In this document: positions 1 through 64,000 of the stretch, piece by piece | Numbering within the stretch: the first letter of the stretch is position 1 | Layout: each line of letters begins with the position of its first letter | Source of the DNA: a virus | DNA length: 64,000 nt | Direction: 5' to 3' (one strand) | Virus record (IMG/VR): IMGVR_UViG_3300037502_003888 | Location: 1-64,000 of that record | Program-made: the position numbers and the translations under genes | Notes under the pieces: generated by a model | What the model was told of the DNA's origin: nothing | The model's input: the letters and a program-made list of their open reading frames with translations, nothing else | Database searches by the model: none

Positions 1-3000
1 CACGCTGTGGTAGAGGCCTGCTCCCACCAAGCCCCAGCTGCTGGTGCCCACTTGCAAGGGGCTGTTGGTGGGTGGAGGCCCATAGATCAAAGTAGGACTG
101 CTGCGCCATTGCCCCCCGAACAACGGATCGTTGAAAGGCGAGGGTGGGTAACCGGCATAGTAGGCCAGGCCGTCGTTTTTGATCCAGCCCATCCAGCTGC
201 CATCGCCTACAGGATTACGCATTATGCCAGTGTATTGCACGCCTCCGCCAACTGACACTGGGCTGCTACGGTCTATTTGCGTGCCATCGGCTAGAGGACC
301 ACCAAAATTATATCCCCAGGTGAATAGATTGTTGCCCTGTGTGATGCCGCTGCTGGCATAGGTTCCGTAGGGTCCCACAGCGATCCATGAACTGGAGCCG
401 ATCTGCACTGGACTGCTGCGATTTTGGGTGTCGCCGTCGCCCAGGCCACCATACGTACCAAATCCCCAGGCAAACAAGGTACCGCCCTGGCGTATGGCCA
501 TGCTGGTGCTGCCGCCCGCGGCCACGATTTGCCATGAACTGGTGCCGATCTGTACCGGACTCAAGGTCTGGCCCTGTGGCTGCCGGCCAGGTTGACCGTA
601 ATCGTTGTAGTCGCCAGTGCCCAAGAAGGTACCGCCCCAGACCCAGAGTTGCCCTGCGACCGCCTGTATGCCAGCTGCGTTGCGGCTGCCCATGCTCACC
701 ACAGAAAAACTGAGGTTGGCTGCGCTGCCTGCCACCTGTGACGGGCTGCTGCGGCTGGTGTATTCGTTGTTGCCTAGTCTGAAATTATCGTTGCGTCCCC
801 AGGTAAACATCGTGCCGAGATTGCGCACTGCCACGGTAGTGCTCTCGTACATGGACACCGCAGACCAAGAACTGGTACCAATCTGCACAGGGCTGCTGTA
901 TGACGTGATGTTGTTGGTGCCCAGCTGACCATATTGATTGTTGCCCCAGGTAAACAGCGTGCCACCTTGGCGTATGGCTGCCGCGGATTGGGTATCAGCC
1001 GAGATCACGGTCCAGCTGGATGTGCCGATCTGCACAGGACTGCTGACGTCGGTGGTACCTATCAACCCTGGCAAAGGTTGTATGGTGTCGGCGAATCTGC
1101 CCAGTTGTGGACCATTCCTGCCCCAGGTGAACACTCCGCCGGTGTTGCCTTTGGCAGCTGCAAAACCATAGTTCCAGCGTGATCCCGATATGAAAGCATA
1201 GTTGGTGCCGCCGCCCGCGATGGCCACGGGACTGCTGCGACCGCCCGAGCTAGGATCGTCTGTGGTGCCATCGCCTATGGATCCCTGCTGGTTGTAACCC
1301 CACCCAAATCCATTGCCGCCCTGGCGTATGGCATAGCTGGTGCGTCCACCGCTGCTGACTCCGGTCCAGCTGGATGTACCCACTTGTATGGGGCTGCTGC
1401 GGAATATCGTGTCGCCCAGGCCCAGTTCTCCATAGGTGTTGACACCCCAGGTAAACAGAGTGCCACCCTGGCGCACGGCCATGCTGTAGAGCTGTCCCGC
1501 GGCTATGGCGGTCCAACTGCTGTTGCCTATGGCCAGGGGGGTCAGGGCCGGCGTCTCGATGCCCACGGTCACTGGACTGGACGTGTTGGTATAGTTACCA
1601 ATGCCCAGTGTTGCGTTGGAGTTGTTGCCCCACATGTAGAGAATTCTAGTACTGGAGTTTATGCCTCCGGCAAAGTACCAGCCACTGCCCACAAAAGTCC
1701 AACTGCTGCTGCCGATCTGTGTGGGGCTGCTGCGGCTGGCATTGTTGTTGAGGCCCAGTTCGCCGCTCTGGCTGAGTCCCCAGGTAAACAGGCTGCCACC
1801 TTGGCGTATGGCATAGAAAGTGCTGCGCTGCCCACCTTTGCTGATGGCGGTCCAGGAACTGGAACCTATCAGCACCGGGCTGCTCTTGTTGACCCGTGTG
1901 CCGTCGCCCAGAGAACCGTTGAAGTTATCGCCCCAGGTAAACAGGCTGCCACCCTGGCGTATGGCCGCGGATATAGCAGCGCCACCGGCTACCTGTGTCC
2001 ATGAACTGGTGCCCACTTGTGTGGGACTGCTGCGATTGTTGAGATCGTTGGTGCCCAACTGCCCGCTGTTGTTGTAGCCCCAGGTGTAGAGACGTCCATC
2101 ATTGCGGATGCCCATGCTGTGGGATTGTCCTGCGCCAATGGTGGTCCAGGATTCAAACCCAATACTGTTCCAACCATAGGTGGGTGAAAAATTATTGCCG
2201 TTGCCCACAGCACCCCAGGTGTTGACACCGGTGCCCTGGATCTGACCGTTGCCGAACCTACGCAGCGAGTGGTTGTCGCCCATGGCTATTTCCACGATGT
2301 CACTGGTGATTGATGTGGGATTGGTTATTGTTGACCCGTTGTAGCCAATCTGGTAGCTACCGTCATTGCCCCAACCCCACTGGACGCCATTGGCGTCCCT
2401 GGCCATGCTGGAGTCAATGCCGGCCGCGACCTGGGTAAAACTAGCCGGTGTGCCACCTGTGAAGCTGGTGACCTCTGTGGGATAGGGATAGTTGGTGTAG
2501 TTGTTGGGCAACCCCAGGGAGTGATTATAATTCCATCCCCAACCATAGAGTTTTCCTTGGGAATCAATGGCATTGGTGGAATAGGCTCCACCCACCACGG
2601 CCAGCCAGCTTTTTTGCACACTGTCGATGATGCCACCGGTGCTGTCAAAAATGCCCAGCTGACCTTGATCATTGCCGCCCCAGGTATAGAGTCTGCCCGT
2701 GGTACTGAGAGCCATGGCATGGCTCTGTGCAGCAGCGACTTGGCTCCAGCTCACCCCAGCGCCGATCTGTACAGGACTGCTGCGTGTGATGCGAGTGCCG
2801 TCGCCCAACACAGCCCAGAGATAGTTGGGATAGTTGCCGGTATCGTTGGCGCCCACGCCCCACATCTGTCCGTCTTGGCGTATGGCCCAGACCTGGCCCT
2901 GGCCTGCCGTGACCGCGGTCCAGCTGTCGTTGTTGATCAAACTGGTAAAGGCCTGCACCGGAGTTGGACTGTAGTTGAATGGGCTCTGGGTGCCGTTGCC

Positions 3001-5730
3001 GCGCTGTCCTTCGGTGTTCATGCCCCAGAAATACAGCTTTTTGTCCAGCCCCAACGCATAGCTGAAGTACCAGCCTGCGCTGACAGCCGTGACACTGGTG
3101 TTCAGCAACACCGCCACTGGTGAACTGGTTTGAGTGTATGTGCCATCACCTAGCTGTCCGTAGCTGTTGGCACCCCAGGCATAGACTTTGCCATCGGGTT
3201 TGATGGCCAACATGTGATCCTGGCCTGATGACACTGATATCCAGCTTTCAAACACACTGGGAAGACCCGAGGTGTCAAAGTTGCCCAACTGTCCCTGTTC
3301 GTTGTTGCCCCAGCTGAACAGCCTACCGTCCTGGCGTATGGCCATGCTGAAACTGCGACCCGCTGCTATGGCTGTCCAGCTTGAAGTGCCGATCTGCACA
3401 GGACTGCTGCGGCTCGCAAGAGTTCCGTCGCCCAGCTGACCAAAATTGTTGCGTCCCCAGGCAAACAGCGTGCCGCCCTGGCGTATGGCCAACATGTGTC
3501 CTGACCCATTGATGGCCCGGCCCATGGCCACCTGGCTCCATGAACTGGTACCGATCTGCACCGGGGTGAGATATTCTGTGTAAGCCGAGCTACCATTGCC
3601 AGTCAAGCCGTCTTCGAACCGGCCCCAGACATAGAGCCCACCCGTGGTGGTGATACCGGCCGTGGAGCTGGGACCCACACTCAATGAGCTCCAGAGCTGG
3701 CTGCCTATCAGAATCGGGGACAGTTGCAGGGCATAGGTGTTGGCTCCGAGATATTCACCGTTGCCCCAACCATAGAGTCTCTGTGCCCGGATACCTATGC
3801 CAAAACTGTTGCCAATGCCTATGGCGCTCCAGCTGTCTATGCCATAGATCTGATTTCCCGAGCTGTCATAAAATCCCAGCTGACCACTGTTGTTGCGGCC
3901 CCAGGTAAACAGGCTGCCACCCTGGCGTATGGCCATGGCATGGCCATTGCCGGTGCTGATAGCGGACCATAGGCTGGTGCCCACCTGCGTGGGACTGCTG
4001 CGAGAGATGTTGTCGCCAAGCCCCAAAGGCACATTTAAGACGTCAGTGCCGGGGCCTCCCCAGGTAAACAACGCACCGTCGCTGCGTATGGCCGAAGAAA
4101 ATGAGCGGTTGGCCGATACTGCAGTCCAGCTACTGGCGCCGATCTGCACCGGACTATTATAAAATGCACTGTTATCGCTGGTGCCGTCCCCGATGACTCC
4201 GTTTTGCTGATATCCCCAGGCAAATAGGGTACCGCCCTGGCGTATGGCCAACACATGGCTGGGCCCAATGCTGACTGCAGTCCATGATGAAGTGCCCACT
4301 GGGGCCAGTGGCAGAGAGTAGCTGCCTGTGCCCCAGGAAGTGCCTCCGATAAACAGCCGGCCGTCGGATCTGATGGCCGCGGCCGCAAATGTAGACCAAG
4401 TAGACACAAAAGTCCAGCTCTGGGAAATGTTGCCCAGGGGCTGCCCCAGTTCGCCATATGAGTTTTGGCCGCCCCAGGCAAACAAGTTACCACCCTGACG
4501 TATGGCCAAGGTGTGATAAGTGCCAGCCGAGACCATGTTCCAGCTGCTGTTGCCGATCTGCACAGGACTGCTGCGATGTTCGATAGTCTGGTCTCCCAGC
4601 TGACCAAAAGTGTTGTAGCCCCAGCCAAACAAGGTTCCACCCTGGCGTATGGCAAACATGGTTTGGGCACCACCGCTTTTATAGGCCAGTGATACCCAAG
4701 AGCTGGTACCGATCTGTGTGGGGCTGCTGCGGCGAACCTGGTCGCCCAAGCCCAAAGCTCCCCAAAAGTTAAAGCCCCAGCCAAAAATCCTGCCATCCTG
4801 TCTCAAGGCAAGGAAATTACCGTCAGAGTTCGCTGTGACCTGAGTCCAGTTACTGGTACCCAACTGCACTGGACTGCTATAGGACAAACTGGTGTTACTG
4901 CTGCCCGTACCCAGTAGACCATTTTGATTCAGTCCCCAAGTAAACAGTCTGTTGTCTTTGATGCCGGCACCAGCCTGAAGGGTAAAAGCCACTGATGTCC
5001 AGCTGCCTGTGCCTATGTCAATGATTCCTGCTGTGTTCCCAGCTGGTACTTTGCCGCCGTATCCGTCGCCCCACACAAACAAAGTGCCGCCCTGGCGCAC
5101 CGCGGCTATGGTAGCAGTGCCAGCGTTCACAGCCGTCCATGAACTGGTGCCGATCTGCACAGGACTGCTGCGGTATGTGCCGGTGCTGTCGCCATTGCCT
5201 AGCTGCCCGTTGCTGTTGTTGCCCCAGGCAAACAGGGTGCCGCCTTGCCGTATGGCCGCGGCAAAATCTCCCATGCTGCTGACCGTGGTCCAGCTGGAAG
5301 TGCCGATCTGATAGGGACTGCTGCGACTGATCGTGGTGCCATCGCCCACTTGTCCACTGTCGTTGAGGCCCCAGGCAAACAGGGTGCCGCCCACACGCAC
5401 AGCATAGGTAGCCGATCTTCCAATAGACACCGCTAGCCAGCTGGATGTGCCGATCTGTACCGGACTGCCGCGTGTGGTCAAGGTACCATCGCCCAGCTGT
5501 CCGTCGCTATTCAATCCCCAGGTCCACAGTGTGCTGTCACTGCGTATGGCCACAGTGTGGCTAGCGGTATCTATGCTGGCCCAACTGAGAGTGGTGTAGT
5601 TGTTGGGCGGGAATCCGGTGCTGGTATACTGACCCAGCTGACCATACACACCAGTGCCCCAGGTAAACAGATAATTTTCGCCTACGGCGGCGCCACCGGC
5701 GCCCATGAGAGTGGTTTCAAATAATAGCAT
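1..5730 (-). CDS. Giant RCC1/BLIP-II-repeat beta-propeller protein, putative receptor-binding or fibre protein (3'-partial, at least 1910 codons)
   Basis: ATG at 5730 abuts the stop of the upstream ORF. Manual translation gives MLLFETTLMGAGGAAVGENYLFTWGTGVYGQLG..., then repeats of the type AIRQGGTLFAWGxNxxGQLGDGxxxxRSSPVQIGTSSW. The same frame still reads ...LQVGTSSWGLVGAGLYHSV at position 1. Absence from the ORF track is consistent with no in-window stop. Confidence 0.9.
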   Translation of the reverse strand, partial: MLLFETTLMGAGGAAVGENYLFTWGTGVYGQLGQYTSTGFPPNNYTTLSWASIDTASHTVAIRSDSTLWTWGLNSDGQLGDGTLTTRGSPVQIGTSSWLAVSIGRSATYAVRVGGTLFAWGLNDSGQVGDGTTISRSSPYQIGTSSWTTVSSMGDFAAAIRQGGTLFAWGNNSNGQLGNGDSTGTYRSSPVQIGTSSWTAVNAGTATIAAVRQGGTLFVWGDGYGGKVPAGNTAGIIDIGTGSWTSVAFTLQAGAGIKDNRLFTWGLNQNGLLGTGSSNTSLSYSSPVQLGTSNWTQVTANSDGNFLALRQDGRIFGWGFNFWGALGLGDQVRRSSPTQIGTSSWVSLAYKSGGAQTMFAIRQGGTLFGWGYNTFGQLGDQTIEHRSSPVQIGNSSWNMVSAGTYHTLAIRQGGNLFAWGGQNSYGELGQPLGNISQSWTFVSTWSTFAAAAIRSDGRLFIGGTSWGTGSYSLPLAPVGTSSWTAVSIGPSHVLAIRQGGTLFAWGYQQNGVIGDGTSDNSAFYNSPVQIGASSWTAVSANRSFSSAIRSDGALFTWGGPGTDVLNVPLGLGDNISRSSPTQVGTSLWSAISTGNGHAMAIRQGGSLFTWGRNNSGQLGFYDSSGNQIYGIDSWSAIGIGNSFGIGIRAQRLYGWGNGEYLGANTYALQLSPILIGSQLWSSLSVGPSSTAGITTTGGLYVWGRFEDGLTGNGSSAYTEYLTPVQIGTSSWSQVAMGRAINGSGHMLAIRQGGTLFAWGRNNFGQLGDGTLASRSSPVQIGTSSWTAIAAGRSFSMAIRQDGRLFSWGNNEQGQLGNFDTSGLPSVFESWISVSSGQDHMLAIKPDGKVYAWGANSYGQLGDGTYTQTSSPVAVLLNTSVTAVSAGWYFSYALGLDKKLYFWGMNTEGQRGNGTQSPFNYSPTPVQAFTSLINNDSWTAVTAGQGQVWAIRQDGQMWGVGANDTGNYPNYLWAVLGDGTRITRSSPVQIGAGVSWSQVAAAQSHAMALSTTGRLYTWGGNDQGQLGIFDSTGGIIDSVQKSWLAVVGGAYSTNAIDSQGKLYGWGWNYNHSLGLPNNYTNYPYPTEVTSFTGGTPASFTQVAAGIDSSMARDANGVQWGWGNDGSYQIGYNGSTITNPTSITSDIVEIAMGDNHSLRRFGNGQIQGTGVNTWGAVGNGNNFSPTYGWNSIGFESWTTIGAGQSHSMGIRNDGRLYTWGYNNSGQLGTNDLNNRSSPTQVGTSSWTQVAGGAAISAAIRQGGSLFTWGDNFNGSLGDGTRVNKSSPVLIGSSSWTAISKGGQRSTFYAIRQGGSLFTWGLSQSGELGLNNNASRSSPTQIGSSSWTFVGSGWYFAGGINSSTRILYMWGNNSNATLGIGNYTNTSSPVTVGIETPALTPLAIGNSSWTAIAAGQLYSMAVRQGGTLFTWGVNTYGELGLGDTIFRSSPIQVGTSSWTGVSSGGRTSYAIRQGGNGFGWGYNQQGSIGDGTTDDPSSGGRSSPVAIAGGGTNYAFISGSRWNYGFAAAKGNTGGVFTWGRNGPQLGRFADTIQPLPGLIGTTDVSSPVQIGTSSWTVISADTQSAAAIRQGGTLFTWGNNQYGQLGTNNITSYSSPVQIGTSSWSAVSMYESTTVAVRNLGTMFTWGRNDNFRLGNNEYTSRSSPSQVAGSAANLSFSVVSMGSRNAAGIQAVAGQLWVWGGTFLGTGDYNDYGQPGRQPQGQTLSPVQIGTSSWQIVAAGGSTSMAIRQGGTLFAWGFGTYGGLGDGDTQNRSSPVQIGSSSWIAVGPYGTYASSGITQGNNLFTWGYNFGGPLADGTQIDRSSPVSVGGGVQYTGIMRNPVGDGSWMGWIKNDGLAYYAGYPPSPFNDPLFGGQWRSSPTLIYGPPPTNSPLQVGTSSWGLVGAGLYHSV

Positions 5731-6678
5731 TTAGGGCAGAGGCCACTGGATCTGGCCGTTGTTGTCTTCAAACTGCTGGGGTAAATCTCGCAGTCGCTGG
5801 CGATATGTTTGCCAACGTTGTTGCCATTCCGGAGTCATGCTGGCCTGCACATCGGGTGCCTGTGTCCAGTCACTGCGCAGCAACAACCGATTGCGCTGTA
5901 TGCGCAAACGATCAAGTTCGCTGCGGGGTATAGGATCTCCGATCTCTTCTAGATTTATCAGACCCTGGAGATGGTCTATGTGTCTCTGCATGAGTCTCTC
6001 GTGTTCTACAGCGAACCTCTCTCGATATTCGCGCACAGTGTCCACTATGGTGGCCTGCATGTTGGATTCTTGGCTGCGATATTCACGGATGATCTCACGA
6101 TCTATGGCAGCGTTGATCACATGCATGTGGCTGTCACGGATGTACTGGCCCATGGCAGCGGCAACTTGGTTTGTCAGTGCACCGAGGAAGGCTTGATCCT
6201 GGCTGAGATATGTGGCTATTTGTGTGGCTACCTGACTCTGTAGCGTGGTGGCCAAGGATTCACGTAGATTTTTACGCCACTCCTGGTCTTGCTGGGCGAT
6301 GTCCTCGGCTAGTTTGGCCAACGCAGCTTGGTTCATGGTGGATTCATAGCGGCTCAACTGGCTGCGTATGGTGGCCAGTTCCTGGTCACTCATCATGCGT
6401 TGATCCTCGGGGGTCGGCTCCGTGGGTTCAGAACGCGGCACTATCACTGCCGTGGCGTACACAGCATCGGTCCGAATCTCATATTGCCAATCCTGGACTG
6501 TTTGGGTTTCTGGATCAAATGCCTGATCATTTTTGATCACTGGGTACCAACCCAGTGTGGCCAAAAAAGCCAGATCGCTGGCCGCAGCCCTGAGGTTACT
6601 GACATGTCGCCAGTTCAATGGCAATACATCGTGGAACTCTGTGATCACTCCATTTTCAATCAATGCCCAATTTGCCAT
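5731..6678 (-). CDS. Tail fibre assembly chaperone-like protein with central coiled-coil insertion
   Basis: C-terminal LRIQRNRLLLRSDWTQAPD...WQTYRQRLRDLPQ...IQWP motif typical of phage tail-fibre chaperones; lies beside fibre genes. Confidence 0.75.
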   Translation of the reverse strand: MANWALIENGVITEFHDVLPLNWRHVSNLRAAASDLAFLATLGWYPVIKNDQAFDPETQTVQDWQYEIRTDAVYATAVIVPRSEPTEPTPEDQRMMSDQELATIRSQLSRYESTMNQAALAKLAEDIAQQDQEWRKNLRESLATTLQSQVATQIATYLSQDQAFLGALTNQVAAAMGQYIRDSHMHVINAAIDREIIREYRSQESNMQATIVDTVREYRERFAVEHERLMQRHIDHLQGLINLEEIGDPIPRSELDRLRIQRNRLLLRSDWTQAPDVQASMTPEWQQRWQTYRQRLRDLPQQFEDNNGQIQWPLP

Positions 6679-6690
6679 TTGTCTGTCCTG

Positions 6691-7146
6691 TTATCTGCTG
6701 TCGTTCATGGCCACGCAACCCCGCCACTTGCTGCCACCGTTGTCTGTGATAAACACCAAAACGCACACACCCACGAGAGTTGGTGCCACGCCGCCGGGCC
6801 AGCTCACACTGGGCCAGTTCTGTGTGTAGTCGCCGCCACCAGCCAGTTCCAGTATGAAACCACCGGCGTTGGGATCAGCGGGTGGATTGCTGAATGTCCA
6901 AGTCACTATGCCTGAGGCTGTGGCCGAGATGTAGTTGCCCAGTGTGAGGTCGATGGTCACAGAGCCGCTGACGCTGCCCAGCGCATTGTGTATCAGACCA
7001 TAATCTATTACCCTGGGGCGGCTCAGTATGCCGTCTGCGAGATTGATGTTGCCGGCCGCGACGTTGGCGCTAGCTGTAATGGCTACGACGTTGACTAGAT
7101 TCCTAGAATCATCGATGACTGTGGTACTACTGACTTTGATCGCCAT
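6691..7146 (-). CDS. Small tail-fibre-associated structural protein
   Basis: 151 aa, beta-rich; strong SD (AGGAGGAG) and TATAAATA upstream. Confidence 0.65.
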   Translation of the reverse strand: MAIKVSSTTVIDDSRNLVNVVAITASANVAAGNINLADGILSRPRVIDYGLIHNALGSVSGSVTIDLTLGNYISATASGIVTWTFSNPPADPNAGGFILELAGGGDYTQNWPSVSWPGGVAPTLVGVCVLVFITDNGGSKWRGCVAMNDSR

Positions 7147-7176
7147 CTTCGCTCCTCCTGTGTGAACTCGGCTGAG

Positions 7177-7184
7177 TATTTATA
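7177..7184 (-). promoter_or_regulatory. T4-type late promoter TATAAATA
   Basis: Exact T4 late consensus on the minus strand, overlapping the TAA stop at 7180-7182. Confidence 0.75.
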
Positions 7185-8151
7185 CCAAGGGCACAAAGCT
7201 AGATTCGGGCAGCAAGAAGTCTCGTATCTGGGGCATTTGCCATATCTCGCGCGGCAATCTATCATGATCATAGGGTCGAAGCACCTGAGTAACATCACCC
7301 GACGGTGGCATGCTGCCCGAAACCAATTCAAGACTTTGCAGGAATTCTTGATGGCGATGATCGCTGTAGGATCCCGTGCGCAAAAAACTGAGATCATCTT
7401 GATAGTGAGTGAAGTTGCGGGCTTTTTGCTGACGATGCTGAGACGTTCCCATCCAGCTGAAATGCCAACCTAGATCTTCCACTATGCGGTTGTTTTCTGT
7501 GATGTATTGCACTGGCCAGGGATTTTGATTGTTGCTGCGTATCTGCGTGGGTGTGGCCCGATCAAAGTGACTTTTCATGGCCAAAAACATGCCTCCGGCC
7601 CAGGGTATGGCCGCATTGGTGCGTCGATCATGTACCCTGAGATCAGCTCGACCCTGCAGATAAACCAGTGGTATTTTGACCACCACGCTGGGATTGCTGG
7701 TGCAGACTTCACAGAGATATTTGAGGTGCCGGGGATCTATGATCTCATCGCAGTCGCTGTGCAAAAACACAGTGTCTTTGGGAAATTGATGTAGTTCTAG
7801 CAACAAACTGTCTTTTTGTAGGCGCTCTCTGACCCTGGCACGCACATTGTCAATGTTGCCTTGATTGATCAGGCGATTGCTGTATATCTCATGGGTATTG
7901 AGATAATCGATCTCCATGACTGGCAGCGCAGATGCTGCGGGTATCTCTAGACGTTTTGCAGTAATGCGGTGCCTCAGTTCTGGCACTAGATCCAATACTT
8001 CCTCCAGTCCCTGCGGTGCGGGTTGACCTGCATGTGACACCGAACTCTCGGTGATGACAAAATGATCCACGTGGGCTGCCAACATCCGGAGATGCAACAA
8101 TGCGATCTCCTTGCAAGTGGGAGCATAAAACGTGAAGAAACTCACTAGCAT
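7180..8151 (-). CDS. GT17 (MGAT3-like beta-1,4-GlcNAc transferase) family glycosyltransferase
   Basis: Motifs FVITES, RERLQKD, SDCDEI, GWHFSWMG. Start re-assigned to ATG 8151 (MLVSFFTFY), overlapping the upstream TAG. Confidence 0.75.
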   Translation of the reverse strand: MLVSFFTFYAPTCKEIALLHLRMLAAHVDHFVITESSVSHAGQPAPQGLEEVLDLVPELRHRITAKRLEIPAASALPVMEIDYLNTHEIYSNRLINQGNIDNVRARVRERLQKDSLLLELHQFPKDTVFLHSDCDEIIDPRHLKYLCEVCTSNPSVVVKIPLVYLQGRADLRVHDRRTNAAIPWAGGMFLAMKSHFDRATPTQIRSNNQNPWPVQYITENNRIVEDLGWHFSWMGTSQHRQQKARNFTHYQDDLSFLRTGSYSDHRHQEFLQSLELVSGSMPPSGDVTQVLRPYDHDRLPREIWQMPQIRDFLLPESSFVPLV

Positions 8152-9248
8152 CGGATCAATACCGTGAGTCCGTTGTTCTGTGTGCGACGCAGATGCAGCC
8201 GCCACTGGCTGTTGGTGTCAAGAAACTGTTGTATGGCAAGATTCAAGCCTGGACCTGATCCCACTTCATCCCGGCTGCCAAAAGTTTCGGTGTCATGGAA
8301 CACCAGATATCGCCGTGCCCGACTGGCATGCAACGCCAGCTCTTGGCGTAGCTGATCATAATTGTGCAGAGTATCAATGAACAGCAGATCAGTTTCGTCG
8401 ATACCGATCTTCAACACATCGGCCTGGGCATATACCGCATCTCGTCCCAGGGTATTGGCCTGATCAAACAGCAGTTGGACACCTGCGTCTGGTCTGATGT
8501 CATAGGCACGCAACACCCGGCCACTGGCCAAAAAAGCCCGCGTGCTGACCCCAGTACGAACTCCCATCTCCGTGATGTGCTCACACTGTTCAGCCAGCTG
8601 CCTGAGAGTGGGCAGATGTTCGTTGATATCGCTGGGTCGATCGCAGGCCTCTTGATACTCCCGCTCAAAAAACAACTGCTGATCGCCTACCCTGCGCAAA
8701 TTAACCAACAGGGTGCGTTGATAGTTGGCATCCATGCTATGCCAGTGTCTATCAAAAAGATCTCGCAATAACTGTCGGCTGTGATCGTTCATGCCCCACC
8801 ACCAGGACGAAACACTGCGCTGGAAATCAAAAGCCCAAGAACCAGGATAACCCACTGTCACTGGCAATTCGCCCAAATCATGATCACAGAACTCAAGGGC
8901 CTGGCAACACAACAAATAACAGTCAGAGTGCTGACCGGTGCTTTCGTTGAATTTAGCTAGATACCAATAGGCCTCGGGCCTGCGTGGCAACAACACCATG
9001 GCTCGTTTGGCCAAACTGCGCACCGAAATGTGCCGGTGTCCTTGCTGTTCAAAACATTGAGCGGCCCGGATCAGACATGCATAACTCAGTGCATCATCAT
9101 GGCTGAGTTCAGCGGTCTTGACATAATAGGTTATGGCCGCAGCTGTGTGCCCGAGATCATGATACAAGGTGGCCAATCGTAGATTGATCCCGGGATCTTG
9201 TGTGGCATAGGCATATTCTCTGAGAGTCTGTTGCAAGTCACTCATCAA
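8145..9248 (-). CDS. TPR domain fused to class I SAM-dependent methyltransferase
   Basis: N-terminal TPR-like helices (LLPRRPEAYWYLA); C-terminal ITEMGVRTGVST, DLLFIDTLHNYDQL, VFHDT, NNGLTVL. Confidence 0.75.
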   Translation of the reverse strand: MMSDLQQTLREYAYATQDPGINLRLATLYHDLGHTAAAITYYVKTAELSHDDALSYACLIRAAQCFEQQGHRHISVRSLAKRAMVLLPRRPEAYWYLAKFNESTGQHSDCYLLCCQALEFCDHDLGELPVTVGYPGSWAFDFQRSVSSWWWGMNDHSRQLLRDLFDRHWHSMDANYQRTLLVNLRRVGDQQLFFEREYQEACDRPSDINEHLPTLRQLAEQCEHITEMGVRTGVSTRAFLASGRVLRAYDIRPDAGVQLLFDQANTLGRDAVYAQADVLKIGIDETDLLFIDTLHNYDQLRQELALHASRARRYLVFHDTETFGSRDEVGSGPGLNLAIQQFLDTNSQWRLHLRRTQNNGLTVLIRC

Positions 9249-11148
9249 TCCACCTCTGGAAAAACTCCATGGGCACTGTCAACACATAGGCAGCATTGTC
9301 CTGTACGCCAAATGTCATCAATATGTGATCTCCTTGCTGAGCCATGCCACAGCAAAATTCTATCCTGGCGTCCAGGAAGGAAAAAGGTTGGCCATATTTT
9401 ATCACGTTCCAGTGTTGATCCCATGTCACCAACACATGTCGATATGTGCCATCTTTGCGGCCGCTTTCACTGCGATCTAGAAAAGCCAGATGTGTTATGG
9501 CTATCCTGCGATCACCCAAAGTCAAGACCTGGCTGCCGCCGCGGAGATCATAGGGCAGAGATTGGTACTGTCCTAGATGTATCTGCTGTGTACTGCGGGT
9601 ATCAGGGTCGTATCTCACCACTTCTGTGGGATTGCACCACTTCACGAATGTGTAGGGTTGATCCAAGACTGGCATCCAGTTTTTTTCGCAATAACTCTGG
9701 TCCGTGCCCGGAGCCGGCATGCGCTGTCGCGAGATCTCGCGTGGTGCAGCCCCGTCGATGTCAATCTCGCTGAGCTCCATGCGACCTTGACCATTGGTAG
9801 TGGTATCACGACGCACCCCGCAATAGAATATTCGATCTTGCCACTTGACCATGCGGACGTCTTCGAGGCCCACGAACTCCCACAGGGGTTTCACATCCAG
9901 CATTGACGTATCCACGGCCTTGACATCTCGCAGTGAGAGATCAGAATCAAGCTCACCAAAATAGTTGGTTGTGGTCAAGGTGCAGTCATTTTCTGGATGC
10001 AGATACAACAGTGGTCCCCACTCGTGCTCAAATCTTCGTTGTTCCGCGTGGAACAGCGTGTATTGACAATGTCGTATGTTGACCAGTGCGCGACCATGAT
10101 CCACCAGTATCGAAGGATTGAACAAGCCTGTACCATTGGTGGCATTAGAAGGCACCAACAGTGGGGCGATGCTACCACCGGCATCCAAGACTCTTGACAC
10201 GAAATTTTGTGATGCCGGCACAGAGGATCTCTCACTGGGTTCTCGGTGCTGTGGCAGCAAAAATTCACGCACCCTCGGCAACTGCCAGATTTCTTTGGGT
10301 AGCTGGCCAACGTCATAGGTTGCCCGGCGGAATTTGTGTTTGATCTGGAATCGGGATCCAATGGCCTGGGACACTTCCTGCAGGGTTTCGGCACTGATAT
10401 TGTTGATGCTGCTGGGATTGGCACCGTGCGCACAACTTTGGATTTTTGTGACCTTGGCTTGGGTGTCGCCCATCCAAGTAAAATGCCATCCTAGATTTTC
10501 AGCACGCTGGTTGTCCTGCACTGCATGTCCTGTTTGGAACTCTGCAGTGCGTTCGCTGCGCATCTCTGTGGGGGTTGCCAGGGCCAGTTGTGGATATCTG
10601 CACATCAGGAGACTGCGATCCCACCACACAGTTTTCCCGTGTTCATCCGTAAGTTGGCAATCCGCAGTGCCTTCCAGCAGCACCAAGGGTAATTTCAGCA
10701 CATAGTCTCGATGCTGGTGCAACATCTCGGCCACAAACTGCAAGCCAGCGGGATTGGGAATCTCGTCTACGTCGCCTAAAATGAACACTGAGTCAGTGGA
10801 ATATTGGCTGATGCGGCTCAACAAGGCATCTCGTTGCAGCCTCTGGCGTGTCCAGATCAAAACTTCGGTGTCTCTGCCGGCCTGCACTGCATCTTGGCGA
10901 TCTAGATCATTGGTGAACCGAGCAACATCACTGACATCTACTTGTATGATGTCAAATCTCTGCAAGGGTAGACCTAGTTGTCGGATATGCTGTTCAGCAC
11001 ACCACTCTCTGGGCTTGCCTTGGAATGTCTGGTTAGATTCGGCGATGACGAATCTATCCACATGATGTTGTAACACATGATATCTCAGTTCCAACAACTG
11101 GATTTCATTGTGATAGAGAAAGTAGTCTATTAGTGGGTAGGTAGGCAT
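9238..11148 (-). CDS. GT17-like glycosyltransferase fused to a GH130/GH43-like five-bladed beta-propeller
   Basis: N-half: NEIQLLELR, FVIAES, GDVDEIP, GWHFTWMG. C-half: FNPSI, GLEDVRM, EKNWMP, LRGGSQ, IEFCCGM, FGVQDN. Confidence 0.7.
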   Translation of the reverse strand: MPTYPLIDYFLYHNEIQLLELRYHVLQHHVDRFVIAESNQTFQGKPREWCAEQHIRQLGLPLQRFDIIQVDVSDVARFTNDLDRQDAVQAGRDTEVLIWTRQRLQRDALLSRISQYSTDSVFILGDVDEIPNPAGLQFVAEMLHQHRDYVLKLPLVLLEGTADCQLTDEHGKTVWWDRSLLMCRYPQLALATPTEMRSERTAEFQTGHAVQDNQRAENLGWHFTWMGDTQAKVTKIQSCAHGANPSSINNISAETLQEVSQAIGSRFQIKHKFRRATYDVGQLPKEIWQLPRVREFLLPQHREPSERSSVPASQNFVSRVLDAGGSIAPLLVPSNATNGTGLFNPSILVDHGRALVNIRHCQYTLFHAEQRRFEHEWGPLLYLHPENDCTLTTTNYFGELDSDLSLRDVKAVDTSMLDVKPLWEFVGLEDVRMVKWQDRIFYCGVRRDTTTNGQGRMELSEIDIDGAAPREISRQRMPAPGTDQSYCEKNWMPVLDQPYTFVKWCNPTEVVRYDPDTRSTQQIHLGQYQSLPYDLRGGSQVLTLGDRRIAITHLAFLDRSESGRKDGTYRHVLVTWDQHWNVIKYGQPFSFLDARIEFCCGMAQQGDHILMTFGVQDNAAYVLTVPMEFFQRWIDE

Positions 11149-11152
11149 GGAT

Positions 11153-11180
11153 TCACGGACCCGAAGATCCGTGATATTTA
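11153..11180 (-). promoter_or_regulatory. Late promoter TAAATA (11175-11180) directly followed by a 9-bp cUUCGg hairpin (11153-11174)
   Basis: Minus strand reads TAAATA TCACGGATC TTCG GGTCCGTGA ATCC ATG. Confidence 0.6.
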
Positions 11181-11185
11181 CACTG

Positions 11186-14100
11186 CTATTTGTTCAGATG
11201 GTCTAATTTTGAACGTAGATCTGTGATCTGCGATTGCTGTTCTTTGACCGCTTCAATCAACAATGCAATGAGACCGTTATATGTCACAGACCTCACACCA
11301 TCATTGGTGAATTTAACCAATTCTGGCAGCACTGGTTCTAGATCTTGTGCGATCACACCCACACTAGCCTTGCCGGTTTCTTTGTATTGGAAATGTACTC
11401 CTCGCAGGCTGGCTACTTTATCCAAGGGATTGATGATCTCGACTATGTTGGTCTTCATGGCGAGATCAGAAAGTGTGTTGAAATCTACTGCTGCCACTTC
11501 ACCAGTGCCGGCATTGAATGTAAACGCTGTGGCCGTAGTACGTACCCTGGCAGTTTGGTTGCTGCCAGCTGCTGCAATAAACACTGGATAATATGTGCCC
11601 GCTGCTGTGGTGTTGGTAGCATTGATGTCAGTACTGGGTCCAGTGACTCCTTGCAGGCCTTGTAGACCTTGTAGGCCCTGGAGTCCAGTAAAACCTTGGA
11701 GACCTTGTAGACCTTGCAGTCCCTGAAGGCCTTGCGACCCCTGTAATCCCTGTAGACCTTGTAGACCTTGCAGTCCCTGAAGACCTTGCAATCCTTGTGT
11801 GCCTTGAGTGCCTTGCGTTCCTTGGGTGCCCTGTGGTCCTTGTAGACCTTGCAGTCCCTGAAGGCCTTGCAATCCTTGGGTGCCTTGGGTGCCTTGCGTT
11901 CCTTGGGTGCCCTGCGGACCCTGGATGCCTTGTAGACCCTGGGTGCCTTGCGGTCCTTGTGTACCCTGAGTGCCCTGCACGCCTTGCGTGCCTTGCGGAC
12001 CCTGGACGCCTTGTAGCCCTTGGAGTCCTTGGAGTCCTTGGAGTCCCTGAACACCTTGGGTGCCTTGAACACCCTGGGTACCTTGGGTGCCCTGCGGACC
12101 TTGGATGCCCTGGAGGCCTTGCAAGCCCTGTACACCCTGGGTGCCTTGTACACCCTGGGTGCCCTGCGGACCCTGGATGCCTTGGGTTCCTTGTAGTCCC
12201 TGTACACCTTGGGTGCCTTGTACACCCTGGGTGCCCTGCGGACCTTGGATGCCTTGGAGACCTTGCAGTCCTTGAGCACCCTGTGTGCCTTGCACTCCCT
12301 GGGTGCCCTGCGGACCCTGGATGCCTTGGGTTCCTTGTAGTCCCTGTACACCTTGAGTGCCTTGTACACCTTGGGTGCCCTGAGGTCCTTGCAGACCCTG
12401 GAGGCCTTGCAAGCCCTGTACACCCTGGGTGCCTTGTACACCCTGGGTGCCCTGCGGACCTTGGATGCCTTGGAGACCTTGGAGTCCCTGGAGTCCTTGT
12501 ACACCCTGTGTGCCTTGTACACCCTGGGTGCCCTGAGGTCCTTGCAGGCCCTGGAGGCCTTGGATACCAAACAATCCCTGGATTCCCTGTGTGCCCTGCG
12601 GTCCTTGCGTGCCCTGTGTGCCCTGTGCTCCTGTGAGACCCTGCACACCCTGTGTGTTTATCACAAACAGAACTTCTGCATCATCAGCAAAACCCGTGGT
12701 GCCTATACCGCCCGATGACACCAGTGACACAGGATAGGTGTAATATTCATTGACAGTGCCAGAGTTTACTACAGTGGGATTTCCAGTGAGTTGCCACTCC
12801 TGGAAGTCTTCATTGGCGGCACGACCTTGGATGTAAAACACCTGACCAGTGACTAGATTTCCCAAGAATCTACCAATGTCATCACCGAGAGCATCCAGGT
12901 GAAACACATTGATCTGGGTGGCGCTGGTCTGTGTGAGGTTATTCCAGAGTAGATAACCCGACGGAGGTTGACCACTGGTTATAGAAGTCTCAGCCAAGTA
13001 GTTGAATATTGAACTGCTGCTGCCCGACAGTCCCTGGAGTCCGGTAATACCTTGTAATCCTTGAGGTCCCTGTAATCCTTGGGTTCCTTGGAATCCCAAT
13101 AGGCCTTGCACCCCTTGTGTGCCTTGTACACCCTGGGTGCCCTGAGGTCCTTGGATGCCTTGGAGTCCTTGTAGGCCTTGCGTTCCTTGGGTGCCCTGCA
13201 CGCCTTGCGTGCCTTGCGGACCCTGGACGCCTTGCAGGCCCTGCAGTCCCTGTACACCTTGAGTGCCTTGTACACCCTGGGTGCCTTGCGGTCCTTGGAT
13301 GCCTTGCAGGCCCTGGGTACCTTGTATACCAAATGTGCCTTGTACACCTTGGGTGCCCTGCGGACCTTGGATGCCCTGGAGGCCTTGCAGTCCCTGTACA
13401 CCTTGAGTGCCTTGTACACCCTGGGTGCCTTGCGGACCCTGGATGCCTTGGAGGCCCTGGGTACCTTGTATACCAAATGTTCCTTGTACACCCTGGGTGC
13501 CTTGCATACCTTGTGTGCCTTGGAGGCCCTGGGTACCTTGTATACCAAATGTTCCTTGTACACCCTGAATGCCTTGCACACCTTGTGTGCCTTGCAGGCC
13601 TTGCAGGCCTTGTAGGCCCTGAGTGCCTTGTGTGCCTTGCACACCTTGTGTGCCTTGGGTTCCCTGCAGGCCCTGATTTCCTTGCAGGCCTTGTAGGCCC
13701 TGAGTACCTTGTGTGCCTTGCACACCTTGTGTGCCTTGGGTTCCCTGCAGGCCCTGATTTCCTTGCAGGCCTTGTAGGCCCTGAGTACCTTGTGTGCCTT
13801 GCACACCTTGGGTTCCCTGTGTGCCTTGCGTGCCCTGCAACCCTTGCGTTCCTTGTACTCCTTGCGTACCTTGTGTGCCTTGAGGTCCCTGTAGACCTTG
13901 GATACCCTGTGGTCCTTTGATTTCTCCTACGTTTTGCCACACTGAGCCATTGTATACCCAAAGGTTACCTGTGGACTGATCAATCACGCTGTCATTGGCT
14001 ACCCTGGATGGAAAAGTGTTGTTTAACAGTACCTGAGGGTCTCCAGGAGGAACAACATTTACGTCTGGAACGGAACCAATGATGGTGATACCAGATCCGG

Positions 14101-16177
14101 TGAGACCTTGTACACCTTGCGTGCCCTGCAATCCTTGCAATCCCTGCAGGCCTTGGAGTCCCTGGATCCCCTGTGAACCTTGGGTGCCCTGCACACCTTG
14201 TGTGCCTTGGGTGCCCTGTACACCTTGAATGCCTTGAAACACTGCTGCACCGCTGAGACCTTGTGTGCCCTGTGCACCTTGCAGGCCTTGCAGTCCCTGC
14301 ACACCCTGTGTGCCTTGCAAACCTGTGGTGCCTTGCACTCCCTGGGTTCCTTGCACACCTTGTAGACCTTGCACTCCCTGCTGATTAATAATCAACAGCA
14401 GTTGTTGACCGTTGGGAAAGTTAGTGGTTCCAAAACTAGCAGAGTCCAGCAGCGAGACTTGATACTGCACAAAGCCGTCGATCTGCACCGGAGTAGCTGT
14501 GACTACCCATTCTTGATATGATGTGGCGTCTGCTCTAGACTGCAGCACAAATCGCTGATTGACACCGATGTTGATGAGGAATCTCAATACATCGTCCTGC
14601 AAGGCGTCTACAACATTGACATTGATGACGTTGGAATTGATCTGTGTGCTTGAATCCGACCAAGTGATCGTGCCCTGATTAGGGACTGATCCAGGCCAAA
14701 ACGCCACATAGTTAAAGATACTGCTGCTGATGCCGCTGGGACCTTGCAGGCCCTGGGTGCCTTGCAGGCCCTGGGTGCCTTGCAGGCCCTGGGTGCCTTG
14801 CAGACCCTGTACTCCAAATGTACCTTGTGTGCCTTGTGTACCTTGTGTGCCTTGGTTACCAAGATTGCCCTGCACGCCTTGTGTGCCCTGGACCCCTTGT
14901 CCAGCAAAAGCGCCCGAAATACCCTGCGATCCTTGCAGGCCTAGATCACCCTGAAGGCCCTGTGTGCCTTGCAGTCCCTGTGTGCCCTGACCAGCAAAAG
15001 TACCGGCTGGACCTTGTACTCCCAACACACCTTGGAGACCTTGGAGACCTTGGATACCTTGTATGCCTGCACCTGCTGCCCATGTGAGATTGCCCGAACC
15101 ATCGGTGCGTAAGAACTGTCCCGAACTACCGCCGGTGATGGTGACATTGCCCACGGGGCCCAACACCGCAGCATTTACTTCTAGTCTTGCACCTTTTAGA
15201 GTCGCTGCAGCAGTGATGTTGCCGCTGATGTTGGCCGAGCTACCGCTGAGCATTCCTGAATATACAGGCAGGTAACTTTCTACGTTGGCATTGCTGTAGG
15301 TAGCAGGCAAACCAGTGAGTTGGCTACCATTGCCTAGGATATATTGTCCTGAGATATTGCCCGATGCAGTGATGTTGCCGGTGGCTGTGATCCTGCCTGT
15401 GACATCTAGACCCTGCGTAGAAATCACTGCTACGTTGGGTGTTGACGCCACACGTATCACCACGTTGCTGTTGGCAGCGGGAATGTTTACCTGTGTGAGA
15501 TCATTGCTGATGCTGCTGCCTGAGGCTTGTACATTGCCTTGCAAGACAAATTGACCGCCTGCGGGATTGGTGATGATCACCGCAGTGGCATTGCTCTGTA
15601 TGGTAGCTGTGTTGAGATACAGCGTGTTGCCTGAGAGATGCAGATCTCCCCAGCGTAGATCAGCTGAACCGAGATTGTAAGTATCATCTGCTGCAGGCAG
15701 GAGATTGCCGCGCAGCGAGGTGTTGAATCTGCCCACCACCATGACATTGCTCTGCGTCTGCACGCTCATGGTGATATTGCCGTTGGCAGTGGCGATGTTT
15801 ACATTGCTGGCACCATTTGAGATTATGGGTCCAGCTGATGCCACTACACCCGTGAGTCCCGACCCGTTGCCTACGAAAGCCTGGGCATATACTGTGTCAA
15901 ACTGTGCGCCCGGCGAACCAATGTCGTAGACCCCGCTGACGCTGGGCATGATAGCACTGTTGGCCTGGATGTTACCTATGCCATTGGCTGCCAACACCAC
16001 GTTGTTGTTTACACCAGTAACAGTGATGGTATTACCGGTTATGACTATGTTGGAGCCCACAGGACCCGCAGAATAGATTTCGGTAAAATTGTTGTTGACA
16101 GCATCAAACGCTTGGCGCAGTGATTCTCCAGTGCCATCGTTGGGTGCTTCGCCGGTGTTTATGATCTCTTGTGCCAT
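11186..16177 (-). CDS. Collagen-like long fibre protein with C-terminal peptidase S74 intramolecular chaperone
   Basis: N-terminal [19 protein letters not shown] (T4 gp9/gp10-like attachment motif); four Gly-X-Gln blocks; C-terminal SDLAMKTNI...[15 protein letters not shown]...[14 protein letters not shown]. Confidence 0.88.
11640..15065 (-). repeat. Four blocks of 9-nt (Gly-X-Gln) tandem repeats with 72-nt higher-order units
   Basis: Blocks at about 11640-12655, 13025-13915, 14100-14380 and 14735-15065; e.g. the same 30-mer recurs at 12181 and 12325 (2x72 nt). Confidence 0.9.
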
Positions 16178-16185
16178 AGAAGTGC

Positions 16186-16214
16186 AGGTCCTTGGTGTAT
16201 TTACCTAAAGACCT
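16186..16214 (-). promoter_or_regulatory. Late promoter TAAATA (16198-16203) inside a hairpin that pairs the AAGGA SD-like site
   Basis: Minus strand AGGTCTTT-A-GGT AAATAC ACC-AAGGACCT. Confidence 0.55.
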
Positions 16215-16232
16215 AGTTCCGGATCCGCGGGA

Positions 16233-16490
16233 TCAGTTGAGATCTACCCAGGCCGCACCGGTATAGCCCTGGAAGACAGTACCGGTACTGTTGAACACCA
16301 TCATGCCTGCTGCAGGCACGGGTATGGCCGCATCTCGGGCAGCGTTGTCGGCGTAAACTGGTAGCTGGATAAACCTGCCCACGGTCACATCTCCGTCTAG
16401 CACCACATGATCTGTAGTGATGGTCACTGAGCTGCCCGGGGTCACAGTTTCTATGATGTAGTCGCCGCTGATGCGTTTGGTGGTGCTCAT
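16233..16490 (-). CDS. Small fibre-like structural protein
   Basis: LPVYADNAARDAAIPVPAAGMMVFNSTGTVFQGYTGAAW resembles trimeric fibre modules; TAAATA at 16508-16513 and AAAGGA SD upstream. Confidence 0.65.
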   Translation of the reverse strand: MSTTKRISGDYIIETVTPGSSVTITTDHVVLDGDVTVGRFIQLPVYADNAARDAAIPVPAAGMMVFNSTGTVFQGYTGAAWVDLN

Positions 16491-17078
16491 TTAGATATCC
16501 TTTTGAGTATTTATGCGGCGCAGGAATTCCGCCATGGTGATGCTGCCAAAGTTGGCATCTTGACGCAGCTCGGCTACCTCGGCCGTGGTATCACCATGCA
16601 CGCGTATCCATGTGATGCTGGGGAATTGCCGGAAAATCGTGCGCAGTTGTCGCACCCAGTTGCCGCTGTATGTGGCACGGGCTGCGCTGCGCTTGTAAAA
16701 TTCTGTGTCGGCATAGACATTGTTGAAACGATCTCCGGGCAACCCTCCGAGATCAAACCCCAAGAGATACACACGATGTGCACCTTGCTGTGCGGCCAGC
16801 GCCGCTGCAGCGGGTCCTGACGAGAATCCATACCAATCCTGGGGGATGCGCCGCGCACCAAATCCCTCCATGGGCCGGCGTGTGTAGAACACATGATTGC
16901 GGCTGTAGCCCGAATTCTGTATGGCTTCGGCAATGGGTCGATCCGTGGCCACCAGCACATCTGGTGTGAACTCTCGGTACATGGCATTGCACGCGAAAAT
17001 CGCGCCGTGATCACGCAGGCGATGCACGTCTACCGCCAATCTACTGCGTCCGTTGCCCAATACGAATGCTGTGGTCAT
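16491..17078 (-). CDS. DUF115/MptE/Maf-like (sialyltransferase-like fold) protein
   Basis: AFVLGNGRSR, ACNAMYR..PDVLVATD, SSGPAA, VYLLGFDL, NNVY motifs. Confidence 0.55.
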   Translation of the reverse strand: MTTAFVLGNGRSRLAVDVHRLRDHGAIFACNAMYREFTPDVLVATDRPIAEAIQNSGYSRNHVFYTRRPMEGFGARRIPQDWYGFSSGPAAAALAAQQGAHRVYLLGFDLGGLPGDRFNNVYADTEFYKRSAARATYSGNWVRQLRTIFRQFPSITWIRVHGDTTAEVAELRQDANFGSITMAEFLRRINTQKDI

Positions 17079-17110
17079 AAAAAATCCTCCCAGTAATTAG
17101 CTGGGAGGAT
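17079..17110 (-). terminator. Rho-independent terminator whose 3' arm contains the SD of the next gene
   Basis: ATCCTCCCAG-ctaatta-CTGGGAGGAT then a T-tract and ATG (17078). Confidence 0.7.
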
Positions 17111-17126
17111 CTCTGGGCAAAACTGA

Positions 17127-17903
17127 TTACGATGTGGCGTTCTGCACGATGGCCAGATCCAGCAAGTTCTGCTGACCGTTCTGTACGGTGCCGGTGTTGG
17201 CAGCACCAGTGGTACCCGACTTGATGGGCGTGCCTTCGTCCGAGAAGAAGTTGGCCAGGAAACGCTTGTCTGCCACCACTGAAGTGGCAGCATAGTTGTT
17301 GCCTCCGGCCCAGTCCAGGAGGAATCTGTTGGTGAGCTTGGAGATGTAAACTTCCGAGCTGGCGTCATCGGTATAGGCTATGCTCATGAGTCCGTTGCCA
17401 GGCGAGCCAGCATTGGTCAGCACGCACACACCCACGAGGTTCACGCGACCAGTGCCGGTGTTGGCGATGTTGCCAGTGGCTGTGAATATTGTGCCCACAG
17501 CAGCCGTACCAACTACGCCTACGCTGGCCCAATTGGTGTTGCCCACGGTAGTGATGCGATATGCATTGCCTATGACCACTGCTGTCCGAGAAGTAGCATC
17601 GCCCACTAGATACTTGTGCGCACCTTTTTGGCGCAGGATGTAACCCGCTGCCGAGCCTGCCGCTGATCCAGTGGCCAGGGTGATGTTGACTTCCACTACC
17701 ACTCTGGGAAACGTAGCAGATGTAGCCGTGCTACTTGCTCCACCCACTACACCATAGAACTGGTTGGTGTTGAATGTTGGGGGATACACAGGGTCTGTGA
17801 GTGATCCAAAGTTTGGATAACCTTGATCCACGGGCACTGCAGCGCCCGGAGAGTTGATGCCAGAGTTGGCTGAATATTTTTGTATCTTGAGAGGACGTCC
17901 CAT
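17127..17903 (-). CDS. Putative virion structural protein (258 aa), function unknown
   Basis: Start re-assigned to ATG 17903 (MGRPLKIQK) with AGGAG SD; own late promoter and terminator; Gly/Thr/Ala-rich. Confidence 0.7.
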   Translation of the reverse strand: MGRPLKIQKYSANSGINSPGAAVPVDQGYPNFGSLTDPVYPPTFNTNQFYGVVGGASSTATSATFPRVVVEVNITLATGSAAGSAAGYILRQKGAHKYLVGDATSRTAVVIGNAYRITTVGNTNWASVGVVGTAAVGTIFTATGNIANTGTGRVNLVGVCVLTNAGSPGNGLMSIAYTDDASSEVYISKLTNRFLLDWAGGNNYAATSVVADKRFLANFFSDEGTPIKSGTTGAANTGTVQNGQQNLLDLAIVQNATS

Positions 17904-17998
17904 TTGTTTTCTCCTATAAAGAAGTCCGATCCGGGTTCTAGCCGGTACGCGGTGGGTTAGCAGCCGCATAAGACGCAGTCGGCGTCAAAAGCTATTTA
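17904..17998 (-). promoter_or_regulatory. Late promoter TAAATA (17993-17998) and structured ~85-nt 5' leader
   Basis: Four consecutive short stems between promoter and ATG. Confidence 0.55.
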
Positions 17999-18029
17999 CA
18001 GGAAAACCAGGAGACATTAAACTACACAG

Positions 18030-18035
18030 TAAATA
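18030..18035 (+). promoter_or_regulatory. Late promoter TAAATA, leaderless arrangement
   Basis: 5 nt upstream of ATG 18041, no SD between them. Confidence 0.6.
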
Positions 18036-18040
18036 TACCC

Positions 18041-19189
18041 ATGGACACAGAATTCCTCATCGAACAAGGCAACCAACATCGCAGCGACCGTAGATATGAC
18101 GATGCTCTGCGATGCTATCTCCTGGCAGCAGCCCAGGATCCGTCCAGTGTGGCGGCGTTCAACAACTACGGCAATGTCACCAGAGAGCTGGGCCGTCCAG
18201 CACAGGCCAGGCCTTGGCTGGAACACGCACGGAGCTTGGCACCGGATTTTGTCACGGCAGAATTCAATCTCGCCGTGGCAGCTCTCTTGGAAGGCGACTA
18301 CGCACGGGGCTGGCCTCTGTACGAGAGCCGCTGGCGCTATGAACATCTAGCAGGCACCTTGCCAAAACACCAGCAACCTCGCTGGGAAGGCCAGGATCTC
18401 CGGGGTCGCACCCTGCTGGTGGTGGGCGAACAAGGTCACGGCGACATCATACAGATGTCGAGATTCTTGTGGTATCCGCATCAGAGCGGAGCACGCATCA
18501 TGCTGCAGGCCAACAGCAATGTGCTGCCGCTGTTTGCCAACAGCAATATCATCGCTGAACTCATTGACGCTGACAGCGACCCGGGCGATTTTGATTACTG
18601 GATACCCATGATGAGCCTGCCACGAGTGCTGGGAGTGACCCTGGAGAATCTCGCGTCCACCACAGGATATCTCAATGCCAACAGCGATCTAGTGAAAACT
18701 TGGGGCTCACAGCTGGGACTCAAGCGCCGCATGCGTGTGGCCCTGGCCTGGCGCGGTAGACCCGACAGCTGGCTCAATCAACACAAAGGTGTGCCAGTGA
18801 CGTTGATAGCACAGCTGGTACAGGCCAATCCCCAGGTCGAATGGTACAACTTGCAGATGGACTCTACTCCAGATGAATCCCTGATGATGACTGATCTCGG
18901 TGTGCGCAGCTGGAGGGATCACATCGCCAACTGGGCCGACACTGCTGCGCTGGTGCATCACTGCGATGTGGTGGTGTCGGCCGACACGGCCCTGGCACAC
19001 CTGGGTGGTGCCTTGGGACGTCCTACCTGGATCATGTTGAATCGTTTTGCAACAGATTGGCGTTGGTTACTGGATCGCAGTGACTCACCTTGGTACAACA
19101 CAGTGAGATTGTTCCGCCAGCCTGCCATGGATCACTGGGAGCCGGTCATGACCGACATACAGCGTTACATCACCTGGTTCAAGGTCTAG
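18041..19189 (+). CDS. TPR plus GT-B (GT9/heptosyltransferase-like) glycosyltransferase
   Basis: TPR repeats (AFNNYGNV, AEFNLAVAALLEGDY), EQGHGDIIQ, ADTAALVHHCDVVVSADTALAHLGGALGRPTW, DWRWLLDRSDSPWY. Confidence 0.8.
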   Translation: MDTEFLIEQGNQHRSDRRYDDALRCYLLAAAQDPSSVAAFNNYGNVTRELGRPAQARPWLEHARSLAPDFVTAEFNLAVAALLEGDYARGWPLYESRWRYEHLAGTLPKHQQPRWEGQDLRGRTLLVVGEQGHGDIIQMSRFLWYPHQSGARIMLQANSNVLPLFANSNIIAELIDADSDPGDFDYWIPMMSLPRVLGVTLENLASTTGYLNANSDLVKTWGSQLGLKRRMRVALAWRGRPDSWLNQHKGVPVTLIAQLVQANPQVEWYNLQMDSTPDESLMMTDLGVRSWRDHIANWADTAALVHHCDVVVSADTALAHLGGALGRPTWIMLNRFATDWRWLLDRSDSPWYNTVRLFRQPAMDHWEPVMTDIQRYITWFKV

Positions 19190-20357
19190 TGATCAATTGT
19201 CGCTGCATCAGGGGTTCCATCACTCTACGGCGCAGTTCGTCGCCAAACAACCACTGCTGATTGTGCTGTCGTGCCGACTGGGTGGCCCTCCAGATGTCAG
19301 GCAAGTTATCTACAATCTGATCTAGCTGTGACAGCATCTGGTCCATGCGCAGGCGCCAGTCTGCCTGGGCCAGATAATCATGCTGATTCCAGACCTGGTC
19401 CATGACATCAAACCCTAGATTTCTCAAGATCTCAGCGTTGTCAGTGCCCGACGCCAGGCACCATAGCTGACCAGCTGCTAGAGGTTTCGTGGTTTTTTCT
19501 GTGATGAAACCCGGGCTGTGTACCGAAGTTTCAGTTATGATGTTGCAATAGGTATCCCAAAATGCTGGATGATCCAGTGTGTGATCATTGGGCACAGCAT
19601 CAGTGCCCTCGCTGTGATCCTGCAGCGGTAAATTCTGATTCATGGCCCACTGCACCAGCTCGCGATCTTCTAGTTGCTCGGGTTCAAAGTTGCGATAACA
19701 GTTTTCATAGGGATTGTAATCTATGCGACCGAGACTCAGCAGTGCAGCGGATCTCCAGGCGCGGCCCAACACTGCCCGGATCACATGATATCTGTGCAAT
19801 CTAGGAAAGCGGTTGAGGCAGCTCACTGCCCAACGACGCCGACCTGTGCAGTCGGGCAGGCGCTGCTGATCTGTATTCTGAGGCCACTCTCCAGCTCTCC
19901 ACCAACCGGGCTGGCGCCCATAAATCAGGATCCACTGCGGGAAATAGATGTGCCGTGGATGCTCACAACGATTGTCGTTGGTCAAGACCCAGTATTCACG
20001 GCCTGACATCACGTGATCTAACTCAGGGTCTATTTTCCAAGGATCTAGACTAGCATCAAAGATCAAGACTTTGTGGAGCTCAAAACGTTCCAGTGACCTG
20101 AGCCTGTACTGCACTCTGCTGTAATTTATCACAGAGATATCGGATCTCCAGCCCAGCTGCCGGGTCTCGTAGCTCTGATCGTCCGGCGACACGATGGATC
20201 CGAGATGCGGCGACAATGGAGCGAATGCCAGTGGGGCTTGAGTCAGCGTCGACGCATCCGGAGGTTGGGTGGCCGGTTGCTGTGGCCAGACCGCACGACG
20301 GACAGTTCGAGATCGTTGACGCGGCGTGGTATGTCTGGGCTGGAATCTCGACGTCAT
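19179..20357 (-). CDS. Putative glycosyltransferase-like protein (ITEKTxK motif, distant GT10-like)
   Basis: CLNRFPRLHR, NIITET...FITEKTTKPL, LRNLGFD; start uncertain. Confidence 0.5.
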   Translation of the reverse strand: MTSRFQPRHTTPRQRSRTVRRAVWPQQPATQPPDASTLTQAPLAFAPLSPHLGSIVSPDDQSYETRQLGWRSDISVINYSRVQYRLRSLERFELHKVLIFDASLDPWKIDPELDHVMSGREYWVLTNDNRCEHPRHIYFPQWILIYGRQPGWWRAGEWPQNTDQQRLPDCTGRRRWAVSCLNRFPRLHRYHVIRAVLGRAWRSAALLSLGRIDYNPYENCYRNFEPEQLEDRELVQWAMNQNLPLQDHSEGTDAVPNDHTLDHPAFWDTYCNIITETSVHSPGFITEKTTKPLAAGQLWCLASGTDNAEILRNLGFDVMDQVWNQHDYLAQADWRLRMDQMLSQLDQIVDNLPDIWRATQSARQHNQQWLFGDELRRRVMEPLMQRQLITRP

Positions 20358-20376
20358 GCCAAAGTTAGATCAAGAT

Positions 20377-21411
20377 CTAACCCACGCGCCACACAGTGCC
20401 GTCGCTGTACACCGGCACAGCATTGGCACCACCGCCCACAGCAGTGTTAGCAAAAGTCTGGGTGTCAGCATCGGTGACAAAACCCCGGGCACCCACGCCC
20501 ACGGTGTTGGCCGGCACGAGATTGGCCACATCGGTGACAGGGACCGTGGCGTAACCGCCGGGCTCAAAGCTCCAGATATGGCTGTTGGCCGTGACCTGCA
20601 CCGCAGCGTTGCTGCCGGCGTTGACGCGGAAGTTGCTGTATTCACCGCCCACGATGAGATCAGCGCTGGATGCGTCCTGGGTGCCGCCCGCCCGGATGTG
20701 TATGTGTCCCGGTGCTGTGGGATCAAGGATGATGTATTGATCACTGCCAGTCAAACCTTCGTCGGGTATCAACTGCAGAGTGGTGTATCCGTTGCCGTCT
20801 CCGGATGAGTTGGCCACGGTGTTGATCTGGCTCACGGCCGACGCATCGATGTAGCCCATGCGCACATTGCCCGGTGCTGTGAGCACACCATCGGTGCCGA
20901 ATCGCCAGGTCTGATCAGTGCCGGAAGAGTCAGTGACGATGGTGAGATTGGCATAGGTTTGGATGGTGCTGTCTACGATGCTGTTGAGCTGGATATAAGT
21001 GTCAGTGACAGGCTGTGCTTTGAGGATCAAGGTGTTGGCGCCTGCAGTGCCGGTGATGTCGCCTGACACGGTGATGTCTCCGGGTGCGGTCAGTGTGCCA
21101 TTGGTGTCAAAGATCCAGGTGTCCAAGTCGGCCACTGTGATGGTGACATTGCCGTCAGCAGAGGGGATGTCAAAATTGCTGTCTCCGTTGGCCAGGGGCA
21201 ATCCGCCACCACCGCCGCCGGAACTGATGAGAGTCAGCGCGCCGATGTTGTTGCCCACATAGAGAGCGGGCGGATCTGTGACAAGGTTCACCACGAGCTC
21301 GCCGGGTCTGGCATTGCCGTTGTAGTTTGCCAGGGTTTCCTGGGCATTGTCTTTCATCACTGCGCGGCTGATGCCGGTGATGTTGTCGTATGGTGGAGGT
21401 GGATTGGCCAT
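20377..21411 (-). CDS. Fibre/decoration-type structural protein
   Basis: Start re-assigned to ATG 21411 (MANPPPPY), 7 nt after TAAATA (21419-21424); repeated W.FxxxGxLTAPG units and C-terminal GARGFVTDA...VPVYSDGTVWRVG. Confidence 0.65.
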   Translation of the reverse strand: MANPPPPYDNITGISRAVMKDNAQETLANYNGNARPGELVVNLVTDPPALYVGNNIGALTLISSGGGGGGLPLANGDSNFDIPSADGNVTITVADLDTWIFDTNGTLTAPGDITVSGDITGTAGANTLILKAQPVTDTYIQLNSIVDSTIQTYANLTIVTDSSGTDQTWRFGTDGVLTAPGNVRMGYIDASAVSQINTVANSSGDGNGYTTLQLIPDEGLTGSDQYIILDPTAPGHIHIRAGGTQDASSADLIVGGEYSNFRVNAGSNAAVQVTANSHIWSFEPGGYATVPVTDVANLVPANTVGVGARGFVTDADTQTFANTAVGGGANAVPVYSDGTVWRVG

Positions 21412-21430
21412 GATAGAGTATTTATCCACC

Positions 21431-21457
21431 AAAGAAAAACCGCCCGGCGGGGCGGTT
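21431..21457 (-). terminator. Rho-independent terminator
   Basis: AACCGCCC-cgcc-GGGCGGTT followed by TTTCTTT. Confidence 0.75.
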
Positions 21458-21476
21458 CGTCGTGATGCTGGTCGGT

Positions 21477-21674
21477 TTACTTTTTCTTGCAGTCAGCGTG
21501 ATCTTTGTTCTTGACGTCTTTGCAGTCCACTTTGGCGGCGGCAGGCGCAGGCGCAGCAGCGGCGGGAGCAGCAGCAGCGGGTTTGGCAGCAGCGGCCGGA
21601 GCAGCGGGAGCGGTCTGGGCAACTGCGGCAGTGGCAGTGAGCATGGCGATGGTGAGTGCGGCTAAGGTCTTCAT
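21477..21674 (-). CDS. Small secreted Ala/Pro-rich peptide with a C-terminal Cys pair (65 aa)
   Basis: ATG 21674 with CAGGAG SD; signal peptide MKTLAALTIAMLTATAAVA; ends VDCKDVKNKDHADCKKK; TAAATA at 21728-21733. Confidence 0.7.
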   Translation of the reverse strand: MKTLAALTIAMLTATAAVAQTAPAAPAAAAKPAAAAPAAAAPAPAAAKVDCKDVKNKDHADCKKK

Positions 21675-21730
21675 GAGTTCTCCTGGGAAAAGATTTGGGT
21701 TGTGGCAACACCCGTTGCCACCGTGATTAT

Positions 21731-22513
21731 TTACTGGGTGGTCCGGGGCTGGTGGAGATTTTTGCAGTGGTCTCCATGTCTGTTGTACCATCCCACTGCT
21801 ATGTCGCGGTCACAGTGGGGGCAATGTAGTTTCTGTCGTTTCTGACCTCGCAACTTTGCTGCCACGGCTTTTTTTTGTTCTTCAGTCCATGGATTCCGTT
21901 GTGCTCTGATCTGTCGCATGTGCTCTCGACGTTCCGCTGTCCATTCTACTTTCTTCATTGGATTGTTTTCACCTTGCATATGGATTTTGTTTTTTTCTCC
22001 AATCTTTTTCTTAGTATCTTCTGAATGAGATTTTCCATACATAGGATTGTTGCTGCCAGATTTGAGTTGAGACATCAACAATTTGTATTCTGGCGTTTGA
22101 TTTTTAGAGTTTAATTTAGGTTTTCCTTTTTGAGATTCGCTCAAGTTCTTTTTGTGTTCTTCGCTTTTAGCCCTGCCTCTGTGGAAGTCACTGATCTTCT
22201 TGCGGCTCTCTTCGGTGGGCACGATGTATCCTGCTACGTTCTGATTGATCCAGCGATCATCTTGCAACACTCTGCATCTGCGTAGCACACGGGTTTCCCA
22301 GGCCACAGCTTGTTCTTTGGTTTCAAACACTCTGCGGATCTCTACATCAAAGCTATCTCTTCCGGTTTCTTCTATGAGTTGCTGGACCTTAGGGCTGCTT
22401 GTGAAATAGTGATGCCAGAGATCTTGTTCTGGTTCGACTTTGTTTGCAGCACGCACTCCGTAGTAAACACGATTAGTTGGGCGATGTCGGATCAGATAGG
22501 TGTATGGTTTCAT
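21731..22513 (-). mobile_element. Free-standing GIY-YIG (Seg-like) homing endonuclease with NUMOD3 motif and C-terminal zinc finger
   Basis: YTYLI...YYGVR, YFTSS, WETRVL; NNPMYGKSHSEDTKKKI; CPHC...HGDHC; visibly more AT-rich than its flanks; sits after gp23 as T4 segD does. Confidence 0.8.
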
Positions 22514-22579
22514 AATGGTATTTAGTTAGTAACAGCAATATCATTAATCTAAAATAACATTTTAAGGCACAATAGTCAA

Positions 22580-22609
22580 CAAAAAACCCCACCGAAGTGA
22601 GGTTTTTTG
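22580..22609 (-). terminator. Terminator after the major capsid gene, cUUCGg loop
   Basis: CAAAAAACCTCAC-TTCG-GTGGGGTTTTTTG. Confidence 0.8.
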
Positions 22610-22634
22610 ATTTTGATGCAACAACGTGAACTGA

Positions 22635-23831
22635 TTACGAGAAGGACAAGTTCGAGACTGCTATCTCGCCAACATAGTCGCCCGCGTTACCAAAGGACGA
22701 CGCAGTATTTGTCAATTCTATGTACCCGTAACGTGTCATAAAGCTAACCACTGGTTCAAACGTTGTGGGATCCAGCACCACGCCACTGGACATCAAGGGG
22801 ATGTAGGGGCAGTAGAATGCCGGAGCATCAGCTTCCGAAGTGCCTTTGTAGCCAACCAGCACAGGTGTGGTGTCAGCAGCATAGCTGTCAACAAACACAC
22901 GCATAGCACCGTTCAGCGTGCCCACGAACTTGGTGTTGGTGGGAGCTTCAAACGTGCCTTCTGTGGTGCGAGCAAAAGCCGAAGTTGTTGCACTTTGCAG
23001 CACAGTCAACGAGGCTGAGCTCACAACAGCGTAGTTACCAGCACCGCGGCGTGTGCGCTGGGCGATGAGGTTGGCAACGCGGTTGATCAACACTGCCAGA
23101 GCAGCGTGCTCGTCACCCACGAACGTAGCCGTACCTGAAACGGTGGCTTGGTTATAGGTGAACTCTGTGGTGGCGAGACTACGGAGGCTCAGGAGGATCT
23201 CCTGATCAATTTCAGCCGTGATCTCTTGGGCCAGCGCAGCCATGATTTCTGCTTCAACGTCAATGCCATGCATGGCCTGTGCGTCTTGGGCAGATTCAAA
23301 CGTCCAGCGAGCTTGCAGCTTGCGGGTCTTGGCTTCAACGGCCTGCTTGAGGATCTGCACAGAGATTTGCTTACCGCCTGTGCCTTCCATCACTGCTGTG
23401 TTACCGCCGGTGTAGTTGGTTGTAGAATCTACATCTTTGGGCACTGTTGAATATGCAGTGGCGATGGTGAACGGGCTAAGAGCTTCCTGACCAGCTGTGA
23501 CAGAGGTCTGTGCAGCCGAGTTGTCGTTGAAGTTCTGTGCATAGCGCACCCGCAGCGTGTGGATCTGACCCACGGGACCGGTCATGGGCTGTACACCAAC
23601 CAGCTCATTGGCGATAACAGTGGGCATCACGCGTCGGATCACCGGCAGGATCACGCGGTTCAGCGTGGCGATATTGCCGCTTGCTGTGGAACCCGAACTG
23701 GCGTTCTCTTTGAGGTAGCGTCGGGTGTTCTCAAGGATCACCTTCATGCTGTTGCGCCGTGTACCATTGAGTCCTTCCAGCAGAGCCTCTTTGGTTTCTT
23801 CCCAGCGGCTTTCAAGTAGTTCTTGTGACAT
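22635..23831 (-). CDS. gp23: Major capsid protein
   Basis: VGVQPMTGPVGQIHTLR, VEAKTRKLQARWT.E.AQD, EIDQEIL, AFYCPYIPL, FMTRYG. Confidence 0.97.
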   Translation of the reverse strand: MSQELLESRWEETKEALLEGLNGTRRNSMKVILENTRRYLKENASSGSTASGNIATLNRVILPVIRRVMPTVIANELVGVQPMTGPVGQIHTLRVRYAQNFNDNSAAQTSVTAGQEALSPFTIATAYSTVPKDVDSTTNYTGGNTAVMEGTGGKQISVQILKQAVEAKTRKLQARWTFESAQDAQAMHGIDVEAEIMAALAQEITAEIDQEILLSLRSLATTEFTYNQATVSGTATFVGDEHAALAVLINRVANLIAQRTRRGAGNYAVVSSASLTVLQSATTSAFARTTEGTFEAPTNTKFVGTLNGAMRVFVDSYAADTTPVLVGYKGTSEADAPAFYCPYIPLMSSGVVLDPTTFEPVVSFMTRYGYIELTNTASSFGNAGDYVGEIAVSNLSFS

Positions 23832-23847
23832 CTAAGTCTCCTAGTTT

Positions 23848-24939
23848 TTAGTTGAGGCCTGCCAGACGCTTGAGGTCGATCACGTTGCTGCGATCTTCAC
23901 CTTCGGGCATCGGCGGGTTTTTATCACCAGTTACGGCTGTGACCGATTCTGTGATCACTTTGGCGGCTTTCACGGAACGATCTTCCAACACAGCTGGTAG
24001 ATACTTTTCGAAAGCGTTTTTCAGACGCGATGTCTGCACGCTTTCCAAGAGATTACGCATGACTTCAGCTTTTTCGCGATTCAACGGTGCCAACAGCTCG
24101 GTCATGAGTTGTGTGCGCTCGTTGTTTTCGCGGATCCTGCGGATCTCCTGTTCTTTGCTTTCCACCAAGGTGCGAGCACGCTCGCTGAGCTTGACGGCTT
24201 CGGCCAGTCGGCGATCACGGTGCTGGATCATCTGATGGAGTCGGCGTACTTCGGCTTTCTCGTTGAGATGTGTGGCACCAAACTCTGCGGCGTAGGCTTC
24301 AAATATCCTGCGTCCAAAGTTGTTTTCACGCGCGGTCTGGATGTCTTCTTTGAGCTGGCTGAGCTCGGTGCGTAGATGACGGCTCACGCTTTCACTCAGC
24401 TTACGGCTGCTCTCTGCAACAAAACGCTGCTTGAGAGTCTCGAGTTTGGCACGTGCTTCGCGCACCAGTCTCACTCGGGTTTCTACCACTGCTCGCTTGT
24501 CCTGCGCGAATTCACGGATCTCGCGTGCTAGAGCTTCTACCACGAAACGCTCGAGTTTGTCCAGCGCTCCACGATGCTCCAGGCGATCCCGGCGCAGTTC
24601 TCCGATCTCTTCGGCCAGTTTGGTCACCAAGAAACTGTTGAACTTGGTGGCGCTTTCCTTCATCTTGGCCTGGAACTTCACTCGATCTTCGGCCAGCTGA
24701 CGACGTTCTTCAGCGATGCCTTGGATCTCTGTGGTGAGTCCATCGGATATCATGCGATCTAGGGCTTCAACCATGACTGCTTTGTCATGCTCATAGCGTT
24801 GTGCGAATTCCTCGCGGAGTTCCGCACGTACCTGCTCTCTGGCTTCAGTGAGTTTTGATTCCCAAGCTTCGTTGAGTTCTCGGCTCACGTCCTCGTTGAT
24901 CAGGCCGCTGTCAAGCAATGGTTTAATAGCATCAAACAT
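23848..24939 (-). CDS. gp22: Prohead core scaffold protein
   Basis: Charged coiled-coil protein between protease and capsid genes; FGRRIFEAY, LKRLAGL. Confidence 0.85.
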   Translation of the reverse strand: MFDAIKPLLDSGLINEDVSRELNEAWESKLTEAREQVRAELREEFAQRYEHDKAVMVEALDRMISDGLTTEIQGIAEERRQLAEDRVKFQAKMKESATKFNSFLVTKLAEEIGELRRDRLEHRGALDKLERFVVEALAREIREFAQDKRAVVETRVRLVREARAKLETLKQRFVAESSRKLSESVSRHLRTELSQLKEDIQTARENNFGRRIFEAYAAEFGATHLNEKAEVRRLHQMIQHRDRRLAEAVKLSERARTLVESKEQEIRRIRENNERTQLMTELLAPLNREKAEVMRNLLESVQTSRLKNAFEKYLPAVLEDRSVKAAKVITESVTAVTGDKNPPMPEGEDRSNVIDLKRLAGLN

Positions 24940-24951
24940 GCTTGCTTCTCC

Positions 24952-25596
24952 TTAGATTTTGAGCTCTCGGATCAGGCGTTTGATTTCCTGAGCCAGATAG
25001 CCCCTTACCCTGTTGTCCTCACCAGATTCGCGAGCCATCTCCATGAGCCGATGTCCATGACGCATGTTCATGAGACCTTCGTATATGGCCTGTGGATAGG
25101 CATTGGGTGCGCTGGGTTGGGCAACCACATCTATAGTGACTATCTCAAAGTCACTTACATGTCCTGTGCGATCATCAACGTTGCCAGAACCACGGCTTGA
25201 CACGCCCAGTTTCACCCCGGCTGTGAGCAGGCTGCGGATCAATTCGCCCATGGGTGTGGGCAGGATTTTCAGCTTGCCGCAACCCGCATGGCCATCCATC
25301 CACATGCCTTCCACGGAGTGACACACCCGATCGAGATTGATCTTGAGATCATCGGGGTGGTCCACTTCGCCCAGCACGGAGTTACCGCTGCGTATCTGTT
25401 CGTTGATGGTTTCTACTGCTTTGAGTATCTCATGGCGGGGATATATGCGCTCGTTGGCGTTTTTCTTGTCGCCTTCGATGCATATACCCTTGAGATAGAG
25501 ATTCTTACCACCAGGCCGTGTTGCATCGTCTTCAGTGATGACTTCGATGCGAGCCTGGTTAAAGGTAAGTTGTTCCCGGAGATAACGTGAAGTCAC
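24952..25596 (-). CDS. gp21: Prohead protease
   Basis: NANERIYP, LGEVDHP, LGVSSRGSG, DVVAQPSAPNAY. Confidence 0.95.
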   Translation of the reverse strand: MTSRYLREQLTFNQARIEVITEDDATRPGGKNLYLKGICIEGDKKNANERIYPRHEILKAVETINEQIRSGNSVLGEVDHPDDLKINLDRVCHSVEGMWMDGHAGCGKLKILPTPMGELIRSLLTAGVKLGVSSRGSGNVDDRTGHVSDFEIVTIDVVAQPSAPNAYPQAIYEGLMNMRHGHRLMEMARESGEDNRVRGYLAQEIKRLIRELKI

Positions 25597-25602
25597 GATC
25601 TA

Positions 25603-26475
25603 TTAGCCCTTGGGGAACGGAGTTTTGGTGTTGACGCCCGAAGCCTGTGATGTCACGGGTTTTGGAGCAGCCTTTTGATCTTTCATCGTGGCACCAGCTT
25701 TGTTCTGGAAATCCGAAATGAGATCTTTGGTAGTGGGAGCTGGACGACCTTGAGCGATGTCACCGGTCATCTTCACTGGGCTTGCTGCCATGCCAGTCTG
25801 TCCACTGTTGTTGTTATTGATGCTTTTCTTGTTGATGCCAGGCTCTTCCGAAGTCACAGGCTTGGGAGCAGCTTTGAGGCTGATGGCTTCTGCCATGGGA
25901 ATACCGCCCATTTCAGGCATCATCTCAGCGGTGTCGTCCATTTCAATGGCATCGCCGCCTTCGCCAGGACCAAAATCATCGCCGTCGCCCATGTCATCGC
26001 CCATGCCGCCTTCGTCACCCATGAGTGACTCAAACTCAGCCATGAGTTCGTCGAGCTTGTCTTCGAGATCCATGACGCGATCTTCGAGATCGCCTTCGCC
26101 TTCACCGCCCATGTCTGAATCTACATCGGCATCAATGTCGATTTCTTCTTCGCCTTCTTCGTCGCCTTCCATGCTCATGTCGGCTTCTTCGTCGGTTTCG
26201 ATCTCATCGATCATGTCATCGGCAGCATCGCCGCCCATGCCTTCGCCCACGGCGCCGCTGGCAGCACCCATGTCGTTGCCTACATCCACACGACCTTCTT
26301 CAAGATCTTCATCTTCGTCGTCGTCGTGCTTGGCTTCGTCGATGTCTTCTTCTTCGGCCATGATGTTTTCGTAGATTTCACGGCTTTTGGCCACTACGAT
26401 GTCATGAAAAAGCTCACGAGCTTTTGCGTCCTCATCGTTGATCACATATTCGATCAACTGTTCAAATCGGTTCAT
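25603..26475 (-). CDS. Acidic prohead core/internal protein (gp67/gp68 position)
   Basis: Very D/E-rich; duplicated KAAPKPVTS; AAGGAG SD and TAAATA at 26504-26509. Confidence 0.65.
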   Translation of the reverse strand: MNRFEQLIEYVINDEDAKARELFHDIVVAKSREIYENIMAEEEDIDEAKHDDDEDEDLEEGRVDVGNDMGAASGAVGEGMGGDAADDMIDEIETDEEADMSMEGDEEGEEEIDIDADVDSDMGGEGEGDLEDRVMDLEDKLDELMAEFESLMGDEGGMGDDMGDGDDFGPGEGGDAIEMDDTAEMMPEMGGIPMAEAISLKAAPKPVTSEEPGINKKSINNNNSGQTGMAASPVKMTGDIAQGRPAPTTKDLISDFQNKAGATMKDQKAAPKPVTSQASGVNTKTPFPKG

Positions 26476-26565
26476 AGGAAACTCCTTGTGAAAAGTGTAA
26501 TTTTATTTACAAAACCCGTGACAAGACCTTGGTTTAGTGCGCCAAAAAGAGTGGTTTCAGGGTTT

Positions 26566-26787
26566 TTACAGTGGTGGGGGCGCAGCAGGTGGTGCGTATT
26601 GCTGGCGGATGCGGTCAAGTTTTTCTCGGTATTCCACGGCGCGCACGTCGTTCATCTTGCGCAGTTTGTTGAGCTGGCGCAGGGTGAGACGTGTCTTTCG
26701 CAGATCATCTTTGGTGACCTGGCTGTTGTCCGCGGAGAGATCTTGATAGGCTTCCGGTTCTTTTTGATAAAATTCTGTCAGCAGCAT
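26566..26787 (-). CDS. Small head-module protein
   Basis: 73 aa between portal and core genes; ATG 5 nt after TAAATA (26793-26798). Confidence 0.7.
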   Translation of the reverse strand: MLLTEFYQKEPEAYQDLSADNSQVTKDDLRKTRLTLRQLNKLRKMNDVRAVEYREKLDRIRQQYAPPAAPPPL

Positions 26788-26795
26788 AGAGATAT

Positions 26796-28613
26796 TTATG
26801 CGCCTACAGGTGCCGCGCCACCCGGTGCTCCAGCGCCCGAAGCCGGTAGCACTCCTCCCGGAGGTGCGGCCGGAGCCGCTCCTGGCGCGCCTGCTTCGGG
26901 ACCCGCACCGCCTTCGAGACCAGCTATCTCTTGGCCCATGTCAATGTCACCTTCGATGCCGCCCGGGGTAATTCCCACACTGCGTAGATCTTGGCCAGTG
27001 TCCTGTGGCATGTCGGGTTCGGCGCGCTCTTCAGCCCAGAGTTCTTCGTTCTCGCGCATCTCGTCTTCGGTGAGACCCAAGTAACGTTTCATGAGGAATC
27101 GCTTGGAAAAGTAAGGCAGGGGTTCCAGACCTTGGAATGCCGTGAGACGCACACCATCCAGCTCGCTCTGGCGATAGCTGGCAAAGTTCTGTGGCGGGTT
27201 GAAGCGCAGGGTGAACAGGCTGTTGTCAATGTTGAGTCCGCGCCACTTCATGAACATCTTGAACTCGTCGTCGAGTTTCTGCGCTATGGCGTTTTGCAGG
27301 CGCTCGCAGTATTGATTGAATCGATATTCTTGGATCAGGGCAGTGCCCACACGTCCGTCACTGAGAGCGCGATCTGAGTCGTCAGGACCCGTGGGCAGGT
27401 AACTGCTAGGCACACGCAGACCACGAGCCATCTTGTTGTTGAAATACTTGAGGTCGTCGATCTCGCCGAGATTGGTACCACCCGGCAGGGTCTCTACTGA
27501 GCTACCGCGACCGTCCTGACCCTGGGGGAAGAAATAGTCTTCGTTGATGCTGAGAGGATTGTAACTGGCGTCCATCATGTTGGCGCCGCCACCGGTGACA
27601 GTGGGTATGCGCCGCTGATGCATTTCGTTTTTAACACGTTCCACAAACTGCATGGCCAAGTGACTGGGCATGTTGCCCACGTCGATCTTGAAGATACGTC
27701 GTTCAGGTGCTCGGCTCACGCGGTAAATCAGCACGCTGTCTTCCAGCAATTCTTTCTGTTTGAATACCTTGTAGATCTGTTCCAGCACAGATCTACCAAA
27801 CGGCCAGAATACGTCTAGACCTTCGTTGAGGCTGAGATGCACGATGTGCTTGGCATCTAGGCAAGTCTCGTTCATGGCTGTCATGAATCGCGCATTGCCC
27901 ACACCTCCGCCCGCACCGCCGTTGGGCATGGTGTAATTGGCTGACCCCGATATGGTGCCTGTCACCGGATTGGTCATGTAGTCCGTGGTGGTCTTCTGGG
28001 CTATGGTCATGCTCTGGAAATTAGGGTTGATGTCACGCACCACATATTGTTCGGGCCGTTTGCCTTCACTTTCATTGACAATGATGCGCATGACCTTGCT
28101 CATGTCTACCCAGTACAGCTCAAAAGTCTCAGGATCACGCGCAAATACTTGATCCCCGTACTTGATGGTGTTGCGGAACAACTTGAATATCCTCTGATCA
28201 AACTTGTTGAGTTTGACCCACTGCTGCAGTTGTTTGCGTATGATGTCTACTTCGTGATCCGTGGGCTTGTCATTGTATTCCACACGGAACGGGGTCTTGT
28301 TGTCGTCGTTGAACTGTGTGGAGAATTCCGCTATGATGTCAAGGCAGGCGTTGATCTCCGAGTCCATGTCCATGTTTTCATACTGGTTGTAGCGCTCGAT
28401 GCGATTGGGGTGTCCCGAATACACTTCAGGCAGCCGGCTGGCATAGTTACGGAAAGTAAAGTCCGGTGGCATACCTTCGTAACCACCGTTGTTGCGTCCA
28501 TAGTTGGGCAAGCCAAACTGGTTGTGACCAGATATTGGACTCATTTGCCCCGATGTATCAGCTATTTTGAAATATTTGCGCCACGAACCACGTGGTCCTT
28601 GATTGTCCGCCAT
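26796..28613 (-). CDS. gp20: Portal vertex protein
   Basis: LLEDSVLIYRVSRAPERRIFKIDVGNMP, EDYFFP..GRGSSVETLPGG.NLGEIDDLKYF; TAAATA at 28632-28637. Confidence 0.96.
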   Translation of the reverse strand: MADNQGPRGSWRKYFKIADTSGQMSPISGHNQFGLPNYGRNNGGYEGMPPDFTFRNYASRLPEVYSGHPNRIERYNQYENMDMDSEINACLDIIAEFSTQFNDDNKTPFRVEYNDKPTDHEVDIIRKQLQQWVKLNKFDQRIFKLFRNTIKYGDQVFARDPETFELYWVDMSKVMRIIVNESEGKRPEQYVVRDINPNFQSMTIAQKTTTDYMTNPVTGTISGSANYTMPNGGAGGGVGNARFMTAMNETCLDAKHIVHLSLNEGLDVFWPFGRSVLEQIYKVFKQKELLEDSVLIYRVSRAPERRIFKIDVGNMPSHLAMQFVERVKNEMHQRRIPTVTGGGANMMDASYNPLSINEDYFFPQGQDGRGSSVETLPGGTNLGEIDDLKYFNNKMARGLRVPSSYLPTGPDDSDRALSDGRVGTALIQEYRFNQYCERLQNAIAQKLDDEFKMFMKWRGLNIDNSLFTLRFNPPQNFASYRQSELDGVRLTAFQGLEPLPYFSKRFLMKRYLGLTEDEMRENEELWAEERAEPDMPQDTGQDLRSVGITPGGIEGDIDMGQEIAGLEGGAGPEAGAPGAAPAAPPGGVLPASGAGAPGGAAPVGA

Positions 28614-28639
28614 GCCTGGGATCCTTTGAGTTATTTACG

Positions 28640-31600
28640 CTAATTGGTGGCAGCTTGGGCCATTCTGCGGCTGGCATCTGCGGTCTGATTCTGTGCCCGG
28701 TTGATGTTTTCTAGGATTTCTATCATCCGGCTCTGCAGATCCACTGTGGGATCTCGGCCTAGAGCGTCCTGCAGTCCGGTCATCATGCTGCGTATTTCGT
28801 CGCGCAGACCATTGATGCTGGTGCCCATTTCTTCGGTGACACCCACCAAAGCCTCTACGCTGGGCACGTTCATGGTCAAAGCCCCGTCACCCAAGGGTAT
28901 CACAGCTTCAGTACCGTGTAGTTCTGCAGGATAGCCTGATTCAGGACCATGTGCTATACCACCATCGCGCATGCTGATGTGCGGTGGATCTCCGGCCAAG
29001 GGGCGGAATCCGTACTTGGCCAAGAGACCCAGCTGTTCAAGTTCATTGCGCTGGGCGCTTTGTATGTCCAAGGCCCGACCCACGTTGTGCAGGCTCATGC
29101 CCGGCGCTGCTTTGGGGTTGGAACCACTGTCAACATTGGCCTGTTCTTGTGGGCTGCGGTAAGCAGAGTTGACCTGCAGTGTTTTGCCGCCTGTGAGCTG
29201 ATTGTAGTCGCGTGCCATCTGCAGGAACGCAGATTCTACGTTGTCTGCTAGCTTGTCAAAGTGTTGTTCGCTGCCAGTGCCACCCGTGAATTTCACATAG
29301 TCCTTGGCGTCAACATCAGGAGGTGCCCCACCTCCAGTGGGCATGTCCTGTGCTGGAATAGCAGCAGCACCGCCGCTGCCCGCTGCCGCAGTCACTGGTG
29401 TCGTGGCTGCTGCACCGCCCGCAGGTGCAGCACCAGCCATGGGGGCCTTGGTTACCTGGAACTGCCGATCCACATTTTCCAGTATGCTGTCATAGAGAGT
29501 CTTGCGGCGCTCAGTGAAATTCATCAAGGTTATGCGATCTTGATCCGATATCAATCGGCTCTGCAGGGTGTTGTCGCTGATCTTTTCAGTGTCTTCCAGT
29601 ATCTTTTGTTGTGTGATTTTTTCGGTCTGGGTATAGATTTTCTGGGAATCCAGCAACTCCTTGGCTTCTTTGGACACATTTTCCATGATGGTGTTGATGT
29701 TGTCCATGTCAAATCGCGACTGCAAGGATCTCGCGCTTGCACCGTCAAGCCCCCTGGTTCCAGCCGTTGGCGCTGTGCCCGGTGGTGTTGCGCCAGACTG
29801 CGTGGCAGCCAGACCCATGTTCATGGCCATGACACCAAACTGTCGCAGCTGATCTTCGGTTATGACACCCTCTCGCCCGTGCAACACCGTGGGCGTGCCA
29901 CGGCCAAAATCTTCTATGAGCTTGCCCACTGCACCCAGGCTACCACCCGAACGCTGTTCATAACCCTCAAAACCTTCCATGGTACCACGACCAGAGATTC
30001 CAGAATCAGCCGCGCTTTTGCCGCGCTCCAGGCTGAAATTCTTGTTTTCTAGCTTGAGTATCTCACCCTGGAGACGCTTGGCTTCGGCACTGTCGCCGCG
30101 CTCCTTGGCTTTGCCCAGGCTATCCTGCAGGCCTTTGAGCTGTTCATTGTTCTTTTCCAGCTGTTGGCCAAGTTCCTGGCTGCGCTGCACATCCGCATCA
30201 CGTCCCGGCGTGATGCCAAACATCTTGTTGAGGCTTTCGGTGCCTGCCAGCGTGGCTTTGGCCAGACCTATCATGGCATCTTGTGCGGGGCCTATACCGG
30301 CCTTGACAAACCGCTCCATGGCTTCGTTGGCATCGATCTGTGTCTTGCGCAGCTTGCCCTGTTGATCCAGCATCTTGTCTGCAGCAGCTCCGCCTTCGGC
30401 GCCTTGTTTTTTGCGATCTTCTTCGATCTTGGCCAGAGTCTTCTGTATGTCTTGTTCGGCCATGCCGCGCAATCTCAGATCACCGGCGAGATCGCCCATG
30501 GTCTGATTGTAGGTGCCGATCTGACCCATGGTGGCACCCAAGCGAGTAGCAGTTTCGCCGTGCGCCCGAGCCACGCGCTGTGCACCTTCGGCTGCTTGTA
30601 TCTGTCCTGCGGATATCTGCTGGGCCACGCGCATGCTTTCGCCCTGCGTGGCCATCATGCTCTTTTGCGCGGCTTCGGTCTGTACGTTGTTGGTGGATAT
30701 ATCCGCAAAACCCTGCGCGGCTTCTTTGTTCTGGCTATACAGCACCAGATAGGTATCTTCCAGGGCTTTGGCTTCGTCTTTGCGTCCTTGCTGTCTCAGC
30801 TCTTCGAGCTTGGCTGCAAACCTTTCTTGGCTGCGGATCTGCTCGCGTGCTGCTTCTTGTTCCTGGCGCGCCATGCCCGTGAGCTTGGTCAGCGCATCTT
30901 GTTCCATGAGATATTTGCGCGCACCTTCGGCCAGCTGTGCGGTGGTCTGATTGTTGACGTTGCCAGCTACGCGCTGTTGTTTGATGTAACCCACCATGCC
31001 CTCAGTGACATCCTGCATGCTGAGACCCATCTTGATAAAGCCTTCGCGATTGCCTTCCAGGGCCTTGCCCATGTCGGCCAGCTTCTTGCGACCATCAAAA
31101 ACGCTGCCGCCAAACAGTGCGAGATCTTTGGAGTTGGCTGTGACTATGCTGACGAAGTCACCCAGCTCGTTCATGCTGAGTCCCAGCTTCTTGGTGTCTT
31201 CAAACAAGCCAGACATGCCGTCGGCAGCGGCACCACCAGCCTTGGCCATGCCAGCATAGCCGGTGTAGAGCTTGTCGGCCATCTCATTGGCGGCCTGTGC
31301 ATATTTGGTCACGCCCGCTGTGATGGCCGTGAGTCCTGCTATGAGTCCTTTGATCAGTGGGCCGCCCGGTATCAGCAGCGCCAGCGCAGTGCCTGCGGCC
31401 GTGGCCGCAGCCGAGAGACTGCCCAGGCTATCGTTCAGCGCTGCTGCACCTTTTTTGCCATCCAGCATGGCACGACCAGCACCCATGACGCCCTGGGTGA
31501 GATGCCCCAGCGCAGAGCTGCCAGCACGGGCAGATTCATCAAATCTCGCAGCAGACTGGCGCTGGGCCTTGGTGAGCTTGTCTTGCTCTTCTTCGGCATC

Positions 31601-31777
31601 TTCCAGTGCGCTGGAATAGCTGCGGAACGCAGCAGCACCGGTCTTGGCCGCGCGTGCCTGATCTTCCAGCAGCTGGTTGTTGACGTTCACTGCTCGAGTC
31701 ATCTGTTCCACTGCCCGCATCTGGGCGTCGATGAGTCTTGCTAGATCCTCGCTGCTGCGTTGTATATCGTCGGCCAT
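28640..31777 (-). CDS. Tape-measure/baseplate-hub-like protein with C-terminal M15-type peptidoglycan peptidase
   Basis: Long Ala/Gly/Gln helical region; VNSAYRS..EQ, AAPGMSLHNVGRALDI, DPPHIS. Confidence 0.75.
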   Translation of the reverse strand: MADDIQRSSEDLARLIDAQMRAVEQMTRAVNVNNQLLEDQARAAKTGAAAFRSYSSALEDAEEEQDKLTKAQRQSAARFDESARAGSSALGHLTQGVMGAGRAMLDGKKGAAALNDSLGSLSAAATAAGTALALLIPGGPLIKGLIAGLTAITAGVTKYAQAANEMADKLYTGYAGMAKAGGAAADGMSGLFEDTKKLGLSMNELGDFVSIVTANSKDLALFGGSVFDGRKKLADMGKALEGNREGFIKMGLSMQDVTEGMVGYIKQQRVAGNVNNQTTAQLAEGARKYLMEQDALTKLTGMARQEQEAAREQIRSQERFAAKLEELRQQGRKDEAKALEDTYLVLYSQNKEAAQGFADISTNNVQTEAAQKSMMATQGESMRVAQQISAGQIQAAEGAQRVARAHGETATRLGATMGQIGTYNQTMGDLAGDLRLRGMAEQDIQKTLAKIEEDRKKQGAEGGAAADKMLDQQGKLRKTQIDANEAMERFVKAGIGPAQDAMIGLAKATLAGTESLNKMFGITPGRDADVQRSQELGQQLEKNNEQLKGLQDSLGKAKERGDSAEAKRLQGEILKLENKNFSLERGKSAADSGISGRGTMEGFEGYEQRSGGSLGAVGKLIEDFGRGTPTVLHGREGVITEDQLRQFGVMAMNMGLAATQSGATPPGTAPTAGTRGLDGASARSLQSRFDMDNINTIMENVSKEAKELLDSQKIYTQTEKITQQKILEDTEKISDNTLQSRLISDQDRITLMNFTERRKTLYDSILENVDRQFQVTKAPMAGAAPAGGAAATTPVTAAAGSGGAAAIPAQDMPTGGGAPPDVDAKDYVKFTGGTGSEQHFDKLADNVESAFLQMARDYNQLTGGKTLQVNSAYRSPQEQANVDSGSNPKAAPGMSLHNVGRALDIQSAQRNELEQLGLLAKYGFRPLAGDPPHISMRDGGIAHGPESGYPAELHGTEAVIPLGDGALTMNVPSVEALVGVTEEMGTSINGLRDEIRSMMTGLQDALGRDPTVDLQSRMIEILENINRAQNQTADASRRMAQAATN

Positions 31778-31789
31778 GATTATCTACCC

Positions 31790-31810
31790 ATAAATATCCC
31801 TATATTTATA
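31790..31810. promoter_or_regulatory. Interlocked divergent late promoters
   Basis: ATAAATAT-ccct-ATATTTAT inverted repeat: TAAATA (+, 31791-31796) and TATAAATA (-, 31803-31810). Confidence 0.7.
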
Positions 31811-31818
31811 GGTGCCCA

Positions 31819-32658
31819 ATGAGTGAATCCAATCCGTTAAAACAGTATTTCCGCCAGCCCGCGATCTACATACGTTTGCCCAGCAACGGTCAGGGCTGGC
31901 AACCGGGATCGCTGGAGATGCCAGCCAACGGTGAGCTGCCCATATACCCCATGACCGCCATAGATGAGATCACTTATCGCACCCCAGATGCGCTGTTCAA
32001 CGGTCAGGCCGTGATCGACGTGATACAGAGCTGTGTGCCTGCTGTGAAAAACGCCTGGGCCGCACCACTCACAGACGTCAACACCCTGCTGGTGGCCATA
32101 CGCATAGCCAGTTACGGACACAACATGGAATTTGACACCCAGTGTCCCAAGTGCAACAACGAAGACAGCTATGATCTAGATCTCAGATCTGTGATGGACC
32201 AGCTGCGCAGTCCTGACTACAGTCGTACCATCACACACGGTGATCTAGAGATAAGATTCCGCAGCATGAACTATCGCGAGCAGAACGCCTCTAATCTTGA
32301 ACAGTTTGAAAATCAGCAGCTGGTACGGGCCATACCCGCTAGTGATCTGCCCGAAGAAGAAAAAGTGCAGCGCATGACCGAAGTCATGAAAAGCATCACG
32401 AAACTCACGGTGCGAGCCCTGACCAACAGCATTGACAGCATCCGCGCGCCCGATGCACAGGTCACTGACTCAGCGCACATCGAAGAGTTCCTCAACAACT
32501 GCGATCGCGCACTGTTTACTCGCATACGAGATCATGTGATCGAGCTGAGGTCCAGCACCGACATCAGGCCTGTGCCCATCAAGTGCACCAATTGCACGCA
32601 TGAATATCAGCAGGGCATCAATCTGGACATGGCCAATTTTTTCGCACCCGCCTCTTGA
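31819..32658 (+). CDS. gp26: Baseplate hub assembly / tail chaperone protein, gp26-like
   Basis: IRLPS, PMTAIDEI, LLVAIRIASYG, CPKC, CTNC, ends NFF. Confidence 0.75.
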   Translation: MSESNPLKQYFRQPAIYIRLPSNGQGWQPGSLEMPANGELPIYPMTAIDEITYRTPDALFNGQAVIDVIQSCVPAVKNAWAAPLTDVNTLLVAIRIASYGHNMEFDTQCPKCNNEDSYDLDLRSVMDQLRSPDYSRTITHGDLEIRFRSMNYREQNASNLEQFENQQLVRAIPASDLPEEEKVQRMTEVMKSITKLTVRALTNSIDSIRAPDAQVTDSAHIEEFLNNCDRALFTRIRDHVIELRSSTDIRPVPIKCTNCTHEYQQGINLDMANFFAPAS

Positions 32659-32873
32659 CGTTGGATGCCGACGAGATCGCGCGATACGTCGACGGCATGG
32701 ATCAAGAGGTCAAAAAAATCAGAGCCAATAATCTGCGCTTGGCCTGGTACATGCGTGGCGGAATAACCTATGATCAGGTCATGCAGTTGGGCTATCAAGA
32801 GCGACAGCTGATATCTGATCTCGCCAAAGACAACATCGAGACCACCAAGAAAACCAAGCTGCCTTGGTTCTAA
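32637..32873 (+). CDS. gp51-like small ORF, probably expressed as a -1 frameshift extension of the gp26-like protein
   Basis: The -1 frame is open from the T TTT TTC heptamer (32637-32643) to TAA 32873; the only upstream start is a TTG (32655) without an SD; WYMRGGITYDQVMQL...ER. Confidence 0.65.
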   Translation, partial: FFRTRLLTLDADEIARYVDGMDQEVKKIRANNLRLAWYMRGGITYDQVMQLGYQERQLISDLAKDNIETTKKTKLPWF

Positions 32874-33270
32874 TCACCTACTATCCGAGATGTGCTTCGC
32901 ACATCTGTGTCTTTCGCTTGCGCTCAGACACAATTTCTTTCTGAAGTCATCATCCAGATTTAATGGTCATACTTGCCCGTAAGCCGGGCAAGTATGCATC
33001 ATCCGAGTTTGAACGATCACCTGCGTCAGGAGATTGCCGTGTCTCTGCGGCGCGGAGGCGGTTGTGCTGTACCCCCTACTCCAGCCTTGACTCACAACGG
33101 AACCGACAGTACCCCACGCAAGCGAAGCGGGTCGGCCAGGGTTGTATCTTTTTCACAGTTGCCCTGATCTTTTAGGCCTAAGTTAGCTTATCCTTTGACG
33201 CCCAAGTTCTGACAACGGGCGGTTCCGTTGCCTCAATGGGGCTGGGCCAAGACGCCCAGCACAGAGTCTA
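32874..33270 (-). ncRNA. Putative large structured non-coding RNA (or structured DNA element), family unassigned
   Basis: The largest intergenic gap in the window; at least 9 stems, an 11-bp long-range helix and a 10-bp crossing helix with G-U pairs that form only on the minus strand. Confidence 0.6.
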
Positions 33271-33789
33271 TCACCGGCGGCAGAGACGCCGCACAGTGTC
33301 CTGATTGAGCTCCCAGAACAAGGCGTGATCCATGATCATCCAGTGTCCGTTGAGCCCCGATGCGTAATTGAAATGCCTGGTGAATTGTAGTGGGGAAGTA
33401 TTGGGCTGTGCTTGTACTGCTACAAAAGTGCCTTTGCGATTGAACTTCATGAAGATGATATTGAAATCGCCGGGATCTGCAACGTCGACACACTGCTGGA
33501 TCCAGCCATCTAATATCCGAGAGCTGCCTGTGAAAAGCTGATGAAAGGGGAAGTCTTTATAGGATTTACATTCTGCGTTGAAACGTGGGAAATTTTCTCC
33601 GGGTATGATATCGCCCTTGAACGTGCGTATCTGTCCTTCGTGCAAGAACTCTTTGCGATGCGTGTTTTTACCACCGATATAAGCGCCTGATCCTGGAGCC
33701 CGCATGAATTTCTCACCATAGAGATCAGTGAGGAAATCTGCGATGTGCCGCTCGAAACTATTGCCTTTGGCTTTGCTGGGACTGGTCAT
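33271..33789 (-). CDS. Holliday junction resolvase (Hjc-like PD-(D/E)XK)
   Basis: SKAKGNSFERHIA, GDII, ECKSY. Confidence 0.8.
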   Translation of the reverse strand: MTSPSKAKGNSFERHIADFLTDLYGEKFMRAPGSGAYIGGKNTHRKEFLHEGQIRTFKGDIIPGENFPRFNAECKSYKDFPFHQLFTGSSRILDGWIQQCVDVADPGDFNIIFMKFNRKGTFVAVQAQPNTSPLQFTRHFNYASGLNGHWMIMDHALFWELNQDTVRRLCRR

Positions 33790-34818
33790 TTACCATTCTG
33801 TGGTGTGTTGTACATCGCGCAAACGTTCTGGTGTGCATTTGGTACTGCATTCTTGGCTATCAAACCGGAGAAAATCCGTGTGCCAGAATTCATCACTGAT
33901 GATTTCCGGGAAAGATCTCTGCCAGAGATTGAATCTATCAGCAGCCAGCTTCTGCCACTGATGATTGTGTATATATCTGTTGGCAGTCCAACAGCAAGGA
34001 TAAAACTCACCACGGCTGTTGACAAACACACCTTTGTTGCCGATCATGCACAGCGCAGAATAGCGCTGTTGCTGCTGCAATTGCTGTGCGCGCTGCAGAT
34101 ACAGCAGTTGCATCTCGTGCCCCGGGCGAGCTTTCTGGCTCAGCACAGTGATCTCCCGTTCAAATCTATGTCCCTGGGCCCGGTATTGGCTCTGTGTGGG
34201 CTGCAGCGCATCATTGGTGCCATAGACCTCGGGATAGTGGGATCCAAATTTGGTGCTCTTGGTGAGCTGGAATTGGTCCAGGCCCAGACGTTGGGCTATG
34301 TCGCACATATCGGGAATGTGCTGCTCGTTGAAAGCAAATGCGATACTAGCCCACACTGTGTAGGTGGTTTGATTGTGAGCCAGGAACGTCTGTATACCTT
34401 GATGTATGCTGTGCCAGTCCGAGTTCACGCGATACTGGCGATTGCTGTCATGATCCCAACCATCTATGCTCCAGTGTATCTCGTCGTTGTGATCTAAGGT
34501 GCATGCCAGCTCGCGCCAAAACTCCTGGGGCCGGTGGCTGCCATTGGTGACTATCACTAGATGCAGCCGGGGATTCACGCTCTTGATCCATGCACAGATA
34601 GCCACGAGATCCCGGCAGTAAATGGGATCTCCGTCGTTGCCGCACAGGGTGATGCGGCGTATGTCTCGCACCACATCGGCTGTGATCTGCTGCTGGAAAA
34701 AATCTAGGTTCAGTTGTTGGTTCAACAGGGTCTGGGGAACTTCGGCCCTGGGACATCTCGGACAGCGCAATGCACAGATGCTGCTGGGTTCGATGTGCCA
34801 GTGGTCCCAGACGATCAT
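33790..34818 (-). CDS. Radical SAM protein with twitch/SPASM-like C-terminus
   Basis: CALRCPRC (CxxxCxxC), GNDGDP, TNGS, SIDG, GEFYPCCW, C-terminal CSTKC. Confidence 0.88.
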   Translation of the reverse strand: MIVWDHWHIEPSSICALRCPRCPRAEVPQTLLNQQLNLDFFQQQITADVVRDIRRITLCGNDGDPIYCRDLVAICAWIKSVNPRLHLVIVTNGSHRPQEFWRELACTLDHNDEIHWSIDGWDHDSNRQYRVNSDWHSIHQGIQTFLAHNQTTYTVWASIAFAFNEQHIPDMCDIAQRLGLDQFQLTKSTKFGSHYPEVYGTNDALQPTQSQYRAQGHRFEREITVLSQKARPGHEMQLLYLQRAQQLQQQQRYSALCMIGNKGVFVNSRGEFYPCCWTANRYIHNHQWQKLAADRFNLWQRSFPEIISDEFWHTDFLRFDSQECSTKCTPERLRDVQHTTEW

Positions 34819-36578
34819 GCGCGATCTACATCCGTGTTATAGGACGTGAATCCATTTTCTTTTACCACTCGTAGGATGTTTTCCACACGTCCTGCCAGTT
34901 CGTCCCTGTGGCTTACCAGCCACACTGACTTTCCCCGCTCGCGGCTCATCTGTTTTAACAAGGACAGGCAGCTTTCCATGCCCGCAGTGTCCATGCCAGA
35001 ATCAATGAGTTCGTCGATGAACAGGAGATTGATGGGCGAATACAGGCTCTCCCATACATCCCGGAACGCCCAGCTCATGCTGAGTATGAGTCGATTGCGT
35101 TCACCGCGGCTGAGATTGTCAAAATCTAGATCTCGACCCAGTTCCTGTATCTCCACGGTGAGATCTGGCTGGAAAGTCACTGAATGTGGCAGTCCAATGC
35201 GATCCAGATACCATGTGAGACGGCTGTTGAGATAGCTGAGATTCTGTTCTATGATCTTTTTGCGCACAAAACTATCTTTGCTGGTCAGGAGCTTCAAGAG
35301 GAAATCCTGGTGATCATGCAGCCGTGTGAGGCGATTGATCTCATCGTAGCTCACGTCCTGCAGAGCTTGATTCTGCATCTCTGTGATCTGTTCGGTATAG
35401 GGATCAGACTCTCCCTGCCGATTGGTGAGATCTCGGCGCAGGCTGTCTAGGCTGTTGCGATGATTTAGAGCCTGTTCGAGACTGTCATAGAACACCACAG
35501 GTGCAGCGCCCAATTCTCCGAGATCATCGATCTCGTTGAGGTGTTCGATCCTCTGGGTGTCGTTGGTCAGGAGCTGCAGTGAGATTTCTTGGAGGTTCTG
35601 TGTCTTTTCCTGCAGTATCTGATCTTGTTTGCTGTCATGCAGTTCCTGACCACAGGCATGACAGCGATGTTCACGCAAGGTAGCGATGTCACGCTCGAGC
35701 TTGACGCGATCTCGATTGAGTTTGGCATCGTCTTGATCTATCTGCCGGATCCACAGCTGATGATCCTCGATCTGTTTTCTGCGCAGGTGATAGGCTTCGA
35801 GATCACGATGCGCCTGCACTTCTTGATCGATGTTGATGTGTTCCAAGGCTTCTATGGCTGTTTGCAGTGTGGTACAATCGTCGTTGTGTTTTTTCTGCCA
35901 CAGCTCTTGGCGACGGCAGAGGTTGTTGATCTGTTCTTGTATGCGTTGATTGGCTTCTTGCACGGCCTTGATGCGTAATTCTTCGCGGGTCATGCCATCG
36001 CGAGTGATTTTGTTGAGTTCTTTGATTTTCTCTGCACGTTCACTCAGCAAGGTTATGCCCAGGAGTTGCTCGATGATCACACGCTGGTCATTGGTCTTGA
36101 GACTGAGAAAAGGTTCGGTATAGGTGTTCAGGGCCATGATGTGTCGCATCATGTCATGGCTCATGCCCAGGGTGGTTTCTATGGCTGCCTGTGTTTCTCG
36201 GCTGTCACCTTGGCTGTCATCTGTCGCGGCTTGTTCTTCGTTGTTGACATAGAATTTCAAGACATTGGGCTTGCGGCCGCGCTCGATTCGATATTGCCTG
36301 TCATTGACTTCAAAATCCACCGACACCAACATGTTACGACCATTGGTCTTGTTGATGAGATTGTCGCGCCGGATGTTGGTCAGGGCTTGCCCATACAGTG
36401 CATAGCTCAAAGCATTGATTATGGTGGTCTTGCCGGTGCCGTTGCGGCTGCCGTCTCCGCCGAGGTCTAGATTTTCACCCAGGACCAAGGTGAGATCTTG
36501 CCGATCAAAGTTGATACCTTGCGTGGCGTTGCCCACGCTCATGAAGTTACGCACTGAGATGTTGTTGATTCGTATCAT
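34815..36578 (-). CDS. gp46: SbcC/Rad50-like recombination ATPase
   Basis: Walker A NGTGKTT, zinc hook CHAC, signature LSRGE, Walker B LFIDE, SH. Confidence 0.95.
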   Translation of the reverse strand: MIRINNISVRNFMSVGNATQGINFDRQDLTLVLGENLDLGGDGSRNGTGKTTIINALSYALYGQALTNIRRDNLINKTNGRNMLVSVDFEVNDRQYRIERGRKPNVLKFYVNNEEQAATDDSQGDSRETQAAIETTLGMSHDMMRHIMALNTYTEPFLSLKTNDQRVIIEQLLGITLLSERAEKIKELNKITRDGMTREELRIKAVQEANQRIQEQINNLCRRQELWQKKHNDDCTTLQTAIEALEHINIDQEVQAHRDLEAYHLRRKQIEDHQLWIRQIDQDDAKLNRDRVKLERDIATLREHRCHACGQELHDSKQDQILQEKTQNLQEISLQLLTNDTQRIEHLNEIDDLGELGAAPVVFYDSLEQALNHRNSLDSLRRDLTNRQGESDPYTEQITEMQNQALQDVSYDEINRLTRLHDHQDFLLKLLTSKDSFVRKKIIEQNLSYLNSRLTWYLDRIGLPHSVTFQPDLTVEIQELGRDLDFDNLSRGERNRLILSMSWAFRDVWESLYSPINLLFIDELIDSGMDTAGMESCLSLLKQMSRERGKSVWLVSHRDELAGRVENILRVVKENGFTSYNTDVDRA

Positions 36579-36589
36579 GTTGGTGTATG

Positions 36590-37144
36590 TTACAGTCTTT
36601 GTGCGATTTTCGCAAGCTCGCGCTGGCGCAAATGCTGGAGATTGGAGAGATTGTGCGCCAGCGTGGGCTGCATGAGACGCCGCAGGTCCACCAATTTTGA
36701 TGCATCAAGCCTGCTGAGTCGGTCAAGCTCTCGCACCACTGCCTGCGTGCGCTGAGCCACAGTGGGCAATTGATCATAGCTCTCGTCCCACCAGGATCCA
36801 AAGGTCTGGAAACCCTGTTGCTGCAGCCAGGCCAAGGTACCCTGCTGCCCTATCATCATGAATGGCACACCGCCCAACACAGCTTTCCAGGTTTTTTCCG
36901 TGACATAGATCCAGGGGTAATCGCCCATGGTTTCGGTCACGATGTACACGAATCCTTGCTGTATGTGCTGCACTGAGAATGTCCGGCACTCGTCTTGGGC
37001 CATGGCCATGAGTCGCTGGTCGCGATAACTGTTGCCCAAGAATCTCTGCTGGTGTTGCAGCATGATCCGCCACTGATCCGGGTCCAATTCTATGTCGTCA
37101 TTGACACGCACCGGTGGATCAGTGACGCGCATGGTGATATTCAT
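36590..37144 (-). CDS. C-terminal half of a VTEKTxK glycosyltransferase-like protein
   Basis: IVTET...VTEKTWKA...GFQTFGSWWDESYD; paralogous to the C-half of 19179-20357. Confidence 0.55.
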   Translation of the reverse strand: MNITMRVTDPPVRVNDDIELDPDQWRIMLQHQQRFLGNSYRDQRLMAMAQDECRTFSVQHIQQGFVYIVTETMGDYPWIYVTEKTWKAVLGGVPFMMIGQQGTLAWLQQQGFQTFGSWWDESYDQLPTVAQRTQAVVRELDRLSRLDASKLVDLRRLMQPTLAHNLSNLQHLRQRELAKIAQRL

Positions 37145-37698
37145 GCCCAGTGCCAGCTCACAGCACCGCGGTGCAATAGATCATGCTCGGCCAGGCAACA
37201 CAGCGTGAACAAACGATGCTGTCTGCGCCGGTGATTCAAGCACACATACAACGGTCCGGGTTGCCAGGATTCAGGCAACATGGCCTGATCCAGCTGTGAT
37301 CCCGCGGGAAAATCATACCACAGCGTGGTCTCGATCACTGTGAGACAATGATCGCTGTTGCATATGGTGCGGGCCAAGTGCTGCAGATGATCCGTGATGC
37401 CGTGATGGTTGGTGAGGAAGATCAGCTTTTCCAGGGGTGTGTTCCAGGCAGCACAACTGCGGAAGAAATTGTACACAGTGTTGCCGGTGATGCTGGTATG
37501 GTCGCAGTAGTCGGTTTCGTGGAACAAGATCACCGCACGCTCATCCTCAGCATATTGTTCGTCGGCTAGATCATTCATGGCGCGGCTGAGATCATGTGGT
37601 GCCAGATCTACTTCCATGAGATCCACCACATGCCGTATGCGATAGCGCTGCCGTATCAAATCCAAGACTTCGGGCTGTATGCAACCATCCCACATCAT
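37141..37698 (-). CDS. N-terminal half of the same glycosyltransferase-like family
   Basis: YVCLNHRRRQHR matches VSCLNRFPRLHR of 19179-20357; ATGA overlaps at both ends. Confidence 0.55.
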   Translation of the reverse strand: MMWDGCIQPEVLDLIRQRYRIRHVVDLMEVDLAPHDLSRAMNDLADEQYAEDERAVILFHETDYCDHTSITGNTVYNFFRSCAAWNTPLEKLIFLTNHHGITDHLQHLARTICNSDHCLTVIETTLWYDFPAGSQLDQAMLPESWQPGPLYVCLNHRRRQHRLFTLCCLAEHDLLHRGAVSWHWA

Positions 37699-38708
37699 AG
37701 CGTTTGATAGATGCTGAGCAGCAGTTTTGGATCGTAATGGTCGCTCTGTATCTTGGTGATCTGGTCAGTGACGATCTGGTCCACGCTTTCAAATTTCACA
37801 TGCCCCGGCGCTAGATCCTCTTCCACACCCGCTCTGCGCCCCGGCACCAGGCTCATCTCTCTGAGATTGTGTTGTCCCACGAAAGTCTCTTTGATGAAGT
37901 TGGCTTCTTCGTAGGAGATTTCTATGTCGAGATTTACGCGTACATGCATCTTGGGACGCAGGAGCTCGGCACCGTGGTCGATCAGCGTAGACAGATTCCA
38001 GACATTGTATAGTGGCTGATCGGGCCAGGCATGATACTGCGGTTCTTCGCCCCACTCCAGGATCACGCAGCCTCGTTCAGCATCGCCGGCATCGGCGAAG
38101 TTGTGCGGGAACGCATTGCCGATGTAGGTGATGTTTTTCTTGGTCTGGCGTTTGTGGAAGTGTCCAGTGAACACATGTTCAAACCCCTGGAAATCTTCGC
38201 GATGAACTTCGCCATGATCCGGCATCTCTACCATGGCGTTCATGAGATAGCCGGGCAGCTCAAAATGTCCAAACATGTATCGACCCTCGAGTCGTGCAAT
38301 GCGCCGGTGGTCATCAGCTACCAACCACGGTGCCACCACGGCATCGCCTTCGATGAGCCAGTCGTTGCAGATGCGCACACGGGAGAGATGTCGCGCCCAC
38401 TCCACGCTCTGGATGTCACGACGGTCACGATAGTAGAGATCGTGATTGCCGGGTATAAACAGCACCTGATCAAAGTTGTCATTGAGATGCTCCAGGGCTC
38501 GCAGGCTGTAGTTCAGGGTCACGATGTTGATGCTGCTGCGATGATTGTGCCAGTCACCTAGGAACATGGCTGTTTCACAGCCTTGATCGCGTGCCAGGGC
38601 CGTGGCCCACTGCACAAAGGCCAGGCAGTCTTCGTTGTGGGCCTGGCTGTTGCTCTTGAGACCAAAGTGTATGTCCGTGAAAATCATGGCACGGCGAAAC
38701 AGATTCAT
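37695..38708 (-). CDS. gp47: SbcD/Mre11-like nuclease
   Basis: TDIHFG, LGDW, GNHD, GHFE, GHFH metallophosphoesterase motifs. Confidence 0.95.
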   Translation of the reverse strand: MNLFRRAMIFTDIHFGLKSNSQAHNEDCLAFVQWATALARDQGCETAMFLGDWHNHRSSINIVTLNYSLRALEHLNDNFDQVLFIPGNHDLYYRDRRDIQSVEWARHLSRVRICNDWLIEGDAVVAPWLVADDHRRIARLEGRYMFGHFELPGYLMNAMVEMPDHGEVHREDFQGFEHVFTGHFHKRQTKKNITYIGNAFPHNFADAGDAERGCVILEWGEEPQYHAWPDQPLYNVWNLSTLIDHGAELLRPKMHVRVNLDIEISYEEANFIKETFVGQHNLREMSLVPGRRAGVEEDLAPGHVKFESVDQIVTDQITKIQSDHYDPKLLLSIYQTL

Positions 38709-38710
38709 GG

Positions 38711-39592
38711 TTAATCCTCTAGGGGCATGATGGGGTTAAAGGCCTGGGGTGTCTTGGTCTGGCTGTATTGCCGAGTCCAGGAAGGATTGAGTCCGTTCAT
38801 CTCCAAGATGTCATCACGGATGTTTTGATTCTTTTTCTCGATGTTGAGGATGCGAGTGAAGCTGTTGGTGATGGCAGCAGTGTAGTAGGCAAAGGGATTC
38901 TGGGATTTTGATTCATCAAACTGCAGGCCGATCTGGCTGAGCTGCAGCAGGGCCTGACCGCGCATTTCCTCGTTGTAGGTATAGCCTCGCCAGTTTGATC
39001 TAGTGGCATAGCGTTCGCAGAGCTTGAGAAACATCTCTGCGAGTCTGCGTGTCATGTTGCCGTGATCCCGGCTATAGTGTCCGGTTTCTAGGTCGCCCTG
39101 CCAATGGCTTTTGCCCACGAGATATGGAATGCGATGCTCGTTCAAACGGTAGTGTTGGAACGGTGGAAAATTCACCCTGACATGCGTAGGATCCACGGCC
39201 ACTTCCACAGCGATGTCTTCAGAGACTTCATCGAGGTCTTCTTCGATGTCCAGGAGATCTTCCAATCTCTGTTTTTTGGCCTGTGCTTTGGCGGGTTTTT
39301 TGGGCGCCATGGGTATGTGTTCCCAGGTCATGATCCTGAACACCAGGTCTGTGTGTGCGATCTTTTTCTCGTTCTGTGGCTCACCGGTTTCCCGGGCTAT
39401 GCGCGCTGCACGATTCCTGCGGGCCTCGGCTATGGTCCTTTGGTTGATCTTGCTCACAGAGGGCAGTATGATATCAAACTGATGATCTGTGCGTCGGTCT
39501 AGGAAACTGCAGTATGTGTTCTTGCTGAGATGTATTTCTTTGAGTATGTCTCGATTGTTGAGATAGTTCACGCGCGGTGGGGTAGTGGTCAA
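38711..39592 (-). CDS. gp55: Late-transcription sigma factor
   Basis: NYLNN, NWRGYTYNEEM, NPFAYYT; start re-assigned to TTG 39592 behind AGGAG (39600-39604). Confidence 0.88.
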   Translation of the reverse strand: MTTTPPRVNYLNNRDILKEIHLSKNTYCSFLDRRTDHQFDIILPSVSKINQRTIAEARRNRAARIARETGEPQNEKKIAHTDLVFRIMTWEHIPMAPKKPAKAQAKKQRLEDLLDIEEDLDEVSEDIAVEVAVDPTHVRVNFPPFQHYRLNEHRIPYLVGKSHWQGDLETGHYSRDHGNMTRRLAEMFLKLCERYATRSNWRGYTYNEEMRGQALLQLSQIGLQFDESKSQNPFAYYTAAITNSFTRILNIEKKNQNIRDDILEMNGLNPSWTRQYSQTKTPQAFNPIMPLED

Positions 39593-39614
39593 AGCCTTTC
39601 TCCTGTTTTTTGTT

Positions 39615-39642
39615 ATTGTACATGAATCTCGCGCGATGTCAA
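39615..39642 (-). promoter_or_regulatory. Host sigma70-type promoter for the gp55-gp47-gp46 operon
   Basis: TTGACA (39637-39642), 16-nt spacer, TACAAT (39615-39620). Confidence 0.7.
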
Positions 39643-39676
39643 GCCTCGCCAAAAAACCAGTGTTTTTTGATCTGGG

Positions 39677-39682
39677 TAAATA
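39677..39682 (+). promoter_or_regulatory. Late promoter TAAATA for the baseplate operon
   Basis: 17 nt upstream of ATG 39700. Confidence 0.6.
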
Positions 39683-39699
39683 CGTGATGGGGAAGATCT

Positions 39700-41238
39700 A
39701 TGGCATATGACGCGACGAGAGCCGCAGTATTTAATCGGCTCATACAGTTAGGTTACAGCGAGCAAGAAGCACTGAACCAGGCCGGCATCTCTGATGCCGA
39801 TGCCGGCAACTATTCCATAGGCAACAACGGGTCAATTGGCCCGCTGATCGATGGTTCTGGTGCTGCCAACAATCTAGCCGTTGATCCAGTGAGTCGCAGT
39901 GGTTACGCCCAGAATGCCAATCGCGGCGATGCGGCATTTGTGCCCACCGAGACACCGGGCATCAGCCCCTATGGCGAGCAGGACGATGTGTTTGAAGAGC
40001 CTCCCACCATACAACCCGGTGCACAGACCACATTTGACGAATTTGGCAACATCACCTATCCCGTGGCCGACGATGGTGCTGCTTTTTCAGAGTTGCCCGA
40101 CGATGATCTGGCTTTCCAACAGGGTGTGGATCCTGGACCGGGCTATGGCGAATCCGATGACAACTTGGCGTTTGAACCTGTCACAGAAAACCCTGGCGCG
40201 CAGACCACGTTTGATGAATTTGGCAACATAGTATATCCCACTGCTGATGATGGCGATGCCTTCAGCGATCTGCCCGACGATAACCTGGCCTATGGCCAAG
40301 GTGTGGATCCCGGACCGGGATATGGTGTCAGCGATGACAATCTAGCATTTGAACCCGTGCCTGTGGATCCCCAGGCCTTTGATCCTGCCACCCTGCAGGC
40401 TTCGGAGACCAAGGCTGCCTTGCAGCGTACCCAACAGCAAAGTGCCATACAACAGAGACAAAACGAGACCACACGTGGCGATTGGCGTGTGCGCCTGCGT
40501 CTGATGCCCGGTGCCACGTATCTTTACAAAGCCCCCGATGCTGATGTACTCAAGCCCTTGGTAGCCAGCGATGGTGTGATCTTTCCCTATATGCCGCAGA
40601 TCCAGACCAATTATCAGGCCAAATACGACGCCTATGATCTGGTGCACAGCAACTATCGCGGGTATTTCTATCGTGGCAGCAGCGTGAATGAAGTGCAGAT
40701 CACTGGCACATTCACGGCACAGGACACCAAGGAAGCAGAATACGTGTTGGCAGTGATACACTTTTTCCGCTGCGTCACTAAGATGTTCTATGGCAAAGAT
40801 CCCTTGCGTGGAGCACCGCCTCCGCTGGTACAACTCAGCGGTCTCGGTCAGTATCAGTTCAACAATCATCCCTGCGTGGTCAGCAACTTCAACTATAACT
40901 TGCCCAACAACGTCAACTATATCCGTACCACGCCCAACAACCAGGGACTCAACCTCACGCCGCGGCGCAATCTCTCGGGCACGCCCAGCAGCAACACTCT
41001 GGCCAGCATCGCCGCACGTCTCAGCAATGCCGGACTACCGAGAGGTGCCACACCCGAAAGACTGACCCTGGGCGAAGTGCAGGGAGTAGTGGCCGGCACC
41101 GAACAGAGCACCTATGTGCCCACCAAGATCGAACTACAGATCACGCTGTTGCCCATACAGACTCGTCAGCAGGTCAGCCAACAGTTCAGCCTGGAGAATT
41201 TCGCCAATGGCAACCTCATCAAGGGAGGATTCTGGTAA
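39700..41238 (+). CDS. Baseplate/tail-tube initiator-like protein (gp48/gp54 class) with acidic N-terminal repeats
   Basis: C-half FPYMPQI, HSNY, GTFTAQ, HFFR..TKMFYG, GAPPPLV; first gene of the baseplate block. Confidence 0.6.
   Translation: MAYDATRAAVFNRLIQLGYSEQEALNQAGISDADAGNYSIGNNGSIGPLIDGSGAANNLAVDPVSRSGYAQNANRGDAAFVPTETPGISPYGEQDDVFEEPPTIQPGAQTTFDEFGNITYPVADDGAAFSELPDDDLAFQQGVDPGPGYGESDDNLAFEPVTENPGAQTTFDEFGNIVYPTADDGDAFSDLPDDNLAYGQGVDPGPGYGVSDDNLAFEPVPVDPQAFDPATLQASETKAALQRTQQQSAIQQRQNETTRGDWRVRLRLMPGATYLYKAPDADVLKPLVASDGVIFPYMPQIQTNYQAKYDAYDLVHSNYRGYFYRGSSVNEVQITGTFTAQDTKEAEYVLAVIHFFRCVTKMFYGKDPLRGAPPPLVQLSGLGQYQFNNHPCVVSNFNYNLPNNVNYIRTTPNNQGLNLTPRRNLSGTPSSNTLASIAARLSNAGLPRGATPERLTLGEVQGVVAGTEQSTYVPTKIELQITLLPIQTRQQVSQQFSLENFANGNLIKGGFW
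40015..40359 (+). repeat. Tandem 177-nt (59-aa) duplication
   Basis: PGAQTTFDEFGNI.YP.ADDG.AFS.LPDD.LA..QGVDPGPGYG.SDDNLAFEPV starting at 40015 and 40192. Confidence 0.9.
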
Positions 41239-41537
41239 TGGCCGATTATGATGCTACCAGTCCCTATTATCTCACCCAGTACACGCAGTTCTTCCTGGAC
41301 AGCATGGTCAATCGCCCCATACCCAAGGAAAGCGATGATATCCTGTTCACCATCAATCTCACATACCAATATCGTCCAGATCTCCTGGCCTATGACCTCT
41401 ATGGCACACCTACGCTGTGGTGGGTATTCTACCAGCGCAATCCCAACACGCTGACAAAACCGCCACTGGACTTTGCTGTGAACACACAGATCTATCTGCC
41501 CAAAGAATCCACGCTGAAGTCGGCGCTGGGGTACTAA
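41238..41537 (+). CDS. gp53: Baseplate wedge protein, LysM-like
   Basis: YRPDLLAYDLYGTPTLWWVF. Confidence 0.8.
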   Translation: MADYDATSPYYLTQYTQFFLDSMVNRPIPKESDDILFTINLTYQYRPDLLAYDLYGTPTLWWVFYQRNPNTLTKPPLDFAVNTQIYLPKESTLKSALGY

Positions 41538-41540
41538 CCC

Positions 41541-44500
41541 ATGGCCGCGCCCGACATCCAACAACTACAGACACAGCGTACTCAACTCGAAAGTCGAGAA
41601 GCAGAATTACGGCAACAGCTCCGAGCTCTCGAAGAATCAGAAAATCCGTTGTACCGACAGCAGCGACAGCTCAATGCCCAGATCCGGGCACAGCGTACCA
41701 TAGTACAAGATCCCGCGGCCACTGCGGCACAGAAAGATGAGGCCACGGCTCGGGCCACAGAACTAGAACAACAATACAATCAAATCAACAATCAGTTACG
41801 CATCACCAATGATCAGCGAGAGGCCTTGGCCCGCCAGATCTTGGACGTCACTGATCAGCTCATATCTATTGATCGACAGATCGAAGTAGCATCGCAAGGC
41901 AGATCCACCGAGCCTGCACCTGCTGCAACAGTAAGCCAACAGGTATCGCAAGATGCCGGCGATGGTCCCACACAGCCACCACCCCAGATCACACCCGGGC
42001 CCACCAATGCTGATTCTACACCCACACTGGCGGACGGTGGCGGTGACAGTGGTACCGACGCACCTACACGCACTTTCAATCAAACACAGACCGTGGGCAG
42101 TTCCAGCGCGCCCACACCGCTGCGCATTGAAATCACCACTACCAATCGTGATGAAGAAAACGACGATGTCACTGGTGGTGAGATACCCAGCGAGACCGGG
42201 GCCCAGTTACCTCCGCCCAGAGTTTTGCCCGGCACTGCCAACACTTCGGGCACTGGGGCTTCGCGACCCGGTGCTGCCGCGGGCGAAGACACCGGTGCAC
42301 AGTTGCCGCCCAGTTCGGCCACTAGACCACCGGCCGTGACCGGAGGTCTCAGCACCGACAGCAAGATCACACCACAGCCCAACATCTTGGATAAATTTGC
42401 CAACTATACCTATCAGGCCGCGGTGTATCTCATGAGTGACGAGCAGTATCGCACTTATCTGCGCACCGGCAAGCGCACTGTGACTGGGTACAATCTCCTG
42501 TTTCAGAGCGGTGGTGCCGCAGAAAACCAAGGAGGCGCACCAGGTGCTCAGCCCCAGAGCCCACAACAGGCCGGTGCACCTGCGCAGCCCAGCAACACCC
42601 AAGGTCGCAATCCTAATTTTCCCTTGGACTACTACATTGACAGCATCACCATAGAGAATCTCCTGCCAGGCAAGAGCACACAGAGTGCGCACTCGGTGCG
42701 CGAGCTCAAATTCACTGTGGTCGAACCTGCCAACATCAGCCTCATAGACAACATCTACAAAGCCGTGCAAGAGATCAAGCCCAAGGACGCTGCTGGCGCT
42801 GTGAACTATGCCGCGGCGCACTATCTCATGGTGATACGATTCTATGGATATGATCAAAATGGTGTGATACAAAAAGTAGGAGCTGCTGACCCTGTCACAG
42901 GACAGAGTGATCCCAATGCTGTGATCGAAAAGTTCATACCGTTCAAGATCAAAGACATCGCCTGGAGTGTCAGCAACAAACTCGTGACCTATGAATTCCA
43001 ATGCGCGGTCACTGATCAGATGATCGCTCTGGGCACACGTCGCGGATCTGTGCCCGCTGATGTCGAACTCAGCGGTGGCACTGTGCGCGAGATCTTGGCA
43101 GGTGGTGTGATCTACAGCGGAACACCTGCCACCACTGAAGCACCGGGATCGGCCACCACAGCTACTTCCAACCAAACCGATGCTGAAAGTGCCAGGCTCA
43201 ATCGGCAGGCCGGCAATGCTCCGCCCACGGCCACTCGAGCGCCGCAGAAAGCCACTGCAGCGCCCAGTAAAACCGCCATCAAACAAGGGCTGATGCAGGC
43301 CATGAATGACATGCAGAAGCAACTGGTAAAAGATGGAGTGTACGAAGTGGCCGACGAGTATGTGCTGGAGTTCGCTCCTGGGGCTGAAAGCATAGCCGAT
43401 GCCACCATTACCAAACCCGGTGAAAAAACCGACAAGAGCCAGACTCCCGTGGGGCCCGCGCCCAGCCAGCAAGCCAGTACCTTGAGTCCTGACAAACAGA
43501 GCATGGCCTCTACAGCGCGCAATCAGACCATAGTGGCTGGCATGCAACTGATACAGGCCATTGACATCGTGGTTCGCAACAGCAACTACATCACCAATCA
43601 AGCGCAGGTACAGATACGTGATGACACCAGCGGGAGCCAGACCAATCCCGCCAGTGGACGCAAAGGTGTGAATTGGTTCAATGTCACGTTCCGTGCAGAA
43701 CCTCTCAAGTATGACAACAAGCGCAATGACTATGCCTATCGGGTCACTTACATCGTCAGCGTGTTTCCAGTGCAGGATTTTTTGAGTCTCTACTTCCCGC
43801 TGCCACTGTTCCGTGGCCTGCACAAGAGCTATCCCTACTGGTTTACTGGTATCAACACCGCGGTGCTGGACTACACCGCGACCTTCAACAAACTGTACAG
43901 TCTCACTGTGACCAGCAGCACTCCCAACTTTGATGCTTTGGCCAAAACACGTGAAAAATACACCTCCAACATGCGTGACATGGCTTTTTTCCAGTACCAG
44001 GCTCGCAGCACTGAAAGCCAACAGAACACACAGAGCAAGGCCAACGAGTTAGCAGCCAACGCCGCGGAATATCTCTACAACACCAGCGACAATGCCAACG
44101 CCAAGCTGCGCATCTTGGGAGATCCTGCCTGGATCGCACAGGGCAGTTTCACCGGTGCTGTCAGCGCAGAGACATTTACCTACAGTCCATTCCTGCCCGA
44201 TGGTACCATAAATTTTGACAGCAATGATGTGTTGTTTGAGATAGTGTGGCAGAGGCCCGAAGATTATGATATCAACACTGGTCTCGCGGATCCCTACAGC
44301 CGTACCAGCAAGCTCTATGGAGATCGACAGCCCCGGCAGAGCGTGGTATATCGAGCCACCACCGTGGAAAGCGAATTCCGTCAAGGGCGATTTGAACAGA
44401 CAGTGAATGGCACCCTGTACCAATTTCCCTTGCCCGATGGTCGCAACGCAGCTCCGGCAGTGTATCGCGGTACTCAGACCGAGGGCGACGAAGGCGAAGC

Positions 44501-45050
44501 ACAGGCACGACAGAACTTTGCACAACAGCAAGCCCAGGCCCAGGGAGTCAATCGAGCCAACGCGGCTTCGCCTAGCTCGTTGGCAGCAGCGTCGGCTGCT
44601 GTGGGTGCTGCCGGAGCAGCAGTGAATGCCTTGCCTGGTGCTGTGGCTCGTGGGGTCACGGACTTGGCGGGTGCCATACCTTCACCGGCCATCATTCCTG
44701 GATTCAGTGAAGCAGCCAGGATCGCTGGCTATGGCAATCCCGGAGCTATCAGCACACCGATCCCGGGTGCTGTGAATCTCTTGGGCGTGGCTGCCAGCAC
44801 AGCTCGGACGCCGGGAGCGGGCTTGCCATCAGTGTTGCCCAGTTTGCCGCCTGCGGCACCCTCCAGCAACGGACAGAACGTGGGACTGGCTCCCCAGGAC
44901 ATCCAAGAAGCCGAGCGCATACAGGCCGAATCCGGCGATGCACAGGCCATAACTCCGCAACAGGTAGCCAATAACCGGCTAATTAACGAGAGACTGAGCA
45001 GCGTGTTTGGACAGCCCAGTCGCCCGCAAACCATAGCGAGAGAAACCTAA
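41541..45050 (+). CDS. Baseplate hub protein (gp27-like position) with coiled-coil and low-complexity arms
   Basis: NILDKFANYTY, LKFTVVEP, LRILGDPAWI, FRQGRFEQT; directly upstream of gp5. Confidence 0.6.
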   Translation: MAAPDIQQLQTQRTQLESREAELRQQLRALEESENPLYRQQRQLNAQIRAQRTIVQDPAATAAQKDEATARATELEQQYNQINNQLRITNDQREALARQILDVTDQLISIDRQIEVASQGRSTEPAPAATVSQQVSQDAGDGPTQPPPQITPGPTNADSTPTLADGGGDSGTDAPTRTFNQTQTVGSSSAPTPLRIEITTTNRDEENDDVTGGEIPSETGAQLPPPRVLPGTANTSGTGASRPGAAAGEDTGAQLPPSSATRPPAVTGGLSTDSKITPQPNILDKFANYTYQAAVYLMSDEQYRTYLRTGKRTVTGYNLLFQSGGAAENQGGAPGAQPQSPQQAGAPAQPSNTQGRNPNFPLDYYIDSITIENLLPGKSTQSAHSVRELKFTVVEPANISLIDNIYKAVQEIKPKDAAGAVNYAAAHYLMVIRFYGYDQNGVIQKVGAADPVTGQSDPNAVIEKFIPFKIKDIAWSVSNKLVTYEFQCAVTDQMIALGTRRGSVPADVELSGGTVREILAGGVIYSGTPATTEAPGSATTATSNQTDAESARLNRQAGNAPPTATRAPQKATAAPSKTAIKQGLMQAMNDMQKQLVKDGVYEVADEYVLEFAPGAESIADATITKPGEKTDKSQTPVGPAPSQQASTLSPDKQSMASTARNQTIVAGMQLIQAIDIVVRNSNYITNQAQVQIRDDTSGSQTNPASGRKGVNWFNVTFRAEPLKYDNKRNDYAYRVTYIVSVFPVQDFLSLYFPLPLFRGLHKSYPYWFTGINTAVLDYTATFNKLYSLTVTSSTPNFDALAKTREKYTSNMRDMAFFQYQARSTESQQNTQSKANELAANAAEYLYNTSDNANAKLRILGDPAWIAQGSFTGAVSAETFTYSPFLPDGTINFDSNDVLFEIVWQRPEDYDINTGLADPYSRTSKLYGDRQPRQSVVYRATTVESEFRQGRFEQTVNGTLYQFPLPDGRNAAPAVYRGTQTEGDEGEAQARQNFAQQQAQAQGVNRANAASPSSLAAASAAVGAAGAAVNALPGAVARGVTDLAGAIPSPAIIPGFSEAARIAGYGNPGAISTPIPGAVNLLGVAASTARTPGAGLPSVLPSLPPAAPSSNGQNVGLAPQDIQEAERIQAESGDAQAITPQQVANNRLINERLSSVFGQPSRPQTIARET

Positions 45051-45053
45051 CAC

Positions 45054-46556
45054 ATGGCACAAGAAATACAACGCAGCCGGGGCCGGCCCAGTAACTATCG
45101 CCAAGATCGCGGTGGCATGTCCGCTGAGTATGGACCGTTTTTTGGCAAAGTCAAAAACAACGTAGACCCCACACGACAGGGCAGGCTGCAGGTCTATATC
45201 GAGACCTTTGCTGATGGCGATCCTGAAGATGACAGCAAGTGGGTCACGGTGAGCTACATGCCACCGTTTTATGGTGCGACTCCCCCAAATCTATCAGCCA
45301 ACACTGGCGCAGGAACGTTTGCGCAGAACCAGTGCAGCTACGGCATGTGGTTTACTCCGCCTGACATTGGGCTGACTGTGGTATGCGTTTTCGTCAACGG
45401 TGACCGTAATCTCGGTTACTACATCGGCGTGGTACCCGAAAACGGTATCACACACATGATACCAGCCATTGGTGCCGAAGCCAACTATATCAGCAGCAAT
45501 CCAAACCAAGACACATATTTCGCCGACGCACCCTTGATGCCTGTGACCGAAATCAACAGCAGCAACGAACGGTTTGACAATGCGTCGCGGTTCTATGATC
45601 AAGAAAAACCCATACACTCGGTCGTGGCCAGTGCCATGTTCCAGCAAGGCATCTCCAAGGACACAGAACGTGGACCCATACAGAGCTCAAGCCAGCGCGA
45701 AAGTCCGTCTGCGGTGTTTGGTATTTCCACGCCTGGTGTGGCCATATATCAAGGCGGTCTCAAACCTTCAGACATCCGGGAACGGCTCAACAGCGGTGCC
45801 GTGAAACCACAGGACGTATCGGTGATAGGCCGCATGGGTGGGCATACCTTGGTCATGGACGATGGTGACATCGACGGGCGCAACCAGTTGTTTCGTTTGC
45901 GCACCGCCAAGGGCCATCAGATCATGATGAATGACAGCAACAATTTCATCCACATCATACATGCCAACGGTCAGACCTGGATCGAGTTAGGTGTAGAAGG
46001 CACTGTGGATGTTTTCAGCACCAACAGCGTGAACGTACACACCAATGGTGACATCAACATGCATGCTGATCGTGACATCAACATGTTCGCTGGTCGAGAC
46101 ATCAAGGTCAAAGCCAAGCGCCATATCATCACCGAAGCTGACGTAGACTATCGACTCACTGCCAAGAATGACATGAGATTCTGGAGCAAAAACACCATTG
46201 GTGTCAAGGCCGATGGCACTCTGGCCATTCAGAGTGCAGATGGCAGCTGGAACGGTGGGTCTGCACTGAAGTTCACGGCTGGAGGCATTGACCTCAACGG
46301 GCCTGCAGCACCTGCGGTGCCCACACCACAGCCCATACAGAAAAAGCTCATGGACAACACCAAGTTTGACACCAGCAAGGGCTGGATCGTTGACAAGAAC
46401 AAATTAGAAAGCATCGTGGATCGCGCGCCCACGCATGAACCATGGCCCTATCACAATCTAGGCGTGGACACGCAGACCAGTCTAGAGACCGGACAACCCA
46501 CGCCACCGCCCGGCGCGCCAGCAGTGCCAGCCGGGGTCAACATCAGGCGAGACTGA
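45054..46556 (+). CDS. gp5: Baseplate spike, gp5/VgrG-like OB fold plus beta-helix, no lysozyme domain
   Basis: VKNNVDPTRQGRLQVYI, YGMWFTPPDIG, GHTLVMDDG, repeated DINM units, PTHEPW. Confidence 0.8.
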   Translation: MAQEIQRSRGRPSNYRQDRGGMSAEYGPFFGKVKNNVDPTRQGRLQVYIETFADGDPEDDSKWVTVSYMPPFYGATPPNLSANTGAGTFAQNQCSYGMWFTPPDIGLTVVCVFVNGDRNLGYYIGVVPENGITHMIPAIGAEANYISSNPNQDTYFADAPLMPVTEINSSNERFDNASRFYDQEKPIHSVVASAMFQQGISKDTERGPIQSSSQRESPSAVFGISTPGVAIYQGGLKPSDIRERLNSGAVKPQDVSVIGRMGGHTLVMDDGDIDGRNQLFRLRTAKGHQIMMNDSNNFIHIIHANGQTWIELGVEGTVDVFSTNSVNVHTNGDINMHADRDINMFAGRDIKVKAKRHIITEADVDYRLTAKNDMRFWSKNTIGVKADGTLAIQSADGSWNGGSALKFTAGGIDLNGPAAPAVPTPQPIQKKLMDNTKFDTSKGWIVDKNKLESIVDRAPTHEPWPYHNLGVDTQTSLETGQPTPPPGAPAVPAGVNIRRD

Positions 46557-46557
46557 C

Positions 46558-48192
46558 ATGAGCCAATACACGTTTAGTTTGCCTTCAACAGGTGGCACTG
46601 GTGGGTTTGATGCCATAGACAATCCCGCACCCACTGCAGCCACGGCCACTGAACTGGTATACACTGGCAATGATGAACTGGTGTGGGACAGGGTCAACAG
46701 CACTAGGTTGCGCCGCGGTCTCCCGGGACTGGCGGCCATTGGATACCCCAGGCCTGCGGTCAATCCCACGGTGGCTCCCGCAGGAGTAGAAACTTTTACA
46801 ATACAAGGTCCTCCGGGATTGACCGAGGCGCAGGCACGGCAGATTTTTGAACAGCAAAACCAAGCCGGTAGCCTGGTGGGATTACGGCCTGGCAACAACG
46901 TCAATGCCTTTACACAGGCCGCGGGCGGTCTGCCTGGAGCCATAGGACAAGTCTCGCAGGCATCAGCCGGGGTGGGCGGATACAGCTACGGAAGCCTCGG
47001 TGGTGTGTTGAACAGCAACGGCACATCCGCATCAGCCCTGGCACAAACCATTTCCAGTGGCCTCACGCCCACTGGGGCATCGGTGTTGACCGGGGTAACT
47101 GGTATCATCAGCAGCACGCCGGTGACCAATGGTATCAACACTGCTGACTTTGCGCTGCAGGCTCCGGCCGTGGCCAGCATCAGTGGTTTATCTGAGGTAG
47201 ACGTGAGATCCACCATGGCACAGGCCAGCAAATTAGCGGGGCAAGGTGCGGATGCTGTGAGCAACACCCTGGGCGTAGGCAAATACGGCATGGACGCCAC
47301 ACAGCTAGAAGCCGCGGGATTGGTCAAAGCTGGAACCGCTGCATCTTTCCTAGCACAAGGAGCCAATAGCCTGACTTCGGTACTGAGCAGTCCTGCTGTG
47401 TGGACGGGCAAAAACGGTGTCAACAGTTTGACTAATTTCTTGTCATCGCCCAGCAAGCAAGATCTCAGTTTTGAAAGCCTCATGAGCGCAGGGCTAGAAG
47501 CCCTCAAGGGACTGGGAGCGCCCCTGGCAGCACTGTCTCCGGGCAGTTTGGCCGGAGTGGCCATCAACGCAGCCAAGAGTGTGACTGATACCCTGTCCTG
47601 GGCCACAGGCGCCGCGCTGCCAGCCGGGGTCAAAAGCGCCTTTGATACCGCAGCACGCGACGGCAGCTACGCAGCCAACTTTGCACAGACCAAACTCAAT
47701 TACAGCATGCTGCAGGAAGCTCCGGCCCTGCCGGCCATACAGACCTGCGATCGACAGACCGTGGATGCTGCATCAGAACGCGTGGTGGGCAACGAAAAAG
47801 TACCCGAGGTCAGCTACACCGAACCGGTGCCTGAACTGGGAGTCAGCGAGCTTACTCGTAGATTCGGCAACGGTGTGTCTTTCCTGGAACGTGTCACTGA
47901 CGAAGCCCTGGCAGCAGCACGCTCAGCCAATCAAGCCATCGCTGCGGGCAATCCTGCTGGTGCATTTGAGTACATCAACCGATTGACCCTGCTGCAGGCA
48001 GATTTGTCAGCGGCCAGTGGCAAGTTCCTGGAACGCCAGCGCAACGCTGAGGCGCTGGATCCGCCGGCCACAGATCTCGCCAATCAATACACCAAACTGC
48101 GCGAAGAAGCCGAAAACTTTACCAAGACCATAGAAAATGTCATAGCCCAGTTGCGCGAGCGAGCCACAGCAGCAGCGGCTGCGACACCATAA
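46558..48192 (+). CDS. Baseplate-associated protein with a possibly degenerate lysozyme-like domain
   Basis: GVGKYGM...LEAAGLVK...WTGKNGVNSLTNFLSSPSKQ; lies between gp5 and gp25. Confidence 0.5.
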   Translation: MSQYTFSLPSTGGTGGFDAIDNPAPTAATATELVYTGNDELVWDRVNSTRLRRGLPGLAAIGYPRPAVNPTVAPAGVETFTIQGPPGLTEAQARQIFEQQNQAGSLVGLRPGNNVNAFTQAAGGLPGAIGQVSQASAGVGGYSYGSLGGVLNSNGTSASALAQTISSGLTPTGASVLTGVTGIISSTPVTNGINTADFALQAPAVASISGLSEVDVRSTMAQASKLAGQGADAVSNTLGVGKYGMDATQLEAAGLVKAGTAASFLAQGANSLTSVLSSPAVWTGKNGVNSLTNFLSSPSKQDLSFESLMSAGLEALKGLGAPLAALSPGSLAGVAINAAKSVTDTLSWATGAALPAGVKSAFDTAARDGSYAANFAQTKLNYSMLQEAPALPAIQTCDRQTVDAASERVVGNEKVPEVSYTEPVPELGVSELTRRFGNGVSFLERVTDEALAAARSANQAIAAGNPAGAFEYINRLTLLQADLSAASGKFLERQRNAEALDPPATDLANQYTKLREEAENFTKTIENVIAQLRERATAAAAATP

Positions 48193-48199
48193 GTACAGC

Positions 48200-48574
48200 A
48201 TGACCACCTTTATCGGTTTCAACACCATCAATCAGTTCAAGAAATTCACGCTGACTGATTTTGAGCTCATCAAGCGTGATCTCATCAATGCCTTTAACAT
48301 ACGCCAGGGTGAACTGCCCGGCAGGCCCAGTTACGGCACTGTGATGTGGGACTTCCTGTTTGAAAATCAGCTCAGCCAACTGCAGACTGACATCGAGCGC
48401 GAGATACAGCGTGTGGTGGGCGGCGATCCACGAGTGCAGGTCGATCAGCTGGTGGTTTATCCACAAGAAAACGGCATCCTGGTACAGCTGGAAGTCAGCA
48501 CGGTCAATGGCGTAAATGCTGAAATACTCAGTGTATTTTTTGATCTGCAGACGCGCCAAGCCAGTTACATCTAA
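48200..48574 (+). CDS. gp25: Baseplate wedge subunit
   Basis: LIKRDLINAFNIRQGE..GRPSYGT.MWDFLFE, DPRV; TAAGTA variant promoter at 48190-48195. Confidence 0.9.
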   Translation: MTTFIGFNTINQFKKFTLTDFELIKRDLINAFNIRQGELPGRPSYGTVMWDFLFENQLSQLQTDIEREIQRVVGGDPRVQVDQLVVYPQENGILVQLEVSTVNGVNAEILSVFFDLQTRQASYI

Positions 48575-48625
48575 ACTGCGCGGTTTTTAGCCAAAATAAA
48601 TAATCCATACACAAGGCGATGACCC

Positions 48626-51600
48626 ATGGCAGAGACCACTAGACAGACCGCGATATTTGGGGTAGAAGACTGGAAACAGATCTACCAGACCTATCGCGAA
48701 GCCGATTTCCAGAGCTATGATTTTGAAACTCTGCGCAAAAGTTTTGTTGATTATCTCCGCCTCTACTATCCCGAGACTTTCAATGACTACATCGAAAGTT
48801 CAGAATTCATTGCTCTCTTGGATGTCATAGCATTCATGGGCCAGAGCCTGGCCTTCAGGACTGATCTCAACACACGAGAAAACTACATCGACACCGCAGA
48901 ACGTCGGGACAGCGTGGTGCGCTTGGCCAACCTAGTGAGTTACACTGCCAAACGCAATACCTCAGCCGAAGGATTCCTCAAGGTATTCAATGTCAGCACC
49001 ACAGAAAATGTAGTGGATTACAACGGGGTGAACCTCAGCAATGTCACCGTGGATTGGAATGATCCCACGAACCCCGACTGGCAAGAGCAGTTCACTGCCA
49101 TCATCAATGCAGCGATGGTCAACAGCCAGAAAGTGGGTCGCCCCGGCAATCGCCAGACCATACTGGGTGTGCGCACCGACGAATATGCCATTAACCTGGT
49201 ACCAGGATTCCTGCCAGTGATACCCTACAGCTCTGTGGTGGATGGTATCAACATGCCGTTTGAAGCCATGAGTTCCAGCACCGTGGGTGAGAACTATGTG
49301 TATGAAACCGCGCCCCGAGCAGGCAGCGCTTTCAACATGCTTTACCGTGATGATCAGTTGGGATTTGCCAGTGCTGACACCGGATACTTCTTTTTGTTCA
49401 AGCAAGGCACCCTGCAGAATCAAGATTTCAATCTAGCAGAGCGCATAGCCAATCGCACAGTTGACATCAACATCGAAGGTATCAACAATCAAGACCGTTG
49501 GTTGTTCCAACTGGACGACGTGGGCACAGTGAATCGCGAGTGGCAATTTGTAGAAAACATCTATGCCGCAGCAGCCGAACAGAACCAGCAGTTGCGTCCT
49601 ATCTACAGCGTGACCAGCCGCAGCAATGATCAGATCACTTTGGTGTTTGGTGATGGTGTGTTCAGCGAGATCCCTGTGGGTACCTTCCGGGCCTATGTGC
49701 GAGCCAGCAATGGTCTGCAGTACATCATCAACCCCGAAGAGATGCAGAACGTAGTGCTGCCCATCAGCTACATCAGCCGCAACGGCAATCTCGAGACCAT
49801 CACGTTTACCTGTGGTATCACTCGCCCGGTCAGCAACAGCCAGTCCCGCGAAAGTCTCGATGCCATCAAGCAACGTGCTCCAGCCAGATACTACACACAA
49901 AATCGCATGGTCAATGGCGAGGACTACAATCTGTTTCCGTTCACGGCCTACAACAGCATCATCAAGAGCAAGGCCCTGAATCGTGCCAGTATCGGGACCA
50001 GTCGATATCTAGATCTTGTAGACAACACCGGCAAGTACAGCAGCACCAATATCTTTGGCAGTGATGGTGGACTGTGGCGCAACGATATCACGCCCACTAT
50101 ACTGTTCAGTTGGACCAATCGCAACGAGATATCAGATCTCCTCAGCAACCAAGTGGTTCCGGGACTGGCCCAGGCCGTGGTGAATCAATTCTACTATGCC
50201 AATTTTCCACGCAAGCTGGTCAATCTCTTGGACTTCAGTTGTTCGGCCACATATTCTGGGGTCACCAGCGGCACAGTGGAAACCACCAGCACAGACTTCG
50301 CACGCTATGCACAAGTGGGAGACACAGTGGTATTCACCGGCACTGTGGCCGGCGGACTCATAGCAGATCTCACCTACTTCATACGATCCATATCCACGGT
50401 CACTACACAGACACCGTCGGGACCCACATACACCACAAATTTTTCTGTGAGCACTGCAGTGAATGGTGACCCCATAGTTCTCACCAGTACCGTGGCCACT
50501 ATGCCAGCCACGCTGACCCTCAGCACTGCCAACACCACATGGCAACAGAGCACCACGCTGGCCAACGAAACCACAGGTTACTTCGAAAACTCCGCAGGTG
50601 CGCCTATCAGCGTAGGTAGCACTGTGACCACAGTGTTTGAGTTCGTGGCTGTGGGTTCGTTGATACGTTTCATACCACCCACGGGTTACTTTTTTGATCG
50701 CAACAACAGACTGCAGGTAGGCACGCCCACGAGGCCCGACGAGCGCCTTGAGATCTGGGCTGCACCGCAGCGTGTGGTGGGCGATGGCAGCAACGATGGG
50801 CAAGGCAATCTCGATGATGGGTCGGGTCCAGTTACACTCAACAACTTTGTGCCCACTGGAGCCATAGTAGACACCATCATACCTCTGTTCATCACAGATA
50901 TTCCGCTGTCGGTGCAGTCACTGATGGCCGAACAGATTGAGTTGTTTCGCAACTTTGGCATAGGCTACGACAACGACGGCAGCATCACTGGCACACCTTA
51001 CAGCTGGTATATCATCACCAGCACCAATCTAGCCCAAGATGCTCCCTGGAGCCAGGCCTTTGCTGGCAATACTTCAGGCACCAACAAAGATGCATCATGG
51101 ATGGTACAGTTCATAGTCCAGAACCAAAACTACACTGTGAGCTTCCGTGGTCTGGCCTACTACTTCGGATCAGTGCTGCAGACGAGATTTTTCTACTATG
51201 ATGGCGGACAGATCTACGACAGTCGCACTGGCACAGTGATCCGCGACTATATCAATGTGTTGGCCGTGAACACCCAGCCCGACAGCACTGAAAATTTGCG
51301 CAGCGATATCTTCATGACCATCACTGGACAACCGGTAGAGAGTGATGGCTATGTGGATGACTTCCAGGTGCTGGTGGGATTCCGCGACAGCGACAACGAT
51401 GGTGTGCCGGACAATCCTGACTTTTTTGATGAGATCGTGGCGCCGGATGCCAATCCCACTGACAAGCTGGTGTTCTTCCAGCGCATCGTGGATTTTGACA
51501 ATCTCCAGAGATATGTGTTGGTCGAACCCGACGTGGTCAACACCGATTATGCCACACTGGACGATGTGGAGTTGGTGAAATCTGAATGGTCACCAGGACA

Positions 51601-52345
51601 AGTTTTCTATGTGTATGATGAGGGTCTGTTCTATAGACTGCAGCTCACAGTGACTGGCACCAGAGAATTGGTACCGCAGACTGATTACATAAGCCGCACT
51701 GGCCGACAGGCTCTGTATTTCCAATATCGGCACAACAGTCCGCTCACGAGCCGCATAGATCCTGGCACCACCAACATCATCGATCTCTACGTGGTCACAC
51801 AAGAATACTACACCAGCTATCAGAATTGGTTGCGAGACACCACTGGCACAGTGTTGGAACCAAACCAGCCCACTATCAATGATCTCAGCACTGCCTATCA
51901 GGGACTACAGGACTACAAGATGATTTCTGACAACATCGTTGTAAACTCCGTGACATTCAAACCTTTGTTTGGAGCCAAGGCCGAACCCACACTGAGAGCC
52001 ACGATCAAAGTCATACGTGCCCAAAACAGCGTGGCCAGTGTCACAGAGATCAAGAGTTCAGTGTTGGCAGAAATGAACAGTTATTTCAGCATAGACAAGT
52101 GGAACTTCGGTGATACGTTCTACTTCAGTGAACTCGCTGCATATCTGCACAGGACTCTAGGAACCATAATCAGTTCGGTGGTGCTGGTTCCCTTGGATCC
52201 AGCCAAGAGCTTTGGCGATCTATACGAGATACGCAGTCAGCCCAATGAGATATTTGCCAATGCTGCCACAGTGGACAACATTGACGTGATCGAAGCGCTG
52301 ACCAGCACCAATCTGCGCACAGCACCTGGCAGCGGAGTAATCTAA
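48626..52345 (+). CDS. gp6: Baseplate wedge subunit
   Basis: FNDYIESSEFIALLD, SVVRLANLVSY, FGDGVFSEIP, ESLDAIKQRAP..YYTQNRMVNGEDY; TAAATA at 48597-48602. Confidence 0.88.
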   Translation: MAETTRQTAIFGVEDWKQIYQTYREADFQSYDFETLRKSFVDYLRLYYPETFNDYIESSEFIALLDVIAFMGQSLAFRTDLNTRENYIDTAERRDSVVRLANLVSYTAKRNTSAEGFLKVFNVSTTENVVDYNGVNLSNVTVDWNDPTNPDWQEQFTAIINAAMVNSQKVGRPGNRQTILGVRTDEYAINLVPGFLPVIPYSSVVDGINMPFEAMSSSTVGENYVYETAPRAGSAFNMLYRDDQLGFASADTGYFFLFKQGTLQNQDFNLAERIANRTVDINIEGINNQDRWLFQLDDVGTVNREWQFVENIYAAAAEQNQQLRPIYSVTSRSNDQITLVFGDGVFSEIPVGTFRAYVRASNGLQYIINPEEMQNVVLPISYISRNGNLETITFTCGITRPVSNSQSRESLDAIKQRAPARYYTQNRMVNGEDYNLFPFTAYNSIIKSKALNRASIGTSRYLDLVDNTGKYSSTNIFGSDGGLWRNDITPTILFSWTNRNEISDLLSNQVVPGLAQAVVNQFYYANFPRKLVNLLDFSCSATYSGVTSGTVETTSTDFARYAQVGDTVVFTGTVAGGLIADLTYFIRSISTVTTQTPSGPTYTTNFSVSTAVNGDPIVLTSTVATMPATLTLSTANTTWQQSTTLANETTGYFENSAGAPISVGSTVTTVFEFVAVGSLIRFIPPTGYFFDRNNRLQVGTPTRPDERLEIWAAPQRVVGDGSNDGQGNLDDGSGPVTLNNFVPTGAIVDTIIPLFITDIPLSVQSLMAEQIELFRNFGIGYDNDGSITGTPYSWYIITSTNLAQDAPWSQAFAGNTSGTNKDASWMVQFIVQNQNYTVSFRGLAYYFGSVLQTRFFYYDGGQIYDSRTGTVIRDYINVLAVNTQPDSTENLRSDIFMTITGQPVESDGYVDDFQVLVGFRDSDNDGVPDNPDFFDEIVAPDANPTDKLVFFQRIVDFDNLQRYVLVEPDVVNTDYATLDDVELVKSEWSPGQVFYVYDEGLFYRLQLTVTGTRELVPQTDYISRTGRQALYFQYRHNSPLTSRIDPGTTNIIDLYVVTQEYYTSYQNWLRDTTGTVLEPNQPTINDLSTAYQGLQDYKMISDNIVVNSVTFKPLFGAKAEPTLRATIKVIRAQNSVASVTEIKSSVLAEMNSYFSIDKWNFGDTFYFSELAAYLHRTLGTIISSVVLVPLDPAKSFGDLYEIRSQPNEIFANAATVDNIDVIEALTSTNLRTAPGSGVI

Positions 52346-55300
52346 TGGCACGCGTGAGATCAGTAGACTTCCTACCACAGATTTTCCAGACCGACACCAA
52401 TCGACAGTTCCTGGCGGCCACGCTAGACACGCTGACACAGGAACCTCAGTTCAAGAAAACCCAAGGCTACATCGGCCGGCGTGTGGGCCCGGGAGTAGAC
52501 CCCAACGACGTCTATGTGATCGAACCCGACAAGACGCGCACTGATTACCAGCTGGAAGCCGGCATCGTTAGCCTGGTGCCTGACACCAATGAGATCAAAG
52601 ATCTCATGACCTATCCCGGCCTAGCCGACGCGATATCGTATCAAGGCGGCGATGGATCACGATCAGATCGTCTCTATGAAAGTGATTATTACTGCTGGGA
52701 CCCGTTTGTTGATTTTGACACTCTAGTGAACTTCAATCAGTATTACTGGGTGCCCAACGGTCCTGATGTAGTAGATGTATCGGCCACGCCTATCCCAGCC
52801 ACTGAACAATTCACTGTGAATCGTGCCAACGGCGTCTATACTGTGCCCGGGCAGAGTGGACCGAATCCCACGATCACATTGGTACGTGGTGGCAGCTATA
52901 CCTTCAGCGTGGCACAGAATCGTGTGGAGACCATCAACTTCCGGGTGCAAAATCAAGGCGTATCGGCGTACCTCATCGATCGCCAGCCCAATCCTGCACT
53001 GACTCTGATACGCGGCAATACCTATGTGTTCCAGCTGAATCTGCGCGATAACTTCCCGTTCTGGATCAAGACCTTGCCCACACTGGGCGAAGCCGATGCC
53101 TATGATCAAGGAGTGCTGCGCAACGGTGCTGTGACTGGCAGTATCACTTTCACAGTGCCACAGGATGCACCAGATCAACTGTATTATACCAGCCAAAACA
53201 ACATCAGTTTGCAGGGCACCATCAATGTGGTGAATGGTCAGAGCGGCACAGGATCGGGATTCTGGATCCAGACAGCCCCGGGAGTGTCGGGCACATTGCC
53301 GGCCTATCCCAACATCAGCAGTCGCGATGTGCTGGGAGTACAGAACAACGGCATAGATCTCGGCCAGGTAGTGTTCAATGTTCCGCGCGTGACCGCACAG
53401 CAGTTCTACTACAATCTACCCAACTTTACCGTGGGCGTGGATCTCCTGACAGATCTAAAGTTTGACGAGATCAACAATCAACCCTTGTTGGAGTTCATAG
53501 CTCGTACCGGCGGCATCGATGGCATCACCAATCTCATTGGTAGGACCTTGGTGTTTTCGACTCCCATCATCAGTCCCGAAGCCGGAGGGTGGTTCCGTGA
53601 AACGCTGTATGATCCCTTGGATCCCACACAGGCCAACAACGATCTAGCAGGCAGCTATGACAGTTTGCCCTATGATCTCACCACGGTGATCCCGGCAGAA
53701 GATCGTCGCCAGCTCTGGCAGATCAGTACCATAACCAGCAACGGCATCGCATACATCCAGCTAGAGAAAATTTCCAACATACCTGATCTGCACAAGTTTC
53801 CCATACGATTTGGTACAGTGTACAGCAACACAGTGTGGTACAAAACGCAGACACAGGATCTCGAGCGTGTGCCTCTGCTGTCGGCTGCCAGTGATACCTT
53901 GTACTATCAGGATGGCACTGATCCAGAAATTTATGGTGTGATCAAACTGGTGGATGGCAACATCAACCAGGTGCTGTTTATCGACCAGATCGAAGGACAA
54001 TCACAGTATACCAGCCCCAACGGTGTGGTGTTCACCAACGGTCTCAAGGTCAAGTTTACCGGCGATGTGGTGCCAGCCAATTATGCCAGCGGCACGGTCA
54101 CGGTGGTGTGTACCAGCACACAGGCCGACATCAACGCCATCACTACCTACAGCACTGATATACTGTATCCCAATCAACAAATAGTGTTCACTAGTCCCAC
54201 AGTGGGTGGTCTCCAGCCTGGCATCACCTACTATGTAGGCACCATAATCAATGAACTCCAGTTCACTGTGACTTTGGTACCCAACGGTGCCGACGTCGTC
54301 CTGCAGGATGGCAGTATCGCGCAGATGATCGGCACTGCTATCAATGATCGCCAATACTATGTGTCAGGTGTGGGCAGCAGCATCCGTCTGTTGCCTGTGA
54401 CTGATTTCGTGACACCTGAAGAATACGTAGAGACCGAAGATCCCGATGGCAGCACAGTGACCACACAGCCCAATCTGCCTGATTATATTACCATAGATCG
54501 GGCCAGCATAGATCTCAACGCCTGGAGCCGCAGCAATCGCTGGTTCCACAAAGATGTCTTGGTGGCCACTGCCACCTACAACGACACCGAGATCAGTCTG
54601 CCCAATGAATATCGTGGCCGTAGGCCGATCCTGCAGTTCCGTCCAGGCATACGCTTGTGGAACATGGGCACACGCGGCAAGCAGCCAGTGAACATCATAG
54701 ATTTCCAAGAGACTGATGCCTTCAGTGACATCGAAGGCAGTTTGTCTTACAGCACCGATGGCTATGCGCTTGAAAACGGCAGCCGAGTGATATTTGCCGC
54801 AGACATAGACCCCGAAGTGCGCAACAAGATCTATCAGGTAGAATTCATCACCCCCGACAGCATACCTGATCTCATCGCACAACCCATCATACATCTGCGT
54901 TTGGCCGATGATGGTCTAGTGCTGGCCGATGACAGCACTGTGTGTCTCAATGGCGACACTCTCAAAGGCGTGACATTCTGGTACGACGGTGATCGATGGA
55001 TACGCAGCCAGCAAAAGACAAGCATACAACAAGCCCCGTTGTACAATGTCTATGACCTGCAGGGTCGCAGTTTCGGTGACAGCACTGTGTATCCCAGCAC
55101 CAACTTTGCCGGCAGCAAACTGTTTAGCTATGCGCTGACATCATCGAGCCAAGTGGATCCGGTGCTGCAGTTGCCGTTGCAATATCGCAACATAGCCAAC
55201 ATCGGCGACATCGTGTTTGACAACAATCTCTACAGTGATTCATTTATCTATACATTGAATCGCGTGAGCCAGACCGTGCCCATCAGCACCGGTACTGTGC

Positions 55301-58300
55301 GTGAATACAGCAGCCGCACCCAGTATCGTAGACAGCTGGGCTGGCAGACCGCAGCCACTACCAGCAAGGTTTACCAGCAGTTCCGGTTCACCTACAACGG
55401 ACAGGATCTGGTGCTGGACGTCCGGGCACAGGACGTGGTCACGGTACCCAGCATCAAGATCTACGTGGAAAACGTGTTTGTTGATCCCAGTCAGTACAAC
55501 TACACACGCACCAACAACAGCACCACTATTACTTTTGCCGACGGCGTGGCCACGGGCAGCTTGGTAGAAGTACTGGTGTTGAGCGCACAGACCAGCAACG
55601 TGGCTTTCCGACAAGTACCGTTGAATCTCGAAAACAATCCTTTCAACGCCAACAGCGACAGCTTTACCCTGGGCACAGTGCGCCAGCACTATGATAACCT
55701 CTGTGAGAATCTCACGAATCTCCAGGGCGAGATCAACGGAGCCAACAACACCCGTGACCTAGGCAACATCGTGCCATTTGGCTTGACCATCCTGCAGCAG
55801 AGTTCGCCCCTGACCCTGGCTGGCTACTTCCTCAGGGATCCGGGTTATGACTTTTTCCAGGCCCTGATTTACAACAGCCGAGAGTATACCAAGTACAAGA
55901 ATCTAATTCTGGACAATGTCACGCAGCAAGAACTGCAGTTCCAGACTGCGGCAGAGATCCTAGACACAGCCATAGAGAATCTCACCCAGGGACGCGTCAG
56001 CAATCAGCCGTTCTACTGGAGTGACATGTTGCCGTCGGGCGCAGTGTACACCGAGACAGTGTACACAGTGACCAATATCACCACCAATACTTTTGACACC
56101 ACCCAGGTCTATGATTACGACACTGCCAACTATCTGGGTCTCAATGTCTACTTCCAGGATACCATACTGATTCGTGGACTTGACTACACAGTCAGTACCG
56201 ATGCTCCGCAGATCACTGTGTTGTTTCCCCTGGCCGTAGGCGATCAGATCGTGCTGCGTGAATACGCCACTACCTATGGCAGCTTCTGTCCCAACACCCC
56301 TACCAAGCTGGGACTGTATCCAGCCTGGCGCCCTGACATCATCACAGTGCAGGGCAGTTTTGGACCCACACAGGTCATACGCGGACACGACGGCAGCCAG
56401 ACGCCGCTGTTCAATGACCTACGTGACGATGTGTTGCTGGAATTTGAGCGCAGGATCTACAACAATCTCAAGCTAGACAACAATCCTGTGCCCTTGACCA
56501 TAACAGATGTGTTGCCAGGACAGTTCCGTGAAACTGGTTACAGTTTCTCTGAGATCAACACTTTGCTGAATCAGGATTTCCTGAGCTATCTGGCCTGGAA
56601 CAAGCTGGATTATCGCACGCAGGATTATCGTGCTGACAACGAATTTACCTGGAATTACAGCACTGCCAAGAGCAAACTAGATAACCGCAATCTCCTGGGT
56701 GCCTGGCGTGGTATCAATCGTTACTACTACGACACTGAACAACCCGAAAGCACGCCCTGGGAGATGCTGGGATTCACCGTGGAACCGGACTGGTGGCAAG
56801 ACAACTACGGTGCGGCTCCCTACACACAGAACAACTTGGTGTTGTGGGATGATCTAGCAGCCGGCGTGGTGCGCGATCCTGCAGGCGTGTATATCCGTCC
56901 GCAATACGCAAGGCCCGGATTGCAACAAGTTATCCCCACAGGCGATCAAGGTCAGTTGTTGAGCCCATTTGATTCAGTGGTGGGCACCTATGACAGCACA
57001 CAATTCCGGCGCAGCTGGAGCCTGGGCGACGGCAGTCCTGTGGAAAGCAGCTGGTATAACAGCAGCAGCTATCCTTTTGCAGTGATGCGTGTGTTGGCCC
57101 TAACGAGACCCGCTAAATTTTTCGCGCTGTTTGCAGACCGCGATCTCTACAAGTATGACAATGAATTCGGTCAGTACCTGTTGAACCAGCGCTATCGCTT
57201 GGATGCCAATGGAGTGCAGGTCTATGGCGATGGTGTCAGCAAGGCCAGCTACATCAACTGGATCGTGGATTACAATCGCCAGACCGGCATCAACAGCACT
57301 GACATCTTGGAAACCGATCTAGCCAACCTAGACGTGCGCCTGTGCTACCGCATGGCCAGCTTCAGTGACAAAAAACTCATCCAGGTCTACACCGACCGGG
57401 CCACACCTGCTGGGACCAACAACACCCTGTTGCTGCCGGATCAGAGCTACAATCTCCTGTTGTACAAAAACCAACCATTTTCCCGTGCCAGCTACAGCAG
57501 CGTGATCATACAAAATGTGCCGGGTGGTTACGCTGTGTTTGGTTATAGCACCACACAGCCTTTCTTCAATGTGCAGACATCTGTCACCAATGGACAACTA
57601 GACACCATTGGTGTGGGTTCGGTCCGGGTCCGAGTGCCCACGCTGTACCTCAACAAAGTGACCCAGGTACCCTATGGTTTCATATTCCGGGATCGCACCA
57701 GCGTGGTGGATTTCTTGTTGAGCTATGGAGAATTCCTCACACGCCAGGGCCTAACATTTGACAGCATCGAAAATGGTTATGTGCTGGACTGGCGCCAGAT
57801 GGCCGTGGAGTTCTTGTACTGGAGCCAGCAGGGTTGGGCAGAAAACACAGTGATCTCTATCAATCCCTTGGCCCTGCGCATGAGTGTCACACGGCCTGGA
57901 GCTGTGGTAGACAGCATCAATGTGCAGACCATAGAAAGCCTCTTGTTGGATCAGAATCGGCGCCAGTTCCCCACGCGCAATCTCGACATCGTGCGGCTGG
58001 AAAATACCTTTACTGTACGCCCCTTGACCGATCAAGTATTGAGTTACATTGATCTCAAATACACCAGCTTTGAACATGTCATCGTGTTGAACAATGCCAG
58101 TGAATTTGGAGATCTCATCTATGATCCCATCACCGGTGCTCGCCAAAGCCGATTGAATCTAGTGGCTGTGACCACCTCAGGCTGGAACGGCAGCATAGAT
58201 ACCCCAGGTTTCATACTCAACACTCCCACAGTGCAAGACTGGGATCGCACCAGGATCTATGCCAAGGGCGAGATTGTTCGCTACAAAGGTGCTTTCTGGA

Positions 58301-61300
58301 GCGCAGCCACCATAGTGCAACCCAGCGAGAGATTCAACTACAACGACTGGCTGCAGAGCGACTACGCGGAGATTGAGCGCGGTTTGTTGCCCAACATCGC
58401 CAACAAGGCCGATCAGTTGATCAACAGCTACAACATCAATTCGGCCAACCTTGAAAGCGACAACGATCTCTTGAGTTATGGACTCATAGGATTCAGACCA
58501 CGGCAATACATGAGCGCACTGAACCTCGATGACGTGAGCCAGGTCAATATCTATCGACAGTTCCTGGGCACCAAGGGAACTATCCGCAGCGCCGAGCTCA
58601 TGAGCAATGCACGTCTGCGCAAAGAAAGTGCGCAGTATGACATCTATGAAAACTGGGCAGTGCAACAAGGTGTGTACGGCGCCAATGCCAATCGCAGCTT
58701 CTTTGAGATACGTCTGAATCGCGCCTTGCTGGACAGCAATCCCAGCACCATACAGGTCACGGAACCGCAGCAGACCAGCACAGCAGACCAGTCAGTGCTG
58801 GTCAGCGATCTCTGGAGGGAAAGCTACTATATCACCAGCAGTGACATACTGCCAGTGACCACAGAGACCGTGACTGACACAGCATTGCCATCAGCGGGAT
58901 ATGTGAATCTCAACGACATCGACATCACTGTGTTTGATCTCGATGATCCCAGCACCTTGGCCGCGGATCTCGACCGCATCGAAGATGGCACCAGCATCTG
59001 GGTGGCCAAGGTCAATGATTATGACTGGAACGTGTATGCCAGCCAGGCAGTGCCGGGTGTGATACAACATGTGTGCGACAATCTCGATGGCACCAGTATC
59101 GTGATATTCAGCAAGCAGCATGGCCTAACAGTCAATGATACCATCATCATCAAACAATTTGACAGCGAGATTGATGGTGTGTATCGTGTGATCAGTGTGC
59201 CGACACTGACCAAAATCACCATTGAATTCAGTTTCACTGGAGATCGCACAGTGGTCAACGGCACGGGTTTCGCTTTTGAGCTGGTCACACAACGAGTCTC
59301 TCAGTTCAGTGATGCTGTGGATCTCGCCTATGCCAATCTGCCAGTGCCGGGTGCCCGAGTCTGGATCGACAACGATGGTACAGGCCACTGGGCCGTGGTA
59401 GAAAAACGCCAGGTGTTCCTTGATCCTCTGGAACTGGCACCGCGTGACCTAGATGCGACCCAGGCCTATGGAACCAGTGTGGCACAGGCCACAAATGGTC
59501 TAGCATCATTTGTGGGCAGTTCAAGACTGGGATTCAACACCGGTGCTACCATAGGTGGTGTGTATGTGTATGTACGCGGCGCCAGTGAGATCTATCAACC
59601 CACCAGCCCCATACAAAATGCCGATGCTATCATGCAGCTCATGGTGACAGGCGTGCGTGAACTGGGTTATAGTTTGGCCATGGGCGACAAAGACTGGGGC
59701 GCCAGCGGCGCGCCTGGCAGTCTCGGGCCCAGCAGCGAAGCCAACGTGGGCTATGTGGGTGCTTTTTATCGCGATCTAGAAACCTATCGCCCTGGCACCA
59801 ATCCCTATGTGATGTGGCAATTGCTGACCAAACCGGGAAATCTCACAACGGCTGGCAGTCGCTTTGGCAACAGCATCGACATCAGCCGCGACGAACGCTG
59901 GATGTATGTGGGCAGTCCCGGAGAAAACAAAGTCTATGCCTATGCTCGTGTGCCCGTGCCGGTGCAGCGCATCCAAGCCCAGGGCGACAGCAGTGAAAGC
60001 TATGACGTAGCCAGCGTGATCCAAGTTGAGTCAGGAGACCAACTGACGGTCACCCTTGATGGTCAAGAATTGGTGTTTGGAACCCAATTCACTGTCACTA
60101 CCTACAGCGTGCCTGGTGTTGGAACTCGCGTGGAATCTGTGGAATTTGCAGTGGCGCCGGGATCAGATCAACAAGTGGTGATCCAGCGTCGCACACAGCA
60201 TCAGATCGATGGCGGCACCTACCGCACAGTACCAGCATCAGGCGGATCAGGCACTGGAGCTGAATTCATAGTGTACCGAGCCCGGCGAGATGTCACAGTG
60301 GTGGCTGAATCCGGTGGCATTGGTTACCAAGTGGGCGACAGCCTCACCATAGATGCTGCTGATTTTGATGGTGGAACTTCACCAGCCAACGACATCACCA
60401 TGACAGTGACATCAGTCACAGCCGCGGGACAGGTCGTGGCTGTAGGCAGCGTGACTTACACAGCGCCGGCAGTGGTCAACACTTTTGACATCGGCCAATA
60501 CCTGTTCACTGTGAGTTCAATCTACAGTTTCTCGGTGTTGGTGGATGATGTGCTGCAGCGTCCCAACATTGACTACACCTTTGACAGCAACACACAAGAA
60601 GTAACGTTCGTCAATAATCCAGCCGATGGATCAGTGATCATCGCTAGAGCCCAGAGCTATTGGCAGTTAGTAGACACACTCACAGTGGCTGGTCTAGACA
60701 GTGCAGCAGAATTCGGTGCCAGCGTGACCTGTACCACTGATGGTCGTCAGGTCATGGTGGGCACTCCCCAGCGCGAAGTCAACGGTGTGTTGCGGGCCGG
60801 TACTGTGTATGTGTTTGATCGTGACGTGCAGAGATTTGTGTACGGCCAAGATCCCAGCAGCATCAGCTTCACGGTACTGGGCACAGTCACAGCACCAGTG
60901 TCAGTGCTGGTCAACAACACATTCTTGCAGGATCAAGCCATGGGAGTCATTGACGGGGTCAATACTTTTGTGGTCAGCGGCAACACCGTGACGTTGAACA
61001 CTGACCTAGTGGTGGGCGATTTCCTAGATATCGAGACCAATCAGTTTGCTCTGTTGCAAGTGATCAATCAAGACACACCAGAAACCTTTGCCAATTTTGG
61101 ACAGGCTGTGGATATTTGCAGCAATAACTGTAGCCTATATGTAGGCGCGCCCCAGAGCAGCCTACAGATCTACAAAGGCGGTGTGGTAGAACGCCTGGTC
61201 AATCAGGCCAGGATCTATGGCACCATCACCAGCACTGTGTCGGGTCCCACTCTCACAGCAGGCAATACCCTGAGAGTCAACAACCAGGACATCACAGTGC

Positions 61301-64000
61301 CCGCGGCCACGGCACAGGTCAGCAGTCTGCAAGGTCTGGCCAATGCCATCAACAACGAAGTGCCCAATGTCACTGCAACAGTGAGTTCAGGGCGACTCAC
61401 GGTGTCAGTGAGCAATCAATCCGCAGGTGTGCCTGGCAATCTAGTACAGGTATTGCCAGGCAGCGTAGGCACAGCATTTGATGATCTCGGATTTGATGTG
61501 TATGCATCAACACAGACCATGCTCAGCCCTTATGCCAGGGAATTTGCTGGGTTTGGTTCTGCTATCAGTGTCAGCGACAATGCTACCCAGATAGTGGTAG
61601 GCGCACCCAACGGCAACATGTACATAGTACAGATTTTTGACGAAGATCCAGCACTGTTTGATGCTGGTGTCACTGATTTTTATTCAGAGATCGCCAACAG
61701 CGGTGCGGTGTATGTGTATGACTATGCTGAATCTGCCAACGGCAGCATCACCAACCCTGCCAAATTCATAGTCACACAACAGATCGAGATTCCCGATGTT
61801 GCCACACAGGATCAACTGGGCAGCGCAGTGAGTTATGTGCAGGGTCTGTTGTACATGGCAGCACCGGGCAGCGACAAGGACAGCGAAGGAGTAGACGACA
61901 GCCAAGCCAACTATGGCCGGGTCTATGTGGTAGACAATCCAGGTGCACAGAGCAGCTGGCGTGTGCTGCAGGCACAGCGTCCCGTGGTGGATATCAGGCT
62001 GTTGAACAGTGTGTTCTTGTACAATCTAGTGAGCTCCAGCACCACAGAATTCTTGGATTTCTTTGATCCGTTGCAGGGCAAAATACTGGGAGCTGCCCGA
62101 CAGAACATCGATTATATCGGTGCCGTGGATCCCGCAGGCTACAACTCAGGTGGTGTGAATCTGCGCGGGACCACATGGACTGGCGATCATCAAGGCGAGA
62201 TATGGTGGGATACCAGCACGGTGCGGTTCATTGATCCCAATCAGGACAGCCTCACCTATGCTGCACGGCGTTGGGGTCAGGTGTTTCCGGGCAGCAGCAT
62301 AGATGTCTATGAGTGGATCACCAGCACTGTGCCTCCGGATCAGTATCCGGGTCCCGGGGTAGTTCGAGACATCGGCAGCTATTCGGTGCGAGCTGTGCTG
62401 CAGCGCGACGGTACCATAGTCACAGAATATTTCTACTGGGTTCGCAGCAGCACTGCAGTGGCCACACGCCGCGGCAAGACTCTCAGCACTGAGGCCATCT
62501 CTCGATACATCGAGAATCCCCGGGGCAGTGGCATCGCTTACCTCGCTGCCATCAATGCCAGCACCGTGGCCATCTACAACTGCGAACAGCTGATTGAAGC
62601 CCAGGACACAGTGCTGCACATTGAGTTTGACCAGCAGTTCACCACAGACAATGTGCATGTGGAGTATCAGCTGGTTCCTGAAAACCGCGCTGATGGCTGG
62701 ATCACCCCAGTGATCTATCGCAAATTGCAGGACAGCCTCTGCGGCGTGGATGAAGTCGGCAACAACGTGCCTGATATCTTCCTGAGCCCACCTGAGCGCT
62801 ATGGCATACAATTCCGTCCGAGACAGAGCATGTTTGTGGACCGATACTCTGCTCTGGAAAATTTCGTGCAGCGAGTGAATTCTGTGCTGGTGCAGTTTCC
62901 CATATCAGAGACTCGTAGATTCGTGCTGCTGGACAGCGCAGATCCTGAGCCCAGCGCGCAGAGTGGACTCTGGAACAAGCGTGTGGACAACATAGAACAA
63001 CTGTCATTCCAGGACATCTATGCAGTGCCATTGGGCTACAGTTATCTAGTCAACAGCGACAGCACCCAGCAAGGTCTCTGGACCATCTACACAGTGATCT
63101 CGGGTCAGCTGTTGGGTCAGCGCCAACTGAGATTGGCACGAGTACAGAACTATCGTACCAGTGATTACTGGGATTACATCAACTGGGTGCGACCCGGCTA
63201 CAATGACAGCGTGCGTCCCAAGATCGAAGTACAGAACTATGCTGATCTAGATACCTTGGTGGTTCCTGTGGGCACCAGCGTCAAGGTCTTGGCCAACAGC
63301 CAAGGCAAATTCGAGATCTGGTTGCTGGAAGACACCGGCTGGGAACGAGTGGTGCTGCAAGATGGTACCATAGCCCTGGATGATGTGCTGTATGATTACA
63401 GCCTGGGTCGATTTGGTTTTGATGCTGAAGTATTTGACGCACAGTATTTTGATCAGGCACCCACCACCGAAACACGCAAGATCATACAGGCAGTGAATCA
63501 AGAATTGTTCATTGACGATCTCTTGATAGAACGCAATCGCTTGTTGGTGCTGATGTTTGAATACGTGCTGAGCGAAAATGTGGCTCCTGAGTGGTTGGTC
63601 AAGACCAGCCTGGTGGATGTGGATCACAGCGTGCGGGAACTGCTGCCATTCCAGAATTATCGCCGTGACAATCAGGAATTCGTGGAAGATTACGTCCAAG
63701 AAGTCAAGCCCTATCACGTGCAAGTGCGGGAATTCAATCTCAAATACTTTGGTATTGACACCTATCTCGGTGACCTCACAGACTTTGATTTACCTGCGTA
63801 CTGGAACACTGCCCTCACAGTACCGCGTTTCACATCGCCGATTCTCACACCTTATGCCATGAGCCTGCCCGAGCCCACCAATATATTGAGTGACGCTGCC
63901 AGCACCAATGGCATCTGGCAACAATGGCCCTATAGCCAATGGTACAGCAATTTCTTGCTGACTCTCACAGACATACGTGTGGTAGACAGTGGCACGGGTT
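52345..64000 (+). CDS. Giant baseplate/virion protein (gp7 position), 3'-partial, at least 3885 codons, with FG-GAP-like propeller
   Basis: ATG overlaps the gp6 stop (TAATG); begins MARVRSVDFLPQIFQTDTNRQFL; the same frame reads TLTDIRVVDSGTG at the window end; contains EVKPYHVQVRE. Absence from the track is consistent with no in-window stop. Confidence 0.88.
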   Translation, partial: MARVRSVDFLPQIFQTDTNRQFLAATLDTLTQEPQFKKTQGYIGRRVGPGVDPNDVYVIEPDKTRTDYQLEAGIVSLVPDTNEIKDLMTYPGLADAISYQGGDGSRSDRLYESDYYCWDPFVDFDTLVNFNQYYWVPNGPDVVDVSATPIPATEQFTVNRANGVYTVPGQSGPNPTITLVRGGSYTFSVAQNRVETINFRVQNQGVSAYLIDRQPNPALTLIRGNTYVFQLNLRDNFPFWIKTLPTLGEADAYDQGVLRNGAVTGSITFTVPQDAPDQLYYTSQNNISLQGTINVVNGQSGTGSGFWIQTAPGVSGTLPAYPNISSRDVLGVQNNGIDLGQVVFNVPRVTAQQFYYNLPNFTVGVDLLTDLKFDEINNQPLLEFIARTGGIDGITNLIGRTLVFSTPIISPEAGGWFRETLYDPLDPTQANNDLAGSYDSLPYDLTTVIPAEDRRQLWQISTITSNGIAYIQLEKISNIPDLHKFPIRFGTVYSNTVWYKTQTQDLERVPLLSAASDTLYYQDGTDPEIYGVIKLVDGNINQVLFIDQIEGQSQYTSPNGVVFTNGLKVKFTGDVVPANYASGTVTVVCTSTQADINAITTYSTDILYPNQQIVFTSPTVGGLQPGITYYVGTIINELQFTVTLVPNGADVVLQDGSIAQMIGTAINDRQYYVSGVGSSIRLLPVTDFVTPEEYVETEDPDGSTVTTQPNLPDYITIDRASIDLNAWSRSNRWFHKDVLVATATYNDTEISLPNEYRGRRPILQFRPGIRLWNMGTRGKQPVNIIDFQETDAFSDIEGSLSYSTDGYALENGSRVIFAADIDPEVRNKIYQVEFITPDSIPDLIAQPIIHLRLADDGLVLADDSTVCLNGDTLKGVTFWYDGDRWIRSQQKTSIQQAPLYNVYDLQGRSFGDSTVYPSTNFAGSKLFSYALTSSSQVDPVLQLPLQYRNIANIGDIVFDNNLYSDSFIYTLNRVSQTVPISTGTVREYSSRTQYRRQLGWQTAATTSKVYQQFRFTYNGQDLVLDVRAQDVVTVPSIKIYVENVFVDPSQYNYTRTNNSTTITFADGVATGSLVEVLVLSAQTSNVAFRQVPLNLENNPFNANSDSFTLGTVRQHYDNLCENLTNLQGEINGANNTRDLGNIVPFGLTILQQSSPLTLAGYFLRDPGYDFFQALIYNSREYTKYKNLILDNVTQQELQFQTAAEILDTAIENLTQGRVSNQPFYWSDMLPSGAVYTETVYTVTNITTNTFDTTQVYDYDTANYLGLNVYFQDTILIRGLDYTVSTDAPQITVLFPLAVGDQIVLREYATTYGSFCPNTPTKLGLYPAWRPDIITVQGSFGPTQVIRGHDGSQTPLFNDLRDDVLLEFERRIYNNLKLDNNPVPLTITDVLPGQFRETGYSFSEINTLLNQDFLSYLAWNKLDYRTQDYRADNEFTWNYSTAKSKLDNRNLLGAWRGINRYYYDTEQPESTPWEMLGFTVEPDWWQDNYGAAPYTQNNLVLWDDLAAGVVRDPAGVYIRPQYARPGLQQVIPTGDQGQLLSPFDSVVGTYDSTQFRRSWSLGDGSPVESSWYNSSSYPFAVMRVLALTRPAKFFALFADRDLYKYDNEFGQYLLNQRYRLDANGVQVYGDGVSKASYINWIVDYNRQTGINSTDILETDLANLDVRLCYRMASFSDKKLIQVYTDRATPAGTNNTLLLPDQSYNLLLYKNQPFSRASYSSVIIQNVPGGYAVFGYSTTQPFFNVQTSVTNGQLDTIGVGSVRVRVPTLYLNKVTQVPYGFIFRDRTSVVDFLLSYGEFLTRQGLTFDSIENGYVLDWRQMAVEFLYWSQQGWAENTVISINPLALRMSVTRPGAVVDSINVQTIESLLLDQNRRQFPTRNLDIVRLENTFTVRPLTDQVLSYIDLKYTSFEHVIVLNNASEFGDLIYDPITGARQSRLNLVAVTTSGWNGSIDTPGFILNTPTVQDWDRTRIYAKGEIVRYKGAFWSAATIVQPSERFNYNDWLQSDYAEIERGLLPNIANKADQLINSYNINSANLESDNDLLSYGLIGFRPRQYMSALNLDDVSQVNIYRQFLGTKGTIRSAELMSNARLRKESAQYDIYENWAVQQGVYGANANRSFFEIRLNRALLDSNPSTIQVTEPQQTSTADQSVLVSDLWRESYYITSSDILPVTTETVTDTALPSAGYVNLNDIDITVFDLDDPSTLAADLDRIEDGTSIWVAKVNDYDWNVYASQAVPGVIQHVCDNLDGTSIVIFSKQHGLTVNDTIIIKQFDSEIDGVYRVISVPTLTKITIEFSFTGDRTVVNGTGFAFELVTQRVSQFSDAVDLAYANLPVPGARVWIDNDGTGHWAVVEKRQVFLDPLELAPRDLDATQAYGTSVAQATNGLASFVGSSRLGFNTGATIGGVYVYVRGASEIYQPTSPIQNADAIMQLMVTGVRELGYSLAMGDKDWGASGAPGSLGPSSEANVGYVGAFYRDLETYRPGTNPYVMWQLLTKPGNLTTAGSRFGNSIDISRDERWMYVGSPGENKVYAYARVPVPVQRIQAQGDSSESYDVASVIQVESGDQLTVTLDGQELVFGTQFTVTTYSVPGVGTRVESVEFAVAPGSDQQVVIQRRTQHQIDGGTYRTVPASGGSGTGAEFIVYRARRDVTVVAESGGIGYQVGDSLTIDAADFDGGTSPANDITMTVTSVTAAGQVVAVGSVTYTAPAVVNTFDIGQYLFTVSSIYSFSVLVDDVLQRPNIDYTFDSNTQEVTFVNNPADGSVIIARAQSYWQLVDTLTVAGLDSAAEFGASVTCTTDGRQVMVGTPQREVNGVLRAGTVYVFDRDVQRFVYGQDPSSISFTVLGTVTAPVSVLVNNTFLQDQAMGVIDGVNTFVVSGNTVTLNTDLVVGDFLDIETNQFALLQVINQDTPETFANFGQAVDICSNNCSLYVGAPQSSLQIYKGGVVERLVNQARIYGTITSTVSGPTLTAGNTLRVNNQDITVPAATAQVSSLQGLANAINNEVPNVTATVSSGRLTVSVSNQSAGVPGNLVQVLPGSVGTAFDDLGFDVYASTQTMLSPYAREFAGFGSAISVSDNATQIVVGAPNGNMYIVQIFDEDPALFDAGVTDFYSEIANSGAVYVYDYAESANGSITNPAKFIVTQQIEIPDVATQDQLGSAVSYVQGLLYMAAPGSDKDSEGVDDSQANYGRVYVVDNPGAQSSWRVLQAQRPVVDIRLLNSVFLYNLVSSSTTEFLDFFDPLQGKILGAARQNIDYIGAVDPAGYNSGGVNLRGTTWTGDHQGEIWWDTSTVRFIDPNQDSLTYAARRWGQVFPGSSIDVYEWITSTVPPDQYPGPGVVRDIGSYSVRAVLQRDGTIVTEYFYWVRSSTAVATRRGKTLSTEAISRYIENPRGSGIAYLAAINASTVAIYNCEQLIEAQDTVLHIEFDQQFTTDNVHVEYQLVPENRADGWITPVIYRKLQDSLCGVDEVGNNVPDIFLSPPERYGIQFRPRQSMFVDRYSALENFVQRVNSVLVQFPISETRRFVLLDSADPEPSAQSGLWNKRVDNIEQLSFQDIYAVPLGYSYLVNSDSTQQGLWTIYTVISGQLLGQRQLRLARVQNYRTSDYWDYINWVRPGYNDSVRPKIEVQNYADLDTLVVPVGTSVKVLANSQGKFEIWLLEDTGWERVVLQDGTIALDDVLYDYSLGRFGFDAEVFDAQYFDQAPTTETRKIIQAVNQELFIDDLLIERNRLLVLMFEYVLSENVAPEWLVKTSLVDVDHSVRELLPFQNYRRDNQEFVEDYVQEVKPYHVQVREFNLKYFGIDTYLGDLTDFDLPAYWNTALTVPRFTSPILTPYAMSLPEPTNILSDAASTNGIWQQWPYSQWYSNFLLTLTDIRVVDSGTG

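What the first reader, a model, noticed from the sequence alone, without database searches (positions are those of the whole stretch)
32874..33270. Large, pseudoknotted non-coding element, candidate novel phage ncRNA
Seen (plus coordinates): stems 33241-33247/33254-33260; long-range CAACGGAACCG 33095-33105/33220-33230 enclosing 33199-33203/33217-33221, 33137-33141/33162-33166 and 33103-33107/33131-33135; GGGGGU/GCCUCC (33071-33076/33054-33059); a perfect 12-bp stem 32968-32996; terminal stems 32906-32932 and 32888-32906. Minus-strand UCGCUUGCGU (33125-33116) can pair with ACGCAGGUGA (33026-33017), 10 bp with 2 G-U, crossing the long-range helix to form a pseudoknot. The G-U pairs would be A-C mismatches on the plus strand, which favours a minus-strand RNA co-transcribed directly after the resolvase at the end of the gp55/47/46 operon. 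I see no tRNA, tmRNA, RNase P, group I P7 or group II domain V hallmarks. Inference: an unclassified ornate RNA, such as a ribozyme, nuclease partner or replication-priming RNA.
Basis: partly seen in the sequence, partly recalled or inferred. Interest (0 to 1): 0.85.

Follow-up and report, generated by a model that had tools for sequence, protein, structure and literature searches.

The report
Twin-box folded RNA of giant phages
The 397-base gap behind a small nuclease gene of this uncultured giant T4-like lake phage encodes a real, doubly knotted non-coding RNA; it carries the same 7-letter word twice, the two copies always change together, and its job is unknown.

Summary
The finding holds. 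Window 32888-33270, minus strand, is a conserved structured RNA, not a gene and not a chance fold.

- **Family:** I collected 93 non-redundant full-length relatives (37-72% identical) from uncultured phage contigs.
- **Strand:** G-U outnumbers A-C 385 to 12 in the core helices, which fixes the minus strand.
- **Context:** The RNA starts about 10 nt after the last ORF of the gp46-(radical SAM)-nuclease operon. That nuclease is either PDDEXK or GIY-YIG, never both.
- **Twin boxes:** Two 7-nt words (33004-32998 and 32955-32949) are identical in 90 of 93 members across 11 variants. No third partner was found in cis.
- **Known families:** No Rfam family matches. However, the flanks of the published Polynucleobacter-1 (RF01718) seed sequences carry the same twin boxes and 3' hairpins, so this RNA is a divergent sister of that orphan RNA.
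- **Function:** Unknown. My best guess is a trans-acting scaffold that shows two identical words to one reader.

This scan has already reported the family on many other genomes.

The parts
32888..33270 (-). Whole element. The structured ncRNA core is about 33270-32946. It is followed by an A-rich linker and two 3' hairpins.
   Evidence: nhmmer and HMM hits over the full length in more than 120 IMG/VR loci. Fold z = -4.75. Covariation.
33197..33268 (-). P0: 5' leader GAC (33268-33266) pairs with GUC (33199-33197) and closes the 5' domain.
   Evidence: Mutual information and pair counts G-C 76 / A-U 11 / C-G 5 and A-U 82 / G-C 11. Helix 1.
33241..33260 (-). P1 hairpin (33260-33254 / 33247-33241).
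   Evidence: All 7 pairs show compensatory change. Per-sequence fold median z = -3.5, with every member below -1.
33201..33240 (-). P2: CCCA (33240-33237) with UGGG (33204-33201). It encloses the invariant UUGAG and hairpin P3 (33232-33211).
   Evidence: 368 Watson-Crick and 4 G-U cells of 372, with C-G to U-A, G-C and A-U changes. P3 inner pairs covary.
33137..33166 (-). P6: outer helix 33166-33162 / 33141-33137 and inner helix 33157-33154 / 33146-33143, around the conserved GUGAAAAAGAUACAAC.
   Evidence: The best-covarying pair of the RNA has G-C 36, U-A 32, A-U 11, C-G 11.
33103..33135 (-). P7 stem (33135-33131 / 33107-33103). Its apical part is the 5' strand of pseudoknot A.
   Evidence: Pairs 144-170 and 145-169 (element numbering) covary. 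Helix 7.
33017..33125 (-).
   Evidence: Cognate against non-cognate duplex energies give p = 1e-23, with many fully compensated variants. 8 of 10 pairs show change on both sides.
33061..33098 (-). Pseudoknot B: GUUGUG (33098-33093) pairs with CACAAC (33066-33061), which lies in the loop of P8.
   Evidence: 489 Watson-Crick, 65 G-U and 0 A-C cells. Pair types include A-U 75 / U-A 13 / G-C 3 and U-G 62 / C-G 14 / G-C 13.
33054..33076 (-). P8: GGGGGU / GCCUCC. It is nearly invariant and has two conserved G-U pairs.
   Evidence: 379 Watson-Crick, 179 G-U and 0 A-C cells.
33029..33082 (-). P9: GGAG (33082-33079) with CUCC (33032-33029). It encloses P8 and a variable hairpin (33050-33037).
   Evidence: Pair types U-A 46 / A-U 28 / G-C 11. 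The variable hairpin folds with median z = -2.9.
32998..33004 (-). Twin box 1 (GGAUGAU here), preceded by the constant ACUC. In most relatives it sits in a loop closed by a short stem.
32968..32996 (-). P10: stable hairpin between the two boxes, 12 bp in this window.
   Evidence: Per-sequence fold median z = -4.3, with every member below -1.
32949..32955 (-). Twin box 2 (GGAUGAU here), preceded by the constant AUCU.
   Evidence: The 7-mers are identical in 90 of 93 members and the central pentamers in 93 of 93. Mutual information is 0.8-0.98 only with the same position of box 1.
32907..32931 (-). P11 hairpin with the conserved apex GAGCG-NN-AGCGAA. An A-rich run precedes it, which reads as a U-rich tail on the plus strand.
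   Evidence: Covariation. No strand bias: for P11 and P12 together, G-U 24 against A-C 28.
32888..32906 (.). P12 hairpin with a C-GNA-G triloop. It is probably a two-way terminator hairpin shared with the convergent baseplate operon.
   Evidence: Four pair types at several positions. A plus-strand terminator-like call at 32888-32906.
33271..33789 (-). Context: the upstream ORF, a PDDEXK_15 (resolvase-like) nuclease. The RNA begins at its stop codon.
   Evidence: Pfam PF24608, E = 1e-24. Synteny gp46 > (radical SAM) > nuclease > RNA.

Best explanation
**Shown.** Window 33270 to about 32888, minus strand, is a member of a large family of structured non-coding RNAs found in uncultured giant T4-like phages.
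- The fold has a 5' domain (P0-P3), a core (P6-P9) locked by two pseudoknots, a hairpin (P10) flanked by two identical 7-nt words, and two 3' hairpins.
- It is a divergent sister of the full-length RNA whose 5' part is catalogued as Polynucleobacter-1.

**Inferred.** The RNA is made as the 3' tail of the gp47-gp46-(radical SAM)-nuclease operon transcript. P11 and P12 end it and protect its 3' end.

**Inferred, about 35-40% likely.** The RNA acts in trans as a rigid scaffold. It presents the two identical words, each behind a constant pyrimidine handle (ACUC or AUCU), to one partner that reads them by sequence. That partner would be either a dimeric or duplicated protein, or two copies of a nucleic-acid site. 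The partner is not the neighbouring nuclease.

That the element is a real minus-strand RNA I hold at about 0.95. The confidence given below is for the mechanism.
For: - **Family size:** 93 non-redundant members, all in one orientation.
- **Covariation:** 89.7% of cells paired against 74.7% in shuffles (0 of 500 reached it) and about 40% with slid partners. 48 of 74 pairs show compensatory change.
- **Pseudoknots:**
- **Strand:** G-U 385 against A-C 12 in the core helices.
- **Not coding:** only 4 of 93 members have an open frame over the window's 70-aa ORF region, and region lengths show no multiple-of-three pattern.
- **Co-transcription:** the upstream ORF is on the same strand in 99 of 100 loci, the median gap is 10 nt, and there is no shared promoter word or TATAAATA.
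- **Twin words:** identical in 90 of 93 members across 11 variants, with about 32 parsimony changes mirrored in both boxes. Mutual information links each box only to the other box. A further variant, AGCGAAA, appears in both boxes of L269 and in the Polynucleobacter-1 flanks.
- **Accessibility:** box 1 lies in a loop closed by a covarying short stem and box 2 in an unpaired linker.
- **Not nuclease-specific:** the same words occur behind both nuclease folds.
- **Expression hint:** a freshwater metatranscriptome holds a 151-nt contig about 98% identical to 33067-33211.
Against: - No partner has been found. The complement of the box is not enriched within 8 kb of the RNA (52 cognate against 41.6 per non-cognate word). 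It is also not enriched across a complete 347-kb member genome.
- A protein reader would have had to change specificity many times.
- A base-pairing reader would tolerate A/G differences between the boxes through G-U pairs, yet the boxes still match.
- Expression rests on one short contig from an RNA library, with no strand information and possible DNA carry-over.
- No transcript ends are known.
- The tree used to count coupled changes may overcount if the box-P10-box module is exchanged by recombination.
Confidence: 0.38

Rival explanations
1. RNA-only machine. The fold is a ribozyme or self-processing RNA, and the twin boxes are two equivalent reaction sites, for example cleavage and ligation sites that excise or circularise the P10 segment.
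For: The RNA has the size and knotted complexity typical of ribozymes. The two identical sites flank a stable hairpin at a roughly fixed distance. The RNA does not depend on which protein gene is its neighbour.
Against: No known ribozyme model matches. No member lacking the inter-box segment was seen. A catalytic core reading both sites should covary with them, but no cis partner exists.
Confidence: 0.12
2. Homo-oligomeric RNA assembly of the GOLLD/ROOL kind. The RNA builds a multimeric particle, and the repeated words and GNRA-like loops are inter-subunit contacts.
For: It is a large ornate phage RNA with no dedicated protein gene. GOLLD, ROOL and OLE form RNA-only oligomers (PMC12286853, listed). 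The box 2 region AUCURGAU is self-complementary if G-U pairs are allowed (read directly from the sequence).
Against: There is no sequence or structure match to GOLLD or ROOL. Symmetric contacts predict complementarity or palindromes, not position-by-position identity between two different sites.
Confidence: 0.1
3. Cis-acting 3' UTR. The fold only stabilises or terminates the operon mRNA, or shields it from the convergent transcript.
For: It always lies at the operon end, facing a convergent operon. P11 and P12 show no strand bias and look like a two-way terminator.
Against: About 320 nt with two pseudoknots, invariant single-stranded motifs and coupled twin words is far more than a terminator or an exonuclease block needs. 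The core stays the same while the upstream gene changes.
Confidence: 0.12
4. RNA partner or guide of the neighbouring nuclease, forming a nuclease-RNA system.
For: In 82 of 100 loci the RNA lies directly behind a small stand-alone nuclease. The twin words look programmable.
Against: The nuclease is either PDDEXK_15 or a SegE-like GIY-YIG. These are unrelated folds that replace each other at the same place. In 16 of 100 loci the ORF directly upstream is a different, uncharacterised protein, and in several of these it lies between the nuclease and the RNA. The same box words occur with both folds. Cultured phages with close homologues of either nuclease lack the RNA.
Confidence: 0.07
5. DNA-level element, such as a replication origin with iteron-like direct repeats or a folded single-stranded DNA signal.
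For: Iterons also evolve in concert. The element sits between the replication/recombination module and the structural module.
Against: The strong one-strand G-U bias and long-range pseudoknot covariation point to a folded single strand of defined polarity. There are only two short repeats. A matching contig sits in an RNA library. Single-stranded DNA cannot be excluded by covariation alone.
Confidence: 0.05

Closest known systems
Polynucleobacter-1 RNA motif (Rfam RF01718; Weinberg et al. 2010, PMC2864571)
   Same: - It is an orphan RNA from freshwater and marine metagenomes, found downstream of a small gene with possible homology to a cyanophage gene (supplement text).
- In the authors' own alignment file, the 3' flanks of the seed sequences carry ACUC-AGCGAAA, then a hairpin, then AUCU-AGCGAAA. 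They also carry an AACCGCC helix like P8, a GAGCG..AGCGAA hairpin like P11 and a final hairpin like P12.
- One listed hit has CCGUUG, GGAGGUACCG and AAUCUGGAUGAA, as in this window's type.
- An IMG/VR locus with AGCGAAA boxes (L269) is matched by my family profile over positions 98-418 at E = 7e-37.
   Different: - The Rfam model has 141 positions and covers the 5' part only. It gives no match at E <= 10 in this phage record or in the window's region.
- Four Rfam scans of 48 related loci listed no RF01718 match at their thresholds, which ran from gathering score to E <= 1.
- The 5' domain here differs in sequence.
- The published motif describes neither the twin boxes, the pseudoknots nor the full length.
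GOLLD (RF01998) and ROOL (RF03087), large ornate RNAs of phages and prophages
   Same: They are large, highly structured, phage-borne RNAs of unknown function with no dedicated protein partner.
   Different: No sequence or structure match. Those RNAs are larger, usually lie near tRNA genes and form RNA-only oligomers (PMC12286853). None of this has been tested here.
Lambda-type nut boxB hairpins read by N protein (established knowledge, an analogy only)
   Same: Two copies of a short GNNRA-type loop word are the same within a phage but differ between phages, because one phage-specific reader binds both. Here the central pentamers (GAUGA, GAUAA, GCGAA, GCUGA, GACGA) fit GNNRA and are identical in 93 of 93 members.
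   Different: boxB has a proper 5-bp stem and lies at the start of operons on two different transcripts. Here the stems would be only 2 bp, both copies are in one RNA at an operon end, and no N-like protein is known.
Archaeal C/D box sRNAs (weak Rfam hits sR11 and Plant_U3)
   Same: The box RGAUGAU resembles the C box RUGAUGA and occurs twice, like C and C'.
   Different: Scores are far below threshold: 17.2 against 39 bits, and 16.6 against 80 bits. There is no conserved CUGA D box. Variants such as GAUAA, GCGAA and UCGGA break the tandem G-A pairs of a kink-turn.

Membership tests
Twin-box phage RNA family (this scan's working name; uncatalogued) | A homologous core with P6, the CCGUUG pseudoknot into the P8 loop (GGGGGUAC...AACCGCCUCC), P9 and pseudoknot A. 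| tested here: met
   Profile hits over the full length in more than 120 loci, with covariation for each helix.
Twin-box phage RNA family (this scan's working name; uncatalogued) | Two identical 7-nt words behind ACUC and AUCU, flanking a stable hairpin. | tested here: met
   In the window, GGAUGAU lies at 33004-32998 and at 32955-32949. Across the family the words match in 90 of 93 members.
Polynucleobacter-1 (RF01718) | A score at or above the Rfam gathering threshold (37 bits) against the 141-position model. | tested here: not met
   No match at E <= 10 in the whole phage record or in the window's region. Four Rfam scans of 48 related loci listed no RF01718 match at their thresholds, from gathering score to E <= 1.
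Polynucleobacter-1 (RF01718) | The same full-length architecture downstream of the catalogued 5' part: a P8-like helix, twin boxes, P11 and P12. | tested here: met
   Read from the flanks in the authors' Stockholm file. L269, which has AGCGAAA boxes, links to my profile at E = 7e-37. The seed sequences themselves could not be fed to the tools.
GOLLD / ROOL / OLE / HEARO (omega RNA) / group I and II introns / RNase P / tmRNA / 6S | A match to the family covariance model. | tested here: not met
   cmscan of all 4227 Rfam families at E <= 10 over 32600-33500 returned only four chance-level hits, none from these families. ARAGORN found nothing.
C/D box sRNA | C (RUGAUGA) and D (CUGA) boxes forming kink-turns, with guides upstream of D and D'. 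| tested here: not met
   Sub-threshold hits only. No conserved CUGA. Box variants are incompatible with tandem G-A pairs.
Type III toxin-antitoxin RNA (ToxI-like) | Tandem whole-unit repeats of about 34-45 nt next to an endoribonuclease toxin. | tested here: not met
   Only 7-10 nt are repeated. The alignment shows no whole-unit tandem repeat. The neighbouring genes are PDDEXK or GIY-YIG nucleases.
Template-jumping reverse-transcriptase RNA (DRT2-like) | An associated reverse transcriptase. | tested here: not met
   No RVT_1 in a complete 347-kb member genome with terminal repeats, nor in four large partial genomes, nor in this record.
Protein-coding gene | A conserved open frame with codon-like substitution and insertion/deletion patterns. 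| tested here: not met
   4 of 93 members are open over the homologous region. Region lengths mod 3 split 38/35/20. No Pfam or PHROG hit for the 70-aa ORF.

The most novel reading that the evidence does not exclude
The twin words are a programmable specificity element. The RNA uses two identical 7-nt read-outs behind constant handles to recognise a nucleic-acid target twice, for example both arms of an inverted repeat or two copies of a site. Alternatively, their identity is restored by a copying or template-switch step. Either would be an undescribed RNA-based mechanism in giant phages.
Probability: 0.15. Interest if true: 0.95.

Novelty: new variant of a known kind. Interest (0 to 1): 0.72.

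Why it matters
Large, intricately folded RNAs with no known function are rare, and they have repeatedly led to new biochemistry. This one is common in uncultured giant lake and marine phages. It is fixed at the end of the recombination-nuclease operon. It also shows an unusual evolutionary signal: two words that stay identical rather than complementary through about 30 changes.

The work extends a 2010 orphan motif (Polynucleobacter-1) into an RNA of about 400 nt with two pseudoknots. It gives that RNA a phage origin and a concrete handle for experiments, namely the twin boxes.

Tried and rejected
**Known families**
- Rfam at gathering threshold and at E <= 10 on the window, and at various thresholds on 48 related loci, gave nothing. 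RF01718 on the whole record also gave nothing.

**Cultured phages**
- GenBank phage DNA searches with the window's RNA, its 3-kb surroundings and a relative's RNA found no match.
- Cultured phages with homologues of the PDDEXK nuclease (SCTP-2, PA5oct) or the GIY-YIG nuclease (Melnitz, S-SRM01, ACP17) have no gap and no profile hit.

**Cellular genomes**
- A genome-collection pattern scan gave 44 hits, about the number I estimate by chance for 17 fixed bases. Only two were true members.

**Structure**
- A long-range helix 33199-33196/32969-32966 proposed by RNAalifold was rejected. The true partner of 33199-33197 is the 5' leader.
- Antiparallel pairing of box 1 with box 2 was rejected, because the flanks are not complementary.

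**Twin boxes**
- A third cis partner was sought by mutual information and none was found.
- The complement of the box is not enriched nearby or across a genome, and I found no inverted-repeat targets.
- The gene 60-type translational bypass and mini-ORF ideas were rejected, because in-frame stops occur and the frames are inconsistent.
- A CsrA-type GGA site was rejected, because more than half of the members have AGA.

**Other**
- Reverse transcriptase, RtcB and RNA ligase were not found in this 29%-complete record, which is uninformative.
- No shared promoter was found upstream.
- The sequencing-run search gave one small-share RNA run kept as contigs only. Parts of the stretch without cover say nothing.
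- The sister class may have its own twin words (GGCAA..), but 11 sequences are too few and the copies do not always match.

Full report
**Setting.** The window is a 64-kb piece of a 100.6-kb IMG/VR virus record, estimated 29% complete, which implies a giant phage. The finding is the 397-bp gap between two convergent gene sets.
- On the plus strand, a T4-type baseplate hub gene (31819-32658) and a 72-aa ORF end at 32873.
- On the minus strand lie gp47-like SbcD (37695-38708), gp46-like SbcC (34815-36578), a radical SAM/SPASM protein (33790-34818) and a 172-aa PDDEXK_15 resolvase-like nuclease (33271-33789), which ends at 33271.

**The observation.**
- The gap folds much better than shuffled sequence: z = -4.75 on the minus strand and -3.39 on the plus strand.
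- ARAGORN finds no tRNA or tmRNA.
- Rfam finds nothing in the gap, at gathering threshold or at E <= 10. The only window hit is a freshwater-2 RNA at 17901-17987.

**Relatives.**
- Searching IMG/VR with the nuclease gave 80 loci. The gap sequence is recognisably conserved in 56 of them, always downstream and in the same orientation. In some loci an extra gene of about 340 aa lies between nuclease and RNA.
- After removing near-duplicates I had 93 full-length members, 37-72% identical to the window with a median of 55%.
- No GenBank phage matches at the DNA level.

**Structure.** Coordinates are window, minus strand.
- P0: 33268-33266 / 33199-33197
- P1: 33260-33254 / 33247-33241
- P2: 33240-33237 / 33204-33201
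- P3: hairpin 33232-33211
- P6: 33166-33162 / 33141-33137, and 33157-33154 / 33146-33143
- P7: 33135-33131 / 33107-33103
- Pseudoknot B: 33098-33093 / 33066-33061, inside the loop of P8
- P8: 33076-33071 / 33059-33054
- P9: 33082-33079 / 33032-33029
- P10: 32996-32985 / 32979-32968
- P11: 32931-32926 / 32912-32907
- P12: 32906-32899 / 32895-32888

On a 23-sequence alignment the tool count gives 89.7% of cells paired. Shuffles give 74.7% (0 of 500 as high), and sliding the partners gives about 40%. 48 of 74 pairs show change on both sides. For pseudoknot A, cognate strands pair far better than strands taken from different members (p = 1e-23), with many fully compensated variants.

- The 11-bp helix 33095-33105/33220-33230 loses out to P7, pseudoknot B and the local hairpin P3, all of which covary.
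- The stem 33199-33203/33217-33221 competes with P2 and P0.

**Strand and coding.**
- In the core helices there are 2782 Watson-Crick, 385 G-U and only 12 A-C cells, so the folded strand is the window's minus strand.
- P11 and P12 differ, with G-U 24 against A-C 28. The A-rich run before P11 reads as a U-tract on the plus strand, and the terminator scan calls 32888-32906 on the plus strand. I read these two hairpins as a two-way terminator shared with the baseplate operon. They probably also serve as the RNA's 3' end.
- The region is not coding. Only 4 of 93 members are open over the window's 70-aa ORF region, lengths show no multiple-of-three pattern, and the ORF has no family match.

**Context.**
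- In 99 of 100 loci the nearest upstream ORF is on the RNA's strand and ends a median of 10 nt before the conserved leader. In 85 of 98 loci the downstream gene converges.
- No promoter word is shared upstream, so co-transcription with the operon is the simplest reading.
- The gene order is gp46 > (radical SAM) > nuclease > RNA. The nuclease is either PDDEXK_15 or a 142-152-aa SegE-like GIY-YIG protein, never both. Two unrelated folds replace each other at one position, most simply as analogous junction-resolving enzymes.
- Cultured phages with homologues of either nuclease have no such gap and no profile hit.
- Of 44 pattern hits in cellular genomes, a number I estimate is about what chance gives, only two are true members. 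Both are on large contigs of one Haliscomenobacter MAG.

**The twin boxes.** Behind the constant ACUC and AUCU lie two 7-nt words. In the window both are GGAUGAU, at 33004-32998 and 32955-32949, on either side of P10.
- They are identical in 90 of 93 members across 11 variants. The central pentamers are identical in 93 of 93.
- On a tree built without the boxes, about 32 changes of the word are mirrored in both copies. Recombination of the module could inflate this count.
- Each variable box position shares high mutual information (0.8-0.98) only with the same position of the other box. There is no third partner in cis.
- Box 1 lies in a loop closed by a short covarying stem (p = 8e-8). The flanks of box 2 do not pair.
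- Each box could also form a 2-bp mini-hairpin with a GNNRA-type pentaloop.
- The complement of the word is not enriched within 8 kb. It is also not enriched in a complete 347-kb member genome, and I saw no inverted-repeat targets there.
- That complete genome has no reverse transcriptase.
- The same words occur behind both nuclease folds.

Identity rather than complementarity is what one expects if one reader must recognise both sites, or if one site is copied from the other. The data cannot decide between these.

**Relation to known RNAs.** Earlier notes of this scan describe the same 'twin-box' RNA on many other genomes, and several name Polynucleobacter-1 (RF01718) as the closest known family. 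I tested this.
- The Rfam model does not score on this record or on 48 related loci.
- The original paper says the motif lies downstream of a gene with possible homology to a cyanophage gene, and that its 3' half is not always detected.
- The authors' alignment file shows, in the 3' flanks of the seed sequences, ACUC-AGCGAAA, a hairpin, AUCU-AGCGAAA, an AACCGCC helix, a GAGCG..AGCGAA hairpin and a final hairpin. One listed hit has CCGUUG, GGAGGUACCG and AAUCUGGAUGAA, as in the window's type.
- An IMG/VR locus with AGCGAAA boxes is matched by my profile over positions 98-418 at E = 7e-37.

So the window's RNA is a divergent sister of the full-length Polynucleobacter-1 RNA. The catalogue holds only the 5' part of one branch. 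I found no paper describing the full RNA, its pseudoknots or the twin boxes.

**Expression.** One freshwater metatranscriptome run, kept as contigs, holds a 151-nt contig with 2 mismatches and 1 gap against 33067-33211. This is a weak hint with no strand and no ends.

**Verdict.** The element is real (about 0.95) and lies on the minus strand. It belongs to a widespread phage RNA family that is almost uncatalogued.
- Function is unknown. I rate a trans-acting scaffold that shows two identical words to one sequence-reading partner as most likely, at about 0.38.
- The rivals are a ribozyme or self-processing RNA, an RNA-only assembly, a cis 3' UTR, a nuclease partner and a DNA-level element.
- The scan has reported this family before on other DNA.

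Noticed in passing
window 17901-17987 (-): The only Rfam match in the window is a freshwater-2 RNA (RF02980) at 68.9 bits, E = 2e-8. Another first-reader note on this window reads the same place as a structured 5' leader.
   Followed up: no
L049, L050, L054, L060, L066, L070, L072-L074, L078 (about 3490-4100 in each locus): At the same place behind the PDDEXK nuclease these phages carry a sister RNA of about 430 nt. It has the same 5' domain (P1, then CUCC-UUGAG...GGAG in place of CCCA...UGGG) and the same two 3' hairpins, but a different core. It has no Rfam match. A GGCAA word occurs on both sides of its central hairpin, but the copies do not always match.
   Followed up: partly
window 33271-33789 (-) and loci L082 onward: The PDDEXK_15 nuclease and a minimal SegE-like GIY-YIG nuclease replace each other at one syntenic position after gp46 and the radical SAM gene. 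They are never found together.
   Followed up: partly
L220:468-884 and L224:4003-4411: The only true family members in the collection of cellular genomes lie on two large contigs (148 and 183 kb) of one Haliscomenobacter MAG. These are probably phage contigs binned with it, which may hint at the host.
   Followed up: no
window 33790-34818 (-): A radical SAM/SPASM gene sits between gp46 and the nuclease here and in about half of the related loci.
   Followed up: no
L116:1854-2483, L126:5747-6607: In some relatives, homing-endonuclease-like genes (NUMOD3 alone, or HNH plus NUMOD3) lie just downstream of the RNA.
   Followed up: no
L003, L005, L036 (insert between P8 and the 3' strand of P9): A 40-nt expansion hairpin is inserted at the variable hairpin that corresponds to window 33050-33037.
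   Followed up: no
window 32888-32906: The P12 loop is a C-GNA-G triloop (GCGAAGC here). The loop type is conserved across the family while the stem covaries.
   Followed up: no
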